In this document: positions 1 to 64,000 of the stretch, piece after piece | Layout: the number at the start of each line of letters is the position of its first letter | Position numbering within the stretch: position 1 is the first letter of the stretch | From: Bacteroidota bacterium | Lineage (GTDB): Bacteria; Bacteroidota; Ignavibacteria; UBA10030 | DNA length: 64,000 nucleotides | Assembly (NCBI GenBank): GCA_025454835.1 | Contig: JALONQ010000011.1 | Coordinates: forward strand, 420 to 64,419 | Reading direction: 5' to 3' | Notes under the pieces: model-generated | What the model was told of the DNA's origin: nothing | What the model saw: the letters and a program-made list of their open reading frames with translations, nothing else | The model's database searches: none | Translations under genes and position numbers: made by a program

Positions 1-1
1 C

Positions 2-772
2 TCGCCTGTGGCCAAGGTCGCCGGCGCGCCAGTGGCTGCAACTCCGGCTCCGGATCCGATGGTCAAGATCCTGGAAGGAGCGCTCGCCGAAAGCCGGCGA
101 GAACTACTCGAACTCCGGATGGAGATGATGGGCCTGCGAGATTCAGTGCGCGCGTTCGGGGCCGCCGCCCGCTACCAGCGCGATGCCTCTCTGGCCCTTG
201 CCGACAAGGTCGCTGTCTTGGAGCAACAGTACCCTACGACGCCCCGCGCGGCGTCCCCCGTCACACCAACGCCCGCACCTTCCGCTCTGGCCAAGCGCGA
301 AGCTCCATTGACGGCGCCGCAACGGCCGGACGTGTCGCTGTCTTCGGGCGCAAAGACGATGAACGTCGAGGCCGAGTATCAGGAGGGGGTGGCTCTGTTC
401 AATCGCCGACAGTATGATGATGCGCATGATTGGTTCGCGCGTCTGCTGGAGGGTGGGATCCGCGAAGACCTGGCCGATAATTGCGAATACTGGCTGGGCG
501 AATGCGACTTCGCCCGCCGGCAGTGGACGCAGGCGGTGGAATCCTTCGAGCGTGTGGTAGCGCTGCGCGGTTCCAACAAAAGGGCGGATGCCCTGCTGAT
601 GCTGGGCCAGTCGCTCCAGATGCTGCGGCAGACCTCGCGCGCACGAGCGACCTACGAACGTCTCATCCGCGAATACCCGTCATCGGCCGCGGCGCAGGTT
701 GGACGAAGCAAGCTCCGGTCGATCCCGAGAAGCGAAAGCGGCCAGGACTCCGGCGATCCGGTCATGTCCTGA
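2..772 (+). CDS. Tol-Pal-associated YbgF/CpoB-like TPR protein (5' end probably outside window)
   Basis: Frame is open to the left edge. Coiled coil, Pro-rich linker, then TPRs with YbgF-like 'LADNCEYWLGE' and 'KRADALLMLG...YERLIREYPSS'. Confidence 0.75.
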   Translation, partial: SPVAKVAGAPVAATPAPDPMVKILEGALAESRRELLELRMEMMGLRDSVRAFGAAARYQRDASLALADKVAVLEQQYPTTPRAASPVTPTPAPSALAKREAPLTAPQRPDVSLSSGAKTMNVEAEYQEGVALFNRRQYDDAHDWFARLLEGGIREDLADNCEYWLGECDFARRQWTQAVESFERVVALRGSNKRADALLMLGQSLQMLRQTSRARATYERLIREYPSSAAAQVGRSKLRSIPRSESGQDSGDPVMS

Positions 773-785
773 TGCGCCGGTTGGA

Positions 786-814
786 TTGACTCTCGCGAGC
801 CTTCTCGGTACGTT
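786..814 (+). promoter_or_regulatory. Putative sigma70 promoter TTGACT-N17-TACGTT
   Basis: Consensus-like hexamers at 17-bp spacing, ending 23 bp before the ATG at 838. Confidence 0.5.
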
Positions 815-837
815 GTCGCGAACGAACCTCCTTCGCC

Positions 838-2235
838 ATGCGCATCCAATTCTGGGGGGCCGCTCGTACCGTGACCGGCTCCCGTCACCTGCTCTCCGTC
901 AACGGCTCTCAGGTCCTCCTCGATTGCGGCCTCTACCAGGGTCGACGGCAGGAATCCTACGAGCGGAACAAGAACTTCCCCTTCGACCCCGCGTCGGTTC
1001 ATGCGGTCGTCCTGTCGCATGCCCACGCCGACCATGCCGGCAACCTGCCGAACCTGGTCCGATCCGGATTCACCGGGACCATCCACACGACCGCGGCTAC
1101 GCGCGACCTGTGCAACGTCATGCTGTACGACAGTGCGTACATCCAGGTCCGCGATGTCCAGGTCGTCAACCGGATCCATCGCAAGAAAGGTCTCCCGCCC
1201 GTCGATCCGCTGTATCTCCCCGAGGATGTGACCGCCACGATGGAACAGATCGCCTCCGTCGCGTACCGGCGAACCATCCCTGTGGCCGACGGTGTCCGGA
1301 TCACGTTCCACGACGCCGGCCATATCCTCGGTTCGGCCGTCACCGCGATCGACCTTTCGGAACAAGGCCGCTCGGTGCGGTTGGGGTTCACCGGCGATCT
1401 GGGACGCAAGGCGATGCCGATCCTGAAGGATCCCGAGCCGATGGGCGATGCGGATGTGTTGATCTGCGAGAGCACCTACGGCGGACGCCAGCACGAATCT
1501 CGTGACGGAATGAAGGAGCGTCTTGCGGCCGTCATCAAGGCCACGGCCGACAGGGGAGGGAAGGTGATCGTGCCGGCCTTCAGCCTGGGCCGCACCCAGG
1601 AGTTCGTCTACATCCTCTTCGAACTGCTCGACGCCGGGCTGTTGCCCTCGATACCCGTCTACGTCGACAGTCCGCTGGCCGTGAATGCGACCGAGGTGTT
1701 CCGCATGCACCCGGAGTGCTTCGACCAGGAAACCTTGGCGCTTCTCCATCGGCACGAAGACCCCTTTGGCTGGGGCCGCTTGCGCTATGTCCGGAGCGTG
1801 GATGAATCGAAGGCGCTCAACACGCACGACGGACCGTGCGTCATCATTTCGGCCTCGGGCATGTGCGAGGCCGGACGCGTGCTCCACCACCTGGCCAATT
1901 CGGTCGGCGACCCGAAGAACACAGTGCTCATCATCAGCTACCAGGCGGAACACACGCTGGGGCGGCGGCTGGTGGACCGCGCTCCGGAAGTGAAGATCAT
2001 GGGCGATGTCTACCCCGTCCGGGCGCAGGTAACGAAACTGAACGCGTTCTCAGCCCACGCCGGCCAGGACGAACTCGTCGAGTATGTCTCATCGATGGAC
2101 TTGAAACGTCTTCGGACCGTCGCTTTGGTGCACGGTGAGCCCACCCAAGCTGAACAGCTGAAAGCCGCGCTCGAAGCTCGAGGGGTCCGGAAGGTCGTCG
2201 TTCCGGATGTGGGAGATACGCTGGATCTAACATGA
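838..2235 (+). CDS. MBL-fold beta-CASP ribonuclease (YSH1/CPSF73-like)
   Basis: GAARTVTGS, LLDCG, SHAHADH (HxHxDH), AGHILGS, ESTYG, SASGM, FSAHA and VHGE motifs. Confidence 0.9.
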   Translation: MRIQFWGAARTVTGSRHLLSVNGSQVLLDCGLYQGRRQESYERNKNFPFDPASVHAVVLSHAHADHAGNLPNLVRSGFTGTIHTTAATRDLCNVMLYDSAYIQVRDVQVVNRIHRKKGLPPVDPLYLPEDVTATMEQIASVAYRRTIPVADGVRITFHDAGHILGSAVTAIDLSEQGRSVRLGFTGDLGRKAMPILKDPEPMGDADVLICESTYGGRQHESRDGMKERLAAVIKATADRGGKVIVPAFSLGRTQEFVYILFELLDAGLLPSIPVYVDSPLAVNATEVFRMHPECFDQETLALLHRHEDPFGWGRLRYVRSVDESKALNTHDGPCVIISASGMCEAGRVLHHLANSVGDPKNTVLIISYQAEHTLGRRLVDRAPEVKIMGDVYPVRAQVTKLNAFSAHAGQDELVEYVSSMDLKRLRTVALVHGEPTQAEQLKAALEARGVRKVVVPDVGDTLDLT

Positions 2236-3083
2236 AGATCCTCATCAGCGGCGGAAGCGGCTTGGTCGGCCGGGGGGTGGTCCCCGACCTGTCACGCGAC
2301 CATCGGGTCGACGTCCTGGACCTCAAGAACCCGGCCGGCGAACACTCCAGTTTCCTCCGGGCCGACATCCTCAGCCTGTCATCGCTGACGCGCGTGATCC
2401 ACGACTACGATGCCGTCGTCCATCTGGCCGGGATCCCCCATCCGCTCAACGACCCTCCCGAGAAAGTGTTTCAAGTGAACACCGTTGGGACGTTCAACAT
2501 GTTGGAGGCGTGTGCGCTGACGAGTATCCCGAAATTCATCTTCATGTCGAGTGAATCCACGCTGGGGTTTGCATTCTCCAAGACCCGGATGTGGCCCGAA
2601 TACCTGCCGATCGACGAAGAGCATCCCCTGCGCCCGCAGGATCCCTACGGCCTCAGCAAGGTCTCCGGCGAAATGCTCTGCGCAGCGTATCAACGCACCT
2701 ACGGAATGGAAACGATCTCCCTGCGGGCCCCGTGGATCTGGGTGAATGAACCGGCCGAGATGGAGAACTACCGTCGCTTGGTGCGGGAACCGGAGCGGTG
2801 GGCGAAGAATCTTTGGGCGTACATCCATGTGCGCGACGTCAGCCAAGCGATCCGACGGGCCCTCGCGGCCGATCCGTTCGGGCGGCATGAGGCCTTTTTC
2901 ATCTGCGCCGACGATCAGTGGACCGACCTTCCGACGCGAGCGCTGGTCAAAGAGTTCTACCCCGAAGTGCGCCTCGCGGCCGACGCGCTGCCAGGCCGCA
3001 GCGCCCTCATCTCCACCGAAAAAGCCGCCTCACTGCTGCGATTCCGCCCCGAATGCTCCCGCGACGACCTGCTCCGTCCATGA
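2232..3083 (+). CDS. NAD-dependent epimerase/dehydratase (extended SDR)
   Basis: SGGSGLVG Rossmann motif, VVHLAG, YGLSK (YxxxK), IHVRDV; ATGA overlap with upstream gene. Confidence 0.88.
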   Translation: MKILISGGSGLVGRGVVPDLSRDHRVDVLDLKNPAGEHSSFLRADILSLSSLTRVIHDYDAVVHLAGIPHPLNDPPEKVFQVNTVGTFNMLEACALTSIPKFIFMSSESTLGFAFSKTRMWPEYLPIDEEHPLRPQDPYGLSKVSGEMLCAAYQRTYGMETISLRAPWIWVNEPAEMENYRRLVREPERWAKNLWAYIHVRDVSQAIRRALAADPFGRHEAFFICADDQWTDLPTRALVKEFYPEVRLAADALPGRSALISTEKAASLLRFRPECSRDDLLRP

Positions 3084-4012
3084 AGCGCCGCCCGGTGCTC
3101 ATTGATACCGACACCGGCGTCGACGACGCCATGGCGCTCGGACTTGCCTTCTGTTCGCCTGAGATCGAGATCGTCGGCATCACGACCGTTGCGGGCAATG
3201 TCGAGGTCCAGCGTTGCACGCGCAATGTGCATGCTCTCATGGATCGACTGGGCGTTGACCCGCGTCCACGTGTCGTCGCAGGAGCCGCGAGGCCGTCGAA
3301 GCTTTCCCTCGTGACCGCTCCCGAAGTGCACGGCCGCGGAGGCATGGGCACGCTGACGCCGCCGTCGGCCCCGCCGGTGAAGGCTGGCGCCGCGAAGGCC
3401 GCTCATGTCATGGCTCAAAAAGCGGCCAAGCATGGAACTGATCTCACCATCGTCGCCATCGGCCCTTTAACGAATCTCGCCGCCGCCTATCGGCTGGCGC
3501 CGGCGCTGATGCGCTCGGTCGGCCGCGTGATCTCGATGGGAGGGGCCTTCCATGTCCCCGGCAATACCGGCCCCGTGGCAGAGTTCAACTACTTCGTCGA
3601 CCCACATGCCGTCGAAACGGTGTTGAGCCTTGCGTCGGACCTCCTCATCGTTCCCCTGGACGTGACCGAGCAATTGATCCTGACGTGGAAGGATGCGGAG
3701 CGACTCACGCAGCGTCCATCGGCCCGATGGAGACAGCGGCTCTTGCGCGGCTACATGCAGTACCACGAACTGACCGAGGGATTCCTGGGGGCCTACCTGC
3801 ACGACCCCATCGCCGTGGCCGAAGCCATTCAGCCGGGGATCCTGCACGCCGAACCCGCAGACGTTTCGATCGTGGCGAGAGAGGGCCCCGCCCGTGGCCT
3901 GACCTCAGAAAAGGCACCCACGTCCCGGGTGCGTCAGCGCACACAGATCGCTCGCTCCTTGGATGCCCCTGCTTTCCTGGAGCTGTTCGATCGATTCTGG
4001 ACCGCCGTATGA
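3080..4012 (+). CDS. Nucleoside hydrolase (IU-NH/Rih family)
   Basis: IDTDTGVDDA (DxDxxxDD), TTVAGN, IGPLTNLA, AEFN, LHDP; start taken at the ATGA overlap at 3080. Confidence 0.9.
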   Translation: MKRRPVLIDTDTGVDDAMALGLAFCSPEIEIVGITTVAGNVEVQRCTRNVHALMDRLGVDPRPRVVAGAARPSKLSLVTAPEVHGRGGMGTLTPPSAPPVKAGAAKAAHVMAQKAAKHGTDLTIVAIGPLTNLAAAYRLAPALMRSVGRVISMGGAFHVPGNTGPVAEFNYFVDPHAVETVLSLASDLLIVPLDVTEQLILTWKDAERLTQRPSARWRQRLLRGYMQYHELTEGFLGAYLHDPIAVAEAIQPGILHAEPADVSIVAREGPARGLTSEKAPTSRVRQRTQIARSLDAPAFLELFDRFWTAV

Positions 4013-5895
4013 TCCTGGCCCGTCTGATCGGCCTCTCAGCACTCGTGTTGGGCTCCGTTACAGCCCAGGAATGGCCGATCTACGGGGGCTCCCCCGCAAG
4101 TACCGACACGCTCCCCGGAGCGCACTTCCGGTTCGAGCGCATGCTGAACACGTTCTCGTGGAACGGCGGCATGGTGGTCGAAGCCGCCGAGGGTCCCTGG
4201 CGCTTTCGCGCCGACCAGCGTCTCTCCGCCCGATTGATCCGGGCGGGCCGCTCCTTGCGGCAGGAAGAGTATCGTGGACGCGTCGTGGTGGATCATTCCT
4301 TCGGCCAAGACTGGGGAGCGATCGCTCAGCAGCGTTCGTCGAGCGTCACCGGTCCGGCCGGCATCGACCTTGGTGATGTGTCTCAGCATCTCGTGTTGGG
4401 GGGCGTGCGAGTCGGTTCGGCTTTCGGACCTCGGCTGACGGGTCTGCTCGGTTGGGAATGGAACCGGCAGCTTGGACGCGATGATGCGGGCTTGTCGGGG
4501 AGCGTGACCGGAGAGGTCCCGGGCGTGACCTGGGAGCAGCTTCAGATGCAGGGAAGGGGAGCGTGGTCGGCGTCGGAACTCGGGGACCGCCGTCCGTCGG
4601 ATGCCGCGGTGGAGGTCTCACTCCGCCGTCCGTTCGAAGAGGGGTCGGCCTATGCTCTGACGGCGTCGTACGAAGCCCAACGTCGTGACCTGCCGGCGGT
4701 GGGAAGCGGTCTCTCCGGCGGAGGGGCCGTGGACGCTGGGGCGCTGTTGCGTCGGCAGGAGGAGCAAGCTTCCGTTCGCCAGTCGCTGACTTGGTTCATC
4801 GATCCGACGCTCCGCGGCGCGATCGATGCCGGTTGGACCAGCCGTCAGATCGAACGCCGTTACTCCGTCGTTGGCGGACCGTTGCCGGCGGGCATTCGTC
4901 GATCAGAACTTGCGGCGGGTGCTCGACTGATGTGGAGCCCGTCGGCGAAGTGGTGGAATGATCTGTCGATGGGATTCACGCGGGGCGAGGAACAGCACGA
5001 GGTGCTGGAGGCCGATGGGTCGGACCCCACGGCGATCGACGAGCAATGGCGCCAGGCTCGACGTCGCAACCATCAGTCACAGCGGATCGTTCTGGCGGTC
5101 CGAGGCGGATCGGCGATCTCTGACGCCACGGACCTGACCGTTTCAGCTTCCTCGAACATCCTGAGGTACGATACGCCCGACACGCTCAACACGGACGATC
5201 GCGATGAGCTCCTCCTCACGGCTTCGGCGGAGTTGATGCACCGGGTCGGGCCCCGGCTCGTATTACAGCTGGTCGTGGACGGAGCCGTCGACCATCTCGT
5301 GTTCCTGAGCCGGTTCCAAAGCTCGAACAATGTGACCATCCGCACACTCCGGCTGGCCCCGGCCGTGATCTGGGGCATGCGCGGTGGTTTCCTCAATGTC
5401 CTGCGTGCGGAGGTCGCGGCATCGTATTCGGCGTTCGATTTCGAGGATCGGGTGGGAGGTGTGCAGAGCTATTCCTACCGTCAGGCGATGTGGAGCGACT
5501 CGCTTCTGGTCCCTTTGGGCAGGTCGGTTCAGTTGGAATTCACTGGATCTCTGCGTTTATTTGAGCGAGGCCTGTTCCGTTGGAGGGATTTTCGCGAACG
5601 GCCCGAGCGGATGTTCGTCGAATTGGCCTTGTGGCCCCGGATGAGGGTTGTTCGATGGTCGTACGGCTCGCTGGCAGTCGGGTTTCGTTCCTTCAGGCAG
5701 GAACGGTCTGTCATACGCGACGGAGTTCGCGCCTTCGACGGAGCCATCGGCTCTTCCGGCCCGACCGTCGAATTTGAGTTCGCATGGCCATCGGCACGCC
5801 TGGCTCTGACCGGTTGGCGCGAGACCCAACGTACCGAAGGGCGGACGGTCGCCTCCATCTCCAACGTGACATTGCAGGTCCGAACCCCTTTTTGA
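4009..5895 (+). CDS. Hypothetical outer-membrane beta-barrel-like protein
   Basis: Signal peptide MILARLIGLSALVLGSVTA|Q, many amphipathic beta-strand patterns, C-terminal Phe; ATGA overlap. Confidence 0.6.
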   Translation: MILARLIGLSALVLGSVTAQEWPIYGGSPASTDTLPGAHFRFERMLNTFSWNGGMVVEAAEGPWRFRADQRLSARLIRAGRSLRQEEYRGRVVVDHSFGQDWGAIAQQRSSSVTGPAGIDLGDVSQHLVLGGVRVGSAFGPRLTGLLGWEWNRQLGRDDAGLSGSVTGEVPGVTWEQLQMQGRGAWSASELGDRRPSDAAVEVSLRRPFEEGSAYALTASYEAQRRDLPAVGSGLSGGGAVDAGALLRRQEEQASVRQSLTWFIDPTLRGAIDAGWTSRQIERRYSVVGGPLPAGIRRSELAAGARLMWSPSAKWWNDLSMGFTRGEEQHEVLEADGSDPTAIDEQWRQARRRNHQSQRIVLAVRGGSAISDATDLTVSASSNILRYDTPDTLNTDDRDELLLTASAELMHRVGPRLVLQLVVDGAVDHLVFLSRFQSSNNVTIRTLRLAPAVIWGMRGGFLNVLRAEVAASYSAFDFEDRVGGVQSYSYRQAMWSDSLLVPLGRSVQLEFTGSLRLFERGLFRWRDFRERPERMFVELALWPRMRVVRWSYGSLAVGFRSFRQERSVIRDGVRAFDGAIGSSGPTVEFEFAWPSARLALTGWRETQRTEGRTVASISNVTLQVRTPF

Positions 5896-5906
5896 GGTCA
5901 TGACGT

Positions 5907-6365
5907 ATGATGTCATCTTCCGGACGTGAACAGGATGCTTCGCCGGATCGGTGCCGGTTCCAGCTCATCCTGACAAGCGCTCCGCATGAGATCCAGAGGG
6001 TCGAGAAGTTCCTGACGAAGGCGAACGCGACGATCGGCCTTGACGACGGAACGATGTACCGTGTGCTCGTGGCAGCCACAGAAGCCGTCAACAACGCCAT
6101 CCTGCACGGGAATCACTCCGACCCTTCGAAGGAGGTCCGGCTGTGTGTGCGGACCACCAAGCGTTTCCTCACCATCCGTGTGGACGATGAGGGCCAGGGT
6201 TTCGACGCCTCCTCGCTGCCCAACCCGCTTGATGATGAGAACCTGTTGAAGGAACACGGACGGGGAGTGTTTCTGATCCGATCCCTCATGGACGACCTGA
6301 AGTTCCTTCGGTTCAAGAAGGGCTCGGCCATCGTCATGAAGGTCCGGCTTGATCGGCTCAGGTAG
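5907..6365 (+). CDS. RsbW-like anti-sigma factor / Ser-Thr kinase (HATPase_c)
   Basis: EAVNNAILHGN (N box), DEGQGFD (G1), GRGVFLI (G2). Confidence 0.85.
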   Translation: MMSSSGREQDASPDRCRFQLILTSAPHEIQRVEKFLTKANATIGLDDGTMYRVLVAATEAVNNAILHGNHSDPSKEVRLCVRTTKRFLTIRVDDEGQGFDASSLPNPLDDENLLKEHGRGVFLIRSLMDDLKFLRFKKGSAIVMKVRLDRLR

Positions 6366-6402
6366 GTCGGCGCTTCGGCGAGCGTGCCAAAAGCGCAAAT
6401 GA

Positions 6403-6470
6403 AAGGGGCTTCCTGGAAGACAGGAAGCCCCTTCGTTGTTCAGAGCCCTCGCGAAAATTCGGAGGGCTTT
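6403..6470. terminator. Two hairpins between convergent genes (bidirectional termination region)
   Basis: 13-bp stem AAGGGGCTTCCTG/CAGGAAGCCCCTT (6403-6433) and AGCCCTC/GAGGGCT (6444-6468). Confidence 0.7.
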
Positions 6471-6480
6471 CAGACGTGGA

Positions 6481-7743
6481 TCAGAAGGCGTAGCTGACGT
6501 TGGCGGCGAACAGATTGGCGCCGCTCGTGTACAGACCGTTGAATGTCGCCGGGCCGCCATAGCGTTCCGTCGTAAGGATCATCATATAGGCTACATCGAC
6601 CGTGATCTGCTCGTTCACCTTGTAGCCAGCACCAAGGGTAAGATCTTTCTTGTCCCAATCGGGCAGACGGGGTTCCATCTTGTCCACGGGCTGCGGAGTA
6701 TTGTCCATGACGAAGCCCGCCCGAAGCATGATCTTATCATTCAAGGTGTACTCCGCACCGAAGCGGAACATGTGACCATCCTCCCACTTCTGGATCTGCG
6801 TCGTCGATCGTTGCAGCGGAATACCAACCAACTGCGGCGGGAAGCCGGCACCAGCCGGCACTGGAGGTCCAGTCGGTACGTTCAATTTCAATTCCTCGTA
6901 GGCACTCCATCCAACCATCTGATATTCGAGCGCGACGACGAGTTCGGGCAGGACTTTGTAGGCCGCTCCAACTTGCAGGTTCGATGGCATTGGCAGGGTC
7001 GCGTTTCCATCTCCTCCCGGGAAGAGACCTTGAGCAGCGCCCATGCCGGTGGCAGTCAACTTTCCTTTGAATTCGACGTCGGCAAGGGTCCGATATGACG
7101 CACCGACCGAAAGCTTGTCATTGAATTGATACAGTACGCCAATGTTAAAGCTCACGGCCGTGCTCGCGTCGGCATCGAGAGCAACGAGTCCCTCGTTGAG
7201 AGGCGCCAGGGGCTTGTAGGAGAGATTCACGCTTCCCATCAGAATGCTGACACCCGCCCCAAAGGACAGTTTGTCATTGAATTTGTAGGCGACCGTGGGA
7301 TTGATGGCGATGACCTGCATCTCCGAGTTGATAGAGAGGCTTCGACCTACCCAGTTGGCGGGCCATTTCGTACCGAGACCGAATGGGGCATAGATCCCCA
7401 ATCCGACAAACCACTGGTCGTTGATCTGATACGATCCATAGAGGTTGGGAGGAAAGAATGTCTGGCTCTCCATCTCCGTCACCGTCGTACCAGCGCCCGG
7501 TCCTTTGAATTTGGAGGAGGGCATGATGAGCGTTCCTCCGAGCATGACGTTGATGCCTTTCATGTTCGTCAGCCCTGCGGCATTGCTGTACATCGCAGAC
7601 AGGTCGAGCGCTCGGGACGCCCACGCGCCGCCAAATCCCATCGCTCGGGCGCCATGCTCGTTGATCTGCCAGCCTCCGCCGTAGAGCGCCGAAGTCACCA
7701 TGACGACGGCGATCAACATCGACAGGCTTCGCGAGAATTTCAT
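6481..7743 (-). CDS. fadL: OmpP1/FadL family long-chain fatty-acid outer-membrane transporter
   Basis: Signal peptide then GGWQINEHGARAMGFGGA, SNAAGL, APFGLGTKW, INPTVAYK, RLPD; C-terminal YAF; GGAGG RBS. Confidence 0.88.
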   Translation of the reverse strand: MKFSRSLSMLIAVVMVTSALYGGGWQINEHGARAMGFGGAWASRALDLSAMYSNAAGLTNMKGINVMLGGTLIMPSSKFKGPGAGTTVTEMESQTFFPPNLYGSYQINDQWFVGLGIYAPFGLGTKWPANWVGRSLSINSEMQVIAINPTVAYKFNDKLSFGAGVSILMGSVNLSYKPLAPLNEGLVALDADASTAVSFNIGVLYQFNDKLSVGASYRTLADVEFKGKLTATGMGAAQGLFPGGDGNATLPMPSNLQVGAAYKVLPELVVALEYQMVGWSAYEELKLNVPTGPPVPAGAGFPPQLVGIPLQRSTTQIQKWEDGHMFRFGAEYTLNDKIMLRAGFVMDNTPQPVDKMEPRLPDWDKKDLTLGAGYKVNEQITVDVAYMMILTTERYGGPATFNGLYTSGANLFAANVSYAF

Positions 7744-7947
7744 AAAACCTCCCTATGTGAGTGAACCAGTGAGTGGCGAGCCCAGCTCGCCGGTACATCA
7801 AATTCGGATGGCGACCCTGCTCGATCGAACGTTGATACTCCCACATTCGAGCCGTACCGTTCTGCAGCAACCCGCGCGGCGGCATCATCATCCCGCTCCG
7901 CGCATTGGGCGGCAACGGTGCTGTCAATGCTCGAGGTGAACGGGATG

Positions 7948-7976
7948 AATCTACTTGACGGACGCCGAAATGTCAA
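7948..7976 (-). promoter_or_regulatory. Putative sigma70 promoter TTGACA-N17-TAGATT for fadL
   Basis: Perfect -35 and near-consensus -10 on the minus strand, about 200 nt upstream of fadL. Confidence 0.55.
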
Positions 7977-8061
7977 CGTGCTGGGTTCTCTATCTTGGGA
8001 ACCCTCCAAAATCCGGGAAAGCAAGCACAAAGGGGTCGATCCTGATGCCCCCTCGGGGGGC

Positions 8062-8104
8062 AACAACGCAGAAGGGCCCGCATGCATCCGCACACGGGCC
8101 CTTC
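8062..8104 (-). terminator. Putative terminator downstream of mdh
   Basis: 10-bp stem GAAGGGCCCG/CGGGCCCTTC followed on the minus strand by TGCGTTGTT. Confidence 0.5.
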
Positions 8105-8127
8105 CGTTGACTCGATGATCCCATCCG

Positions 8128-9102
<975 letters not shown>

Positions 9103-9105
9103 TCA

Positions 9106-9194
9106 ACCGCAAAGAACAGAAAGGACGCAAAGGTGATAGGCAACAGCTACCTATTCATCTTTGCGTCCTTTGCGTCCTTGGCGTCCTTGGCGGT
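9106..9194. repeat. Palindromic element built from 9-bp units (GACGCAAAG / CTTTGCGTC)
   Basis: Left arm ACCGCAAAG AACAGAAAG GACGCAAAG; right arm CTTTGCGTC CTTTGCGTC CTTGGCGTC CTTGGCGGT. Confidence 0.85.
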
Positions 9195-9227
9195 CGGAAA
9201 CGGGACCCTCAACGGTGCTCGTTGAGT

Positions 9228-9257
9228 ACAAAGAAGCCCCGCGCATGGCACGGGGCT
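9228..9257 (-). terminator. Putative terminator after rpmA
   Basis: AGCCCCG/CGGGGCT stem followed on the minus strand by TCTTTGT. Confidence 0.5.
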
Positions 9258-9271
9258 GGACGAAAATGGCT

Positions 9272-9529
9272 TCAGGCGGCTGGATGCACGCTCACGCGCT
9301 GCTTCACTTTGCCGACCCGCTCGAATCGCACGACGCCGTCGACGAGGGCGAAGAGCGTGTCATCGCTCCCGATGCCGACGTTTGTGCCGGGATGCATCTT
9401 GGTGCCACGCTGGCGGACCAGGATGTTCCCCGCGCGGACAGCCTGTCCGCCGAACTTCTTGACGCCGAGACGTTGGGCATTGCTGTCACGGCCGTTCTTG
9501 GTACTGCCTGCGCCTTTTTTGTGTGCCAT
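9272..9529 (-). CDS. rpmA: 50S ribosomal protein L27
   Basis: [24 protein letters not shown]...[10 protein letters not shown]. Confidence 0.98.
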
Positions 9530-9543
9530 ATCAGGTTCCTCGT

Positions 9544-9852
9544 TTACGCGACCTTGACGATCTCGACCTGCGTGTAGTTCTGCCGGTGCCCGCGAAGGAC
9601 CTTGTAGCCCTTCCGCTTCTTCTTCTTGAACACCGTGACCTTATCGTCCTTGGCGTGCTTCAGCACCTTCGCCTCGACGAACGATCCGGTGAGGTAGGGC
9701 GAGCCGACCGTGGTCTCGGCCTCGTCGCTCTTCAGGAGGACCTTGTCGAATTTCACCGTCGCGCCGACGTCCGACCGAAGGAGCGGTACCATGACCTTTT
9801 GGTCCTTCGACACTTTGACCTGCGACCCTGCGATTTCTACGATTGCGTACAT
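9544..9852 (-). CDS. rplU: 50S ribosomal protein L21
   Basis: [14 protein letters not shown]...[13 protein letters not shown]...GHRQ; adjacent to rpmA. Confidence 0.97.
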
Positions 9853-9883
9853 GCGTAATCCCAGCGAATAATGTTAGGCAACC

Positions 9884-9912
9884 AAAATAGCCTTTTTGGG
9901 CTGAAAAGTCAA
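9884..9912 (-). promoter_or_regulatory. Putative sigma70 promoter TTGACT-N17-TATTTT for rplU-rpmA
   Basis: Minus-strand hexamers at 17-bp spacing in an AT-rich spacer. Confidence 0.55.
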
Positions 9913-9928
9913 CGAGATTTCGTTTCCA

Positions 9929-12052
9929 TCACGCAACATGCCGGGATTGGCCAAACCGCAACAATCGCAAGGAATTCAGAAGGACCAGAAGCGTCACACC
10001 GTCATCCGCCAGCACGGCCCACCACAGGCTCGTCTGGCCCGCAGCGCCAAGCAGTAGAAAAGCCGCCTTGGTCCCCAGGGCCATGACCACATTGAACTGG
10101 ATGATCGACCTGGTCGATCGCGCCAGCCGCAGCGTGGTCGGCAGTAGGCTGAGCCGATTCTGCATCAACACCACGTCGGCGGCGTCGATGGCGGCGGCAG
10201 AACCCGACCCGCCCATGGCGATGCCCACATCGGCCGTGGCCAGGGCGGGAGCATCGTTCAACCCGTCTCCGACCATGGCCACGGGCCCCCACTGGCGGCG
10301 CAACGATTCGACCACGGCCGCCTTCTCGTGCGGGAGCACGCCGGCATGCACCTGTCGGATACCCACGTCGGCTGCCAGCTGGCGGGCCGCTTGCTCGTGA
10401 TCGCCGCTGATCAGCACGGCGGGCGAGCCGGTGATCGCCTCCACTTCGGCGATCGTCCGGGCGCTCTCGTCGCGCGCGACGTCCTTGAGCCCGACGAGAC
10501 CCAGCGGACGCTGACCATTCGAAAGGATGAGCACGGTCTCGCCGCGTGACTCAAGCTTCGAGATCTCTCGCTCAAGCTCCTCAGAACAAAGGTCGAAGTC
10601 CTCGATCAGCGCGTGGTTCCCGAGCACGTACGGCTGTCCGTCCACGAGGGCCCGCAGACCCTTCCCAGGGATCGCCGTGAACTCCTTGACGACGGCGTCT
10701 TCGGGGGTTACGCCGTGCCGCGAGGCGTGGCGGAGAAGAGCGTCGGCCAAAGGGTGTTCCGACCGGGCCTCCAGCGTGGCCGCAATGCGAAGCAGGTCGT
10801 TGTCGGTCGTCCCTCCGAACGTCTGGGTCGTTACGACCTCATGCCTGCCGTGGGTCAGGGTCCCGGTCTTGTCCACGGCCACGACGGCCACACGCGCCAA
10901 TGCCTCCAGGGCTGCTCCTCCGCGGATCAAGACCCCCGCCCTCGACCCGGCTGTGAGCGCGCTGACGACGGCCATCGGCGTCGAGAGCAGGAAGGCGCAC
11001 GGACAGGAGATCACGAGCATCGTCAGCGCCCGGTAGAACCACTCGCTGAACGGCCCGCCGAAGAAGAGCGGCGGCACGATCGCCATCGAAGCGGCGGCAA
11101 CGAAGACGGCCGGGACGTAGTATTGCGCGAACCGCTCGGTGAGCGATTGCACGGACCCCTTCTGCTCGCGCGCCGTCTGAACATACTCGGCGATCCGGTG
11201 CAGCAACGTGTCGTCGCTGGCAGCCGTCACGCGCACCTCGAGCGAGCCGCGTCCGTTGACCGAGCCGGCGAAGACCTGGTCGCCCGCTTCCTTGAAGACG
11301 GGTAGTGACTCTCCGGTCACGGCCGATTGATCGACCGATGACAGACCCTCCACGACATCGCCGTCGAGGGGGATGCGATCCCCGGGCACGATCACGATGG
11401 TCTGTCCCGCACGCACGTCGGAGGCCGGCACACGGCGACGACCATCGGGCGTCTTGAGGTTGGCGGTTTCCGGGGCGAGCGCCAGCAGCCCCGCGATCGC
11501 CCGATGGGTCCGGTCGACGCTGAGCGATTCGAGCAGCAGCGAGAGGGAATAGAGGACGAGGACGGCAGCCCCCTCGGCATGGTCGCCAAGGGCAACGGCG
11601 CCGACCGCGGCCGACGCCATCAGCACATTCACGTTGAGCTTGCGTTTCGCGAGGGCTCGTCCGGCCTTGACGACGATCTCCCAGCCACCGCCGCTGATCG
11701 CCAGAAGATAGAGTGCGACGGCGACGTACGGCTGGCCGAGGAGATGCTCGCTGATCGCTCCGGCGAGGAGCAACAGGGTGGAGGAGACCACGACCAGGAT
11801 ACGTCGCTTGGGGGTCTCGCGGTATGCAGGGCGCGGACCTGAGACGAGCCGGCCGCTGAAGCCGGCCTGGCGAATGACCGACAGCAACGCTTCTGTTCCC
11901 GGGCCCTGGTCCACGCTGACCGTCTTCCGGAGCAGGTCGAAGTGGAGCTGCCGCACCCCGGGGACGCGCTCGAGCGCTTCCCGTATCTTCTGTTCATCCA
12001 CCGCGCAGCAGAGATCATCGACCCGCACGGTCGTGGCGCGCGACTCGGTCAC
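9929..12052 (-). CDS. Heavy-metal P1B-type ATPase (ZntA/CadA, Zn/Cd/Pb class)
   Basis: N-terminal HMA domain, TGES, ISCPC, DKTGTLT, SEHP, GDGLNDAP; GTG start overlaps the ArsR stop codon. Confidence 0.92.
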   Translation of the reverse strand: MTESRATTVRVDDLCCAVDEQKIREALERVPGVRQLHFDLLRKTVSVDQGPGTEALLSVIRQAGFSGRLVSGPRPAYRETPKRRILVVVSSTLLLLAGAISEHLLGQPYVAVALYLLAISGGGWEIVVKAGRALAKRKLNVNVLMASAAVGAVALGDHAEGAAVLVLYSLSLLLESLSVDRTHRAIAGLLALAPETANLKTPDGRRRVPASDVRAGQTIVIVPGDRIPLDGDVVEGLSSVDQSAVTGESLPVFKEAGDQVFAGSVNGRGSLEVRVTAASDDTLLHRIAEYVQTAREQKGSVQSLTERFAQYYVPAVFVAAASMAIVPPLFFGGPFSEWFYRALTMLVISCPCAFLLSTPMAVVSALTAGSRAGVLIRGGAALEALARVAVVAVDKTGTLTHGRHEVVTTQTFGGTTDNDLLRIAATLEARSEHPLADALLRHASRHGVTPEDAVVKEFTAIPGKGLRALVDGQPYVLGNHALIEDFDLCSEELEREISKLESRGETVLILSNGQRPLGLVGLKDVARDESARTIAEVEAITGSPAVLISGDHEQAARQLAADVGIRQVHAGVLPHEKAAVVESLRRQWGPVAMVGDGLNDAPALATADVGIAMGGSGSAAAIDAADVVLMQNRLSLLPTTLRLARSTRSIIQFNVVMALGTKAAFLLLGAAGQTSLWWAVLADDGVTLLVLLNSLRLLRFGQSRHVA

Positions 12053-12390
12053 GCGGCCTCCGTGGCGTGCCGCCGGCCGATCCGCAGCAGGTCTTCGATG
12101 TGTTCGTCGTCGAGCGAGGAGAGGACGAGTTTGCCTTCCTTGCGCTGACGCACCAGGCGCAGGGCCTTCAACAGGCGCAGCTGGTGCGAAACGGCCGATT
12201 CGGACATGCCCAATGTCCGGGCGATGTCGAGCGTGCACAGCTCGGTCTGGGTCAGCGCAATGACGATGCGCAGGCGGTTCGGGTCGCCGAGCACTTTGAA
12301 GGTCTCGGCCATGCTCCCAACGACCTGGTCACTGGGCAGGGTGCGCTTGGCGGTGGCGACGGATGTGCGATGTGAGTGGGGCGACGTCAT
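12049..12390 (-). CDS. ArsR/SmtB family metalloregulator (CadC/ZiaR-like)
   Basis: FKVLGDPNRLRI, ELCTLDIA, SESAVSHQLRLL, and alpha5 site DDEH...HATE. Confidence 0.92.
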   Translation of the reverse strand: MTSPHSHRTSVATAKRTLPSDQVVGSMAETFKVLGDPNRLRIVIALTQTELCTLDIARTLGMSESAVSHQLRLLKALRLVRQRKEGKLVLSSLDDEHIEDLLRIGRRHATEAA

Positions 12391-12443
12391 ACGATTGAAC
12401 GATTGTTCAATCGTAATATCTTGACCCATTCCCCGAAACGCAA
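12390..12443 (-). promoter_or_regulatory. ArsR/SmtB operator (11-4-11 inverted repeat) and promoter TTGCGT-N17-GATATT
   Basis: TACGATTGAAC-GATT-GTTCAATCGTA at 12390-12415, between the predicted -10 and the repressor start codon. Confidence 0.75.
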
Positions 12444-12450
12444 GGCCAGA

Positions 12451-13299
12451 TCAGGCCCCGAGGGCGCGCACGATGGCTGGACGCACGACCTCGAGCGGCA
12501 TGGGCCGGCCGGTCCAGATCTCGAATGCGGCTGCCCCTTGGTGCAGGAAGAACTCCAATCCGCCGATGACGCGGGCCCCGTCTTGACGGGCAGCGGCCAT
12601 CATGGCCGTTTCGAGGGGGCGGTAGATGACGTCAAAGACCGTCTGCGTAGGTGTGAAACGGAACGCGGCCGGAAGAGGAGAACGACCGGTCCCCGGTTCC
12701 ATCCCCACCGGCGTCGTTTGAATGATGAGGGCGGCCTCGGAAAGAACCCGCCCCAGGTTGGGATCGTTGAGGCGAGTGACCTCAACAGGGCAGGCCAGCG
12801 AGCGGCGTGCAAGCGACAGGTGCTCGTTGGCGCGTTCCGGATCGCGGACCAGAAAGGTCAGATGCGACGGCGTCAGGTCAGCCGCAAGGGCTGCCACGGC
12901 TGATCGAGCGGTCCCGCCGGCGCCAATGATGGCCACCGGCCGACCTCGAACGTCCCCCACGCTAGTCTCCAGAGCTCGACGGATGCCCTGGATGTCCGTG
13001 TTCGTCCCCTCGAGCCGGCCGTCCCTGTTCGAGACGGTGTTGACAGCCCCGACCGATGCTGCGAGGGCTTCGACCTGGTCGAGGAGCGGAAGAACGGCCG
13101 ACTTGTGCGGGAGCGTGACATTGAATCCGCTGAACTCCGATCGCAGACGACGCTCCCAGGTGTCCTGAAGTTCCTCGCGACGCACGCGGAGGCATTCATA
13201 GGTCGCGTCGATACCCAGCGCGGCAAATGCGGCCGCGTGGAGGACCGGAGACAACGAGTGGGCGATCGGATCGCCGATGATGGCGAATCGGAAGGTCAT
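12451..13299 (-). CDS. aroE: Shikimate dehydrogenase
   Basis: IGDPIAHSLSP, NVTLPHK, GAVNT, NTD, GAGGTAR, QTTPVGM, DVIYRP. Confidence 0.93.
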   Translation of the reverse strand: MTFRFAIIGDPIAHSLSPVLHAAAFAALGIDATYECLRVRREELQDTWERRLRSEFSGFNVTLPHKSAVLPLLDQVEALAASVGAVNTVSNRDGRLEGTNTDIQGIRRALETSVGDVRGRPVAIIGAGGTARSAVAALAADLTPSHLTFLVRDPERANEHLSLARRSLACPVEVTRLNDPNLGRVLSEAALIIQTTPVGMEPGTGRSPLPAAFRFTPTQTVFDVIYRPLETAMMAAARQDGARVIGGLEFFLHQGAAAFEIWTGRPMPLEVVRPAIVRALGA

Positions 13300-13324
13300 T
13301 GCCGAGGGATGCGAAGGAACGGGA

Positions 13325-13369
13325 ACCGCCAAGGCGCCAAGTTCACTCAGGTCTTGGCGTCTTGGCGGT
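13325..13369. repeat. Short palindromic element, same family as 9106-9194
   Basis: ACCGCCAAG GCGCCAAG ... CTTGGCGT CTTGGCGGT. Confidence 0.8.
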
Positions 13370-13406
13370 CGATGTCACCGGGAGCTCTGGTTGCTGCCTT
13401 CAGCCC

Positions 13407-14825
13407 CTACGACGGCTTCAGCAAACTCGAGAAGGGCTGCCGGTGGGTCAGCTCCGGATACAGCGTCTCAAAGTCCTTCTTGAGGTCCGGCTGGAGCTCG
13501 AAGGCCCGGTGGAAGGACGTCACGGCGCTTTCCCAATCGGCCTTCTTCATCCAGGCCTTCGCCAAGGAGAAATACGCGAGCGCGAAGTCCGGACGGAACG
13601 ACAAGCTCTTGTCGAGCGCCTGCATGGCGCTGTCCACCGATCCCAATTCGAGGAGCGTGTCTCCGTAATCGAACCACGCGTCAGCGTTCTTCGGCTCCAT
13701 CTCCAGTACCTTGCGGTAGCTGTCGAGCGCTTCTTCGTGTTTTCCAAGGTTGTATTCCGCGTCGGCCCGCGCGTACCACAACTCGGGATATTCGGGGAAG
13801 ATCTCGAGCGCGCGCTTGTAGTCGGCCAGGGCCTTCTTGGGCTGCCCGAGGGCGTCCCAGCAGGAGCCGCGCCCGAAGTACGACTCGTAGTGCTTCTCGT
13901 CGTGCTTGATGGCGTTCGTGAACGCCGTGATCGCCTCGCGATACTGCCGCAGTTCCTCGTACGCGTTGCCAAGGTTGTGCAGGGCGGGAACGTCGTTCGG
14001 CTCATACTCGAGCGTCTTCTGATACGACTGGATGGCTTCCTGCAATCGTCCCTGGTTCGCCTGAGCATTGCCCAGGTTGTACCAGGCGGCAGGGAATTCC
14101 TCCTTGATCGCGAGGGCGAACTCATAGCTCCTGACGGATTCGTCGTATTGACCCATCCGGTTCAGGACGATGCCCCGGTTGTACCAGGCGTTGTGGTTGT
14201 ACGGCTCGCGGTTGATATGCTCGTCGTATGCCTTGACCGAGTCCTCGCCGCGCTCCAGGAAATCGTAGCAGTATCCAAGCTCGTACCATGCATCGGCGTG
14301 TTCCCCGTCCACATCCAGGATCCGCCGGAACAGGTCCACCGCCTCCGTGAATCGCTCCTGCTTCTCGAACGTCACCCCCTTGTGGAAGAGCCCGTCGAGG
14401 TGATGGGGGTCGAGTTGGAGCGCCACGTCGAAGGAGGCCAAGGCCTCTTCGACACGGTTGAGGTTGTCGAGCGTGATCCCCCGGTTGATGAAGATCTCGG
14501 GGTCGGTCGGGTTCAGGCTGAGCGCCTTCTCGTAGCAGGTCAGGGCCTCGTCGTACCGGTAGAGATTGTTGAAGATCATCCCACGACGCTGCCAGACATC
14601 GGCATTGAATGGTTCGAAGGAGAGCAGCTTCTCGGAATAGGAAAGGGCTTCCTCGAACTTCTCGTGCTCAAAGTAGAACTGGATGATCTCTTCCAGGGCC
14701 TCGGGGCTGTTGATGTCCTTGCCGTCCCGGCCGAGCATCTCCTTGAACCGGCGCAGGTCGTCCTCCCACCGGTCGCCCGGTCGCATCGGCTTTTCGTCGT
14801 CGTCAAAACGGTCGATATCGGCCAT
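13407..14825 (-). CDS. Multi-TPR protein
   Basis: More than 10 consecutive 34-aa TPRs (AWYNRG, AWYNLG, AWYELG...). Confidence 0.9.
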   Translation of the reverse strand: MADIDRFDDDEKPMRPGDRWEDDLRRFKEMLGRDGKDINSPEALEEIIQFYFEHEKFEEALSYSEKLLSFEPFNADVWQRRGMIFNNLYRYDEALTCYEKALSLNPTDPEIFINRGITLDNLNRVEEALASFDVALQLDPHHLDGLFHKGVTFEKQERFTEAVDLFRRILDVDGEHADAWYELGYCYDFLERGEDSVKAYDEHINREPYNHNAWYNRGIVLNRMGQYDESVRSYEFALAIKEEFPAAWYNLGNAQANQGRLQEAIQSYQKTLEYEPNDVPALHNLGNAYEELRQYREAITAFTNAIKHDEKHYESYFGRGSCWDALGQPKKALADYKRALEIFPEYPELWYARADAEYNLGKHEEALDSYRKVLEMEPKNADAWFDYGDTLLELGSVDSAMQALDKSLSFRPDFALAYFSLAKAWMKKADWESAVTSFHRAFELQPDLKKDFETLYPELTHRQPFSSLLKPS

Positions 14826-15011
14826 AGCAGGAAAGAGGGATGCACCGCGATGGCGCCATGCCGCGAAGAGAGAGTCGATCACAATTCTCCGCGCCGTTGC
14901 GTCTCAGCGGTAAGTATTTATACAAGTAAGCAAGAATGGCGGGTGAAGTCAAGTAACGCCTCAATGGATCCAAGTAACAGACAACCAGGCATTTCGTTAT
15001 GAATTCGGCGA

Positions 15012-15040
15012 TTGCATTTCCACGGACCCTCGGCTATATT
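15012..15040 (+). promoter_or_regulatory. Putative sigma70 promoter TTGCAT-N17-TATATT for the yggS operon
   Basis: Hexamers at 17-bp spacing in the AT-rich divergent spacer, 17 nt before the ATG. Confidence 0.55.
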
Positions 15041-15057
15041 AAAAGATTACAAGGGCC

Positions 15058-15744
15058 ATGATCCAGCAACATTTGGAGACTGTCCGTCGGCATGTGCGGG
15101 AGGTCTGCGCTGGCGCAGGTCGTTCCGGCGACGCCGTTCGCATTGTCGCCGTATCGAAGACGTTTGCGGTCGACCGCATCCATGAAGCCATGGAAGCGGG
15201 ACAGGTCGATTTCGGCGAGAACTATGCGCAAGAGCTCAAGACCAAAGCCGAAGCCGTCCCGCCCGAGCTCGTTCGATGGCACTTCATCGGACATCTCCAG
15301 TCGAACAAGGTGAAGTTCGTCCTTCCGGCGCTGCATCTGCTCCATTCCCTCGACCGGCTGTCGTTGGCCGAAGAGATCCAGAAGCGCGCGTCGGCGTTGG
15401 AGAGGACGGTCGATGCACTCATCGAGGTCCACACGACCGACGAAGCGACGAAGTCGGGAGTGTCTCCTTCGGAGGTGCTGGGATTCGCGCGCGTCGTGGC
15501 CTCATTCGACCGCATACGGATCCGCGGATTGATGACGATGGGGCCCTTCTCGGACGATCCGGAGCGGGCGCGCCCGTGTTTTCGTCAGGTGCGTGAACTG
15601 CAGACGCTCATGCGACGTGAAGGCCCCGACGGCATGACGTGGGACGAGCTGTCGATGGGGATGTCGGGCGATTACCCGGTTGCCATTCAGGAAGGGGCCA
15701 CGATCGTGCGGATCGGCACGGCGATCTTTGGGCAACGCGGTTAG
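15058..15744 (+). CDS. yggS: PLP homeostasis protein YggS/PLPBP
   Basis: VAVSKT, FGENYAQE, WHFIGHLQSNK, GLMTM, LSMGMSGD, VRIGTAIFG. Confidence 0.96.
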   Translation: MIQQHLETVRRHVREVCAGAGRSGDAVRIVAVSKTFAVDRIHEAMEAGQVDFGENYAQELKTKAEAVPPELVRWHFIGHLQSNKVKFVLPALHLLHSLDRLSLAEEIQKRASALERTVDALIEVHTTDEATKSGVSPSEVLGFARVVASFDRIRIRGLMTMGPFSDDPERARPCFRQVRELQTLMRREGPDGMTWDELSMGMSGDYPVAIQEGATIVRIGTAIFGQRG

Positions 15745-15920
15745 AGTTGATGACCTGCATCTATTCTGTGAAGGGTCCGGAACACGCGCAGCGCACGCAG
15801 TGGTCGCCGCCCGTCCCGCGACCGCGGGACGAGGCCTCGTCCGTCGCGCCAGTGGCGCGACGAGACGGGCGCGCAACAGTATTGTGGTGAGCCTCTCCAT
15901 CAACCGTCACGAGGTAGGGC

Positions 15921-16451
15921 ATGAAGATCACGCCGCTGGAGATCAAACGGCAGCAGTTCAAGAAGGTCATGCGCGGCTTCGACCCGGTCGAGGTCGAAAC
16001 CTTCCTCGACATGCTTTCGAACGAGCTCGAAGAGCATGTGCGGACGACGAAGGACCTGCGCGACCGCATCCTCGAACTCGAGACGCAGTTGGCCGACTAC
16101 AAGCAGATGGAGAAGACCCTCCAGCAAACGTTGATGCAGGCGCAGGAGGCGAGCGGCAAGTCGATCGAGAATTCCCGCAAGGAAGCCGACCTGATCATCC
16201 GCGACGCCGAGCTGAAGGCGCAGCAGATCATCGACAAGGCGCGCATGGATTTCTCGAAGATCAAGGAAGAGATCTCCACGCTCAAGGCCCGCAAGGAATC
16301 GGTCCTGAGCCGGCTCAAGATCCTCCTCTCGTCCGAGCTCGACCTGATCCGGGCGCTTGGGGTCGACGATGAGGACCGGACCTCCGGCGACGGTTCCAAG
16401 GGCAGCGGCAAGGACAAGCTGGAACTGGATTCGATCCTGAAGAATCTCTGA
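15921..16451 (+). CDS. divIVA: DivIVA domain protein
   Basis: ITPLEIKRQQFKKVMRGFDPVEVETFL followed by a long coiled coil. Confidence 0.9.
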   Translation: MKITPLEIKRQQFKKVMRGFDPVEVETFLDMLSNELEEHVRTTKDLRDRILELETQLADYKQMEKTLQQTLMQAQEASGKSIENSRKEADLIIRDAELKAQQIIDKARMDFSKIKEEISTLKARKESVLSRLKILLSSELDLIRALGVDDEDRTSGDGSKGSGKDKLELDSILKNL

Positions 16452-16456
16452 ACACG

Positions 16457-17296
16457 ATGACTCCTCTTCGAGCACAGATCGACGAGGCACTGGCCGCCAT
16501 CCGGCGTCACACGGCGATGATGCCATCGATCGGCATCATTCTCGGCACCGGCCTGGGCGGACTCGTCCGCGAGATCCGCGTGGAGGCGACGATCGACTAC
16601 GGCGAGATCCCGCATTTCCCCGTGTCGACCGTCGAATCACATCACGGACGTCTGCTCTTCGGCAGGCTGGCCGACCGTCCGGTCGTCGCCATGCAAGGGC
16701 GCTTCCATCGGTACGAAGGATACACCCTCCAGCAGGTGACCTTCCCCGTGCGCGTCATGAGGTTCCTGGGCGTGAAGACGCTCCTCATCTCCAACGCCGC
16801 TGGGGCGCTCAATCCGCTCTTCCGTCGCGGCGACCTGATGCTCATGACGGACCATATCAACCTGCTCGGCGACAATCCGCTGATCGGCCCCAACGACGAA
16901 TCGCTCGGACCCCGGTTCCCCGACATGTCAGAGCCTTACAGCAAGAGATTGCAGGACCTGGCCGTCGAATGTGCGCTCGACCTCAAGCTGCCGTTGCAGC
17001 GTGGCGTCTACGCCGCCATGACCGGGCCGATGCTCGAGACGCGCGCCGAGTACCGGTTCCTGAGGACCATCGGTGCCGATGCCGTTGGTATGTCGACCGT
17101 GCCCGAGGATATTGTCGCCGTGCACATGGGACTCGACGTGCTCGGGTTCTCGATCATGACCGACGAGTGCTTCCCCGATGCCCTGAAGCCCGTGACGCTG
17201 CAGGAAGTGATCGCCACGGCGAATGCCGCCGAGCCCCACATGACCCGCCTCATGGCCGAGGTCGTCCGCCGCCTGCCGACGGGGGATGCGCCCTGA
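16457..17296 (+). CDS. Purine-nucleoside phosphorylase (trimeric type)
   Basis: IILGTGLG, QGRFHRYEG, SNAAG, DHIN, RFPDMS, ETRAE, VGMSTVPE. Confidence 0.94.
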   Translation: MTPLRAQIDEALAAIRRHTAMMPSIGIILGTGLGGLVREIRVEATIDYGEIPHFPVSTVESHHGRLLFGRLADRPVVAMQGRFHRYEGYTLQQVTFPVRVMRFLGVKTLLISNAAGALNPLFRRGDLMLMTDHINLLGDNPLIGPNDESLGPRFPDMSEPYSKRLQDLAVECALDLKLPLQRGVYAAMTGPMLETRAEYRFLRTIGADAVGMSTVPEDIVAVHMGLDVLGFSIMTDECFPDALKPVTLQEVIATANAAEPHMTRLMAEVVRRLPTGDAP

Positions 17297-17523
17297 TGCC
17301 TCAGTTGGGTTGGGTGCTGATCGTCACCGGTGCCGTCCTGCTGGCTGTGGGCGGCATCTTGGTCTTTGCTCCGAATCTGTCATGGCTCGGCAGACTGCCG
17401 GGCGACCTCCGGTTCCAACGAGGGAACGTCGAGGTCTTCATCCCACTCACCACGAGTCTTCTGGTCAGCGCCGCCGTTTCCGGCATCGTGTGGTTGATCC
17501 GGTGGCTGCGACACCCGGGCTGA
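17296..17523 (+). CDS. Small membrane protein (DUF2905-like)
   Basis: Two TM helices flanking WLGRLPGDL...FIPLTTSLLVS. Confidence 0.75.
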   Translation: MPQLGWVLIVTGAVLLAVGGILVFAPNLSWLGRLPGDLRFQRGNVEVFIPLTTSLLVSAAVSGIVWLIRWLRHPG

Positions 17524-17542
17524 GCCGCCTTCCGATATGCCT

Positions 17543-20500
17543 ATGTTCACGCCTCTGAGTGACAGACTGAAGTACGCCGAGCTCGAATCAGCCGTCCGAC
17601 GCTTCTGGGAGCAGGAGTCCGTCTTCCCCAGAAGCATCGCGCAGCGTGCAGGACGTCCGGTCTTCTCCTTTTATGAAGGACCGCCGACGGCCAACGGCCG
17701 ACCTGGCATTCACCACGTTATGAGCCGCACGCTCAAAGACCTCGTGTGCCGTTACAAGACCATGAAAGGCTTCCAGGTCCATCGCAAGGCCGGCTGGGAC
17801 ACGCACGGCCTTCCGGTCGAGATCGAGGTGGAAAAGTCGCTCGGCTTCAAGCACAAGGACGAGATCGTGCGATACGGCGTCGCGAAGTTCAACGACGAGT
17901 GCCGACGGTCGGTGTGGAAGTACAAGGCGGAGTGGGAGGAAATGACCCGGACGATGGGCTACTGGGTCGATCTCGACGCGCCGTACGTCACGTTCGAGAA
18001 CTCGTACATCGAATCGGTCTGGTGGGCGTTGCGCCAGTACTTCGACCGAGGCATGATCTACAAGGGCTACAAGATCCAGCCCTATTGTCCCCGATGCGAA
18101 ACGCCTTTGTCGAGCCACGAAGTATCGCTCGGCTACAAGGATGTGAAGGACCCGTCCGTGTACGTGCGGATGAAGGTGAAGGGTGTGGCGAACACCTCGT
18201 TCCTCGTGTGGACCACCACCCCGTGGACGCTGATCTCGAATGTCGCCATCGCCGTCCATCCGGACGTCGACTATGTCAAGGCGGAGCATCAGGGCGAGAC
18301 CTTCATCCTCGCCGAAGCGCGATTGTCGGTCCTGGGTGACGGGACGACGGTGGTCGGGAGGATGAAGGGGCGTGAACTGGTGGGGATGGAGTACGAGCGG
18401 CTGTATGCGTTCCACGACGTGAAGGAACGCGGCTGGTATGTCATCGACGCCGATTTCGTGACCACCGAGGACGGGTCGGGCATCGTTCACATGGCTCCCG
18501 CGTACGGCGAGGACGACTACCAGGCCGGCCGTAAGCACGGACTGCCGACGATCCATCCGGTGACCGCTTCGGGCGAATTCTCGTCTGAAGTCACGCCGTT
18601 CGCCAACAAGTTCGTCAAGGACGCCGACCCGGAGATCATCGCCGACCTGAAGGCGCGGGGACTGCTCTTCAAGAAGGAGCAATACCTCCACTCGTATCCG
18701 CACTGCTGGCGGTGCTCATCGCCGCTGCTCTACTACGCGCGCGATTCGTGGTACATCCGAACGACGTCGTATGCGCAACGCATGATCGAGCTCAACAACC
18801 GGGTGAACTGGTTCCCGCCCGAAGTGGGGGCCGGACGATTCGGAAACTGGCTGGAGGAGAACAAGGATTGGGCGCTTTCTCGCGACCGGTTCTGGGGCAC
18901 GCCGCTTCCGATCTGGGTCTGCGAGACGTGCGGCACGAAGAAGTGCGTCGGCAGTATCGAAGAACTGAAGCAGGGACAGCATGTGCCCGATCCGCTCGAC
19001 CTGCACAAGCCGCATGTCGACGACGTGACCTTCACCTGCTCCTGCGGAGGGACGCAGCGCCGAACGCCCGAGTTGATCGACGTCTGGTTCGATTCCGGTT
19101 CGATGCCGTTCGCGCAGTGGCATTATCCGTTCGAGAACAAGGAACGATTCGAGTCGACCTACCCGGGCGACTTCATCTCGGAAGGCATCGATCAGACGCG
19201 GGGCTGGTTCTACACGCTCCATTCGATCGGCACGTTCCTGTTCGACAAGCCGGCCTTCCGAAACGTGCTCGTCAACGAGCTGATCCTCGACAAGAGCGGG
19301 TTGAAGATGTCGAAGTCGAAAGGGAACACCGTCGAGCCCTTCGGCCTCATGCAGACCTACGGCGCCGATGCGACGCGATGGTATCTCGTGTCGAATAGTC
19401 CCGTCTGGAGGCCGACCTTGTTCGACGCCGAAGGCATCGCCGAGGTCCAGCGCAAGTATTTCAGCACGCTTGTCAACACCTATTCGTTCTTCGCGCTCTA
19501 CGCCAACGTCGACGGATTCGACCCGTCGTCGGGTCCGGTGCCGCACGACGAGCGTCCCGAGATCGATCGTTGGATCCTCTCAGAACTGCACACGCTCATT
19601 CGGGAGGTGAACGGGGCCCTCGACGTCTACGACGCAACGCGCGCGACCCGCCTCCTGACCGACTACACCGTGGACCGGCTGTCCAACTGGTACGTCCGCC
19701 GGAACCGGCGTCGTTTCTGGAAGAGCGAGCCGGGCGCCGACAAGACCTCGGCCTACCAGACGCTCCACGAGTGTCTGGTCACGGTCACGAAGCTCATGGC
19801 GCCGATCGCACCGTTCCTGTCGGACGAGCTGTTCCGACGCCTGCGGCCGGGGGCGGCGTCCGACGCATCCGTGCATCTGACCGATTTCCCCGTCGAGAAC
19901 GGATCGCTGATCGACACCGCGTTGGAGGAGAAGATGGAGCGGGCCATGACGATCGTGTCGCTCGTGCGGTCGATGCGAGAGAAGACGAAGCTCAAGGTGC
20001 GCCAGCCGCTGGCGAGGATCCTCATCCCCGTGCTGTCGGAGCGCGTACGCAACGAGGTGCAGCAGATGAGCGACCTGATCCTCGACGAGATCAACGTCAA
20101 GGCGATCGAGTTCATCACCGACGACACCGCCATCGTTCGCCGCAAGGCGAAGCCCGACTTCCGCGCGCTGGGCGCAAAGCACGGCAAGGCCGTGCAAGGG
20201 GTCGCCGCGGCCATTCGCGAGCTCACGTCGTCGCAGCTGCGCGACCTTGAGGTCAACGGTTCGCTCGCCATCGCGGCGAACGGCACCACGGTCGAGATCG
20301 CCCGCACGGACGTCGAGATCCAGCACGAAGAGATCAAGGGCTGGCTGGTCGCCTCCGACGGCCCGATGACGGTGGCACTCGACACGACCATTACAGAAGA
20401 GTTGGCCCGTGAGGGATTGGCCCGCGAGTTCGTGAATCGCGTGCAGAACCTCCGCAAGGACTCAGGGTTCCAGGTGACCGATCGCATCCGGATCCGCGTC

Positions 20501-20662
20501 GCGACGTCGGACCGGTTGCGTGCCGCCTTGGAAGCGATGGATACCTACATCCGTCAGGAAACGCTCGCGAGCGAACTTCTGTTCATCGACGGAACGTCCG
20601 CCTCGATGCAACGCCTCGACGTGAATGGTGAGGCAGCCGACGTTGCAGTTGAAAAGATATAA
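17543..20662 (+). CDS. ileS: Isoleucine-tRNA ligase, type 2 (IleRS2)
   Basis: YEGPPTANGRPGIHH, GWDTHGLP, WTTTPWTL, DQTRGWF, KMSKS, C-terminal EGLAREFVNRVQNLRK. Confidence 0.97.
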   Translation: MFTPLSDRLKYAELESAVRRFWEQESVFPRSIAQRAGRPVFSFYEGPPTANGRPGIHHVMSRTLKDLVCRYKTMKGFQVHRKAGWDTHGLPVEIEVEKSLGFKHKDEIVRYGVAKFNDECRRSVWKYKAEWEEMTRTMGYWVDLDAPYVTFENSYIESVWWALRQYFDRGMIYKGYKIQPYCPRCETPLSSHEVSLGYKDVKDPSVYVRMKVKGVANTSFLVWTTTPWTLISNVAIAVHPDVDYVKAEHQGETFILAEARLSVLGDGTTVVGRMKGRELVGMEYERLYAFHDVKERGWYVIDADFVTTEDGSGIVHMAPAYGEDDYQAGRKHGLPTIHPVTASGEFSSEVTPFANKFVKDADPEIIADLKARGLLFKKEQYLHSYPHCWRCSSPLLYYARDSWYIRTTSYAQRMIELNNRVNWFPPEVGAGRFGNWLEENKDWALSRDRFWGTPLPIWVCETCGTKKCVGSIEELKQGQHVPDPLDLHKPHVDDVTFTCSCGGTQRRTPELIDVWFDSGSMPFAQWHYPFENKERFESTYPGDFISEGIDQTRGWFYTLHSIGTFLFDKPAFRNVLVNELILDKSGLKMSKSKGNTVEPFGLMQTYGADATRWYLVSNSPVWRPTLFDAEGIAEVQRKYFSTLVNTYSFFALYANVDGFDPSSGPVPHDERPEIDRWILSELHTLIREVNGALDVYDATRATRLLTDYTVDRLSNWYVRRNRRRFWKSEPGADKTSAYQTLHECLVTVTKLMAPIAPFLSDELFRRLRPGAASDASVHLTDFPVENGSLIDTALEEKMERAMTIVSLVRSMREKTKLKVRQPLARILIPVLSERVRNEVQQMSDLILDEINVKAIEFITDDTAIVRRKAKPDFRALGAKHGKAVQGVAAAIRELTSSQLRDLEVNGSLAIAANGTTVEIARTDVEIQHEEIKGWLVASDGPMTVALDTTITEELAREGLAREFVNRVQNLRKDSGFQVTDRIRIRVATSDRLRAALEAMDTYIRQETLASELLFIDGTSASMQRLDVNGEAADVAVEKI

Positions 20663-20719
20663 TGTATATTAGGCATCCCCGTCGTGAAGTTGGCGGGGTG
20701 ATGCCCGAGGAGAACGATC

Positions 20720-21259
20720 ATGGCCAAGAAGACGACGAAGAAGACGGCGGCGAAGTCAACGAAAGCCGCGACGAAAAAAAGGGCCGCGCCGAAACGACCC
20801 TCCGCCAAGCCGGCCTCGAAACCGGCCCGCGCCGCGGCGAAGGCCCCGGTAGCGGCCGCGCGCGTCTTGCCCAAGAAGGGCTACGGCAAGCGCGAGCTCG
20901 AGTACTTCCGCACGATCATCACCGAGAAACGAAAAGAGATCCTGGAAGAACTCGAATCGTTGAAGGCCAGCATGATGGACGTGCAGACCGGCGAGTACGC
21001 AAACGAGAGTTCGACCTATTCGTTGCACATGGAACAGGGGACGGATGCGATGGAGCGGGAGAAGGTCTTCCTGTTCGCCTCACGCGAAGGCAAGTTCCTC
21101 AACTACCTCGACGACGCCCTCCAGCGCATCGAGAACGGATCGTACGGCTTCTGCACCGACTGCGGGAAGCTCATCGAGAAGGAACGGCTCGAGGCCGTGC
21201 CGCACGCCCAGCAGTGCGTCCAGTGCAAGCTCAAGAAGGGCGCGGGGAACAAGCTCTGA
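20720..21259 (+). CDS. TraR/DksA family C4 zinc-finger regulator with Lys/Ala-rich N-tail
   Basis: ALQRIENGSYGFCTDCG...ERLEAVP...CVQCK; GAGGAG RBS. Confidence 0.88.
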   Translation: MAKKTTKKTAAKSTKAATKKRAAPKRPSAKPASKPARAAAKAPVAAARVLPKKGYGKRELEYFRTIITEKRKEILEELESLKASMMDVQTGEYANESSTYSLHMEQGTDAMEREKVFLFASREGKFLNYLDDALQRIENGSYGFCTDCGKLIEKERLEAVPHAQQCVQCKLKKGAGNKL

Positions 21260-21338
21260 TCGCATGCCCATGTTGCGCGTGATGTCGTCCACCCGCTCCG
21301 GCATCCCGGGAACCGACCCGCGGCGGAGGCCGTAACCC

Positions 21339-21923
21339 GTGCGTGTCGTTTACATCACCGGCGTGATCGTCCTCTTCGACCAGATCACGAAGCTCCTGGT
21401 GAAGGGCTTTTCGGTGCCGTCGCTGGGGATCTATCACGAGGGCATGCACCTCGGTCAAAGCATTCCGCTCCTGGGGGATTTCTTCCGGCTCACCTTCGTC
21501 GAGAACCCTGGCATGGCGTTCGGGATCGACACCGACAGCAAGCTCATTCTCACCCTGTTCACCCTCTTCGCGACGATCGGCATCGCCTGGTATCTCTACC
21601 ACATTCGCCAGCATGCGCTCCTCGTGCGCCTCGCGCTTGCCCTCATCCTGGCGGGAGCGATCGGGAACCTCATCGACCGGATGTTCTACGGCGTCATCTT
21701 CGGCGAGGCGACCCTGTTCCACGGAAAGGTTGTCGATTTCTTTGACGTCGATTTCTTCGACATCAGCGTCGGAGATTTCCAGCTGACACGGTGGTTCGTC
21801 TTCAACATCGCCGACGCCTCCGTCTCGGTCGGCATCGTGCTCCTGCTGCTGTCGCACCACCATGTCGAAGCACCCGTCGCGGTCCCCCCGGCCGACGAAC
21901 CAGCTCCGCCTCCTTCTGCCTGA
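21339..21923 (+). CDS. lspA: Lipoprotein signal peptidase II
   Basis: DQITK, ENPGMAFG, GAIGNLIDR, VVDF, FNIAD. Confidence 0.95.
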   Translation: MRVVYITGVIVLFDQITKLLVKGFSVPSLGIYHEGMHLGQSIPLLGDFFRLTFVENPGMAFGIDTDSKLILTLFTLFATIGIAWYLYHIRQHALLVRLALALILAGAIGNLIDRMFYGVIFGEATLFHGKVVDFFDVDFFDISVGDFQLTRWFVFNIADASVSVGIVLLLLSHHHVEAPVAVPPADEPAPPPSA

Positions 21924-21924
21924 G

Positions 21925-22911
21925 ATGTCCACTCAACCGGCCTCCGAACCGCGTGCCCGCCTCCGGTTCGATGTTCCGGCCGGGCAATCCCGCGTCCGAC
22001 TCGACGTCTATCTGACCCGCATGGTCGAGAATGCCACCCGCGCCAAGGTGCAGGCGGCGATCGACGACGGCCTTGTCCTCGTCAACGGCAAGGCGCGCAA
22101 GTCGAGCTATGCGGTGCTGCCGGGTGATGTCATCGAGGTCACGCTGCGTCGACCGCCGGCCCCCGACATCGTTCCGGAGCAGATCCCGCTCAGCATCGTG
22201 TACGAAGATGACGACGTGCTCGTCGTCGACAAGCCGGCGGGGATGGTCACCCATCCGGCCCATGGCAACTACACGGGCACGCTCGTGCATGCGGTGCTCT
22301 TCCATGCCATGGTGTCCGGAGGAGCCCCCGGTCGTCCGGGCATCGTCCACCGTCTCGACAAGGACACGTCGGGCCTGCTCGTGTTGGCCAAGAATGAGCA
22401 CGCTCATGCCGCGCTGGCGAAGCAATTCGCCGACCGGACGGTCGAGAGAGAGTACCACGCTATCGTGTGGGGACGGATGCGCTCTCCTCACGGAACGATC
22501 GATGCGGCGTTGGCCCGCAGCCAACGAGACCGGAAGAAGGTGGCCGTTGCGTCGGGCGGCAAACGGGCGGTGACCGAATACGACGTCCTTGAGACCTTTC
22601 GGTTCCTCTCTCTGGTACGCCTGCACCTTCTGACGGGACGGACGCACCAGATACGCGTGCATCTGGCCCACGTCGGGCATCCGGTCTTCGGCGATCTGAC
22701 CTACGGTGGGCGCAGCCCTGGTTGGGCTGGCACGCAGGAGAAGCGTTTGCAGCAGGCGACCAACCTGCTGAAGATCATCGACCGTCAGGCGTTGCACGCC
22801 CGCACGATCGGATTCCGCCACCCGGTGACGGAGGAAATGATGCGGTTCTCGAGTCCGATTCCCCACGACATGGAGGAGATCCTGCAGAAAGTGCGGGAGG
22901 CGGTGGGTTGA
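21925..22911 (+). CDS. rluD: RluA/RluD family pseudouridine synthase
   Basis: S4 domain RLDVYL, KPAGMVTHP, HRLDKDTSG, TGRTHQIRVH, QALHA. Confidence 0.92.
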   Translation: MSTQPASEPRARLRFDVPAGQSRVRLDVYLTRMVENATRAKVQAAIDDGLVLVNGKARKSSYAVLPGDVIEVTLRRPPAPDIVPEQIPLSIVYEDDDVLVVDKPAGMVTHPAHGNYTGTLVHAVLFHAMVSGGAPGRPGIVHRLDKDTSGLLVLAKNEHAHAALAKQFADRTVEREYHAIVWGRMRSPHGTIDAALARSQRDRKKVAVASGGKRAVTEYDVLETFRFLSLVRLHLLTGRTHQIRVHLAHVGHPVFGDLTYGGRSPGWAGTQEKRLQQATNLLKIIDRQALHARTIGFRHPVTEEMMRFSSPIPHDMEEILQKVREAVG

Positions 22912-22937
22912 AGCAGAAGAAGCAGGGAGGATACAAA

Positions 22938-22971
22938 GAACGGGAGCCACATCGGCTCCCGTTCGTCTTTT
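22938..22971. terminator. Intrinsic terminator between convergent genes
   Basis: 11-bp stem GAACGGGAGCC/GGCTCCCGTTC followed by GTCTTTT. Confidence 0.7.
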
Positions 22972-22989
22972 GGGAGGGAACTCAGAGCG

Positions 22990-24162
22990 TCAATTGCGCC
23001 GGCGATCCCGTCCTGTCGTCGAAGACGACGAGGAGGACGGTGGATCGCGTCGCGGGGCTGCTGAGCGTTGCGGCTGCTCTCGCGTCGCCGGCGCCGGTGA
23101 GGAGGGACGCACGCGGGATCCGGAGCGGTCCGGGGTCGTCACCCGGTCGGGACCGGTCCTCCGGTCGGGCTGAACGGTCGTCGGCCGGGTTCGGTCGGGC
23201 GCCGACGGTGTCGTCGTCGGCCTGCGTATCTGTTCGGACGGCTCGACTGGCGTCGTCTCCCTCCGGTCCCTCTGTTCGACGCGGCGTGGCGTTTCGAACT
23301 CCGACGGCGACCGTTGGGTCCGTTCGATCGCGTTCACATCCAGGTCCAGGCGCCGTTCTCCACGGACCGTCGCGCGCGGAGCATCAGCCCGCTGGAAATC
23401 AGCATCGCTCGGGCGGTATGCCTCGATCACGGGCCTGCGTTCGCCATCGCGTACGAACCGTTCGCCGCGCGTCGTGCCGCCGGTCCTGATCTCAGTCCGT
23501 TCGAAGCGACCGCCGGAGCGTTGTTCCACGAAGCTGCGGTCGATCCCGCGATTGACGATGCGATTGCGGTCGATCTCGTAGCCGCCGCCGCTGCGCGTGG
23601 TGCCGACGAGCCGGCGCGTATCGTTGGCGTCGGCATAGTCGCGGTATCGCACGTCGCGCCCGAATCGATGGACGTCGACGAAGCTCCAGTAGTGGTGCGG
23701 AGCCATCCATGTGCGTGTGAAGCGGATACCGTAGGTCACGTGGAACGACGCGTAGGGGGGCAGGGGAGCCCAGCCGATGTAGGCGTCGTTGTAGCGCCAC
23801 TCAACCCATGCGGGACCCCACACGTTGTCGGGGATCCAGACCCAACCGTAGTACTCGTCATAGTGCCACCGGCCATAATGATAGACGGCCCATCCGAATG
23901 GTTCCACCGAGACCCAGTACCATCCGTAATCGGACCAGACCCACCGGCCTTCCATGTACGGCCTCCAGCCGGACCGCATATAGCGAGGGCGCCACACAAC
24001 GAAGCCAGGCTCGACCTCGATCCACTGTCCGTAGGAGGCGAGCGGCCGGTAGAAGGCGCCGACGTGAATGCTGATGCCGGCGGTACGGTGGGCGGCTTCG
24101 GCAATGGTCGGTGCGCCGAGAAGCGCGGCGAAGCCGGCGGCGAGGATGAGTGTGCGTTTCAT
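22990..24162 (-). CDS. Secreted Trp/Tyr-rich protein (DUF6600-like) with disordered Arg/Pro tail
   Basis: Signal peptide MKRTLILAAG...; FYRPLASYGQW, GWRPY..GRW, EPFGWAVYHYGRW, WGPAWVEWR, IGWAPLPP. Confidence 0.8.
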   Translation of the reverse strand: MKRTLILAAGFAALLGAPTIAEAAHRTAGISIHVGAFYRPLASYGQWIEVEPGFVVWRPRYMRSGWRPYMEGRWVWSDYGWYWVSVEPFGWAVYHYGRWHYDEYYGWVWIPDNVWGPAWVEWRYNDAYIGWAPLPPYASFHVTYGIRFTRTWMAPHHYWSFVDVHRFGRDVRYRDYADANDTRRLVGTTRSGGGYEIDRNRIVNRGIDRSFVEQRSGGRFERTEIRTGGTTRGERFVRDGERRPVIEAYRPSDADFQRADAPRATVRGERRLDLDVNAIERTQRSPSEFETPRRVEQRDRRETTPVEPSEQIRRPTTTPSAPDRTRPTTVQPDRRTGPDRVTTPDRSGSRVRPSSPAPATREQPQRSAAPRRDPPSSSSSSTTGRDRRRN

Positions 24163-24343
24163 GGCGGTTCTCCGGAACGTCCGTAGAAACGGGCTCAATT
24201 CGCGTGCCACTCGGCGAGAGGCGTGAAAACTCCCTCGAAACGGCAGCCCCGGGCCTTCGCCGTGCAGTATGTTGGACACGGTGTCTTGTTGCTTCCATCT
24301 CCATTTTTGCCCAATTTCCGCAGTCATCGGAAGAATGTCCCAC

Positions 24344-24727
24344 ATGAGAACGGTTCTCTTCGTGTTCTGCTGTGGTCTGTGGCTGCTGGCAGGCGGATGT
24401 GCCGGTACGACGGACAGCGACACAAGCGAAAAAGTGGATCTGCAAGCTCCTTCGGGGCTGGCGGCCCAGCGGATCGGTAGAACTTCGGTGCGGCTCACCT
24501 GGACCGATGAGGCGATCGGAGAGGAGGCCTTCGTCGTGGAGCGTCGGCGCAACGCTGGCGCGTTCGTACCGACGCTGTTCGTTCCTGCGGATGTCACGCA
24601 GGCCGTCGATTCGGTCGGCGTCATTGCCGATTCGACATACACGTATCGGGTCAGGGCCTCTCGCTACGTCTCCACCTCCCCTTACTCCAACACGGTTTCG
24701 CTGCAATTCACCCTTCCGTATCCCTGA
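24344..24727 (+). CDS. Fibronectin type III domain lipoprotein
   Basis: Lipobox-like LAGGC; APSGLAA...VRLTWTD...FVVER...YTYRVRA...SPYSN. Confidence 0.75.
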   Translation: MRTVLFVFCCGLWLLAGGCAGTTDSDTSEKVDLQAPSGLAAQRIGRTSVRLTWTDEAIGEEAFVVERRRNAGAFVPTLFVPADVTQAVDSVGVIADSTYTYRVRASRYVSTSPYSNTVSLQFTLPYP

Positions 24728-24739
24728 TCGCTGATCGCC

Positions 24740-24925
24740 ATGGCAGCTCTGGACACCTTTGAGTGGTTCATCCAACATTTCCATCCGGATCCCGACCCGG
24801 CGACCGCCGCGATGTTGCGACGCGAACGGGAGTATCTCATGGAGATCCGAAATGAGAACGAGCGTCTGCGCTATATCGACGAGTTGATGCGCCGCGTCAG
24901 GGAGTCCATGCGCGCGCCGGCTTGA
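24740..24925 (+). CDS. Small hypothetical helical protein
   Basis: 61-aa ORF filling the gap, with protein-like composition. Confidence 0.5.
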   Translation: MAALDTFEWFIQHFHPDPDPATAAMLRREREYLMEIRNENERLRYIDELMRRVRESMRAPA

Positions 24926-25069
24926 CAGGCCCCGCCGTTCTCCGCCGTTTGTGAAGCTTGTGCTCGAGGCCGTCGCAGCCCCGCCGATGGGGTCTGTCCA
25001 ACCTGACAGGTCCGGACGGCCATCGCGGGCCTTTCATCACCCAAACCACCACCGTTCGCAGGTAACGCC

Positions 25070-26593
25070 ATGCTCCTGCACCAGAAATTCATCGAATCGG
25101 CCAAGAAATTCGGGTCGAAGATGTTCGTCATCGACCGGACGACGGGCCGCAATCTGACCTATTCACGAGGGCTCATCGCTTCGATGATCCTCGCCGAGAA
25201 GTTCAAGCAGTACGAGCCCGGCTTCATCGGCATCCTGCTGCCGACGTCCGGTGGCGGGGCGCTCAGCATGCTCGGCGCGTTGATGAGCGGCCGAGTGCCG
25301 GTCTACATCAACTATTCCACCGGTGCGGCGCAGAACTGCGAGTACGCCCAACAGAAGTGCGACTTCAAGACGATCATCACGTCGAAGGCTCTGTTGGAGA
25401 AGATCAAGTGCCCCGTCGTGGACGGCATGGTGTTCGTCGAGGACATCCTGGAGAGCGTGACGAGTTTCGAGAAGATCCGTGCGGCCCTCAAGACGAAGCT
25501 GCCCGCCTCGATGCTGACGGCGAAGTATGCCCAGGGTGACGAGCACGACACCGCCTTCATCCTCTTCACGAGCGGCAGTGAAAAGGACCCGAAAGGGGTC
25601 CAGTTGACGCACCACAACATCATCGCCAATATTCAGAGCCTCGAGAAGGTCTTCACGTTCGGGCCGGATGACACCTTCCTCGCGCAGCTGCCCTATTTCC
25701 ACATCTTCGGCCAGACGGGCAACTTGTGGGCGCCGATCTATTTCGGGATGACGATCGTTTCGTACGCCAACCCGCTTGATTTCAAGACGATCAGCGACAT
25801 CGTGCGGGAAGAGAAGTGCACCCTGATGGTCGGAACGCCGGCGTTCTTTTGGGGGTATCTCCAGAAGTCGGAGCCGGGGGACTTCAAGACGGTGCGCATC
25901 ATGCTTACCGGCGCCGACAAGTGCCCCGACGCGCTCCGGAAGGGCTTTCTGGAGAAGCACAACGTCACGCTCCTCGAAGCCTACGGCGCGACGGAGACCT
26001 CACCCGGCATCACCGTCAACACGCACAAGAACAACCGCCCAGGAAGCGTCGGCCGCCCGCTCCCCGGCGTCCAGGTGCGGGTCGAGAACTACGAGACCGG
26101 TGAGATGTGCAAGACGGGCGATATCGGGAAGATCCTGACGAAAGGCGACAACGTCATGAAGGGATACTTCGACGATTTCGAGCAGACCTCGTTGGCCATC
26201 CGCCACGGCTGGTATGACACTGGCGACATGGGCTGGATGGACGAGGATGGCTACCTTTGGCACGTCGGCCGCCTGAAACGATTCCTCAAGATCGCCGGTG
26301 AAATGGTCTCGCTGGTCAAGGTGGAGGACGTGCTCGAGAAGCTCCTTCCGGACGGGGCATCATGCTGCGTGGTCGAGGTGCCCGATCACCTAAGAGGCGC
26401 GAAGATCGTTGCGGCGGTGACCCATCCCATCGAGGAGAAAGAGGTCCTCCGCAAGATGTCCGAGAAACTCCCCAATATCGCCTTGCCGAAGCAGTTCGTG
26501 CAGATCGAAGAGCTTCCGAAGATGGGGAGCGGCAAGATCGATTTCCGCAAGGTCACCGACCTGGTGCGAGAGATCGTGCAGGCCAAACGTTGA
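25070..26593 (+). CDS. AMP-binding enzyme, Aas-type acyl-ACP synthetase domain (stand-alone)
   Basis: ILFTSGSEKDPKGV, YGATETSP, WYDTGD, GRLKRFLKIAGEMVSL, LPKMGSGKIDF. Confidence 0.85.
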   Translation: MLLHQKFIESAKKFGSKMFVIDRTTGRNLTYSRGLIASMILAEKFKQYEPGFIGILLPTSGGGALSMLGALMSGRVPVYINYSTGAAQNCEYAQQKCDFKTIITSKALLEKIKCPVVDGMVFVEDILESVTSFEKIRAALKTKLPASMLTAKYAQGDEHDTAFILFTSGSEKDPKGVQLTHHNIIANIQSLEKVFTFGPDDTFLAQLPYFHIFGQTGNLWAPIYFGMTIVSYANPLDFKTISDIVREEKCTLMVGTPAFFWGYLQKSEPGDFKTVRIMLTGADKCPDALRKGFLEKHNVTLLEAYGATETSPGITVNTHKNNRPGSVGRPLPGVQVRVENYETGEMCKTGDIGKILTKGDNVMKGYFDDFEQTSLAIRHGWYDTGDMGWMDEDGYLWHVGRLKRFLKIAGEMVSLVKVEDVLEKLLPDGASCCVVEVPDHLRGAKIVAAVTHPIEEKEVLRKMSEKLPNIALPKQFVQIEELPKMGSGKIDFRKVTDLVREIVQAKR

Positions 26594-26617
26594 GCGCGCA
26601 TCCCTCACTCAGGAACC

Positions 26618-28162
26618 ATGACCCACGCTGAATCCGTCCTCGTTCTCGACTTCGGTTCGCAGTACACGCAGCTGATCGCCCGTCGCGTCAGGGAGCTCGG
26701 AGTCTTCTCCGAGCTCCACCCGTTCAATACGCCCTTGGAGAGGATCCGGGCGCTCAAGCCGTCGGCCATCATCCTGTCGGGTGGGCCCTCGAGCGTCTAC
26801 GAGGCCGACGCCCCCAAGCCCGATCCGGCCATCTTTGACCTCGGCGTCCCCGTCCTCGGGATCTGCTACGGTCTGCAGCTGATCGCCGATCAGATGGGTG
26901 GAAAAGTGGACCCGTCGGCGCGTCGCGAGTACGGTCAGGCGACACTTGAGATCGACCGGCACGACGACCTGTTCAAGGGCGTCGAGCGGAGGACCAACGT
27001 GTGGATGAGCCATGGGGATGCGCTGAGCAAGCTTCCCAGCGGCTTCGAGCCGATCGCCCATTCATCGAACTCGCCGATCTGCGCCATCCGCGACGTGCGC
27101 CGGAAGATCTACGGCGTTCAGTTCCATCCGGAGGTCGTCCACACGCCCGAGGGCCGCACGATCCTGGGCAATTTCCTGACGCAGGTTGCGGGACTCAAGG
27201 CCACGTGGACGCCCGCGTCATTCGTGGACCTGGCGGTGCAGGAGATCCGCGCCCGCGTCGGTTCGTCGCACGTGCTCTGCGCGCTGTCCGGCGGCGTCGA
27301 TTCGTCCGTCCTTGCCGTGCTGTTGCACAAGGCCATCGGCGACCAGCTGGTCTGCATCCACATCAACAACGGGTTGATGCGGAAGAACGAGAGCGAAGCG
27401 GTCGTCCGCACCTTCCGCGACCGGTTCGCCATCGACCTGCGATACGTCGACTCCAGTGACACGTTCCTGGCCCGGCTGGCGGGCGTGTCCGATCCCGAGC
27501 AGAAGCGAAAGATCATCGGCAAGACGTTCATCGATGTCTTCGACGCAGAGGCGAAGCAGCTGAAGCGCGACGTCCGCTTCCTGGCGCAAGGGACGCTGTA
27601 CCCCGATGTCATCGAATCGGTCTCGTTCAAGGGACCTTCGGTCACGATCAAGACACACCACAATGTTGGTGGATTGCCAAAGGACATGAAGTTCGAGCTC
27701 ATCGAGCCATTCCGCGAGCTGTTCAAGGACGAGGTGCGCGCGATCGGCCGGCTCCTGGGGATCCCCGACGTGCTCATTGGACGGCATCCCTTCCCGGGTC
27801 CGGGCCTCGCCGTGCGCATCCTGGGCGAGGTGACGAAGGAGCGGGCTGACCTCCTCCGTGAGGCCGACGATCTTTTCATCCAGGAGCTCCATGCGGCAGG
27901 GCTGTACGACAGCATTTGGCAGGCGTTCGCCGTTCTGTTGCCTATCCGGTCGGTGGGTGTGATGGGGGATGGACGGACGTACGAAGCTGTCTGCGCGCTT
28001 CGCGCGGTGACGAGTGTCGACGGCATGACGGCGGACTGGGCCCGCATTCCACCAGAGGTGCTGGCGAAGGCCTCCGGCCGGATCACGAACGAGCTGCGCG
28101 GCATCAACCGGGTGGTGTACGACATCAGCTCGAAGCCGCCGGCGACGATCGAGTGGGAATAG
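26618..28162 (+). CDS. guaA: GMP synthase (glutamine-hydrolysing)
   Basis: [52 protein letters not shown]. Confidence 0.98.
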
Positions 28163-28188
28163 GCGCTGGCCAACCGGAAGAAAGCGGG

Positions 28189-28216
28189 ACCACCAAGAGC
28201 ACAAAGGACACCAAAG
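28189..28216 (+). repeat. Degenerate 9-bp tandem array (repeat-family half arm)
   Basis: ACCACCAAG AGCACAAAG GACACCAAAG. Confidence 0.55.
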
Positions 28217-28308
28217 CATTCAGGGGCATCATATCGACGGCGCATCGCGACCAACAAGTCTCCTTCCGGCAGTGACCTTCGAGGTTATCCCAAGACTCCC
28301 ACTCGTTC

Positions 28309-29028
28309 ATGATAGAACTTCGCAACGTTTCCAAGAAATTCGGCTCGTTCACGGCGGTCGACGATCTGTCGATGACGATCCCGGCCGGCGAGCTCTTTGG
28401 CTTTCTCGGTCCCAACGGCGCAGGCAAGACGACGACCATCAAGATGATCGCCGGCCTGTTCGCGCCGACCAAAGGCACCGTGCGGGTGAACGGGCACGAT
28501 GTCGTTGCTTCGCCGATGAAGGCGAAGGCCACGATCGCCTACATCCCCGACCAGCCGTTCTTGTACGACAAGTTGACCGGACGGGAATTCCTCTACTTTG
28601 TGGGGGGCCTGTTCCAGCTCCCGAAACACCAGGTGCACCGGCGTGTGGGCGAGCTGATCGAACGGTTCGAGATCGGCCAGTGGATCGACAAGAAGGCCGA
28701 GGACTATTCGCAGGGGATGCGGCAGCGCATCTCGATCGCCGCGGGATTGATCCACGACCCGAAGACGATCATCATCGACGAGCCGATGGTGGGCCTCGAC
28801 CCCCGTTCGGCGAAGATCGTGCGCGAAACGCTGCGCCACCAGGCCAACCACGGCGCGTCGATCCTGATGTCGACCCACAGCCTTTCGATGGCCGAAGAGT
28901 TGTGCGATCGGATCGGCATCATCCATCAGGGTAAGCTTGTCTATTGTGACACGCGCGATGCCGTGCGCGCGTTTGAAGCGAGTCTCGACGGCAGCCTGGA
29001 ATCAGTGTTCCTCGAGCTGACGCGATGA
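28309..29028 (+). CDS. ABC transporter ATP-binding protein
   Basis: GPNGAGKTT, YSQGMRQR, IIIDEP, STH. Confidence 0.95.
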   Translation: MIELRNVSKKFGSFTAVDDLSMTIPAGELFGFLGPNGAGKTTTIKMIAGLFAPTKGTVRVNGHDVVASPMKAKATIAYIPDQPFLYDKLTGREFLYFVGGLFQLPKHQVHRRVGELIERFEIGQWIDKKAEDYSQGMRQRISIAAGLIHDPKTIIIDEPMVGLDPRSAKIVRETLRHQANHGASILMSTHSLSMAEELCDRIGIIHQGKLVYCDTRDAVRAFEASLDGSLESVFLELTR

Positions 29029-30728
29029 GGCTGTTCCTCCACATCCTTTACTACAAGCTGCGCTCCGTCCTCAACGCGACGTTCGACTTTCGGGCTGTGC
29101 CGATCATCCGGGGTCTTGGTTCGCTCGTGGTGTTCGGCGCCTTCGCCGTCGGGGCGTACGCCTTCGGCCATAACGTTACCGCGTTCGTGCTCGGCGAGAC
29201 CCGCACGGGTCTCTATTTATATCACCGTTTCATCTCGATGATGTTGTTCGTGTTCTTCATGGCCGTGAACATGGGGAACATCATCGTGTCGTACTCCACG
29301 CTGTACCGGTCGGCGGAGGTGTCGTTCTTCATGACGAAGCCGATCCCGCACGCCACGGTCTTCTTCCAGAAATTCCTCGACAACTTCTTCTATTCGTCGA
29401 CGACCCTGTTCCTGGTCGCGTTCGCGGTCATCCTGGGTTACGGAACGTATTTCGGCCATCCGTGGTATTTCTACGGCGGAACGCTCCTGTTCGTCATCAT
29501 TCCGTTCATGTTCCTGGCCGCGTTGGTGGCCGTGCTGGTGCTGATGGGCATCATGCGGCTGGCGGGACGGTTCGGGTTTAGGACCGTGATGGCGAGTCTG
29601 TTCACCGTCTATTTCGGCTTCATCGTGCTCTTCTTCCAGTCGTCGAACCCCGTTCGCCTCATCGAGCGTGTGAACCGCTTCTATCCGAACGTCGACAACT
29701 ACCTGTCGCAATTGGACCCCGGATTCCTGTCGTATCTGCCGAGTCACTGGGTGGCGCAGTACCTGTTCTTTCTCGCGCACGATGAGCCGGGCAGGGCGCT
29801 CGCCAGCGCCGGACTGCTCTTGAGCACGACGGCGGCGCTTTTCGGCATCGTGCTGATCGTCGCCGTGCGATACTACTATCGCTCGTGGTTGGTGAGCCTC
29901 GCCATCCAGGCATCCGGCGCGGCGCCGTATGACCCTGCCAAGCTGGCGTTCGTCGATCTTCGGGCCTCCGGGTGGCTCAAGGGAAAGCTCGAAGCGTTGT
30001 TGAAGAAGGAGTATCTGACCTTCGTCCGCGAGCCAAGCCAGATGATCCATCTGGTGGTGATGGTCGTGTTGACAGGACTGTTCGTCGCGAGCATCAGCAA
30101 TCTCAATCTGCGGGTGCGCGTCACGGAGATCCAACTGGTGACATACTTGGTCCTGTATGCCTTTGGGGGATTCCTTGTCAGCTCGGTGGCCCTCCGTTTT
30201 GTCTTCCCGGCGATCAGCCTTGAGGGGAGGGCCTTCTGGGTCCTGCGCAGCGCGCCGATACGTCCGGAATACCTCGTCGCGTTGAAGTTCGTGCTCGGTT
30301 TCATCCTCGTTTTCGGGCTGGCGCTCGTGGTTTCGCTCGCGTCGAACCTCCCCTTCGCCCGGTTCTCGGGGCGCCTCCCGATCCTTCCGTGGTTTGGCGC
30401 CTTCAGCGCCTTCTGGATGTCGGCAGCCGTCGTGGCCCTCAACCTGGGGCTCGGAGGATTGTTCGCCCTCTACTCGGAACGGAATCCGATCAGGATCGCA
30501 TCGACGCAGGGGGCGACGCTCACGTTCCTCGCGACGATCGTCTTCCTCTTCCTGCTCGTGGTCATCATTCTGTATCCGCTCTCCAGGTATTTCGAATTCC
30601 TGTTCATCTTCCGCCCGTTCGAGCGCAGCCTCGTGGTGTTGCCGGGAACGATCTTCGGCATGCTTTCGGCCGCGGTCGTGGGCGTCTCGTCGGCCGTGGC
30701 GGTCTACGCCGTTCGCCGGGACATCTGA
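29025..30728 (+). CDS. Putative ABC exporter permease (multi-TM, duplicated halves)
   Basis: About 12-14 hydrophobic segments; YLPSHW and SLEGRAFWVLRSAP motifs; ATGA overlap with the ATPase gene. Confidence 0.8.
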   Translation: MRLFLHILYYKLRSVLNATFDFRAVPIIRGLGSLVVFGAFAVGAYAFGHNVTAFVLGETRTGLYLYHRFISMMLFVFFMAVNMGNIIVSYSTLYRSAEVSFFMTKPIPHATVFFQKFLDNFFYSSTTLFLVAFAVILGYGTYFGHPWYFYGGTLLFVIIPFMFLAALVAVLVLMGIMRLAGRFGFRTVMASLFTVYFGFIVLFFQSSNPVRLIERVNRFYPNVDNYLSQLDPGFLSYLPSHWVAQYLFFLAHDEPGRALASAGLLLSTTAALFGIVLIVAVRYYYRSWLVSLAIQASGAAPYDPAKLAFVDLRASGWLKGKLEALLKKEYLTFVREPSQMIHLVVMVVLTGLFVASISNLNLRVRVTEIQLVTYLVLYAFGGFLVSSVALRFVFPAISLEGRAFWVLRSAPIRPEYLVALKFVLGFILVFGLALVVSLASNLPFARFSGRLPILPWFGAFSAFWMSAAVVALNLGLGGLFALYSERNPIRIASTQGATLTFLATIVFLFLLVVIILYPLSRYFEFLFIFRPFERSLVVLPGTIFGMLSAAVVGVSSAVAVYAVRRDI

Positions 30729-30757
30729 TTGACCTTCAGGAAGCCGCCTCCTATCTT
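30729..30757 (+). promoter_or_regulatory. Putative sigma70 promoter TTGACC-N17-TATCTT (likely leaderless transcript)
   Basis: The -10 ends 8 nt before the ATG at 30766; no SD. Confidence 0.5.
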
Positions 30758-30765
30758 GCATCGAC

Positions 30766-31671
30766 ATGGATGAACTGCAACTTCACGGTGCATTTGAGCG
30801 GGCCCGCGCTTTCGCGGCGGAAGGCAGATGGTTGCACGCCATCCAGGTCTATCGCTCGATCTTCGAGGCCGTGCCCGAGTCGGACGACGCGGTCGTCGAA
30901 CTGGGGTCAGCGTACGCGGCTCTCGGCCAGATCGAGGCGGCCGAGCGGTTGCTGAACGCACGGGCATCGGCGTCGGAGACCCCTGAGCCCTTCCTCTTCA
31001 TTCTTGGCACCATCCTGTTTCGCGCCGGCCGGTCGGCTGAAGCGCAGCGGCATTTCATGCGCGTGCTTCGCGTCGAGCGAAAGCTGGATCGGCACGTGAG
31101 GGCGCGGCTTCACTACTTCCTGGGTGCGATCTCGGCCGACGAGAAGAAGTGGAGCGTTGCCGACCATCATTTGCGGACCGTCCTGAGCATCGAACCGAAC
31201 TTCCCGCGTCTGCACGAATCGTTGGCCGAAGTGCTGCTCCATCGCGGCCGCTTGGACGACGCCGAGGCCGAGTTGGCCGTCGCGCTGCGAGAGGAACCGA
31301 TGAGCTGGATGGGACACTACCTGAGCGGTCTGCTGGCGACGCGTCGGCGGCGATGGGAAGAGGCCCTTTCATCGTTCACGCAGGCGGTCGACATCGACCC
31401 GAAGAACGCGCGCGGCTGGCACAGGTGCGGCGAGGCATTCTTGGCGCTTCATCGGCTGAATGAGTCGGAACGCTACTTGCGCAAGGCGCTCGAGCTGAAT
31501 CCCTCGATGATCGACGCCGTCGTGGAGTTCGGCTATCTGGCCCTCCAGCGCGGAGATCGCGAAGCGGCCGAGGAGCTGTTCGAACGGGCGCTTCAGATGG
31601 ATCCGGGGCATCATCGCGCGCAAGCCGGCGTGCGGACCGCGTCCCGACGCCACGGCCGGGGGGATGCATGA
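30766..31671 (+). CDS. TPR protein
   Basis: Serial TPRs (HYFLGA, HYLSG, WHRCGE, ALQMDP). Confidence 0.85.
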   Translation: MDELQLHGAFERARAFAAEGRWLHAIQVYRSIFEAVPESDDAVVELGSAYAALGQIEAAERLLNARASASETPEPFLFILGTILFRAGRSAEAQRHFMRVLRVERKLDRHVRARLHYFLGAISADEKKWSVADHHLRTVLSIEPNFPRLHESLAEVLLHRGRLDDAEAELAVALREEPMSWMGHYLSGLLATRRRRWEEALSSFTQAVDIDPKNARGWHRCGEAFLALHRLNESERYLRKALELNPSMIDAVVEFGYLALQRGDREAAEELFERALQMDPGHHRAQAGVRTASRRHGRGDA

Positions 31672-33689
31672 ACCGCCCACCGATCCTGTTCGTCTTCTGC
31701 GTCGTCCTCGCCCTTCCGCTGGCGGCCCAGTCCGTTCCAGACAGCGCCGCGTTTGACGCCGAGGGTGAGCGAGCCTTCGTCCAGGCGATGAGAACCTTCC
31801 AGTCGGGTGCACACGACTCGGCGGTCGTCCAGTTGCAGGGATACTTGCGGGAATTTCCCCGAGGACATCGGTGGACGGGCGCCTCGATCATGCTCGGGAA
31901 GGCGCTTTACGAACGGGGCCGCTGGCGTGAGTCGATCCGACAACTGAAGGATCTGCTCGACATCGCACCGGAGACCTTGTATCGATTTGACGCGCGGTAC
32001 TCGATCGGGCTGAACTATTTTCGGATGAATCGATACGAGGATGCCGCGCTCGAATTCCTCGCCGTTCGCGAGAATTCTCCGGACAGCCTGCTCATCGGAC
32101 GGTCGGAGCGCATGCTCGATGCGCTGGCCTCAGAGCATCTGACGGCCAGCCAGATCGACGGACTGCAGGCTGAGGCGCGCGACAGCACGGTGCTGGCGAT
32201 GCTGACGTTCCGTGCTGCAGAAATGCTGCAGCGCAACGGCGATACCCGCCGGGCCATCGAGCTCCTGCGCGGTTTGGCGGCGCAGCCGCGTTGGCGTTGG
32301 TACGTGCCGGAAGCGGTGGAGCTGCTCGAGCGGCTTGAGAAGGGGCGCACGCTGAAGATCGGAGCGGTGTTGCCGCTGTTGCTTTCATCCCAGCGACCGG
32401 GGGTGCGTGAGGTGGGGGTGGAATTCCTGAACGGCATGAATGTGGCGGTCGAACAGTTCAATCGAGGTTCGATCACCAAGGTGGCGCTCGAGATCCGCGA
32501 CACCGAGCGCGACCCGTCGGCGGCGACGCGCGCCGTTTCCGAACTTGCCGACGACGCCGACGTCGTGGCCGTGCTCGGCCCGATCTCGAGCAATGAGGCG
32601 TTCGCGGCAGCCGGAGTGGCGCACGCGAAAGGTCTGCCGATGCTGACGCCCACGGCGACGTCGAACGGGATCGCCGCGGTCGGCTCGAACATCTTCCAGG
32701 GCAACCCGGACTATGATGCCCGCGGTCGTGCGATGGCGGCGTACGCCTGGGAACGCCTGGGAGCGCGGACGTTCGGCGTGCTCGCCCCGACGGACGCCGT
32801 GGGCAAGCTCGTCGCGGACGGCTTCGTCGACGAGGTGAAACGCCGCCAGGGCGACCTGGTGAGCGTGCAATGGTACTACGCCGGCTCGACCGACCTGCGA
32901 TCGCAATTGGAAGAGATGCGGGTGGTGGCGTTGAAGCGGAAGATCGTGCCGTACTTCGACTTCAGTTCCGGGATCCGGCACGAACACGTGAATGCGATGC
33001 TCATGGCCGGCGCCTCGCAACGCATCGTGGACTCGCTCATGGAGTCGGGCGGCACGATGTCGGTCGATTCGCTTCTGGGCCCGATCGGCCGATCGCTCGT
33101 CGATTCCCTGAGACTCCCGACGAAACTGCCGGTCATCAACTACGACAGCCTCGGCATCGCCGTCGACAGCATTCATGCGATCTTCGTTCCGATCGCGTCC
33201 TCGGAAGAGATCGGTGTGGTGAGCTCGCAGATCAGCCTCTTCAATTTCCAGACGGCGATCCTTGGTACGGCGGACTGGAACGACCCGGCCGAGCTCGACC
33301 GCAATCGCCGGTACACGAACGGCGTCTACTTCAGCATCGATGCGATGCCCAATACCCAGGACCGCTCGTACCGGACGTTCGTGACGTCTTATCAAGCGAT
33401 GGCACAGCGTCCGCCGACAGTGAACGCGCTGATCGGTTTTGACGCCGCTCAGCTGGTGTTGGATGCCATCACGCGCGGTGCGACGCTTCGCCGGGAGATC
33501 GCGGAGGCTCTGTCAACCGTGCGCGGCCATCGGGGGCTTCACGGCGTCGTGTCATTCCAGCCGAACCGGGTCAACGGGGCGATGGGGATCATGCGATACC
33601 TCAACGGGTCCATGACGAAAGTGGGCGAGATCGATCTGACGGCGCTGCCTACGGAAGCCGCCGCTCGCCCGGAAACGCCGAAACCGTAG
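31668..33689 (+). CDS. Periplasmic TPR + type-I periplasmic-binding-fold protein (LppC/LpoA-like)
   Basis: Signal peptide PLAA|Q; BamD-like TPRs; KIGAVLPL, AVLGPISS, IGFDAA, GLHGVVSF. Confidence 0.7.
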   Translation: MNRPPILFVFCVVLALPLAAQSVPDSAAFDAEGERAFVQAMRTFQSGAHDSAVVQLQGYLREFPRGHRWTGASIMLGKALYERGRWRESIRQLKDLLDIAPETLYRFDARYSIGLNYFRMNRYEDAALEFLAVRENSPDSLLIGRSERMLDALASEHLTASQIDGLQAEARDSTVLAMLTFRAAEMLQRNGDTRRAIELLRGLAAQPRWRWYVPEAVELLERLEKGRTLKIGAVLPLLLSSQRPGVREVGVEFLNGMNVAVEQFNRGSITKVALEIRDTERDPSAATRAVSELADDADVVAVLGPISSNEAFAAAGVAHAKGLPMLTPTATSNGIAAVGSNIFQGNPDYDARGRAMAAYAWERLGARTFGVLAPTDAVGKLVADGFVDEVKRRQGDLVSVQWYYAGSTDLRSQLEEMRVVALKRKIVPYFDFSSGIRHEHVNAMLMAGASQRIVDSLMESGGTMSVDSLLGPIGRSLVDSLRLPTKLPVINYDSLGIAVDSIHAIFVPIASSEEIGVVSSQISLFNFQTAILGTADWNDPAELDRNRRYTNGVYFSIDAMPNTQDRSYRTFVTSYQAMAQRPPTVNALIGFDAAQLVLDAITRGATLRREIAEALSTVRGHRGLHGVVSFQPNRVNGAMGIMRYLNGSMTKVGEIDLTALPTEAAARPETPKP

Positions 33690-33753
33690 GTCGTCGCTGT
33701 CTCGCTTCGACGTCGCCCCGTGCGCCGTCACAGACGTCTTCAGAGGGGGAAGC

Positions 33754-34437
33754 ATGGATCACCGCACGGCGATCACATCGTGGCCTGTGGAGGAGCGACC
33801 GCGCGAACAGTTGTTCGCCAAAGGGGCCGCCTCGCTCACGGATGCCACACTCTTGTCGATCATCCTTCGAACGGGTTCCCGCGGACGCTCTGCCGTGGAC
33901 CAGGCACGCGCGCTGCTGTCGGAGGCGGGAGGTCTGCAGGAACTTTCGCGATGGACGGCGGGGGAGCTGGGCAACCTGGTGCCGGGTACCACTCGTGTGG
34001 CCAGCCTGCTGGCGATGTTCGAACTGGCTCGGAGATTGGCCGCAGGTCGTTCGGGCGAGCGGAGGATCATTCGCACGCCCGAGGACGTCGCGGCGAGGTT
34101 TGGCCCGCTCCTGCGCCATCTGCGTCATGAAGAATTCTGGGCGGTCTTGCTCAATTCCGCCAACGTCGTCCAGGCCGAGGTGCGCATCACGGTCGGAACT
34201 TTGAACGCATCGCTGGCGCATCCGCGGGAGTGCTTCGCCGAGGCCGTCCAACGTCGCGCGGCCAGCGTCGTGTTCGTCCATAATCACCCCAGCGGCAATC
34301 CTGAGCCATCAACCGAGGATCTGGCGCTGACACGGCAGTTAGCAGCGTCGGGGCGAATTCTTGGCATCCCCGTGCACGATCATGTCATCATAGCAGGTCA
34401 GGAGTTCACCAGCCTGGCGGAGCGCGGGCAGCTCTGA
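33754..34437 (+). CDS. radC: RadC/JAB domain protein
   Basis: WPVEERPRE, LLSIILRTG, GTLNASLAHPRE, HNHPSGNPEPS.ED, DHVII. Confidence 0.93.
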   Translation: MDHRTAITSWPVEERPREQLFAKGAASLTDATLLSIILRTGSRGRSAVDQARALLSEAGGLQELSRWTAGELGNLVPGTTRVASLLAMFELARRLAAGRSGERRIIRTPEDVAARFGPLLRHLRHEEFWAVLLNSANVVQAEVRITVGTLNASLAHPRECFAEAVQRRAASVVFVHNHPSGNPEPSTEDLALTRQLAASGRILGIPVHDHVIIAGQEFTSLAERGQL

Positions 34438-34552
34438 ATTGGCGGCGTCAACGGCGAAGCCAGGATGCTGGGATGGATGGCCCCAAGTCCCAAAGAATGA
34501 GTCCCACGTTCTGGACGCCTCGCACAAAGGCTGAGACGAAGGCTGGTTTTGC

Positions 34553-34581
34553 TTGACATTGCGCGATTGAGGTCGTATTTT
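34553..34581 (+). promoter_or_regulatory. Putative strong sigma70 promoter TTGACA-N17-TATTTT
   Basis: Perfect -35 and 17-bp spacer, upstream of the lipoprotein-LysM pair. Confidence 0.6.
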
Positions 34582-34632
34582 TTGCAATACGCATCAGCAA
34601 ACGAACGCGTTCTCGTACAGGAGATCACCCTC

Positions 34633-34887
34633 ATGAAAAAGCTTTCCACGCTGGCCGTCATCGGAATGCTGTTCGCGGCCGCGCTAACGGGTTGTAGCAA
34701 CAATCCGTCGGCGGAAGAGCTGAAACAGCTCGAAGACCTCAAGGCGGAGGTGTCCTCGTTGGAGAAGCAGATCCAGACCCGCGAGTCGGAGAAGCAGGCT
34801 CTGCTGAAGGCCATCGCCGAAAAAGACGCGCAGCTGGCAGTGTGCGCGAAGGACAAAGAAGCCCTCAAGGCCCGCACGGGCAACTGA
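34633..34887 (+). CDS. Small coiled-coil lipoprotein (Lpp/OprI-like architecture)
   Basis: MKKLSTLAVIGMLFAAALTG|C lipobox followed by a roughly 55-aa heptad coil; AGGAG RBS. Confidence 0.8.
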   Translation: MKKLSTLAVIGMLFAAALTGCSNNPSAEELKQLEDLKAEVSSLEKQIQTRESEKQALLKAIAEKDAQLAVCAKDKEALKARTGN

Positions 34888-34906
34888 TCGAAAGGAAACG
34901 ACACTC

Positions 34907-35668
34907 ATGACCACGCTGAAACGGACCTTGACCGTCGTGCTCCTGCTGGCCGCCTTTGGGGTGGGCCTGACGGCTCAGGAGATGACGAAAGACGACTGGC
35001 AGAAGCAGATCACGGAACTGACTGCCAAGCGCAACGACCTGAAGAATCGACTGTCGTCGATTGAAAACGAAGTGAACAACCTGAAGAAGCAGGATGCCGA
35101 GAAGGCCGCTGCTTTGAAGGCCTGTGAAGATGAATTGGCAGCGCTCAAGGGCGCCGACTTGACTCCGTACCTGGCTGAATTGGACAAGGTGGATGCGCAG
35201 TTGAATGAGTTGTCGCGCCTCTCCAATCAGGACCTGTTCGCGCGTCGCGGCGAGCTTGATGCGTTGCAGAGCAAGATCGACGAACTCAAGAAGAACCGGT
35301 TGTCTGCTTTGCCCCGCTACATGGATCGCCTGAACGATCAGCAGAGCCGCCTCGATGCACTGAAGCGGACGCTCCAGCAGATCATCGAATCGGGCCAGGC
35401 GATGCAGACCTACACGGTCGGCACGTGGGCGAAGGACCGCGACTGCTTGTGGAACATCGCCAAGAAGCCGAAGGTGTACGACAACGCGTTCTTGTGGCCG
35501 AAGATCTGGCAGGGGAATCGCGATCAGATCAAGAACCCCGACATCATCAAGCCGGGCCAGAAGCTCAAGATCCCGGCAAAGGCCGAGCTGACGCAGGAAG
35601 AGAAGTCCGCCGCCCGGTCGTACTGGAACAAGAAGCAGGCGGCAGCCCCGGCAGCGCCGGCGAAGTGA
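34907..35668 (+). CDS. Secreted coiled-coil + LysM peptidoglycan-binding protein
   Basis: Signal peptide GLTA|Q, long coiled coil, LysM TYTV...DCLWNIA...WPKIWQGNRDQIKNPDIIKPGQKLKIP. Confidence 0.88.
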   Translation: MTTLKRTLTVVLLLAAFGVGLTAQEMTKDDWQKQITELTAKRNDLKNRLSSIENEVNNLKKQDAEKAAALKACEDELAALKGADLTPYLAELDKVDAQLNELSRLSNQDLFARRGELDALQSKIDELKKNRLSALPRYMDRLNDQQSRLDALKRTLQQIIESGQAMQTYTVGTWAKDRDCLWNIAKKPKVYDNAFLWPKIWQGNRDQIKNPDIIKPGQKLKIPAKAELTQEEKSAARSYWNKKQAAAPAAPAK

Positions 35669-35710
35669 CCAGCGTCATCTGTCAGGCGCGCGGTTGACAT
35701 CACGCATTCC

Positions 35711-35761
35711 GACGAACGCCCTCGCAGCACACGATGTGTGCCGAGGGCGTTCTGTCGTTTT
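35711..35761 (+). terminator. Intrinsic terminator after the LysM gene
   Basis: GAACGCCCTCG/CGAGGGCGTTC stem with T-rich tail. Confidence 0.65.
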
Positions 35762-35800
35762 GCGGAGACAGGCTCCTCTCCGTGGCCATTGAACCACGTT

Positions 35801-35834
35801 GCCACAAAGACCACAAGGATCACAGAACTCACAA
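35801..35834 (+). repeat. Degenerate 9-bp tandem array (repeat-family half arm)
   Basis: GCCACAAAG ACCACAAGG ATCACAGAA CTCACAA. Confidence 0.5.
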
Positions 35835-35980
35835 CAAGCCATCGGCAGGTTGCCGAGCAACCATCGTGGGAACAACTTCACGGTGACGTCAGATCCCCCG
35901 GCCCATCGAGGCGGGGGTGCTCGTCCCGTGACACATGCGTCTCGTCACATTCCCATCCAGCACGAAGGTAACCGTTCCCA

Positions 35981-36997
35981 TTGATCGAAAAGAAGCTCCA
36001 ACTGTCCGGCGTTGACCCTGTCCAGCTGCTCGGGTACAACGACGCCCACCTCCAGCTCATCGAAGAGCGCTTCGACGCCACGGTCGCGGTGCGAGGCGAC
36101 ACCGTGCTCGTGCGCGGATCGCTGCAGGACGTCACGAAGATCGAGAAGATCTTCAAAGAGCTCATCTTCATCCTGACGAAGAACGGCGGCCTCGGACCGA
36201 ACGACGTAGCGACCGTCATCGATCTTGTGACCGTGAACGGAACGTCGCCGGCCTTGCCGGCCGAGTCCGTCGCCACGGACGACGGCGAGCATGCCATCCT
36301 CTTCACGCGGGTCGGTATCATCAAGGCCCGCACCCCGGGACAGAAGGTGTACCTCCAGGCGGCCCGGAAGAACGACATTGTGTTCGGCATCGGTCCGGCT
36401 GGGACGGGCAAGACCTACCTGGCCGTGGCCATAGCGGTGGCGGCGCTCAAGAACCGGGACGTCACGAAGATCGTGCTGGCGAGGCCGGCGGTGGAGGCGG
36501 GGGAGAGTCTGGGGTTCTTGCCGGGTGACTTCCGCGAAAAGATCGACCCATATCTCCGGCCGCTGTATGACGCCTTGGACGACATGTTGTCGGCGGAACG
36601 GCTGAAGAACTACCTCGAGAAGCGGATCATTGAGATCGTGCCGCTCGCCTACATGCGCGGCCGTACACTGCACAACGCCTTCGTCATTCTCGACGAAGCC
36701 CAGAACGCGACGGCGGTGCAGATGAAGATGTTCCTGACGCGGCTGGGGACCCACGCGCGGGCGATCATCACGGGGGACATCTCGCAGATCGACCTGCCGA
36801 CCAAGACGACATCAGGCCTCGTGCAGATCCAAGAGGTGCTCAAGCAGGTGCAGGGCATCTCGTTCGTCTACTTTGACCGGAACGACGTCGTCCGGCACCG
36901 TCTCGTGAAGGACATCATCGATGCCTACGACCGGTTCAACGGCGTGACGAACGAAAGGGTGGGGGAGCCGACTACGAAGCGCGGTCCCGGCGCTTGA
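35981..36997 (+). CDS. phoH: PhoH family ATPase (YbeZ-like)
   Basis: GPAGTGKTYLA, RPAVEAGE.LGFLPG, PLAYMRGRT, LDEAQN, GDISQIDL; TTG start. Confidence 0.93.
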   Translation: MIEKKLQLSGVDPVQLLGYNDAHLQLIEERFDATVAVRGDTVLVRGSLQDVTKIEKIFKELIFILTKNGGLGPNDVATVIDLVTVNGTSPALPAESVATDDGEHAILFTRVGIIKARTPGQKVYLQAARKNDIVFGIGPAGTGKTYLAVAIAVAALKNRDVTKIVLARPAVEAGESLGFLPGDFREKIDPYLRPLYDALDDMLSAERLKNYLEKRIIEIVPLAYMRGRTLHNAFVILDEAQNATAVQMKMFLTRLGTHARAIITGDISQIDLPTKTTSGLVQIQEVLKQVQGISFVYFDRNDVVRHRLVKDIIDAYDRFNGVTNERVGEPTTKRGPGA

Positions 36998-37760
36998 CCA
37001 TTTCCCAGATGCGATCCATCTCGGCCAGTCCCGCCTCTTCGGGGGTCTTGCCGGCCCTCGAAAGCTCTTCTTCCACGGCCCGGAAACGGGCCGTGAACTT
37101 TTCCGTGGCCTTTCTCAAGGCCTCCTCGCTGTGGACGTGGAGGAAGCGGGCATAGTTCACGAGCGCGAAGAGGAGGTCGCCGAACTCTTCCTCCACATGG
37201 GCCTTGTCGCCTCGAGCGCCGGCTTCGTGGAGTTCCTGCATCTCCTCCTCGACCTTCTTCCAGACGTCCTCTTTGTCCGGCCAGTCGAAGCCCACTTTAG
37301 CGACCTTGTCTTGGAGGCGTTGAGCTCGGATGAGGGAGGGAAGCGCGTGTGGAAGGCCGTCGGTCACCGACTGGCGGCCCTCGGCCATCTTGGTTCGCTC
37401 CCAGTTCTTCTTGACCTCTTCGGCGTCCGCGAACACGCGGTCGGCGAAGACATGTGGATGTCGTCGGATGAGCTTTTCGCGATTGCGGCGGAGCACCTCC
37501 TCCAGTGAGAATGCGGCAGACTCTTCGGCGATGACGGCGTGGAGCGTCACGTGCAACAGCAGGTCGCCCAGCTCGTCGCGGAGGAGAGGGAGCTGGTCGT
37601 GATCGATCGCTTCGGCCGCCTCATACGCCTCTTCGAGGAGGTGGTATTTGAGTGATTGGTGCGTCTGTTCGCGGTCCCACGGGCACTCGAGCCGCAAGCG
37701 CCGGACGACGGAGACGTATTCAGCGAATTCTGACAGCAGGGATTCGGAAGGAGTGGACAT
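36972..37760 (-). CDS. mazG: Nucleoside triphosphate pyrophosphohydrolase MazG
   Basis: CPWDREQT, EEAYE, ELGDLL, KLIRRHPHVF, GFDW, EEFGDLLF. Confidence 0.95.
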   Translation of the reverse strand: MSTPSESLLSEFAEYVSVVRRLRLECPWDREQTHQSLKYHLLEEAYEAAEAIDHDQLPLLRDELGDLLLHVTLHAVIAEESAAFSLEEVLRRNREKLIRRHPHVFADRVFADAEEVKKNWERTKMAEGRQSVTDGLPHALPSLIRAQRLQDKVAKVGFDWPDKEDVWKKVEEEMQELHEAGARGDKAHVEEEFGDLLFALVNYARFLHVHSEEALRKATEKFTARFRAVEEELSRAGKTPEEAGLAEMDRIWEMVKRRDRAS

Positions 37761-37820
37761 AGGTCATTGTGACGGGGTCGATCGCTCAACATGAATAGAA
37801 TTCAGGATGTATCCAAATGC

Positions 37821-37849
37821 TTGAATTTGAAGAGGTTGAATAGTACCTT
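37821..37849 (+). promoter_or_regulatory. Putative sigma70 promoter TTGAAT-N17-TACCTT for tRNA-Ala/SRP RNA
   Basis: Hexamers at 17-bp spacing in AT-rich DNA upstream of the tRNA. Confidence 0.45.
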
Positions 37850-37876
37850 TGAATCAGTTTGAGAACGTCATCATCG

Positions 37877-37911
37877 CTTCTGACTTCTCACCTCTCACTT
37901 TTTACTTGTTT
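37877..37911 (+). repeat. Degenerate 7-bp tandem repeat in the tRNA leader
   Basis: CTTCTGA CTTCTCA CCTCTCA CTTTTTA CTTGTTT. Confidence 0.5.
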
Positions 37912-37913
37912 TT

Positions 37914-37987
37914 GGGGCTGTAGCTCAGTCTGGGAGAGCGCCTCGTTCGCAACGAGGAGGTCGTCGGTTCGATCCCGATCAGCTCCA
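37914..37987 (+). tRNA. tRNA-Ala (anticodon CGC), CCA not encoded
   Basis: Acceptor GGGGCTG/CAGCTCC with G3:U70, D arm GCTC/GAGC, anticodon arm CCTCG-TTCGCAA-CGAGG, GGTTCGATCC T arm. Confidence 0.96.
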
Positions 37988-38103
37988 CTGCGGTCCGGTC
38001 GCAGTCGCCCCAAGTCGGACGGCGACCGGCCCCGCGTACGTAGGATCTCCTTACTCCTGGCACACTGTTGAGGAGCACCCCGATTTTGCCCGAAGTGGCT
38101 GTT

Positions 38104-38205
38104 GAGGTCAAGTCCCGTGCAACGGGCCGTTGCCTAACCCCGTCAGGTCCGGAAGGAAGCAGCGGTCGGCGAACTGGCCGGTGTGACACGGATCAGCTTG
38201 ACCTC
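38104..38205 (+). ncRNA. ffs: Signal recognition particle RNA (4.5S)
   Basis: Conserved helix-8 TCAGGTCCGGAAGGAAGCAGC; terminal stem GAGGTCAAG/CTTGACCTC followed by a T-run. Confidence 0.93.
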
Positions 38206-38533
38206 TTTTTATTTCTATTCCTGATCGTTCAGGCCGTTGCCCTCCTCTGGGGGGTTGCGGCGTCCCGTGCGCGCCGGTCGCTCTCCGGAGCGGCGTCGCG
38301 CCATTCATTCACCCACCCCCACGTCCGCCACGCCGCCGAATCTGCCGGCCTGGTGGTGTCCGGCCGGCAAGGAAGCCCATCACGACGAATGTCTTCCCGC
38401 TCCTGGCAACTCGCCAGCGCAGGGAGTCTTCCGCGCCGCTCCGGTCAACGATCTACGTTCTCGAAGGCCGTCCATCGGCCGACGGGATCCATCGGGCACG
38501 GTTCATCGTGTCGATCGCGGACGACCCCCACTT

Positions 38534-40138
38534 ATGCGCAAAGAGATCATCATTAGTTCTACCGCCAACGAACACCGCATTGCCATCACCGAAGATGGCC
38601 GTCTCGCGGAGCTGTTCGTCGAATCGCCCGAAAAAGAACGCAACGTCGGCGATGTCTACCTCGGCCGCGTCGCGAAGGTCATGCCCGGCATCCGGGCCGC
38701 CTTCGTTGACATTGGCATGAGCCAGGACGCGTTCTTGCACTTCTCCGATGTCGGGGCGATCGAGGAGTTCAGCTCGATGTTCGACGAGGACGACGAAGAT
38801 GAAGAAGAGGGGACCTCTCAGCCGTCCGCCCCTGAGCAGCCCACCGGCAACGGTACTCCGGCCCCGGCCGAGGCGGCCTCTCGCCAGCGCCGGCGCGACG
38901 AACGCCCAGCGGAGGTGAACCTCCAGAAGGGACAGGAGATCCTCGTCCAGATCTCGAAGGAAGCCCAGGGCAAGAAGGGGGTCCGCGTGCGGTCGGCGAT
39001 CTCGCTTCCCGGCCGGTTCCTTGTTCTGATCCCTTTCGACGGTAAGGTCGGCGTCTCGAAGAAACTGGCGAACTTCAAAGAGAAGCGCCGCTTGCGCAAG
39101 ACGGTCCGGTCGATGCTTCCGAAGGGCTTCGGCGCCATCATCCGAACCGTGGCCGAAGGAAAACCCGACGAGCTCTTGAAGCAGGACCTTGATAGTCTCT
39201 TCCAACAATGGGAGAACATCGAAAAGGGCGTGAAGGGGGCGAAGGCTCCAGTGCTCGTGTACAAGGACATGGACACGACTTCGAGCGTGATCCGCGACCT
39301 GTTTCAAGAGGCGGTCGAACGCATCGTCGTCGATGACAAGCGGCTCTTCAAGGAGGTCAAAGCGTACGTCCAGTCGTCTTCGCCCGACATGGCCGAGCGG
39401 ATCGAGTTGTACCGCGACCGTGAGCCGATCTTCGACCGGTTCGGGATCGAAAAGGAGTTTCAGTCGTTGTTCGGCAAGAAGGTCTGGCTGAAGAGCGGCG
39501 GCTATCTCTACATCGAGAAGACCGAGGCGATGACGGTGGTTGACGTCAACAGCGGCCGGTACGCGGCGAAGCGGGAGCAGGAGCTCAACTCCCTCAGGAC
39601 GGACCTCGAAGCGGCCCGCGAGATCACGCGCCAGCTCCGCCTTCGCGATATCGGCGGGCTAATCGTCATCGACTTCATCGACCTCGAGGACGAAAAGAAC
39701 AAGAAGAAGGTGTACGACGAGATGAAGAAGGAGATGAAGCGGGACCGCGCCAAGATCACGGTCCTGCCGATGACCGAGTTCGGTCTCGTCCAGATCACGC
39801 GACAGCGGATCCGCCAAACCGTCCAGATGAGTTTCAGCGAGGCGTGCCCGACGTGCGCCGGCTCGGGGCTGGTCCAATCCAAGAACACCACGCTCAACCA
39901 GATCGAGCGATGGATCAAGCGGTATTCCACCGACCGGAAGGGCTGGCGTATTGAGTTGCGCGTCAACCCGGCGATCGCCGAGCCGCTCACGCGCGGAATG
40001 TGGAGCCGCATTCGCAAGCTGGAGGTTCAGAACCGTGTGTTGGTCAAGGTCGTCCCCGACCCGAATATCATGTCGGACGACTTCAAGTTCTTCTCGCCCA
40101 AGGTCGGGCGGGAGATCACCCAGGACTATCAATCCTGA
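38534..40138 (+). CDS. Rne/Rng family ribonuclease
   Basis: [61 protein letters not shown]. Confidence 0.95.
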
Positions 40139-40149
40139 CCGGAGCGCGC

Positions 40150-40794
40150 ATGAAGTTCTTTATCGATACGGCGAACATCGCCGAGATCCGCGAAGCGGCC
40201 TCGCTCGGCGTTCTTGACGGCGTCACGACGAATCCCAGCCTTGTGGCGAAGGAAGGCAAGGACTTCCGAGGCTTGCTCGAAGAGATCTGCGCCATCGTCG
40301 ACGGCCCCATCAGTGCCGAGGTGGTCGCGACCGATCTCGACGGCATGCTGAAGGAAGGCCACGACCTCGCGAAGATCCACAAGAACATCGTCATCAAGCT
40401 TCCGTTGATCAAGGAGGGTCTCCGCGCGGCGAAGGTCTTCTCGGAAGAGGGGATCCGCACGAACGTGACCCTGTGCTTCTCGCCGAACCAGGCGCTGATG
40501 GCCGCGAAGGCCGGAGCGACCTACATCAGCCCCTTCATCGGCCGGCTGGACGACATCAGCCAGTCGGGGATGGACCTGATCCAACAGATCGTGACGATCT
40601 ATCGGAACTATGGTTATCCGACGCAGGTGCTCGTGGCGAGTGTCCGCCACCCGATGCACGTGGTCGAGGCGGCGATGATCGGGGCCGATGTTTGCACCAT
40701 CCCCTTTAAGGTGATCGAACAACTCATTCAGCATCCGCTCACGACCATCGGCCTCGAGAAGTTTCTGGCCGACTGGAACAAACGGACCACGTAA
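40150..40794 (+). CDS. Transaldolase, FSA/TalC family
   Basis: [47 protein letters not shown]. Confidence 0.94.
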
Positions 40795-40798
40795 GACG

Positions 40799-41893
40799 AT
40801 GAAACAGACGGCCTTCAACGCGATCCACAGGGCCCTCGGGGCCAAAATGGTAGAGTTCGGAGGGTTTGAGATGCCGGTGCAGTACCGAGGCATCATGGAA
40901 GAGCACGCCGCCGTGCGGACCGGGGTGGGCGTCTTCGACGTGTCGCACATGGGAGAATTCGAGGTGCGAGGTCCGGGAGCGCTGTCCTATTTGCAGCGGG
41001 TGACGGTCAACGATGTGTCGAAGCTCTCCGACGGCAAGGTGCAGTATTCGGCCATGCCGAACGACAGGGGGGGCATCGTCGACGATCTGCTGGTGTACCA
41101 CTGCGGCGACCGCTACATGCTGGTGGTCAATGCGGCCAACATCGCCAAGGACTTTGCGTGGCTGAAGAGCCAGCTGCCGGCCGACGCCGAGCTGCGCGAT
41201 ATCAGCGACAGCCTTTCGTTGCTCGCCGTTCAAGGCCCGAAGTCGCGCGAGACGCTGCAGACCTTGACCGACGTTCCCTTGACCGACATTCCGTATTACC
41301 ATTTTCGCAGAGGCACGATCGCCGGTCACGAAGCGGTCATATCGCGTACCGGCTACACGGGCGAACTGGGCTTCGAGTTGTACATCGACTCGAGCGAACA
41401 CACGGGCAAAGAGGTCTGGGACGCCGTGTTCGCGGCGGGGGCCAAGCACGGGATACGGCCGGTCGGGTTGGGCGCGCGCGACACGCTGCGGCTTGAGATG
41501 GGGTTCATGCTGTACGGCAACGACATTGACGATACGACGACGACGCTCCAGGCAGGCCTGGGCTGGATCACGAAGCCGGCGAAGGGAGACTTCATCGCAA
41601 AAGCGGTGGTCGAGCGGGAGAAGGCCAACGGCGTGCCTCGTCGGCTTGTAGGGTTGACTCTGCCCGAGAAGAACATCGCGCGTCACGGCTATCCGATCGT
41701 GGAAGGCGACAAGGAGGTCGGCGTCGTCACGAGCGGGACCTTTTCGCCGACGCTGCAACGGTCCGTCGCCATGGGTTATGTGCCGCCGGCGATGAGCCCG
41801 GTCGGGTCGGTCGTTTCGGTGCTGATCCGGGGCAAGGCTGTTCCCGCGACGGTGGCGGCGCTCCCCTTCGTGAAGGGGACGGCGACGCAGTAG
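40799..41893 (+). CDS. gcvT: Glycine cleavage system aminomethyltransferase T
   Basis: [48 protein letters not shown]. Confidence 0.97.
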
Positions 41894-42061
41894 CGCGCGT
41901 TCATGCGGCGATGAATGGCGTCGTGTCCGCCCCGGACGCAGAGGACGCCCGGAACGACAGGGACCGTGGGGCGTCGACGCGTGACCGCTCGCGAGTGTGC
42001 GATGGACTGGCGAGTGGTGCCATCGATCTCGTTGTCGGTTGGTTGGACCTTGGGAGAAGGC

Positions 42062-42847
42062 ATGAGAATCGAAGTGAGCTTCAACGCGGCCCAGCTCGAT
42101 GAGCTGCAGCTCCGCGACAAGAATGTGGTGGTCATCGACGTTCTTCGGGCAAGCACGACCGTCGCCGTGGCGCTTGCAAACGGCGCCCGCGAGATCATAC
42201 CGGTGGCGACGATCGAGTCGGCGGTGAAGATCTCAGGCAGCCTGTTCGGCGAAGTGACGCTGCGCGGCGGCGAACGAAATGGAAGAATGATCGAGGGATT
42301 CAACCTCGGCAATTCGCCGGCGGAGTACACCGATGCGACGGTCCGAGGCAAGTCGATCATCTTCTGCACCACGAATGGGTCCGTAGCGATGGCGAAGAGC
42401 CGCTATGCCCGCCGCCTGTTCGTCGGCTCGTTCGTCAACCTCTCGGCGATCGTCGATGCGATGCTCGAGGACGGCGAGGACTACGTGCTGCTCTGTGCCG
42501 GGAAGCCGAGCGGGTTGCGTTCTTTCAGCATCGAAGACGCCGTCTGCGCCGGCATGATGATCCAGAAGCTCATCCAGGCCAAGAAGTTTCCCCTGGACCT
42601 GCCGGACGCGTCGCGCGCGGCAGCGACCCTCTACAAGGGGCTCGGACGCTCTCTCTTGAAGCTGCTGAAGCTCAGCGATCACGGCCAGTACTTGGCCGAG
42701 ATCGGTTTTGCCGCCGACCTGAAGTTGTGTGCAGCCGTCGATTCGGTGCCGGTCGTGCCGGTGCAGCAAGGGACGGTCATCAAGCTTCGAAAGCCGGAGG
42801 AGCGGCCGGTCGCCGAGCCAGACCCCGTCCGAACGGAACCTGCTTGA
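42062..42847 (+). CDS. 2-phosphosulfolactate phosphatase (ComB) family
   Basis: VVIDVLRASTT, GGERNG, GFNLGNSP, TTNGS, EDAVCAG. Confidence 0.9.
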   Translation: MRIEVSFNAAQLDELQLRDKNVVVIDVLRASTTVAVALANGAREIIPVATIESAVKISGSLFGEVTLRGGERNGRMIEGFNLGNSPAEYTDATVRGKSIIFCTTNGSVAMAKSRYARRLFVGSFVNLSAIVDAMLEDGEDYVLLCAGKPSGLRSFSIEDAVCAGMMIQKLIQAKKFPLDLPDASRAAATLYKGLGRSLLKLLKLSDHGQYLAEIGFAADLKLCAAVDSVPVVPVQQGTVIKLRKPEERPVAEPDPVRTEPA

Positions 42848-42849
42848 AC

Positions 42850-45291
42850 ATGGACGAGCTCCGCAACGAACCGCCCGTCTCTGCGAGTCGTCCGGCCCGG
42901 TCAAAGCCGCATCCGCCGCAGCCCAAGCACCGACGTCAACTCTTCGGGTTTGCGGGCATGGTCCTGTCGATCATGCTGCTCCTGAGCCTCGTGTCGTATT
43001 CGTCGGCCGACCAAGCGAGCGGCGAACTGGCGTTCTGGGACCTGTGGAAGGTCTTCACGAACGACGAAGCGGTCGCGGCCAAGGCGCAGTCGACGCAGAA
43101 CTGGCTCGGCCTGCTGGGCGCCATGCTGGCGAACTGGTGGATCAACTCCACGATCGGCTACGCCGTGCTCGTCGTGCCCCTCTTGCTCTTCGCCTGGTCG
43201 CTGCATGTCGTCCTCCCGCGGAACACGCGCCGGCTCATCGCCGTCACCTCGTACACCCTCAGCCTGGCGGTCCTGTTCGCCGCGTTTGCGGGTACGGTGA
43301 AGTACCTGGACGATACGCTCCCGCTCGAGTGGAGCGGCGTGGTCGGTCACTTCGTGTCGCATATCGCCATCCAAGTGGTCGGGCTCGTTGGTACCTTCGT
43401 CGTGCTTGCTGCCGTAACGATCACCGTCCTCGTCCTCATGCTGGATCTGGACCTCCCGCTCCTCTTCCGCCGTTTGCAGGTGGCGCTCGCAAAAGGCGGC
43501 GATACGATCAGCGTGCAATGGGACGTGTTGCAGGCGAAACGATCAGCGGCAGCAGAAAGACCGGTCGAGATCAAACGACCGGACGCGGAAGCGTCGCCTT
43601 CCCGGCCCGCCCCGCTGGGCCCCGCTGATCGCCCACGGCCGGCCTCGCCGCCCGTGGCTGCTCCCGTCGTCACGCCCGCTCCCACACCGGTTCGGCAAGC
43701 GCCCGTCGGGTCGGCCGAAGAGCTGCGACTCGACATCCAGGACCGTGTTCAGGAAGAAGAAGTGAACCTGGACGAGGAGGAACGTGAGGTTGGGGCGGAG
43801 GAAGAGATCGACTACGTCTTCCCGTCGGTGGAGCTGCTCGACAGCCACCGCGCCAGCGAGGACGTGGACGAGCAGGAATTGAAAGCGAACGCCGAACTGC
43901 TTCGGGCCAAGCTGGCGGATTTCGGTGTCGAGATCGAGAGCGTGTCGGTCACGCCAGGGCCTGTCGTGACCTTGTACGAGCTCGTGCCGGCCACCGGCGT
44001 CAAGATCAGCCGTATCGAGAGTCTCCAGGACGATATCGCGTTGGCCCTCAAGGCCCGAGGGATCCGCATTATCGCGCCCATCCCCGGCAAGGGGACGGTC
44101 GGCGTCGAGATCCCGAACCATCATCCGGCTCTCGTCACGATCCGCAGCGTTCTGAACTCGGCCAAGTATCGCGATGCGAAGGCGGCGCTGCCCGTGGCGC
44201 TCGGGAAGACCATCTCGGGCGAGGTGTACGTCGACGACCTCGCGAAGATGCCGCACCTTCTGATCGCCGGCTCGACTGGATCGGGAAAGAGCGTTGGCAT
44301 CAACACGATCATGGCCAGCCTGCTCTACCGGCTGCATCCGAGCGACCTGAAGTTCGCCATCATCGACCCGAAGAAGATCGAGCTGACCCTCTACACCAAG
44401 CTCCGCAAGCACTTCCTGCAGGTCTCGCCCGACATCGACGAAGAGATCGTCACGCAGCCGCAGAACGCCGTGCTGCTGCTTAAAGGGCTCGAGCTCGAGA
44501 TGGAAGGGCGGTACGATCGTCTCGCGGCGGCGGGCGTCCGGAACATCGCCGACTACAACGAGCGCTTCAAGCAGGGGCGGTTCCACGACACAGAGACGAT
44601 CAAGCACAGAAAGCTCCCGTACATCGTCGTGATCGTGGATGAGCTCGCGGACCTGATGCTCACGGCGGCGCGCGACGTCGAAGAACCGATCGCCCGATTG
44701 GCACAGCTGGCGCGTGCCGTGGGGATCCATCTCGTTCTGGCGACGCAACGGCCGTCGGTGGATGTCATCACGGGCGTCATCAAAGCCAACTTCCCGGCGC
44801 GCCTCGCGTATCAGGTGGCCTCGAAGATCGACTCGCGCACCATCCTCGACATGAACGGAGCCGACCAGTTGCTCGGCAACGGCGATCTGCTCTATCTGCC
44901 GCCGGGCGGGTCGAAACCCATCCGGATGCAGAACGCGTACATCTCGACGGACGAGGTGGAGCGTCTGACGAACCACATCGGCAAGCAACGGGGCTTCAGC
45001 GCTCCCGCGACCCTCCCGTCGGCGCTGGAACGAAAGCGGGCGGGAAGCGGCGGCAGCAGCGGAGACCGGGACGAACTCTTCGAAGAGGCCGCGCGGATCA
45101 TCGTTCGCCACCAACAAGGGTCGGTGTCGCTGCTGCAGCGCCGGCTGAAGGTCGGCTACTCGCGCGCGGCGCGGCTCGTCGACGAATTGGAGACGGCCGG
45201 CATCGTTGGGCCGTTCGACGGCAGCAAAGCCCGTCAAGTGATGGTGGAATCGGAAGCGGACCTCGAAGCGATCCTCAACAACCTCCCATGA
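42850..45291 (+). CDS. ftsK: DNA translocase FtsK
   Basis: N-terminal TMs (NWLGLLGA), GPVVTLYE, HLLIAGSTGSGKS, DELADLM, ATQRPS, gamma domain LLQRRLKVGYSRA. Confidence 0.97.
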   Translation: MDELRNEPPVSASRPARSKPHPPQPKHRRQLFGFAGMVLSIMLLLSLVSYSSADQASGELAFWDLWKVFTNDEAVAAKAQSTQNWLGLLGAMLANWWINSTIGYAVLVVPLLLFAWSLHVVLPRNTRRLIAVTSYTLSLAVLFAAFAGTVKYLDDTLPLEWSGVVGHFVSHIAIQVVGLVGTFVVLAAVTITVLVLMLDLDLPLLFRRLQVALAKGGDTISVQWDVLQAKRSAAAERPVEIKRPDAEASPSRPAPLGPADRPRPASPPVAAPVVTPAPTPVRQAPVGSAEELRLDIQDRVQEEEVNLDEEEREVGAEEEIDYVFPSVELLDSHRASEDVDEQELKANAELLRAKLADFGVEIESVSVTPGPVVTLYELVPATGVKISRIESLQDDIALALKARGIRIIAPIPGKGTVGVEIPNHHPALVTIRSVLNSAKYRDAKAALPVALGKTISGEVYVDDLAKMPHLLIAGSTGSGKSVGINTIMASLLYRLHPSDLKFAIIDPKKIELTLYTKLRKHFLQVSPDIDEEIVTQPQNAVLLLKGLELEMEGRYDRLAAAGVRNIADYNERFKQGRFHDTETIKHRKLPYIVVIVDELADLMLTAARDVEEPIARLAQLARAVGIHLVLATQRPSVDVITGVIKANFPARLAYQVASKIDSRTILDMNGADQLLGNGDLLYLPPGGSKPIRMQNAYISTDEVERLTNHIGKQRGFSAPATLPSALERKRAGSGGSSGDRDELFEEAARIIVRHQQGSVSLLQRRLKVGYSRAARLVDELETAGIVGPFDGSKARQVMVESEADLEAILNNLP

Positions 45292-45926
45292 CCATGATCC
45301 GAAGCTTCGTCGCGCTGGCCTGTGTGGCCGCGACCGCGGCGGCCCAGCCGCTGCCGTCCGTCAAAGAGATCACGGAACGGATGCAGCGCCGGTACGAGAT
45401 GGTGGATGACGCGCGCGCCGAATTCACCCAGACGATCAAGCTCGGCTACGCGAACGTTGAGCAATCGTTCGAGGGTTCGCTCGCTTTCAAGAAGCCGAAC
45501 CGCTACCGGCTGGAATCGGAGCATCAGACGGTCGTCACCGACGGAGTCACCGTGTGGGCGTATGCGCCGGCGAACCGGCAGGTGATCGTCGACCGATACA
45601 AGGAACAGCGCAATTCCGTCTCGCCCGAGGAGTTCCTCCTGAGCCTTCCGACGAGCTACTACGCGACGGTGGTTGGCCGCGAAGCGCTGGACGGCGGGTC
45701 CGCAGCGGTGTTGAAACTCCTTCCGAAGGATGACCGGTCCTTCATTCGCAGCGTTCGGCTTTGGGTGCTGGAAACCTCCTCCGAAGTTCGGAGGATTCAG
45801 ATCATGGACCAAAATGAGACGGAGACCTTGTATCGTATCTCGTCGATCCGTCTGAATACGAACGTGTCCGACGCGACCTTTCAGTTCTCGGCCCCGTCCG
45901 GCACGGAGGTTGTGGACCTTCGCTGA
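45288..45926 (+). CDS. lolA: Outer-membrane lipoprotein carrier LolA
   Basis: AEFTQ, FKKPNRYR, VTDGVTVWAY, FQFSAPSGTEVVDLR; follows ftsK. Confidence 0.88.
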   Translation: MTMIRSFVALACVAATAAAQPLPSVKEITERMQRRYEMVDDARAEFTQTIKLGYANVEQSFEGSLAFKKPNRYRLESEHQTVVTDGVTVWAYAPANRQVIVDRYKEQRNSVSPEEFLLSLPTSYYATVVGREALDGGSAAVLKLLPKDDRSFIRSVRLWVLETSSEVRRIQIMDQNETETLYRISSIRLNTNVSDATFQFSAPSGTEVVDLR

Positions 45927-45938
45927 TCGACCGTCACC

Positions 45939-46964
45939 GTGAACGCCCGAGCCATCGTCCGCAATCTCGCCAGCTTTGCCCTGGCCGGTGTCTTTCTCTA
46001 CCTGGCCTTCCGCGACACCGACTTTGCCTCGCTTTGGTCGACCATGTTGCAGGCCGACCTGGGCTGGGTCCTGTCGCTCGTTCCCATCGTCGTGCTCAGC
46101 CATTGGATACGGGCCGTTCGATGGCGGTATCTCCTGATGCCTTTCAAGGAACGACCGTCCTACCGGAACATGTTCTCGGCCGTCATGCTGGGCTACGCCG
46201 TGAACAACATCCTCCCGCGGGTGGGAGAGGTGGTTCGCGGCGTCGTCATCGGCAAGCTGGAGCAGATCTCGCGCAGCTCGGCCTTTGGGACGGTCGTCAT
46301 TGAACGGATACTGGACTTCCTGACCTTCTCTTTCCTCGTCGGCGCGACGGTTTCGATCTATCCTTCGGCGATCGATCCATTCGTCGATGATCCTGCGGCG
46401 TGGCGTCCGATCTTCCTGGCGGCTTCGATTGGCGCCGTCGTCGTCTTTTTCTTCCTCTTCATCAAGCTCGAAGCGCTCGTGACGTTCGTGTCGCGCTATC
46501 GTCATCGTTTTCCGATGGGTGCTGGCGAGCGCATCGGACGTATCCTGGACTCGTTCGTATCGGGGTTAAGCGTGGCCCACCTCAGACGCACCTGGCCGAT
46601 GGTGCTCGGTTGGAGCCTGGCGATGTGGTTCTTCTACGCGTTGGGTCTGTACGTGCCGTTCTTCATGTTCGATTCCATCGCGGCGCTCAACCTCGGCTTC
46701 GGGGAGGCGGTCGTCCTCCTCGTGATCTCGTCGGTGGCATGGGCGTTGCCGGCCCCCGGTGCGATGGGGACATACCACTCGTTCCTGACGATCGCGATGG
46801 TCAAACTTTATGGCGCCGATCCCACCGCGGCGCTCGGGCTCTCGGTCATCACGCATGAGGTGGGCTACGTGCTCGTCATGGCCATCGGCGCCTACTACTA
46901 CGTGGCCGACCATGGCCGCGTCGGCTCGATGACCTCCAACGAATCCTCCTCTTCAGGCTCATGA
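45939..46964 (+). CDS. Lysylphosphatidylglycerol-synthase TM / flippase-like protein (UPF0104)
   Basis: IRAVRWRYLL, GYAVNNILPRVGEVVR, GTVVIERILD, PAPGAMGTYH. Confidence 0.85.
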   Translation: MNARAIVRNLASFALAGVFLYLAFRDTDFASLWSTMLQADLGWVLSLVPIVVLSHWIRAVRWRYLLMPFKERPSYRNMFSAVMLGYAVNNILPRVGEVVRGVVIGKLEQISRSSAFGTVVIERILDFLTFSFLVGATVSIYPSAIDPFVDDPAAWRPIFLAASIGAVVVFFFLFIKLEALVTFVSRYRHRFPMGAGERIGRILDSFVSGLSVAHLRRTWPMVLGWSLAMWFFYALGLYVPFFMFDSIAALNLGFGEAVVLLVISSVAWALPAPGAMGTYHSFLTIAMVKLYGADPTAALGLSVITHEVGYVLVMAIGAYYYVADHGRVGSMTSNESSSSGS

Positions 46965-49132
46965 AACAGGTCGCTCAGTACGTCAAGTCGGGCTCGGTGG
47001 TCGTGCTGGATGTGCCGCCGCCATCCGTCGCCTCGGGCCAGGTGCTCGTCCGCGTGCACGCGTCCGTCATCAGTATCGGCACGGAACGATCGTCGGTCAC
47101 GGAACGGTCGCAATCGCTGCTCACGAAGGCGCGCAAGAACCCCGAACTGGTGGCAAGGGTCCTCGAGCAGGTCCGCCAACAAGGCCTCGGCGCCACGGTC
47201 CGGCGCGTGCGCGGCCGGCTTGAATCGTGGACACCGCTCGGCTACTCGGCCGCGGGTGTGGTGGAGGAGGTGGGGCGGGCCGTGACCGGGTTGGCTCCCG
47301 GCGACCGTGTCGCGTGCGCCGGCGCGGGTTACGCGAGTCACGCCGAATGGATCGCCGTTCCGAAGAACCTGTGTGTACGCATGCCCGACGACGTCTCGTT
47401 CGAGGATGCGGCGTACACGACGATCGGCGCGATCGCGCTGCAGGGCGTCAGGCAGACGCAGCCGAACCTGGGTGATGTCGTGGCCGTCATCGGCCTCGGG
47501 CTCGTCGGCTTGCTCACGGTGCAATTGCTGAAGGCGAACGGATGTGTCGTCATCGGGATCGATCCCGATCCCGAGGCCGTACGTCGGGCCAAGCAACTCG
47601 GCGCTGATGCCGCTCTCGTTCGGCAGGACGATGTCAAGCGCCTGGTCGGCGCGCGCAGCGGCCATCTGGGGGCCGATGCCGTGCTGATCACCGCGGCAAC
47701 GAAGAGCGATGATCCGGTGCGTTTGGCCGGCGAGATCGCCAGGGACCGCGCACGCGTCGTGCTGGTCGGCGACGTGGGATTACAGCTCCCCCGCGGACCG
47801 TACTACATGAAAGAACTCGATTTTCGGTTGTCGCGCTCGTACGGTCCGGGTCGCTACGACCCTTCGTACGAAGAAGAAGGCAGAGACTATCCGGCGGGGT
47901 ACGTGCGTTGGACCGAACGTCGCAACATGGAGGAGTTCCTCCGTTTGGTCCGGTCGGCCGCCGTGACCCCCGCGTCGCTGACGACGCATCGGCACTCCAT
48001 TGATGATGCCGCAGGCGCGTATGCGCTCCTCTCCGGCGGGTCGAAGGAGAGATCGGTCCGCCCGTTCGGAGTTGTGCTGGAGTATCCGGATTCGGCCGTT
48101 CCGGCGAAACGTCCAAAGGCGGCTCGCAAGGCCGCGGCGGCGGCATCCGATGCTCTTGCCATCGGGTTCATCGGCGCCGGGAGCTTCGCGCAGTCGATGC
48201 TGCTGCCACCCCTGCAGCAGCAGAAGGGTGTGCGACTCCTCGGCGTGTGCAATGCCACGGGGATGAGCACCAAGAACGTGGCGAGCCAATTCGGCATTCG
48301 CTCGGCCTTCGCCAGCGTGGCGGAGCTTCTTCAGGAGCCGGAGATCGGCACCGTCGTCATCGCGTCGCGCCACGGCGCGCACGGTGCCCAGGTGCTCGCA
48401 GCCTTGAAGGCCGGGAAGCATGTGTTCGTCGAGAAACCGCTCGCGATGCTGCCGGAAGAGTTGGACGAGATCGAAAGATTCTACCGATCTCTCCCTGAAC
48501 GACGGCGCCCGATGCTGATGGTGGGGTTCAACCGACGCTTCGCACCCTCGATCGGCGACATTCGCGAGTTCTTCGCCGACGTGACATCGCCGTTGACGGT
48601 ATTGTACCGCGTGAACGCGGGACAGGTGCCGTTGACGCATTGGACGCGGAGCCCACACGATGGCGGAGGACGCATCGTCGGAGAAGTATGCCACTTCGTC
48701 GACCTTGCAGGCTCCCTTGTCGGCTCGGATCCGGTCCGCGTGCATGCCGAGGCGGTCGGGGCCGATCGCAGCACGAGCGAGGATGATTCCCTGGTAGCGA
48801 CGCTCCGGTTCAGCAACGGCTCGACGGCATCGATCGCCTATTTGGCGACAGGGGATGCCTCGATCCCGAAGGAACATCTCTTCATTTCCGGCGGCGGCCG
48901 CACGGCCATCGTCGACAATTTCCAAGCGGTCTCGTTGGCCTCGGGTGGCGCCATAAGGGAGAAGAAGCGGGCGACCGTCGACAAAGGCCACCGCGCCGAG
49001 ATCGCAGCGTTCGCGGAGGCGCTTCGGATCGGCGGTCCGGCGCCCATTCCGTTTGACACGCTTGTTCGGTCGACCCGCGCGACCTTCCTCATCGAGGAAT
49101 CGATCCGCCGCGGCGTGTCGGTCGACCTCTGA
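46961..49132 (+). CDS. Bi-domain oxidoreductase (MDR/Zn-ADH-like + Gfo/Idh/MocA)
   Basis: SIGTE, PLGYS, GLGLVG, SYGPGRYD, IGFIGAG, HVFVEKP, VGFNRRFAP, GEVCHFVD. Confidence 0.88.
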   Translation: MKQVAQYVKSGSVVVLDVPPPSVASGQVLVRVHASVISIGTERSSVTERSQSLLTKARKNPELVARVLEQVRQQGLGATVRRVRGRLESWTPLGYSAAGVVEEVGRAVTGLAPGDRVACAGAGYASHAEWIAVPKNLCVRMPDDVSFEDAAYTTIGAIALQGVRQTQPNLGDVVAVIGLGLVGLLTVQLLKANGCVVIGIDPDPEAVRRAKQLGADAALVRQDDVKRLVGARSGHLGADAVLITAATKSDDPVRLAGEIARDRARVVLVGDVGLQLPRGPYYMKELDFRLSRSYGPGRYDPSYEEEGRDYPAGYVRWTERRNMEEFLRLVRSAAVTPASLTTHRHSIDDAAGAYALLSGGSKERSVRPFGVVLEYPDSAVPAKRPKAARKAAAAASDALAIGFIGAGSFAQSMLLPPLQQQKGVRLLGVCNATGMSTKNVASQFGIRSAFASVAELLQEPEIGTVVIASRHGAHGAQVLAALKAGKHVFVEKPLAMLPEELDEIERFYRSLPERRRPMLMVGFNRRFAPSIGDIREFFADVTSPLTVLYRVNAGQVPLTHWTRSPHDGGGRIVGEVCHFVDLAGSLVGSDPVRVHAEAVGADRSTSEDDSLVATLRFSNGSTASIAYLATGDASIPKEHLFISGGGRTAIVDNFQAVSLASGGAIREKKRATVDKGHRAEIAAFAEALRIGGPAPIPFDTLVRSTRATFLIEESIRRGVSVDL

Positions 49133-49136
49133 GCCC

Positions 49137-49814
49137 ATGCGTTCGGGGCGTTCGTCCGCGGCATCGGCCGCTCTGCTGGTCCTCTGGGCTGTCTGCGCAT
49201 CGGCACAAGAGGCCACCGACGCCTCGACGGTCAGAGCTGGCGGCGGGTTGGGGGTCGCGCTGATCGCCATGCCACGGTTGGCCGACTATGTCAATGTCGT
49301 GGCGTCGTCCTCCGAACCGGCCGACGAATTCGCCTCTGCGGCGGAACTGGCGCTCTTCGGTGACGTGCGCATCTCGGATGAGTGGTCCGCCGGCGTGTAC
49401 TGGGGGCGCGTCGCCAAGACGATCGAGCCGGGCGGCGCGTCGTCGACGGGCTGGGCCTTCGACGCCACGGTGCGGATGCCGTTGTTCACTCTCCGACGGT
49501 CTGTTGACGCCGGCGTGATGCGCCTCGAATTGACAGCGGGGGCGGGTCCGACGAGCGGAGAACTGACGCAACGATACCGTCCTCTCGGAAGTGAGCAACG
49601 GTTCACGGGCAACGGTATCGGCGTCCTGGCCGGGGCGGCTGCGTTCGCGCCTCTCGACGCGCACTTCATTGCGGGCGTTGCCGTCGACGTCCGGTGGTCT
49701 GGCGTGGGCCGCCTGACAGATGCCGGTGGGCGCGAGCCCGTGCACCGGGGCGTGACGGCCGATATGCGTTGGACCCATCTTTCGCTCCAATTCCTGATCG
49801 CGGCGCAATTCTAA
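49137..49814 (+). CDS. Hypothetical small outer-membrane beta-barrel protein
   Basis: Signal peptide CASA|Q, alternating beta-strand pattern, C-terminal Phe. Confidence 0.55.
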   Translation: MRSGRSSAASAALLVLWAVCASAQEATDASTVRAGGGLGVALIAMPRLADYVNVVASSSEPADEFASAAELALFGDVRISDEWSAGVYWGRVAKTIEPGGASSTGWAFDATVRMPLFTLRRSVDAGVMRLELTAGAGPTSGELTQRYRPLGSEQRFTGNGIGVLAGAAAFAPLDAHFIAGVAVDVRWSGVGRLTDAGGREPVHRGVTADMRWTHLSLQFLIAAQF

Positions 49815-49832
49815 CCGAGTCCGACGTCCTCC

Positions 49833-50636
49833 GTGCTCGACTCCATTCTTGTCAGTCTGATCCGCAGTTTCACCGAATTCATCGCCGTCGGCAGTTCCGG
49901 TCACACGATCCTGCTGAGTGAGGTCTTCGGGGTCCAAGCCGCTCCGGGGACCGAATTGGCTGTGAGGTCAGGAATGGTCGTGAGCGTTCTGGCCACGTAC
50001 CATCGAGACCTGTGGGCAATGGTCCGTTCGGTCGCTCAAGTCATTCGACACCCACTCGGCCTGGCGGCTGCGTTCAGGACCGACGTTCCCTTGCGTGAGG
50101 CATCGTTCCTCGTTGTCGGAACGATACCCGCGGCCGTGCTCGGACTCTGGTACGGACCGGAGCTGGCGACCTGGGCGACGGACCTGAAGCTCGTCTCGAC
50201 GTTCGTCATCATTGGCGGGCTGCTGCTCTTCCTGAGCCGCCTCTTTCGTCGCATTTTGCCGAGACCGCTCTCGATCGTGCAGGCGTTGCTCATGGGGCTT
50301 GGCCAGGCGTTGGCGATCATTCCGGGACTGCCGAGGATGTCGGCGGCCTTCAGCTTTGGCGTGTATGGAGGATTGGCGCCTCAAGCTTCCGCGCGGTTCT
50401 CGGTCTTGCTCGCATTGCCGGCGCTTGTGGGCGTTCTGGTCGTCAGTGCGGGGGAGGGATTCACCTGGCCGGCGTCGGAGATCGAGGGTCTGACCCTGAT
50501 CGGCGGATTCGTTGCGTCGGCTGCGTCCGGGTGGCTCGGGATCCGGGTTGTGCTGGGTGCCGTTCGTACGGGGGCCATTCGGTTCGTCGCGTTCTATTGT
50601 CTTCTCATCGGACTTCTCGGTATCATCTTCCTCTAA
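49833..50636 (+). CDS. UppP/BacA family undecaprenyl-diphosphate phosphatase-like protein (divergent motifs)
   Basis: TEFIAVGSSGH, GTIPAAVLG, GLGQALAIIPGLPR, ARFSVLLALP. Confidence 0.8.
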   Translation: MLDSILVSLIRSFTEFIAVGSSGHTILLSEVFGVQAAPGTELAVRSGMVVSVLATYHRDLWAMVRSVAQVIRHPLGLAAAFRTDVPLREASFLVVGTIPAAVLGLWYGPELATWATDLKLVSTFVIIGGLLLFLSRLFRRILPRPLSIVQALLMGLGQALAIIPGLPRMSAAFSFGVYGGLAPQASARFSVLLALPALVGVLVVSAGEGFTWPASEIEGLTLIGGFVASAASGWLGIRVVLGAVRTGAIRFVAFYCLLIGLLGIIFL

Positions 50637-50648
50637 GGAGAGCATCGC

Positions 50649-51233
50649 ATGCGTTTCGTCGTCGCCATCTTGGTCGCGTCTCTGAGCACGTCGGTTCTGG
50701 CGTGCCAGTCGGATTCGGCCGCTTCGAAAGGAAAAATTGTGAAGGCCACCATCGAGACCACCAAAGGCGTCATCGAGGTCGAACTGTATGCAACCGACGC
50801 CCCGAAAACGGTGGCGAACTTCGTCGGACTAGCGAAGGAAGGCTATTTCAACGGTATCGTCGTTCATCGCATCTCGAAGGGCTTCGTGATCCAGACGGGC
50901 GATTCCACCGGCACGGGTCGCGGCGGCCGGTCGATCTACGGCGGTACGTTCGAAGACGAGCTCTTCCCCGCGACGCCGTCGTACGAGGCGGGCTACATGC
51001 GCGGCACGCTGGCGATGGCGAATCGGGGCCCGAACACGAACACGAGCCAGTTCTTCATCGTCCTGGCGGACGCTCCCTGGCTGCCCAAGAATTACACGAT
51101 CTTCGGCAAGGTCACAAAGGGCATGGAGGTCGTCGATTCCATCGCCGCCGTGCCGATCACACCGATGATGGGTCCCACCGACGGGAAGCCGGTCGAGGAC
51201 ATCAAGATGACAGCGGTCAAGGTCGAGCCGTAG
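50649..51233 (+). CDS. Cyclophilin-type peptidyl-prolyl isomerase (exported)
   Basis: APKTVANF, HRISKGFVIQTGD, LAMANRGPNTNTSQFFI, YTIFGKV. Confidence 0.94.
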   Translation: MRFVVAILVASLSTSVLACQSDSAASKGKIVKATIETTKGVIEVELYATDAPKTVANFVGLAKEGYFNGIVVHRISKGFVIQTGDSTGTGRGGRSIYGGTFEDELFPATPSYEAGYMRGTLAMANRGPNTNTSQFFIVLADAPWLPKNYTIFGKVTKGMEVVDSIAAVPITPMMGPTDGKPVEDIKMTAVKVEP

Positions 51234-51245
51234 GGCCGATTGACG

Positions 51246-52295
51246 ATGGCCTCGCACTCCCAGGCGGAATTCCTGAAACGCGCCGCGGCCGGGCAGGTCG
51301 CGCCGGTGACGCTCGTCCATGGAGACGAGCCGTTACTGCTGGATGAGTGCGTATCGGCCGTCGTGGACCACGCAGTCGACGAATCGCTCCGCGAATTCAA
51401 CCTCGACATCATCGATGGCTCCCGGGCCGACATCCGCGATGTGCTGGCGAAGGCCTCGTCATTTCCGATGATGGCAGAGCGCCGGGTGGTGGTCATCAGG
51501 TCCTTTGAGCGACTGGTTGGGGGCGACAAGGCCAAGGAAATGTTCGCCGGCTATGTGGCCCGGCCGATGGAGACCACGCGACTTGTGCTCGTGGCGGAGG
51601 ACCCCGACTTCCGTCGCAAGCCGTTCACCGACCTGAAGAAGCATGCCGACGTTGTCGAGTGCAAACCGCCCTGGGACAACGAGATCCCGCCGTGGACGGT
51701 CGAGCGGGCGAAGCGGTTCAAGAAGACGATCGGCATCGATGCTGCCCGCATGCTGCAGGCATACGTCGGCGATTCGCTCATGGGGATCCACCGTGAGCTG
51801 GACAAGCTGTCGGTCTACGTGGGCGAGCGGCCGGACATCACGGAGGAGGACGTCTCGGCCGTGGCGGGGGCCTCCCGTGGCTACACGGTTTTCGACCTTC
51901 AGAATGCCATCGGGCGGCGCGACCTGCGCAGTGCGTCGACCGTCCTCCGGCGGATGCTCGAATCGGGAGAATCCGCTCCGGGCATCATCGTGATGCTGAC
52001 CCGATTCTTCCTGCAGTTGTGGAAGCTGCGCGAGATGAAGCAGCAGCGGATGCCGGATGCGGAGATCGCGTCGGCGCTCCGCATGTCGCCCTATCATCTG
52101 CGCGGACTGGCGGCTTTTCTGCCGCAGCATACCGTGCGCGAGGTTGAAGAGGCACTGCAGGCGCTTCGGAACACCGATCGGGCCATCAAGACCGGTGCCG
52201 ATGTGCCGGCAGAGATGGAACTCCTCGTCTACACCATCATCCGAAGCCGGGCACTGGCTGCGACCGGGGGAGAGCCGCGTGCCGTTGTGGCGTGA
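51246..52295 (+). CDS. holA: DNA polymerase III delta subunit
   Basis: LVHGDEP, FPMMAERRVVV, ELDKL, VFDLQNAI, DRAIKTG. Confidence 0.9.
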   Translation: MASHSQAEFLKRAAAGQVAPVTLVHGDEPLLLDECVSAVVDHAVDESLREFNLDIIDGSRADIRDVLAKASSFPMMAERRVVVIRSFERLVGGDKAKEMFAGYVARPMETTRLVLVAEDPDFRRKPFTDLKKHADVVECKPPWDNEIPPWTVERAKRFKKTIGIDAARMLQAYVGDSLMGIHRELDKLSVYVGERPDITEEDVSAVAGASRGYTVFDLQNAIGRRDLRSASTVLRRMLESGESAPGIIVMLTRFFLQLWKLREMKQQRMPDAEIASALRMSPYHLRGLAAFLPQHTVREVEEALQALRNTDRAIKTGADVPAEMELLVYTIIRSRALAATGGEPRAVVA

Positions 52296-52296
52296 G

Positions 52297-53778
52297 GTGC
52301 TTTGGCCCGATACGATCGAGTGGATCCGCCTGCCGATGGTCGTGGTGGCCCTGGCCGGACTCATCGTCGTCGGCGAAGTGCTCCGGAAGATGGCCCATTT
52401 CTCACCTGAATTCTCCCGCAAGTTCGTCCATATCGCCGTCGGGGCCGGTCTGCTGCTCGGGCCGAGTCTCTTCATCAGTCCCGTTCCCTTCCTCATCCTT
52501 TCCGTTCTGTTCGCCCTCTCCAATGGCGTGGCGATCCGCGCCGGCTGGCTGAAGGGGATCCACGGTCCCAAGCGCCGATCGCTCGGCACGGTCTACTTTC
52601 CGATCTCGTTGGGGGCGTTGACCGTACTTCTGTGGCACCATGCGCCGGAGATCGTCGTTCTCGCCATGTTCACCTTCTCGATGGGTGATGCGGCAGCCGC
52701 CATCGTGGGCGAGTCGTTGCGACGACCCACGGCGTATTCGCTCAGCGGAGATCAGAAATCGATCGAAGGGTCGATCGCCATGTTCGCGGCGTCGATCCTG
52801 TCCATGGTCGGAGGCATCTGGTTCCTCATGCCAGAGTTGCTATCGTCCTGGTACTTCGTGGCCGTGCTCACCTCCATGTCGGCCCTGCTGGCCACAGGCT
52901 GGGAGGCGCTGTCATCGAAGGGTCTGGACAACATCTCGGTCCCGCTTTCGCACGGCTTCGTCCTCTCCGTGTTTCTGATCCCGACGGTCGGCATCTCGAT
53001 CCCGCAACTGGCGCTCGCCCTTGCTCTGGGGATCCTGATCGCCGTCGCGGCGTACTATGCTCGCGCGCTCAGCCTGAGCGGCGCCGTCGCGACGAGCTTG
53101 CTGGCCACGCTCGTCTTCGGGGTTGGCGGATGGAAATGGGCGATGCCCATCGTGGTCTTCTTCGTCTTCTCGAGCGCCTTGTCGTTCTATGGCAGGTCTC
53201 GGAAGGCCGATCTCGACACGATCTTTGAGAAATCCTCGACGCGAGATCATGCGCAGGTTGGCGCGAACGGCGGGATCGCTGGAGCGCTGGTGCTCCTCCA
53301 TTACGTCGTCCCGTCGATCGACTGGTATCCGGCCTATGTCGGCTCTGTGGCCGCGGCGACGGCTGATACCTGGGGGACCGAGGTCGGCACGCTGTTCCAC
53401 GGCCGGACGATCACGCTCGCCGGGTTCAAAGAAGTGCCGCGCGGAAGCAACGGCGGGGTCTCGATGGCCGGCTCGATCGCCGGTATCGTGGGCGCAGCGC
53501 TCGTGTCGGCAGTGGCCGGGCAATGGACCGCCAACTGGTCCACCGTTCTTGTCGGAACGGTCGGAGGCGTCACCGGAGCGGCCGTCGACAGCCTGCTCGG
53601 GTCGCTGCTGCAAGCGCGCTTCCACTGTGCCGTCTGCGGCAAGCAAACGGAGCGTCTCGAGCATTGCGGGGCTCCGACGGCGTTCACCGGCGGGCTCCGC
53701 TGGCTGCGGAACGACGGCGTGAACTGGTCGTGCGCTGCGGCCGGCGCCGGGGCGGCTTTGGCCTTGTCGTTCGTGTGA
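52297..53778 (+). CDS. Phytol/dolichol-kinase (CTP-dependent) + DUF92/TMEM19 fusion membrane protein
   Basis: N-half SRKFVHI, GDAAAAIVG, KSIEGS, GLDNISVP; C-half QVGANGG, ADTWGTEVG, GSNGGVS, DSLLG, NDGVN. Start approximate. Confidence 0.85.
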   Translation: MLWPDTIEWIRLPMVVVALAGLIVVGEVLRKMAHFSPEFSRKFVHIAVGAGLLLGPSLFISPVPFLILSVLFALSNGVAIRAGWLKGIHGPKRRSLGTVYFPISLGALTVLLWHHAPEIVVLAMFTFSMGDAAAAIVGESLRRPTAYSLSGDQKSIEGSIAMFAASILSMVGGIWFLMPELLSSWYFVAVLTSMSALLATGWEALSSKGLDNISVPLSHGFVLSVFLIPTVGISIPQLALALALGILIAVAAYYARALSLSGAVATSLLATLVFGVGGWKWAMPIVVFFVFSSALSFYGRSRKADLDTIFEKSSTRDHAQVGANGGIAGALVLLHYVVPSIDWYPAYVGSVAAATADTWGTEVGTLFHGRTITLAGFKEVPRGSNGGVSMAGSIAGIVGAALVSAVAGQWTANWSTVLVGTVGGVTGAAVDSLLGSLLQARFHCAVCGKQTERLEHCGAPTAFTGGLRWLRNDGVNWSCAAAGAGAALALSFV

Positions 53779-53839
53779 GGTTGCCCGCTGTCCTCATCTT
53801 GATACGATCACATCGCACATCAACAGACCCGAGGCTTCC

Positions 53840-54802
53840 ATGCTGAACTATGTGTGGATCTCCCTCCTTGCGATCGGCATCCTGACCGCGGTCGGGAAGG
53901 ATGTCGCCGACGAGTTCTCGAACCCCTATCGGAACGGTCGCGCTGTCGAGATCGCCATCGAGGATGCAAGGCCCTTGAGCGCCGATCGGACCTCGTGGGA
54001 AGCCACGCTCTCCTTGAAGGCCGAAGCATTCAGCGCCTTCTACGGCGTGTCGGCTCCGACCGAGGCGGTCCGCACTCCGGTCCGGATCATCCTGCGAGAG
54101 GAGGGCAAGCGCCTGGTCCTGACCCCCGTCGAAGGGACGCCGGAGTTGTGGAAGAAGATGTCCACGCTCGGCATGACCAAGGGTCAACTCGGCGGCACGC
54201 TCACGAGTGTTCGAGCGGACGCAGGAGTACCGGTAGGCGCTGCGGTGGAGTTCGAAGCGATCCGGTTCGTGAAGCTGCGGGCCGTGACGCAAGCGGCGCT
54301 CGATTTTGCCAACACGGCCGTCGAGATCTCTCTCGGGCTTATCGGCATCATGGCGCTGTGGCTCGGACTCATCAAGGTCGCCGAAGCGGCAGGATTTGTG
54401 ACGCTGCTGACGAAGGCGTTGCGGCCGATCACCACACGGCTGTTCCCCGATGTGCCTCACGATCATCCGGCCGTCGGCGCCATGATCATGAACATCTCGG
54501 CGAACATGCTCGGCCTGAGCAACGCGGCCACGCCGATGGGTCTCAAAGCGATGGAGGAATTGAACAAGCTGAACCCGAAGGCGGGGACGGCGACGAATGC
54601 CATGTGCACCTTCCTGGCGATCAACACCGGCGGCTTGATCCTCATCCCGGCGACGGCCATCGCGGTCCGTGCGGCGGCGGGTTCCGCCAACCCAGGCATC
54701 ATCATCGGCACGTCGATCGTCGGTGCAGGCCTGGCGACGATCGCCGGAGTGCTGGCCGCCAAGTTCTTCCAGCGATTGCGCATGTTTCGGGTGGAGGACT
54801 AG
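53840..54802 (+). CDS. spmA: SpmA-like nucleoside-recognition (Gate) membrane protein
   Basis: MLNYVW, GIMALWLG, LFPDVPHDHPA, ANMLGLSNAATPMGLKAMEEL, MCTFLAINT. Confidence 0.88.
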   Translation: MLNYVWISLLAIGILTAVGKDVADEFSNPYRNGRAVEIAIEDARPLSADRTSWEATLSLKAEAFSAFYGVSAPTEAVRTPVRIILREEGKRLVLTPVEGTPELWKKMSTLGMTKGQLGGTLTSVRADAGVPVGAAVEFEAIRFVKLRAVTQAALDFANTAVEISLGLIGIMALWLGLIKVAEAAGFVTLLTKALRPITTRLFPDVPHDHPAVGAMIMNISANMLGLSNAATPMGLKAMEELNKLNPKAGTATNAMCTFLAINTGGLILIPATAIAVRAAAGSANPGIIIGTSIVGAGLATIAGVLAAKFFQRLRMFRVED

Positions 54803-54805
54803 GCC

Positions 54806-55354
54806 ATGACTGAGTTCTTTCGGTCCATCCTGAATGTAATCTCCGTCATAGCGATTCCCGGACTGATCGTCGTATTTTTGGGTTGGGGATTCGTGAAAAA
54901 GGTCAAGGTCTACGAGGTCTTCGTCGAAGGGGCGAAGGAGGGTTTCAACACAGCCATCCGGATCATACCGTATCTGGTGGCGATGCTCTTCGCGATCGGG
55001 ATCTTCCGAGCGAGCGGGGCGATGGACGTGCTCGTGGCCATTCTCTCGCCCGTGACGGAACTGATCGGCATGCCGGCGGAGGCCCTTCCGATGGCGTTCA
55101 TGCGGCCGCTATCGGGGAGTGGCTCGTTGGGACTGATGACGGAGATCATGAAGACGCACGGGGCCGATTCGTTCCTGGGCGTGCTCGTGTCGACGATGTA
55201 CGGCAGCACTGAGACGACATTCTATGTTCTTGCCGTGTACTTCGGTGCCGTCAACATCAAGAATACGCGCCATGCCTTGCCGGCGGGGCTCGTGGCGGAC
55301 TTTTTCGGCATGGCCGGGGCGCTGATCGTCTGCAGGATCCTTTTCGGTGTCTGA
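54806..55354 (+). CDS. spmB: SpmB-like Gate membrane protein
   Basis: VYEVFVEGAKEG, IIPYLVAML, MRPLSGSG, GSTETTFYVLAVYFG. Confidence 0.9.
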   Translation: MTEFFRSILNVISVIAIPGLIVVFLGWGFVKKVKVYEVFVEGAKEGFNTAIRIIPYLVAMLFAIGIFRASGAMDVLVAILSPVTELIGMPAEALPMAFMRPLSGSGSLGLMTEIMKTHGADSFLGVLVSTMYGSTETTFYVLAVYFGAVNIKNTRHALPAGLVADFFGMAGALIVCRILFGV

Positions 55355-55436
55355 GAAGAAGAGCACGAGAGGTCGCGGCATGAGTAAGATTCGACCGGGT
55401 GAAGCGAACTGTGACGGACCTAAACGGGAGGGCATC

Positions 55437-56756
55437 ATGAAACGAATCATTCTGTTGGCCGGCATGCTGGCGATCACGACGGCGGCCGTGTGGTCGCAGG
55501 GGAGTCCGCTGGCGGCTGCGGCGGCCAAGAAGGACGGCGGCTCCATTCCGATGGGCCTTGGCGCGACGGTCATCGACGGCCAAGCCTACTATCTGATCAA
55601 TCTGGCCCCTGAGGTTTCGTTCGGGAACCTGGGCGTCGGCCTTGACCTCAACCTTCGCATCGGCACGAACGGAAAGATCCGCAGCGAGGATTTCGACGAA
55701 GGCTACGACTACCTGCGCATCATTCGCTACGTGCGTTGGGGTCAGAAGGAGGACCCGCTGTATGTCAGGGTCGGCCAGCTCGACTACTCGCGGCTGGGCC
55801 ACGGATTCATCCTCTACAACTACAAGAACAGCCCGAGTTACGACCTGCGGAAGGTCGGTTTGGAGCTCGATGTCAACTTCGAGTCGTACGGGCTGGAAAC
55901 GATCTACAGCGACTTCGCCCGGGCCGGCGTCTTCGGGGCCCGCGGGTATGTGAGGCCCCTGAAGTTCACGGCCTGGTCGAAGATCCCGGTGGTCAACAAC
56001 CTCGAGACGGGCGTGACCTTCGCGATGGACGTCGACAAGAACGCGAACCGTGAGTTCGACCCGCTGACGCGGACCGCGAAGGACAACGGTTCGCTGGCGA
56101 TCATAGGCATGGACGTCGGTCTGCCGATCATCTCGTACAAGATCTTCAAGACGTCGCTGTATTTCGACTACGCGACGATCCTTGACTACGGCGCGGGGGC
56201 CGCGGCCGGCATCGACCTGCACTTCTCGGGGCTTGGGCTTGTCACCCTCAACGCCAAGTACGAGCGCCGTTGGCTGGGCGATCAGTTCCTGCCGTCCTAT
56301 TTCAACTCGTTGTATGAGCAGGACCGTTTCGTGCCGCTGGATTCGATCGCGTTCACCAGCAAGGCGATGGTCCTCCGTACTGCCAAGGCGGTTGAAGGCT
56401 ACTACGGCGAGCTCGTGCTCAGCTTCCTCAACACGCTCCATGTCATCGGCGGATATCAGGCGCCGATCGGCGTGAAGAATGCCGGACTGATACACCTGCA
56501 GCTGCTCACCGGAGACATCATCCCGATCCTGCAGTTCAGCGCCGGGTACGACAAGCGCAATGTCGGTTCGGTCTTCAAGGTGGACAACAACTCGGTCCTG
56601 CACGCTGAGGTGGGATACAAACCGTATCCGTTCATGGTCGTGTCGATGCTCTATCAATGGACGTTCCGCGAGAAGAAGGACGCTCTGGATCGGGTCGTCG
56701 GATATGAGCCACAGCGGCGCGTTGAACCGAAGGTGTCGTTCGTGTTCAACTTCTGA
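55437..56756 (+). CDS. Hypothetical exported/outer-membrane beta-rich protein
   Basis: Signal peptide AVWS|Q, IRYVRWG...RVGQL...LGHG, FLPSYFNSLYE, C-terminal FNF; GGAGG RBS. Confidence 0.65.
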   Translation: MKRIILLAGMLAITTAAVWSQGSPLAAAAAKKDGGSIPMGLGATVIDGQAYYLINLAPEVSFGNLGVGLDLNLRIGTNGKIRSEDFDEGYDYLRIIRYVRWGQKEDPLYVRVGQLDYSRLGHGFILYNYKNSPSYDLRKVGLELDVNFESYGLETIYSDFARAGVFGARGYVRPLKFTAWSKIPVVNNLETGVTFAMDVDKNANREFDPLTRTAKDNGSLAIIGMDVGLPIISYKIFKTSLYFDYATILDYGAGAAAGIDLHFSGLGLVTLNAKYERRWLGDQFLPSYFNSLYEQDRFVPLDSIAFTSKAMVLRTAKAVEGYYGELVLSFLNTLHVIGGYQAPIGVKNAGLIHLQLLTGDIIPILQFSAGYDKRNVGSVFKVDNNSVLHAEVGYKPYPFMVVSMLYQWTFREKKDALDRVVGYEPQRRVEPKVSFVFNF

Positions 56757-56771
56757 CAAAGAAGGACGCCT

Positions 56772-56897
56772 ACCGCCAAGGCCGCCAAGAACGCCAAGGA
56801 TGCTAAGGAGGAGAGAGGAGCGAATGACCTCCGGGGGACGGTTCCAGTACGTTAAGCCACGTCCGCACGCATCGATTCAACTTGGCGTCATGGCGGT
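56772..56897. repeat. Palindromic repeat-family element with long spacer
   Basis: Left ACCGCCAAG GCCGCCAAG AACGCCAAG GATGCTAAG; right CTTGGCGT CATGGCGGT. Confidence 0.75.
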
Positions 56898-56930
56898 TCA
56901 GACGTACGGTCCAGCAGATTCTCAAGAACG

Positions 56931-56960
56931 CAAAACCCCCTGTCATCAGGGGGTTTTTTG
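56931..56960 (+). terminator. Intrinsic terminator
   Basis: AAAACCCCCTG-TCAT-CAGGGGGTTTTTT. Confidence 0.8.
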
Positions 56961-56989
56961 TTGCTTCTTCCGGGGTCGCTCGATATATT
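56961..56989 (+). promoter_or_regulatory. Putative sigma70 promoter TTGCTT-N17-TATATT
   Basis: 17-bp spacing, immediately after the terminator and upstream of proline dehydrogenase. Confidence 0.5.
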
Positions 56990-57038
56990 GAAACGCAATT
57001 CTTTAACGATCTTTCCAACCTTTTCGCGATCGACTTCC

Positions 57039-57938
57039 TTGCTGAACCGCCTCGTCGTCGCCGCCCTTCCTGTTATTCCCAAGTCAATCGTCGGCCTGGT
57101 CTCACGCCGCTATATCGCGGGAGAGCGCCTCACGGACGCGGTCGACCAGATCCGCATCCTCAACGCCGGCGGGTTCTCGTGCACGACGGACCTGCTCGGC
57201 GAGTACATCACTCGCCTGGACGAAGCCGACGCGAACCGACGCCAGATCGAAGCCATTTTCTCGGCGATCGAGGAGCAGCGTTTGAACTCGACCGTCTCCG
57301 TCAAGCTGAGCCAGATGGGCCTCTTGCTCGACAAGGGTGCCTGCTACAAGAATGTTCGCGCGCTCGTCGAGCTGGCCCACTTGAAAGGCAACCGCCTCAC
57401 GATCGACATGGAGGATTCCTCCACGGTCGACGCGACGTGGGACATTTTCTATCGTCTTCGGGCGGAGGGGTTCACGAACATCGGCATGGTCGCCCAGGCG
57501 TATCTGCATCGGATCCAGGACGACATGCGGAAGTTCATCCGCCAAGGGGGCGGTGAGATCCGTCTGTGCAAGGGCATCTATATCGAACCGGTCTCGATCT
57601 CGTATCGGAATCGTGAGGACGTTCGCCGCAACTTCATGCAGGTGCTCGAGATCCTGCTGGACGGCGGCGCGAAGGTCGGGATCGCGACGCACGACGATGT
57701 GCTCGTCGAGCAATCGGCCGCGATGATCCTGAAACGAAAGGCGCCAGCCAGCGCCTACGAGTTTCAGATGCTGCTTGGTGTGCGCGAGTCGTTGCGAGAC
57801 AGCGTGCGCCGCCGCGGCCACCCTCTGCGCGTCTACGTCCCCTACGGCGAGAGCTGGTATGCGTACAGCGTCCGGCGCCTGCGCGAGAACCCGCAGATCG
57901 CCGGCTATGTGTTCAAAGCGATGTTCGGACGCGCCTGA
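57039..57938 (+). CDS. Monofunctional proline dehydrogenase
   Basis: RYIAGE, DLLGE, SVKLSQMG, IDMED, QAYL, RLCKGIY, IATHD, EFQML, YVPYG, RRLRENP; TTG start inferred. Confidence 0.92.
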   Translation: MLNRLVVAALPVIPKSIVGLVSRRYIAGERLTDAVDQIRILNAGGFSCTTDLLGEYITRLDEADANRRQIEAIFSAIEEQRLNSTVSVKLSQMGLLLDKGACYKNVRALVELAHLKGNRLTIDMEDSSTVDATWDIFYRLRAEGFTNIGMVAQAYLHRIQDDMRKFIRQGGGEIRLCKGIYIEPVSISYRNREDVRRNFMQVLEILLDGGAKVGIATHDDVLVEQSAAMILKRKAPASAYEFQMLLGVRESLRDSVRRRGHPLRVYVPYGESWYAYSVRRLRENPQIAGYVFKAMFGRA

Positions 57939-58037
57939 TCGGCGTGTCATCGGCTGACCGTTCAAGGTTTGCCGGATCACCGACGGAGCCCCGAGTTCCG
58001 TCAATCACCCACGCAACAACGCACGAAGGAGAGCGGT

Positions 58038-60065
58038 ATGGCAGACGTCCCCACCACCGGCGGCGGCGCTCGGTACAAGCCGTACGTGCCGGCCTCCGAG
58101 ACGTGGCCGGAGTTCACCCTCAAGGCGGTCCTCCTCGGACTCGTATTGTCCGTCGTCCTCGGAGCAGCGAACGCCTATTTGGGTCTGAAGGCCGGCATGA
58201 CGATCGCGGCGACGTATCCTGCGGCGGTCATCAGCATGGCGTTCCTGCGCCTGATGCGCGGGAATATCCTCGAAGAGAACATGGCCCGAACCGTCGGTTC
58301 GATCGGCGAATCGGTCGCGGCGGGCGCGATCTTTACCATCCCGGCGTTCGTCATTTCGGGCGTGTGGGAAGACCTCGAGTCGAACTACTTCGAAGCCACG
58401 GCGATCATGCTCGTGGGCGGTGTGCTCGGCGTCTTGTTTGTCACGCTCCTGCGCCGTGTGATGGTCGAAGATGTCGACCTGCCGTATCCGGAGTCGGTTG
58501 CGGCCAGCGAGATCCACAAGGCCGGCCGCTCGGGCGGTACGGGGGCGGTCTACCTCTTCCTCGCCGGGCTGCTCGGCGCCACCATCCAGGCCATGAAGCA
58601 GTTGAGCGTGTTCGCGGCGTCATGGGAGAAATTCATTCCGTTCGCCAAAGGAGGCGTAGCGCTCGGTAAGACCGGTGGAACGCTTCCGGCCAGCGGGGGC
58701 TTCGTGGTGTCGACACCGGGCGTCAGCCCTGCCTACATGGGCGTCGGATACATCATCGGACCGCGGCTGGCGTCGCTCAATTTCGCCGGCGGTCTGTTGG
58801 CGTGGGGGCTTTTCGTTCCTCTCCTCATGTATCTCCTCGGTCCCGAACTGGAGGCTGGACAAGCGACGAGCGACCACTGGTGGCTGGGGCAGGCCACGAC
58901 GGTGTGGCGCTACATCGTGCGCCCGATCGCCATCGGCGGCATGCTCATGAGCGCCGCGTTCACGCTGTGGCGGATGCGGAAGAACCTCATCGGCGGACTG
59001 AAGCGTTCGATCAACGACGTCAAGAAAGCTGCGACGGGCAATGTGACGATCGACCGCGTCGAACATGACATCAACCTGAAGTGGGTCGGGTTGGGCATCG
59101 CGGGCGCGAGCGTTGCGACCTTCTTCCTCTACAACTACTTTTCCGGAGACGTCGTGGCGGCGCTGACGGCCACGGTCGTCATGGTCGTTGCAGGCTTCTT
59201 CTTCGCGGCCGTCTCGGGTTACCTCGTGGGACTCATCGGATCGTCCAACAACCCGATCAGCGGTCTGACACTCTCCACCGTCATCATCGCCGCGCTTCTC
59301 ATGGTGGCGTTGGGACAGACGGGCACGTCGGGGATCGCAGCGGTGCTCGGCGTGGCCGGCGTCATTTGCGTCTCGGCCGCCGTCGCCGGGGAGATGCTGC
59401 AAGACCTGAAGGTCGGTCATATTCTGGGCGGCACGCCCTGGAAGATGCAGGCCGGTGATCTGATCGGCGTGGCGGTCTCGGCGAGCGTCATGCTCTATCC
59501 TATCATGATCCTTCACCAAGGCGATCTGAACGCCGGAGGAGAGGGTCTGGGCGGCAGGACCTTGGCGGCCCCGCAGGCAAGCCTGATGGCATTCGTGTCG
59601 GAGGGCATCGTCGGGGGCGGCATGGCGTGGCCGTTGATCATCGTCGGTGTGCTCATGGCCATCGGCTTCATCCTCGTCCAGGTCAAGAGCCCGATGCTCG
59701 TTTGTGTCGGCATGTATCTGCCGCTGGAGACGACGTTCGCCATCTTCCTCGGCGGTCTCATCAAGGGCATCGTCGACAAGATGGCCGCCAGCCGCAACAT
59801 GAACGACGCGCAGAAGACGCGCATCGAGAACAACGGCACGCTGCTGGCCGCCGGACTCATTGCGGGCGAGGCGCTCGTCGGTCTGCTGTTCGCGGGCATC
59901 GCGTTCTACAGCGTGGACCTGCTGGGCGCGATGAAGATCTTCGCCGAGCCCTCGTTCGTGCCGAGCATCTTCGTGTTCCTGATCGTCGGGCTCGTGCTCG
60001 TCATGATCCCGCTGCGGAATGCCGGCAAGGCCGACGAACCGGCGCATCCGAGCGCGATCAGCTGA
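58038..60065 (+). CDS. OPT family oligopeptide transporter
   Basis: EFTLKA, ANAYLGLKAG, ILEENM, LPYPES, GSSNNPISG, QDLKVG, APQA, GMYLP, GLIAGE; AAGGAG RBS. Confidence 0.94.
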   Translation: MADVPTTGGGARYKPYVPASETWPEFTLKAVLLGLVLSVVLGAANAYLGLKAGMTIAATYPAAVISMAFLRLMRGNILEENMARTVGSIGESVAAGAIFTIPAFVISGVWEDLESNYFEATAIMLVGGVLGVLFVTLLRRVMVEDVDLPYPESVAASEIHKAGRSGGTGAVYLFLAGLLGATIQAMKQLSVFAASWEKFIPFAKGGVALGKTGGTLPASGGFVVSTPGVSPAYMGVGYIIGPRLASLNFAGGLLAWGLFVPLLMYLLGPELEAGQATSDHWWLGQATTVWRYIVRPIAIGGMLMSAAFTLWRMRKNLIGGLKRSINDVKKAATGNVTIDRVEHDINLKWVGLGIAGASVATFFLYNYFSGDVVAALTATVVMVVAGFFFAAVSGYLVGLIGSSNNPISGLTLSTVIIAALLMVALGQTGTSGIAAVLGVAGVICVSAAVAGEMLQDLKVGHILGGTPWKMQAGDLIGVAVSASVMLYPIMILHQGDLNAGGEGLGGRTLAAPQASLMAFVSEGIVGGGMAWPLIIVGVLMAIGFILVQVKSPMLVCVGMYLPLETTFAIFLGGLIKGIVDKMAASRNMNDAQKTRIENNGTLLAAGLIAGEALVGLLFAGIAFYSVDLLGAMKIFAEPSFVPSIFVFLIVGLVLVMIPLRNAGKADEPAHPSAIS

Positions 60066-60149
60066 CCGGAGCGGCGCCACGATATCCTCTTGGAACGGAG
60101 CAGCGTCCACTCGGCGTTGCTCCGTTCCGCTTTTTCCAACACGGACCGT

Positions 60150-60524
60150 ATGGCTCGAACGACGTATAATCTGCTGGACCTGACCCCGGTCCGCGCGCGT
60201 GAGTGGGTCGAGGAGGATGGGCGGGTCGTCGTGCTCATGCCCAAGTTCCGTCACCGATGGATGGCCCCTTGGCTTCAGCCGCTGCTCCGCAAACCCAACG
60301 TGCGCGTGAAGCTCGACGACCTCGGGAGCGCTGTGTGGCGGCTTTGTGACGGCACGACACCGGTGGCGAGGATGGCCGAGGTCATCCAGGCCCAATTCGG
60401 AGGGAACGCCGAACCGGTGCTGGAGCGCATCGGCGCGTTTCTGCGGAAACTCGAGGACGGCGACCTGCTCACGATCCCGCCGCCCCCCACTGTCTCAACC
60501 ACTGAATCGAAGAAGGAGAACTGA
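60150..60524 (+). CDS. PqqD-family (RRE-like) small protein
   Basis: NLLDLTP...VVVLMPKF...VKLDDLGSAVWRLCDGTTPVARMAE...FLRKL...LL. Confidence 0.8.
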   Translation: MARTTYNLLDLTPVRAREWVEEDGRVVVLMPKFRHRWMAPWLQPLLRKPNVRVKLDDLGSAVWRLCDGTTPVARMAEVIQAQFGGNAEPVLERIGAFLRKLEDGDLLTIPPPPTVSTTESKKEN

Positions 60525-60526
60525 CC

Positions 60527-61984
60527 ATGGCATCTGCGATCGATGGATTGAAGCCCGAACCGGTGTGGCGGTACTTCGCGGAGATCTCGAAGATCCCGCG
60601 CCCGTCGAAGCACGAAGAGCGCATGACGGCCTACGTGCAGGAGATGGCGAAGAAGATGGGACTGACCTCCCAGTCGGACAAGTACGGAAATGTCGTCGTA
60701 CGAAAGCCGGCGAGCCCGGGCAAAGAGCAGGTGAAGATGATCTGCCTCCAGGGCCATCTCGACATGGTCCCGGAGAAGAACAAGGACAAAGCGCACGACT
60801 TCATGAAGGACCCGATCGAGCTCGTTCGCAAGGGGAACATGTTGATGGCGAACGGCACGACGCTCGGCGCCGACAACGGCATCGCGGTCGCGACGATGCT
60901 GGCGATCATGGAAGACAAGAAGCTCGTCCACGGTCCGCTCGAGTTCTTGTTCACCGTCGATGAAGAAACGGGACTCACCGGGGCGAATCACCTGAAGGGC
61001 TCGATGCTGCAGAGCCGGACGATGATGAACCTCGATTCGGAAGAGGAAGGCTCCATCTACGTCGGCTGTTCGGGCGGCAAGGATTGCGTGGGCACATGGA
61101 AGCTCGCGGCTCAGCCGTTCCCAGCCCGAACGAAGGCGATGCTGGTGACCGTCAAAGGGCTTCGAGGCGGCCATTCCGGCCTCGAGATCGACAAGAACCG
61201 GGGTAACGCCATCAAGATCATGAATCGCGTTCTGCTCGAGTTGTCGGAGGCGGGCGTGCGGGTCGCGTCGTTCAACGGCGGCAACAAGCGCAACGCGATT
61301 CCGCGCGAGGCCGAAGCGCTCGTGGCGGTGCCGGCGGCCGGCCTCTCGAAGGCGAAGAAGATGATACGCGAACTCGAACCCGTGCTGAAGGCCGAGGTGG
61401 CGACGGTCGATCCGGACCTGTCGATCACGATCGCACCGGCCGAAGCGCCGAAGAAGCTGAAGGTCTGGAAGCCCGCCCTGCAACAACAGGTGCTTCGCAC
61501 GATCGCGGCTCTGCCGCACGGCGTCATCAAGATGAGCTCCGACATCGCCGGGCTCGTCGAAACATCGACGAACGTGGCCGTGATCACGACGGACGGCAAG
61601 GCGGTCACGCTGGGCACGAGCCAGCGCAGTTCCGTCGCGTCGGAGATCCGCGAGATCAACCAGACCGCCCGGTTCATTTTCACGATGGGCGGGGCCAAGA
61701 CGTCGATGGGCGACGGCTACCCGGGTTGGAAGCCCAACCTGCAGTCGGCCATCCTTCAGACGGCCAAGGCGACCTACAAGCAGATCGCAGGGAAGGAGGC
61801 CGAGATCAAGGCCATTCACGCCGGGCTCGAGTGCGGCATTATCGGCGAAAAGGTGCCGGGTATGGACATGATCTCGTTCGGACCGACGCTCGAAGGTGTG
61901 CACTCGCCGGATGAGAAGATCCACATCGATACCGTCGAGCGCTTCTGGAACTTCCTGCTGGCGATCTTGCGTAACGTCAACTGA
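60527..61984 (+). CDS. pepD: Aminoacyl-histidine dipeptidase (M20C)
   Basis: IPRPSKHE, LQGHLDMV, TTLGADNGI, TVDEETG, NLDSEE, GGHSG, IHAGLECG, HSPDE. Confidence 0.95.
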   Translation: MASAIDGLKPEPVWRYFAEISKIPRPSKHEERMTAYVQEMAKKMGLTSQSDKYGNVVVRKPASPGKEQVKMICLQGHLDMVPEKNKDKAHDFMKDPIELVRKGNMLMANGTTLGADNGIAVATMLAIMEDKKLVHGPLEFLFTVDEETGLTGANHLKGSMLQSRTMMNLDSEEEGSIYVGCSGGKDCVGTWKLAAQPFPARTKAMLVTVKGLRGGHSGLEIDKNRGNAIKIMNRVLLELSEAGVRVASFNGGNKRNAIPREAEALVAVPAAGLSKAKKMIRELEPVLKAEVATVDPDLSITIAPAEAPKKLKVWKPALQQQVLRTIAALPHGVIKMSSDIAGLVETSTNVAVITTDGKAVTLGTSQRSSVASEIREINQTARFIFTMGGAKTSMGDGYPGWKPNLQSAILQTAKATYKQIAGKEAEIKAIHAGLECGIIGEKVPGMDMISFGPTLEGVHSPDEKIHIDTVERFWNFLLAILRNVN

Positions 61985-62049
61985 TCCACTCACACGGCAC
62001 GGCACAGGTCGGATACAGGCCTGTGCCGTTGTCGTCCCGACCCCGGCTC

Positions 62050-63396
62050 ATGAACGCTCCGAACGTCCCGATGTCCTCCGAATCGCCCCGATGGTACCGC
62101 TGGCTGGTGCTCGTCGTCATCAGTCTGGGGATGTTCGGCAACTACTACGTGTACGATTCTGTCGGCCCGGTCTTCGACCTGCTGAAGGCACAGCTCGGCT
62201 ATGCCGACCAGCAACTGGGCTTGCTCTACACGATGTACAGCATTGCGGCCATCATCGTCCTTCTCGTCGGCGGGTACATCATCGACCGCTTCGGCACGAA
62301 GAAGTCGATCCTCTGGTTCGGAGTCATCTGTTTTGTGGCGGCGGTCGTCACGGCCTTATCGCCGAGAATCGAGGTGATGCTGGCTGGCCGGTTCCTGCTC
62401 GGACTCGGGGCGGAGCCGCTGATCGTGGCGGTCACGACGGCGCTGGCGAAGTGGTTCAAAGGACGCGAGCTGAGCTTCGCTTTCGGCCTCAATCTCACCA
62501 TCGCACGCTTGGGTTCGGTCTCCGCCGACTGGTCGCCCGCTTGGGCGCGGACCAGTTTCGACACATGGCAAGGACCGCTGTGGGTGGCTGTCGCCATCGC
62601 TGTCACCTGCGTGATCTCCGGTCTCTTCAATTGGGTGCTCGAAGCCAACGCCGAGAAGCGGTATCTGCTCGGCCGTCAGGGGACGACCGACAGACTGGAG
62701 CTGAAGGGCCTGTATTCGTTCGGTCCGTCGTTCTGGTATATCGTCGGTCTCTGCGTGGTGTTCTATTCAACGATCTTTCCGTTCCGTGCCTTCGCGATCA
62801 AGTATTTCATCGAAGCCCATGGGCTCTCGCGTGAAGCCGGCGGCTTTCTGAACAGTTTCCTTCCGATGTCGGCGATGGTGGCAACGCCGCTGTTCGGACT
62901 GCTGGTCGACCGGACGGGGCGCCGCTCCACCTTCATGCTTTTCGGGTCGGCGTTGATCTTGCCGTTGTTCTTGATCGTGACGTATGCGCCCCCCGGCATG
63001 GATGTCGCCTTCTGGCTTCCATCCTTCGGCGACATCGTGCTGCCGCTGACGCTCCTGGTGGTCATGTCGTTGCTCGGCATCGCCTTTTCGCTCATTCCGG
63101 CGATCATGTGGCCAGCGGTGGCGTATATCGTCGAAGAGCGGCGCCTGGGCTCGGCCTACTCGTTGATGACCCTTTGCCAGAACGTGGGCATGGCCGCGGT
63201 CCCCTGGCTTATCGGGGTGTTGAACGACCTGCTGGCCGCGGGGCCTGACAACCCGGGTGGCTACGCGGGAGGGATGTGGCTCTTCACGGCACTCGGACTG
63301 TTCGGCGTGTTCTTTGCCACGATGCTGCGGAGAACCGAACGCGGACCAAACGCGCACGGGCTGGAGACGATCAAAGCAGGAACAAGAGAGACCTGA
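62050..63396 (+). CDS. MFS transporter (MFSD1-like)
   Basis: About 12 TMs; GGYIIDRFG motif A, GRFLLGLGAE, KWFKGRELSFAFG, IMWPAVAYIV. Confidence 0.88.
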   Translation: MNAPNVPMSSESPRWYRWLVLVVISLGMFGNYYVYDSVGPVFDLLKAQLGYADQQLGLLYTMYSIAAIIVLLVGGYIIDRFGTKKSILWFGVICFVAAVVTALSPRIEVMLAGRFLLGLGAEPLIVAVTTALAKWFKGRELSFAFGLNLTIARLGSVSADWSPAWARTSFDTWQGPLWVAVAIAVTCVISGLFNWVLEANAEKRYLLGRQGTTDRLELKGLYSFGPSFWYIVGLCVVFYSTIFPFRAFAIKYFIEAHGLSREAGGFLNSFLPMSAMVATPLFGLLVDRTGRRSTFMLFGSALILPLFLIVTYAPPGMDVAFWLPSFGDIVLPLTLLVVMSLLGIAFSLIPAIMWPAVAYIVEERRLGSAYSLMTLCQNVGMAAVPWLIGVLNDLLAAGPDNPGGYAGGMWLFTALGLFGVFFATMLRRTERGPNAHGLETIKAGTRET

Positions 63397-63525
63397 TGGA
63401 TGGTGTGAAGGAGGCGGGGAGTGCAGGAGTCCGCAAAGGAATGGAATGTGCGGTGGGACGCGAAGCGGCAACGTAGCCACGTCCACCGGTGATCATCACG
63501 GAAACGTCATCATCAAGAGCACGAC

Positions 63526-64000
63526 ATGGAAATCTCGAAAGAACTGTTGTCAGCCGCCAAAGTGGCCGTCGTCGATTGCATGGGCCTGAAGCCCGGCGAA
63601 ACCGTCCTCATCATCACGGACGAACCGCTACGGAAGATCGGCCATGCGCTGTGGCGGGCGACGAAGGAACAAGGGAACGAAGCGATCCTGACGGAGATCA
63701 TCCCGCGGAAGTCCAACGGGGAGAATCCTCCGCCAGCCGTCGCCGAGCTGATGACGAAGGTGGACCTGGTGCTTTGTCCGACCTCGAAATCGCTCACGCA
63801 CACCGACGCCCGCCGAGCTGCAAGCGCGGTTGGCGTGCGTATCGGAACCCTGCCGGGCGTCACCGAGGAGATCATGGTGCGATGCATGAACGCCGACTAC
63901 AACGCGATCGCTGACCGGACGCACGGGGTGTGTCGGCGCATGGAACAGGCGAAGATGGTTCGGGTGACCGCTCCGGGAGGCACGGATATCACCTTTCCGA
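63526..64000 (+). CDS. Aminopeptidase, M29/leucyl-aminopeptidase-like (truncated by window end; absent from the ORF track)
   Basis: Manual translation: MEISKELLSAAKVAVVDCMGLKPGETVLIITD...NGENPP...TSKSLTHTDARR...TLPG...VTAPGGTDITF. Confidence 0.85.
   Translation, partial: MEISKELLSAAKVAVVDCMGLKPGETVLIITDEPLRKIGHALWRATKEQGNEAILTEIIPRKSNGENPPPAVAELMTKVDLVLCPTSKSLTHTDARRAASAVGVRIGTLPGVTEEIMVRCMNADYNAIADRTHGVCRRMEQAKMVRVTAPGGTDITFP

Follow-up and report, generated by a model that had tools for sequence, protein, structure and literature searches.

Two adjacent genes in an Ignavibacteria genome encode a small lipoprotein and a secreted LysM-domain protein whose coiled coils are predicted to zip together in parallel and in register, with one cysteine of each chain juxtaposed. 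Sequence comparison and modeling support this hetero-coiled-coil: cysteine co-variation, interchain charges, co-inheritance of the genes, and a model of the complex all agree with the arrangement put forward in the original prediction. We lean toward the interpretation that the pair forms a non-covalent, two-piece staple between membrane and cell wall, probably locked by a disulfide bond. How the outer membrane is held to the wall has been worked out in detail in only a few lineages.

A probable two-gene unit

The pair resides in a window of 64,000 nucleotides, the whole stretch of DNA that was analyzed. Its features are as follows.

34553..34581, + strand: promoter-like site TTGACA-17-TATTTT, sigma-70-like hexamers with 10/12 matches
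34620-34623, + strand: GGAG upstream of the lipoprotein ATG
34633..34887, + strand: gene (open reading frame, ATG start) for the 84-residue coiled-coil lipoprotein
34633-34692, + strand: predicted lipoprotein signal peptide
34693-34695, + strand: codon of the putative lipid-anchor Cys21 (lipobox from sequence)
34843-34845, + strand: codon of lipoprotein coil Cys71
34907..35668, + strand: gene (open reading frame) for the 253-residue secreted coiled-coil/LysM protein
34907-34975, + strand: predicted LysM-protein signal peptide, ending LTA/QE
34988..35155, + strand: long N-terminal helix of the LysM protein, full residues 28-83, predicted partner surface
35123-35125, + strand: codon of LysM-protein coil Cys73
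35153..35404, + strand: three-helix bundle, full residues 83-166 (model secondary structure)
35405..35575, + strand: LysM domain, full residues 167-223, with conserved Cys180 in RDCLW (Pfam, Foldseek)
35594..35644, + strand: conserved C-terminal helix past LysM, full residues 230-246 (model)
35710..35761, + strand: terminator-like hairpin 35710-57, then UUUU to 35761

The original prediction described a two-gene unit flanked by a promoter-like site and a hairpin, and both open reading frames are indeed present on the same strand between these elements. Sites of the TTGACA-17-TATTTT type occur once, versus 0.2 expected from shuffles. The hairpin at 35710-57 has a folding energy of -42.2 kcal/mol (z -5.77), equalled by none of 200 shuffles. 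Four metatranscriptome runs each provide one contig that covers both genes, running from 34602/34608 to 35683/35713, a weak hint that a single RNA carries them. The contig starts (34602-34608) hint weakly at a transcript start just 3' of the promoter-like site, and the contig ends (35683-35713), again weakly, at a transcript end near the terminator-like hairpin. In these four runs, the RadC gene and most of the PhoH gene lack contig cover; this is uninformative, and depth cannot rank genes.

The lipoprotein carries a predicted lipobox, L-T-G-C at residues 18-21, that designates Cys21 as the lipid-anchor residue and leaves a mature chain of 64 residues. The lipobox Cys is the sole invariant column of the family alignment. 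As first noted, there is no C-terminal Lys: the sequence ends RTGN, and Lys is the last residue in just 63 of 156 relatives. The distance from a conserved Leu layer to the Cys layer is 35 residues in all 156 lipoproteins. Known families match at best weakly. Specifically, the NCBIfam Lpp/OprI model NF040598 gives 25.0 bits (E 2.1e-5) against a cut-off of 43, PRK15396 gives 16.4 bits against 108, and the phage spanin Rz1-like LysC family (PF23793) gives 16.9 bits against 27. Profile searches match Lpp chains in the PDB at E 0.003-0.05, and a scan of the full genome with PF04728 (Lpp) yields zero matches at E <= 0.1. In one public source, cluster members bear the name of EnvC, a septal ring factor. 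We set that name aside for this 84-residue protein, which has no M23/LytM match in Pfam or NCBIfam; by sequence, the name appears to reflect coiled-coil likeness only.

The LysM protein is modeled by AlphaFold2 with a pLDDT of 93.3, including an N-terminal helix (mature residues 5-60) and a C-terminal helix (mature residues 207-223). The latter contains the nearly invariant column of mature residue 209 (E209). Pfam LysM (PF01476) matches residues 179-223 with 23.3 bits against a gathering cut-off of 20.9 (24.6 bits in the whole-genome scan), and the modeled domain displays the beta-alpha-alpha-beta LysM fold. Foldseek aligns this part with the LysM domains of Kbp and CBM50 proteins (probability 0.99-1.00, rmsd 0.8-2.1), namely 7pvc for Kbp (44% identity, rmsd 1.8) and 7r1l for CBM50, the latter a complex with GlcNAc3; a PDB profile search likewise finds Kbp (E 1.8e-11). 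By analogy with its family, the LysM protein may bind peptidoglycan or another GlcNAc polymer, although sugar binding is not guaranteed because its nearest solved relative, Kbp, is named a potassium-binding protein. In the Foldseek comparison with the PDB, only the LysM part was matched, the helical part finding nothing at E <= 0.001. VIA-align relates model residues 60-143 to generic three-helix bundles (Z 9-10), an arrangement too common to provide a family name. The LipL71 model NF033163 scores 52.1 bits (E 5.1e-14) against a cut-off of 600, over positions 404-468 of 471, which is the LysM part. We do not consider the protein a LipL71 member: the score is below the cut-off, and the signal is of the signal peptidase-I type with no lipobox Cys. 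In one lineage (L142), the LysM protein itself has a lipobox, which fits both N-termini being at the membrane.

Related coils, inherited together

The ungapped alignment of lipoprotein residues 31-79 with LysM-protein residues 33-81 contains 18 identities in 49 positions, exactly the hand count that first drew attention to the pair. None of 500 plain shuffles and none of 500 shuffles that preserved the heptad register reached 18 (means 11.0 and 12.6). BLASTP between the two proteins finds 25/77 identities (E 1e-4), and hhalign of the two family alignments gives a probability of 94% (E 1.3e-7) in the same register, with lipoprotein residue n+1 opposite partner residue n. By these sequence measures, the two coils are paralogous.

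Of 41 related genomes, 39 contain relatives of the lipoprotein and 39 contain relatives of the LysM protein; the two without one are also the two without the other. The pair is conserved in Ignavibacteria and related Bacteroidota, and its carriers include MAG relatives from Ignavibacterium and Melioribacter. The genes are adjacent at 162 of 165 loci, the remaining three ending at a contig edge, and second copies come as pairs in two genomes (G009 and G011). Family profile searches place both genes absent from five genomes that are 99-100% complete; the weak profile matches in those five are unrelated open reading frames of 268-412 residues. One of these, L168 (397 residues), is not a fused form but a distinct membrane protein that contains a stretch of coiled coil. 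The searches also gave a 460-residue match (P0078). PhoH follows the pair on its 3' side at 137 of 138 loci and the whole region is syntenic, so gene adjacency alone says little. The expectation that the genes would co-occur is nonetheless borne out by their joint presence, joint absence, and duplication as a pair.

A predicted hetero-coiled-coil

Charges between the coils favor pairing of unlike chains. The net g-e' score is +2.61 for the in-register hetero pair, +0.38 for the partner with itself, and -0.92, which is repulsive, for the lipoprotein with itself. In 137 of 156 cases the hetero score is above the average for the two homo pairs, with 9 ties and 10 cases below it. The 2.61 of cognate partners compares with 1.33 +/- 0.09 for shuffled partners, and register shifts of 7 or 14 residues give -1.14 to 0.84.

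The hydrophobic core tells a mixed story. The original prediction proposed that charged residues of one chain face hydrophobic residues of the other at positions a and d. All five such pairs are present in register (V20/R19, R30/I29, K34/V33, I41/D40, and K55/L54 in mature numbering), but a complementary core is not borne out by a crude a/d score, which is 7.79 for the hetero pair versus 9.62 for the LysM-protein homodimer and 7.01 for that of the lipoprotein. Also counting against our preferred explanation, the alignment shows a length mismatch in 27 of 156 pairs, where the partner coil falls short of the lipoprotein coil by 1 or 3 residues.

The complex was modeled as a 1:1 hetero pair in three runs with three controls. 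The score was 0.69 in all three runs, and the best control scored 0.00. Of 157 solved complexes, 116 attain the mark that these runs pass, as do 2 of 215 mismatched pairs; such counts are only a rough guide here because our own alignments were used. The runs share at least 98% of their contacts, and partner pLDDT is at least 89. The modeled contacts are parallel and in register. They involve partner residues 2-58 with a 3-4 spacing, and the two cysteines, residue 50 of the partner and residue 51 of the lipoprotein, are among the residues in contact with each other. Consistent with the earlier assignment, Cys71 and Cys73 share a heptad position, which the contact pattern of the model suggests is d. 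No similar complex was found, by sequence, among solved structures. In sum, the idea of a split analogue of Braun's lipoprotein retains its hetero-coil core, but loses the complementary a/d core as an argument.

A proposed staple, or another envelope device

We propose that the two genes constitute one bicistronic unit whose products would assemble in the periplasm. The 64-residue mature lipoprotein would supply an N-terminal lipid anchor, its likeliest site being the inner leaflet of the outer membrane. The first helix of the partner (about 55 residues) would zip along it, parallel and in register, and thereby place the three-helix bundle and the LysM domain at the far end, where LysM would grip peptidoglycan non-covalently. 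Cys71 and Cys73, in the same heptad d layer, would probably bond between the chains and lock the pair. Such an assembly would be a functional analogue of Braun's lipoprotein or Pal with an unrelated wall-binding part. We infer, rather than observe, the disulfide chemistry, the 1:1 stoichiometry, the outer-membrane location, peptidoglycan binding, and the tether function.

The chief competing possibility, one we judge unlikely though deserving of serious attention, is that the hetero-coil forms but is not a static outer-membrane staple. It could be anchored in the inner membrane, act as a scaffold or regulator in wall remodeling or division, as the coiled-coil factors EnvC and NlpD do, or hold another machine in place at the wall. 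Residue +2 after the lipid Cys (S in 94, T in 40, and G in 16 of 156 pairs) is uninformative for this phylum, and the public name EnvC would point toward division. PhoH synteny is conserved, and the predicted three-helix bundle and conserved C-terminal helix are well folded in the model and could bind other partners. Moreover, the accessible text on Borrelia burgdorferi BB0323 reports that deletion of the LysM motif leaves outer-membrane organization unchanged (PMC5462797), which counts against a tether. Set against these points, Pfam and NCBIfam find a catalytic or LytM domain in neither protein, and a lipid anchor, a rigid rod, and a wall-binding module together make a tether architecture. 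Classical tether domains are also scarce: in this genome, OmpA-type wall-binding domains occur only within one 1553-residue open reading frame, and five genomes of the family have 0-5 of them. We continue to favor the staple.

Cysteines that move in step

Among 156 distinct lipoprotein/partner pairs, the main Cys layer is occupied in both chains in 132, in neither in 23, in the lipoprotein only in 1, and in the partner only in 0. The layer also moves and multiplies. Specifically, in one clade of 5 pairs, both cysteines lie exactly 21 residues (three heptads) earlier, and in another group of 9 pairs, an extra Cys after the lipid Cys is matched by another at the N-terminus of the partner helix. 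These second and third layers show zero mixed cases among the 156 pairs. In the one discordant pair (L176, from the second copy of G009), the Cys of the lipoprotein is matched by a Thr in the partner. Thus, the anticipated co-conservation of the coil cysteines holds, with one mixed pair in 156. Independent events are few: the best tree has 9 contrasts (5, 1, and 3 for the three layers), of which 5 (3, 1, and 1) lie on well-supported branches, and while all are concordant, no single-site sign test reaches 0.05.

A bond within the LysM protein, from the coil Cys to the LysM Cys of the DCLW motif, had been named as a finding that would speak against the proposal. In 18 of 156 pairs, H, N, or Y stands in place of Cys180 while the coil Cys pair is kept; Cys180 is thus not an obligate bonding partner. 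In our reading, Cys71 and Cys73 probably form an interchain disulfide that locks the pair.

That the cysteines form no disulfide at all, and instead pack in the core or jointly bind a metal while the coil alone holds the complex, strikes us as rather improbable. Searches of the genome, which is 100% complete by markers, found no DsbA, DsbB, VKOR, or Thioredoxin_4 match, so they do not identify a disulfide-making enzyme. Organism labels trace many relatives to samples of wetland or sediment, which may be poor in oxygen. In the 23 pairs that lack the cysteines, the replacements are small or hydrophobic, such as A/V, A/T, and L/L. Two genomes with VKOR have pairs devoid of the coil Cys, and across five genomes, Cys loss did not correlate with loss of the oxidation machinery. 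However, simple packing would tolerate single replacements and mixed states should then be common. Pairing that is all-or-none, as seen at three layers, is what a bond should produce.

Separate homo-oligomers, with the lipoprotein as an Lpp-like trimer or disulfide dimer, the LysM protein as a dimer, and the likeness of the coils a relic of shared duplication, are very improbable. In their favor, Lpp-type lipoproteins are homotrimers, Salmonella LppB is reported to make disulfide-linked homodimers and also mixed trimers (bioRxiv 10.1101/2025.11.13.688167), the LysM-protein homodimer has the top crude core score, and the lipoprotein of the discordant pair keeps its Cys alone. Against them, homo-disulfides require no joint loss (23), shift (5), or gain (9) of cysteines, the charges favor the hetero pair and are tuned to the cognate partner, and the hetero model passes where its controls do not.

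Comparison with known tethers

The proposed staple resembles Lpp/OprI (PF04728, NF040598), likewise a small, lipid-anchored periplasmic coiled coil of about 60 residues in a proposed link between outer membrane and peptidoglycan. Unlike Lpp, the pair would delegate wall binding to a second chain with LysM, is predicted to partner in hetero fashion rather than as a homotrimer, has a conserved interchain Cys layer, and does not conserve the C-terminal Lys. In Salmonella, the accessible portion of a recent preprint describes LppB/LppA hetero-oligomers and disulfide-linked species that tune outer-membrane-to-wall tethering (bioRxiv 10.1101/2025.11.13.688167). There, both chains are Lpp-family lipoproteins attached covalently via a C-terminal Lys, the Cys is C-terminal rather than in a core layer, and the portion describes no LysM partner. 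[quoted passage not shown]

Borrelia BB0323, compared by description only, is also a LysM envelope protein. It is described as helical in its N-terminal part, with one LysM at the C-terminus that binds peptidoglycan, and as required for outer-membrane stability (PMC5462797). It is in effect two-piece, because its cut N- and C-terminal polypeptides stay associated (PMC5462797); by that description it is made as one chain and then cut, whereas two genes are involved here. For BB0323 and proteins of the Leptospira LipL71/LruA type, similarity is confined to the LysM module, and the accessible descriptions report no paralogous coil pair or Cys layer.

Two further systems, as far as their accessible accounts go, place anchor and wall-binding module on separate polypeptides: Omp-alpha/Omp-beta of Thermotoga (bioRxiv 10.1101/2021.05.31.446380) and, likewise a two-component tether, a trimeric autotransporter with periplasmic TpgA (PMC12523085). 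Those accounts differ from ours in featuring SLH or OmpA-like domains and beta-barrel anchors, and mention no paralogous hetero-coiled-coil and no lipoprotein.

Meaning of the pair

No description of a paired lipoprotein-LysM coiled-coil tether was found in print, and we take the pair to be a new variant of the coiled-coil tethers that join membrane and wall, one that is split over two chains. A survey, in its accessible text, recognizes four main outer-membrane tether systems and some genomes with none (bioRxiv 10.1101/2021.05.31.446380). More speculatively, and with considerable doubt, the pair could be the main outer-membrane-peptidoglycan staple of Ignavibacteria and their neighbors, a fifth tether beside Lpp, Pal, OmpA, and OmpM. 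In that scenario, it would have arisen when one coil was duplicated to give a lipid-anchored and a wall-binding chain, its disulfide would render the attachment redox-sensitive, and its fixed coil length would set the distance between membrane and wall.

The whole idea is testable with two small proteins. The pair would offer a clear case from nature in which a duplicated coil has become a predicted obligate hetero pair, and Cys layers that move in step could be useful for studies of coiled-coil specificity. If the proposal is true, a split lipoprotein/LysM tether would represent a new solution to envelope fastening in a large group, most of it uncultured, where Lpp was not found, with OmpA-type domains being scarce within the genome family.

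A two-gene unit for a lipoprotein and a LysM protein

A lipoprotein gene lies immediately before a gene for a LysM protein (its "partner"). The original observation, of a two-gene unit encoding matching coils and flanked by promoter-like and terminator-like signals, is confirmed. The features are as follows.

33754–34437: RadC gene, upstream of the pair in 110/138 distinct loci
34553–34581, + strand: promoter-like site TTGACA-17-TATTTT; 10/12 matches, 1 site versus 0.2 expected in shuffles
34633–34887, + strand: lipoprotein gene; 84 residues, signal peptide, lipobox L-T-G-C
34907–35668, + strand: LysM-protein gene; 253 residues, signal peptide
35710–35757, + strand: hairpin, then UUUU; -42.2 kcal/mol, z -5.8
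35981–36997: PhoH-like ATPase gene, downstream of the pair in 137/138 distinct loci

The lipoprotein ATG is preceded, 9 nt upstream, by GGAG. The mature lipoprotein has 64 residues, is heptad-patterned nearly throughout, and contains a single internal Cys (Cys71). The LysM-protein signal peptide ends at an A-x-A/Q-type site that is kept among relatives. In each of four metatranscriptome runs, one contig covers both genes and nothing further (34602–35708, 34605–35713, 34602–35705, and 34608–35683). These contigs are compatible with, and weakly hint at, a 1.1-kb RNA running from promoter to hairpin. Run X3 also contains a separate 171-base contig (35829–35999) between the hairpin and the first PhoH codons.

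In the second protein, residues 179–223 match the Pfam LysM domain (23.3 bits versus a cut-off of 20.9), and the best NCBIfam match is to LipL71, at its LysM end. The mature protein, modelled by AlphaFold2 with 65 relatives supplied, reaches a pLDDT of 93.3 and contains, in mature numbering:

5–60: long helix
60–143: compact three-helix bundle, matching generic bundles only (Z 9–10)
144–200: LysM fold, matching Kbp and GlcNAc-bound CBM50 (probability 0.99–1.00)
C-terminal: conserved helix

A whole-genome scan finds LysM otherwise in only one 837-aa ORF. In one relative (locus L142, genome G148), a lipobox-like A-S-C-G follows the signal peptide of the LysM protein itself.

The two genes occur together

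Relatives occur in Ignavibacteria/Ignavibacteriales, including MAGs labelled Ignavibacterium album and Melioribacter, in one Candidatus Kryptoniota MAG, and in further Bacteroidota MAGs. Among 1.84 billion representatives, 115 clusters match the profile at E <= 1e-30. In a 301-genome sample of the phylum, full-length LysM-protein relatives exist throughout the class and in one more family; elsewhere, matches are limited to the LysM part. Co-conservation of the pair holds up. Specifically, an iterated profile finds the lipoprotein gene directly upstream of the LysM gene in 162/165 fetched loci, the other three ending at a contig edge. Each gene is present in 39/41 related genomes, and both are absent from the same two. 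Searched with the profiles of both families, five genomes of 99–100% completeness have neither gene. Second copies come as pairs. Adjacency alone is weak evidence, because the whole region is syntenic, as the PhoH and RadC counts show. MazG is nearby in 101/138 loci, and a TPR plus Peripla_BP_6 protein in 79/138. In locus L181 (genome G285), one lipoprotein gene is flanked by two LysM genes.

Paralogous coils predicted to pair in register

Lipoprotein residues 31–79 and LysM-protein residues 33–81 align without gaps at exactly the 18/49 identities originally counted, a number reached by 0/500 plain and 0/500 register-preserving shuffles. BLASTP between the two proteins gives E 1e-4, and profile–profile alignment of the families gives a probability of 94% and E 1.3e-7, with the register unchanged. 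The lipoprotein and the LysM protein's first helix are therefore paralogous coils.

The complex was modelled from LysM-protein mature residues 1–150 (the helical part) and the mature lipoprotein, with 65 relatives each. All three runs scored 0.69, and none of three controls exceeded 0.00. The score mark is reached by 116/157 solved complexes and 2/215 mismatched pairs, counts that are only approximate here because we supplied our own alignments. The runs agree on at least 98% of contacts, with a partner pLDDT of 89 or more. In the modelled interface the two helices run parallel as a coiled-coil: residue n of the partner sits against lipoprotein residue n+1, and the contacts follow a 3–4 rhythm that puts both coil Cys at d, as proposed. 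The two Cys meet as the modelled contact of 50 with 51. Binding of the two chains is supported by the model, short of proof. Profile searches of solved structures returned LysM domains and generic coiled-coils, and no similar complex.

Charges favour this pairing over homo pairs. With the register taken from the complex model, the in-register hetero pair has a mean of +2.61 net attractive g-e' pairs, versus +0.38 for the LysM-protein homo pair and -0.92 for the lipoprotein homo pair. Among 156 pairs, the hetero value is higher than the homo mean in 137, equal in 9, and lower in 10. Shuffled partners score 1.33 +/- 0.09, and registers shifted by one or two heptads score -1.14 to 0.84. The proposed complementary a/d core fares less well: the listed charged/hydrophobic pairs are present, but a simple core score gives the hetero pair no advantage (7.79 versus 9.62 and 7.01 for the two homo pairs).

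Cysteines co-vary between the chains

From 160 extracted pairs, 156 are distinct. At the main layer (lipoprotein mature 51, LysM-protein residue 73), Cys is in both proteins in 132/156 and in neither in 23/156, with replacements such as A/V, A/T, L/L, and L/E. Lipoprotein-only Cys occurs once and partner-only Cys never; the sole mixed pair, L176, is a second copy in one genome, and its partner residue is Thr. A five-pair clade that lacks the main layer has Cys in both proteins exactly 21 residues (three heptads) earlier. Nine pairs carry an extra layer, composed of a lipoprotein Cys 1–2 residues after the lipid Cys and a partner Cys at the helix start; close relatives lack both. In L181, the lipoprotein has an additional C-terminal Cys, and both flanking LysM proteins have an additional loop Cys, which faces the lipoprotein C-terminus in the complex model. 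In that model, the other Cys layers lie on the same diagonal as the main one. On a tree built without coil columns, all independent contrasts are concordant (main 5, shifted 1, extra 3; on well-supported branches 3, 1, and 1). With so few contrasts, no sign test at a single site reaches 0.05.

The coil Cys of the partner could instead bond with Cys180 of its own LysM domain. Cys180 is H, N, or Y in 18/156 pairs that keep the coil pair, and is therefore not an obligate partner of Cys73. In a Kryptoniota-like group (L123, L188–L190), LysM proteins without the coil Cys have two other Cys in the three-helix-bundle region, a possible intramolecular pair.

Computation thus gives good support, from gene co-occurrence, Cys co-variation, g-e' charges, and the complex model, to a parallel hetero-coiled-coil in which the two Cys are juxtaposed. 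DsbA, DsbB, VKOR, and Thioredoxin_4 have no Pfam match in the genome, which is rated 100% complete; VKOR does occur in two other genomes, in which the pairs have no such Cys layer. Because none of the four was found, we infer an inter-chain disulfide from the all-or-none Cys pattern rather than from known machinery.

A putative membrane-to-wall tether

The name EnvC, given automatically to the lipoprotein by one source, was rejected. Membership in the Lpp family is likewise ruled out, since scores fall below cut-offs and no C-terminal Lys is conserved: as originally noted, the protein ends RTGN, and Lys is last in 63/156 relatives. Distant lipoprotein orthologues (L124–L147, L128, L132, L137, L076) are extended at the C-terminus by a Trp/Pro-rich motif and a Lys-rich end, an extension absent from the window's clade. 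In L138, L139, L141, and L144, the lipobox has Asp at -1 (L-T-D-C), unusual for a lipoprotein signal.

Among other envelope tethers, the genome has no Lpp-family match and, with PF00691, no small Pal-like or OmpA-like gene. Its only OmpA-type domains are two in tandem in one 1553-aa ORF (G000:C17:12166-13206, outside the window). Four other genomes of the family have 0, 1, 1, and 5 OmpA-type matches versus 20–53 in other families of the class.

The closest functional parallel is BB0323 of Borrelia, described as an envelope protein with a single C-terminal peptidoglycan-binding LysM, required for outer-membrane stability, and cleaved into two polypeptides that stay associated; loss of its LysM motif leaves membrane organisation unchanged (PMC5462797). 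A study of Salmonella LppB reports mixed and disulfide-linked species of coiled-coil lipoproteins, which tune tethering (bioRxiv 10.1101/2025.11.13.688167). Nothing in the literature covered by full-text searches describes a lipoprotein–LysM hetero-coiled-coil. The likeliest reading, short of proof, is a putative tether: the lipoprotein, with predicted outer-membrane sorting, and the LysM protein, with predicted sugar binding, would together link membrane to wall.
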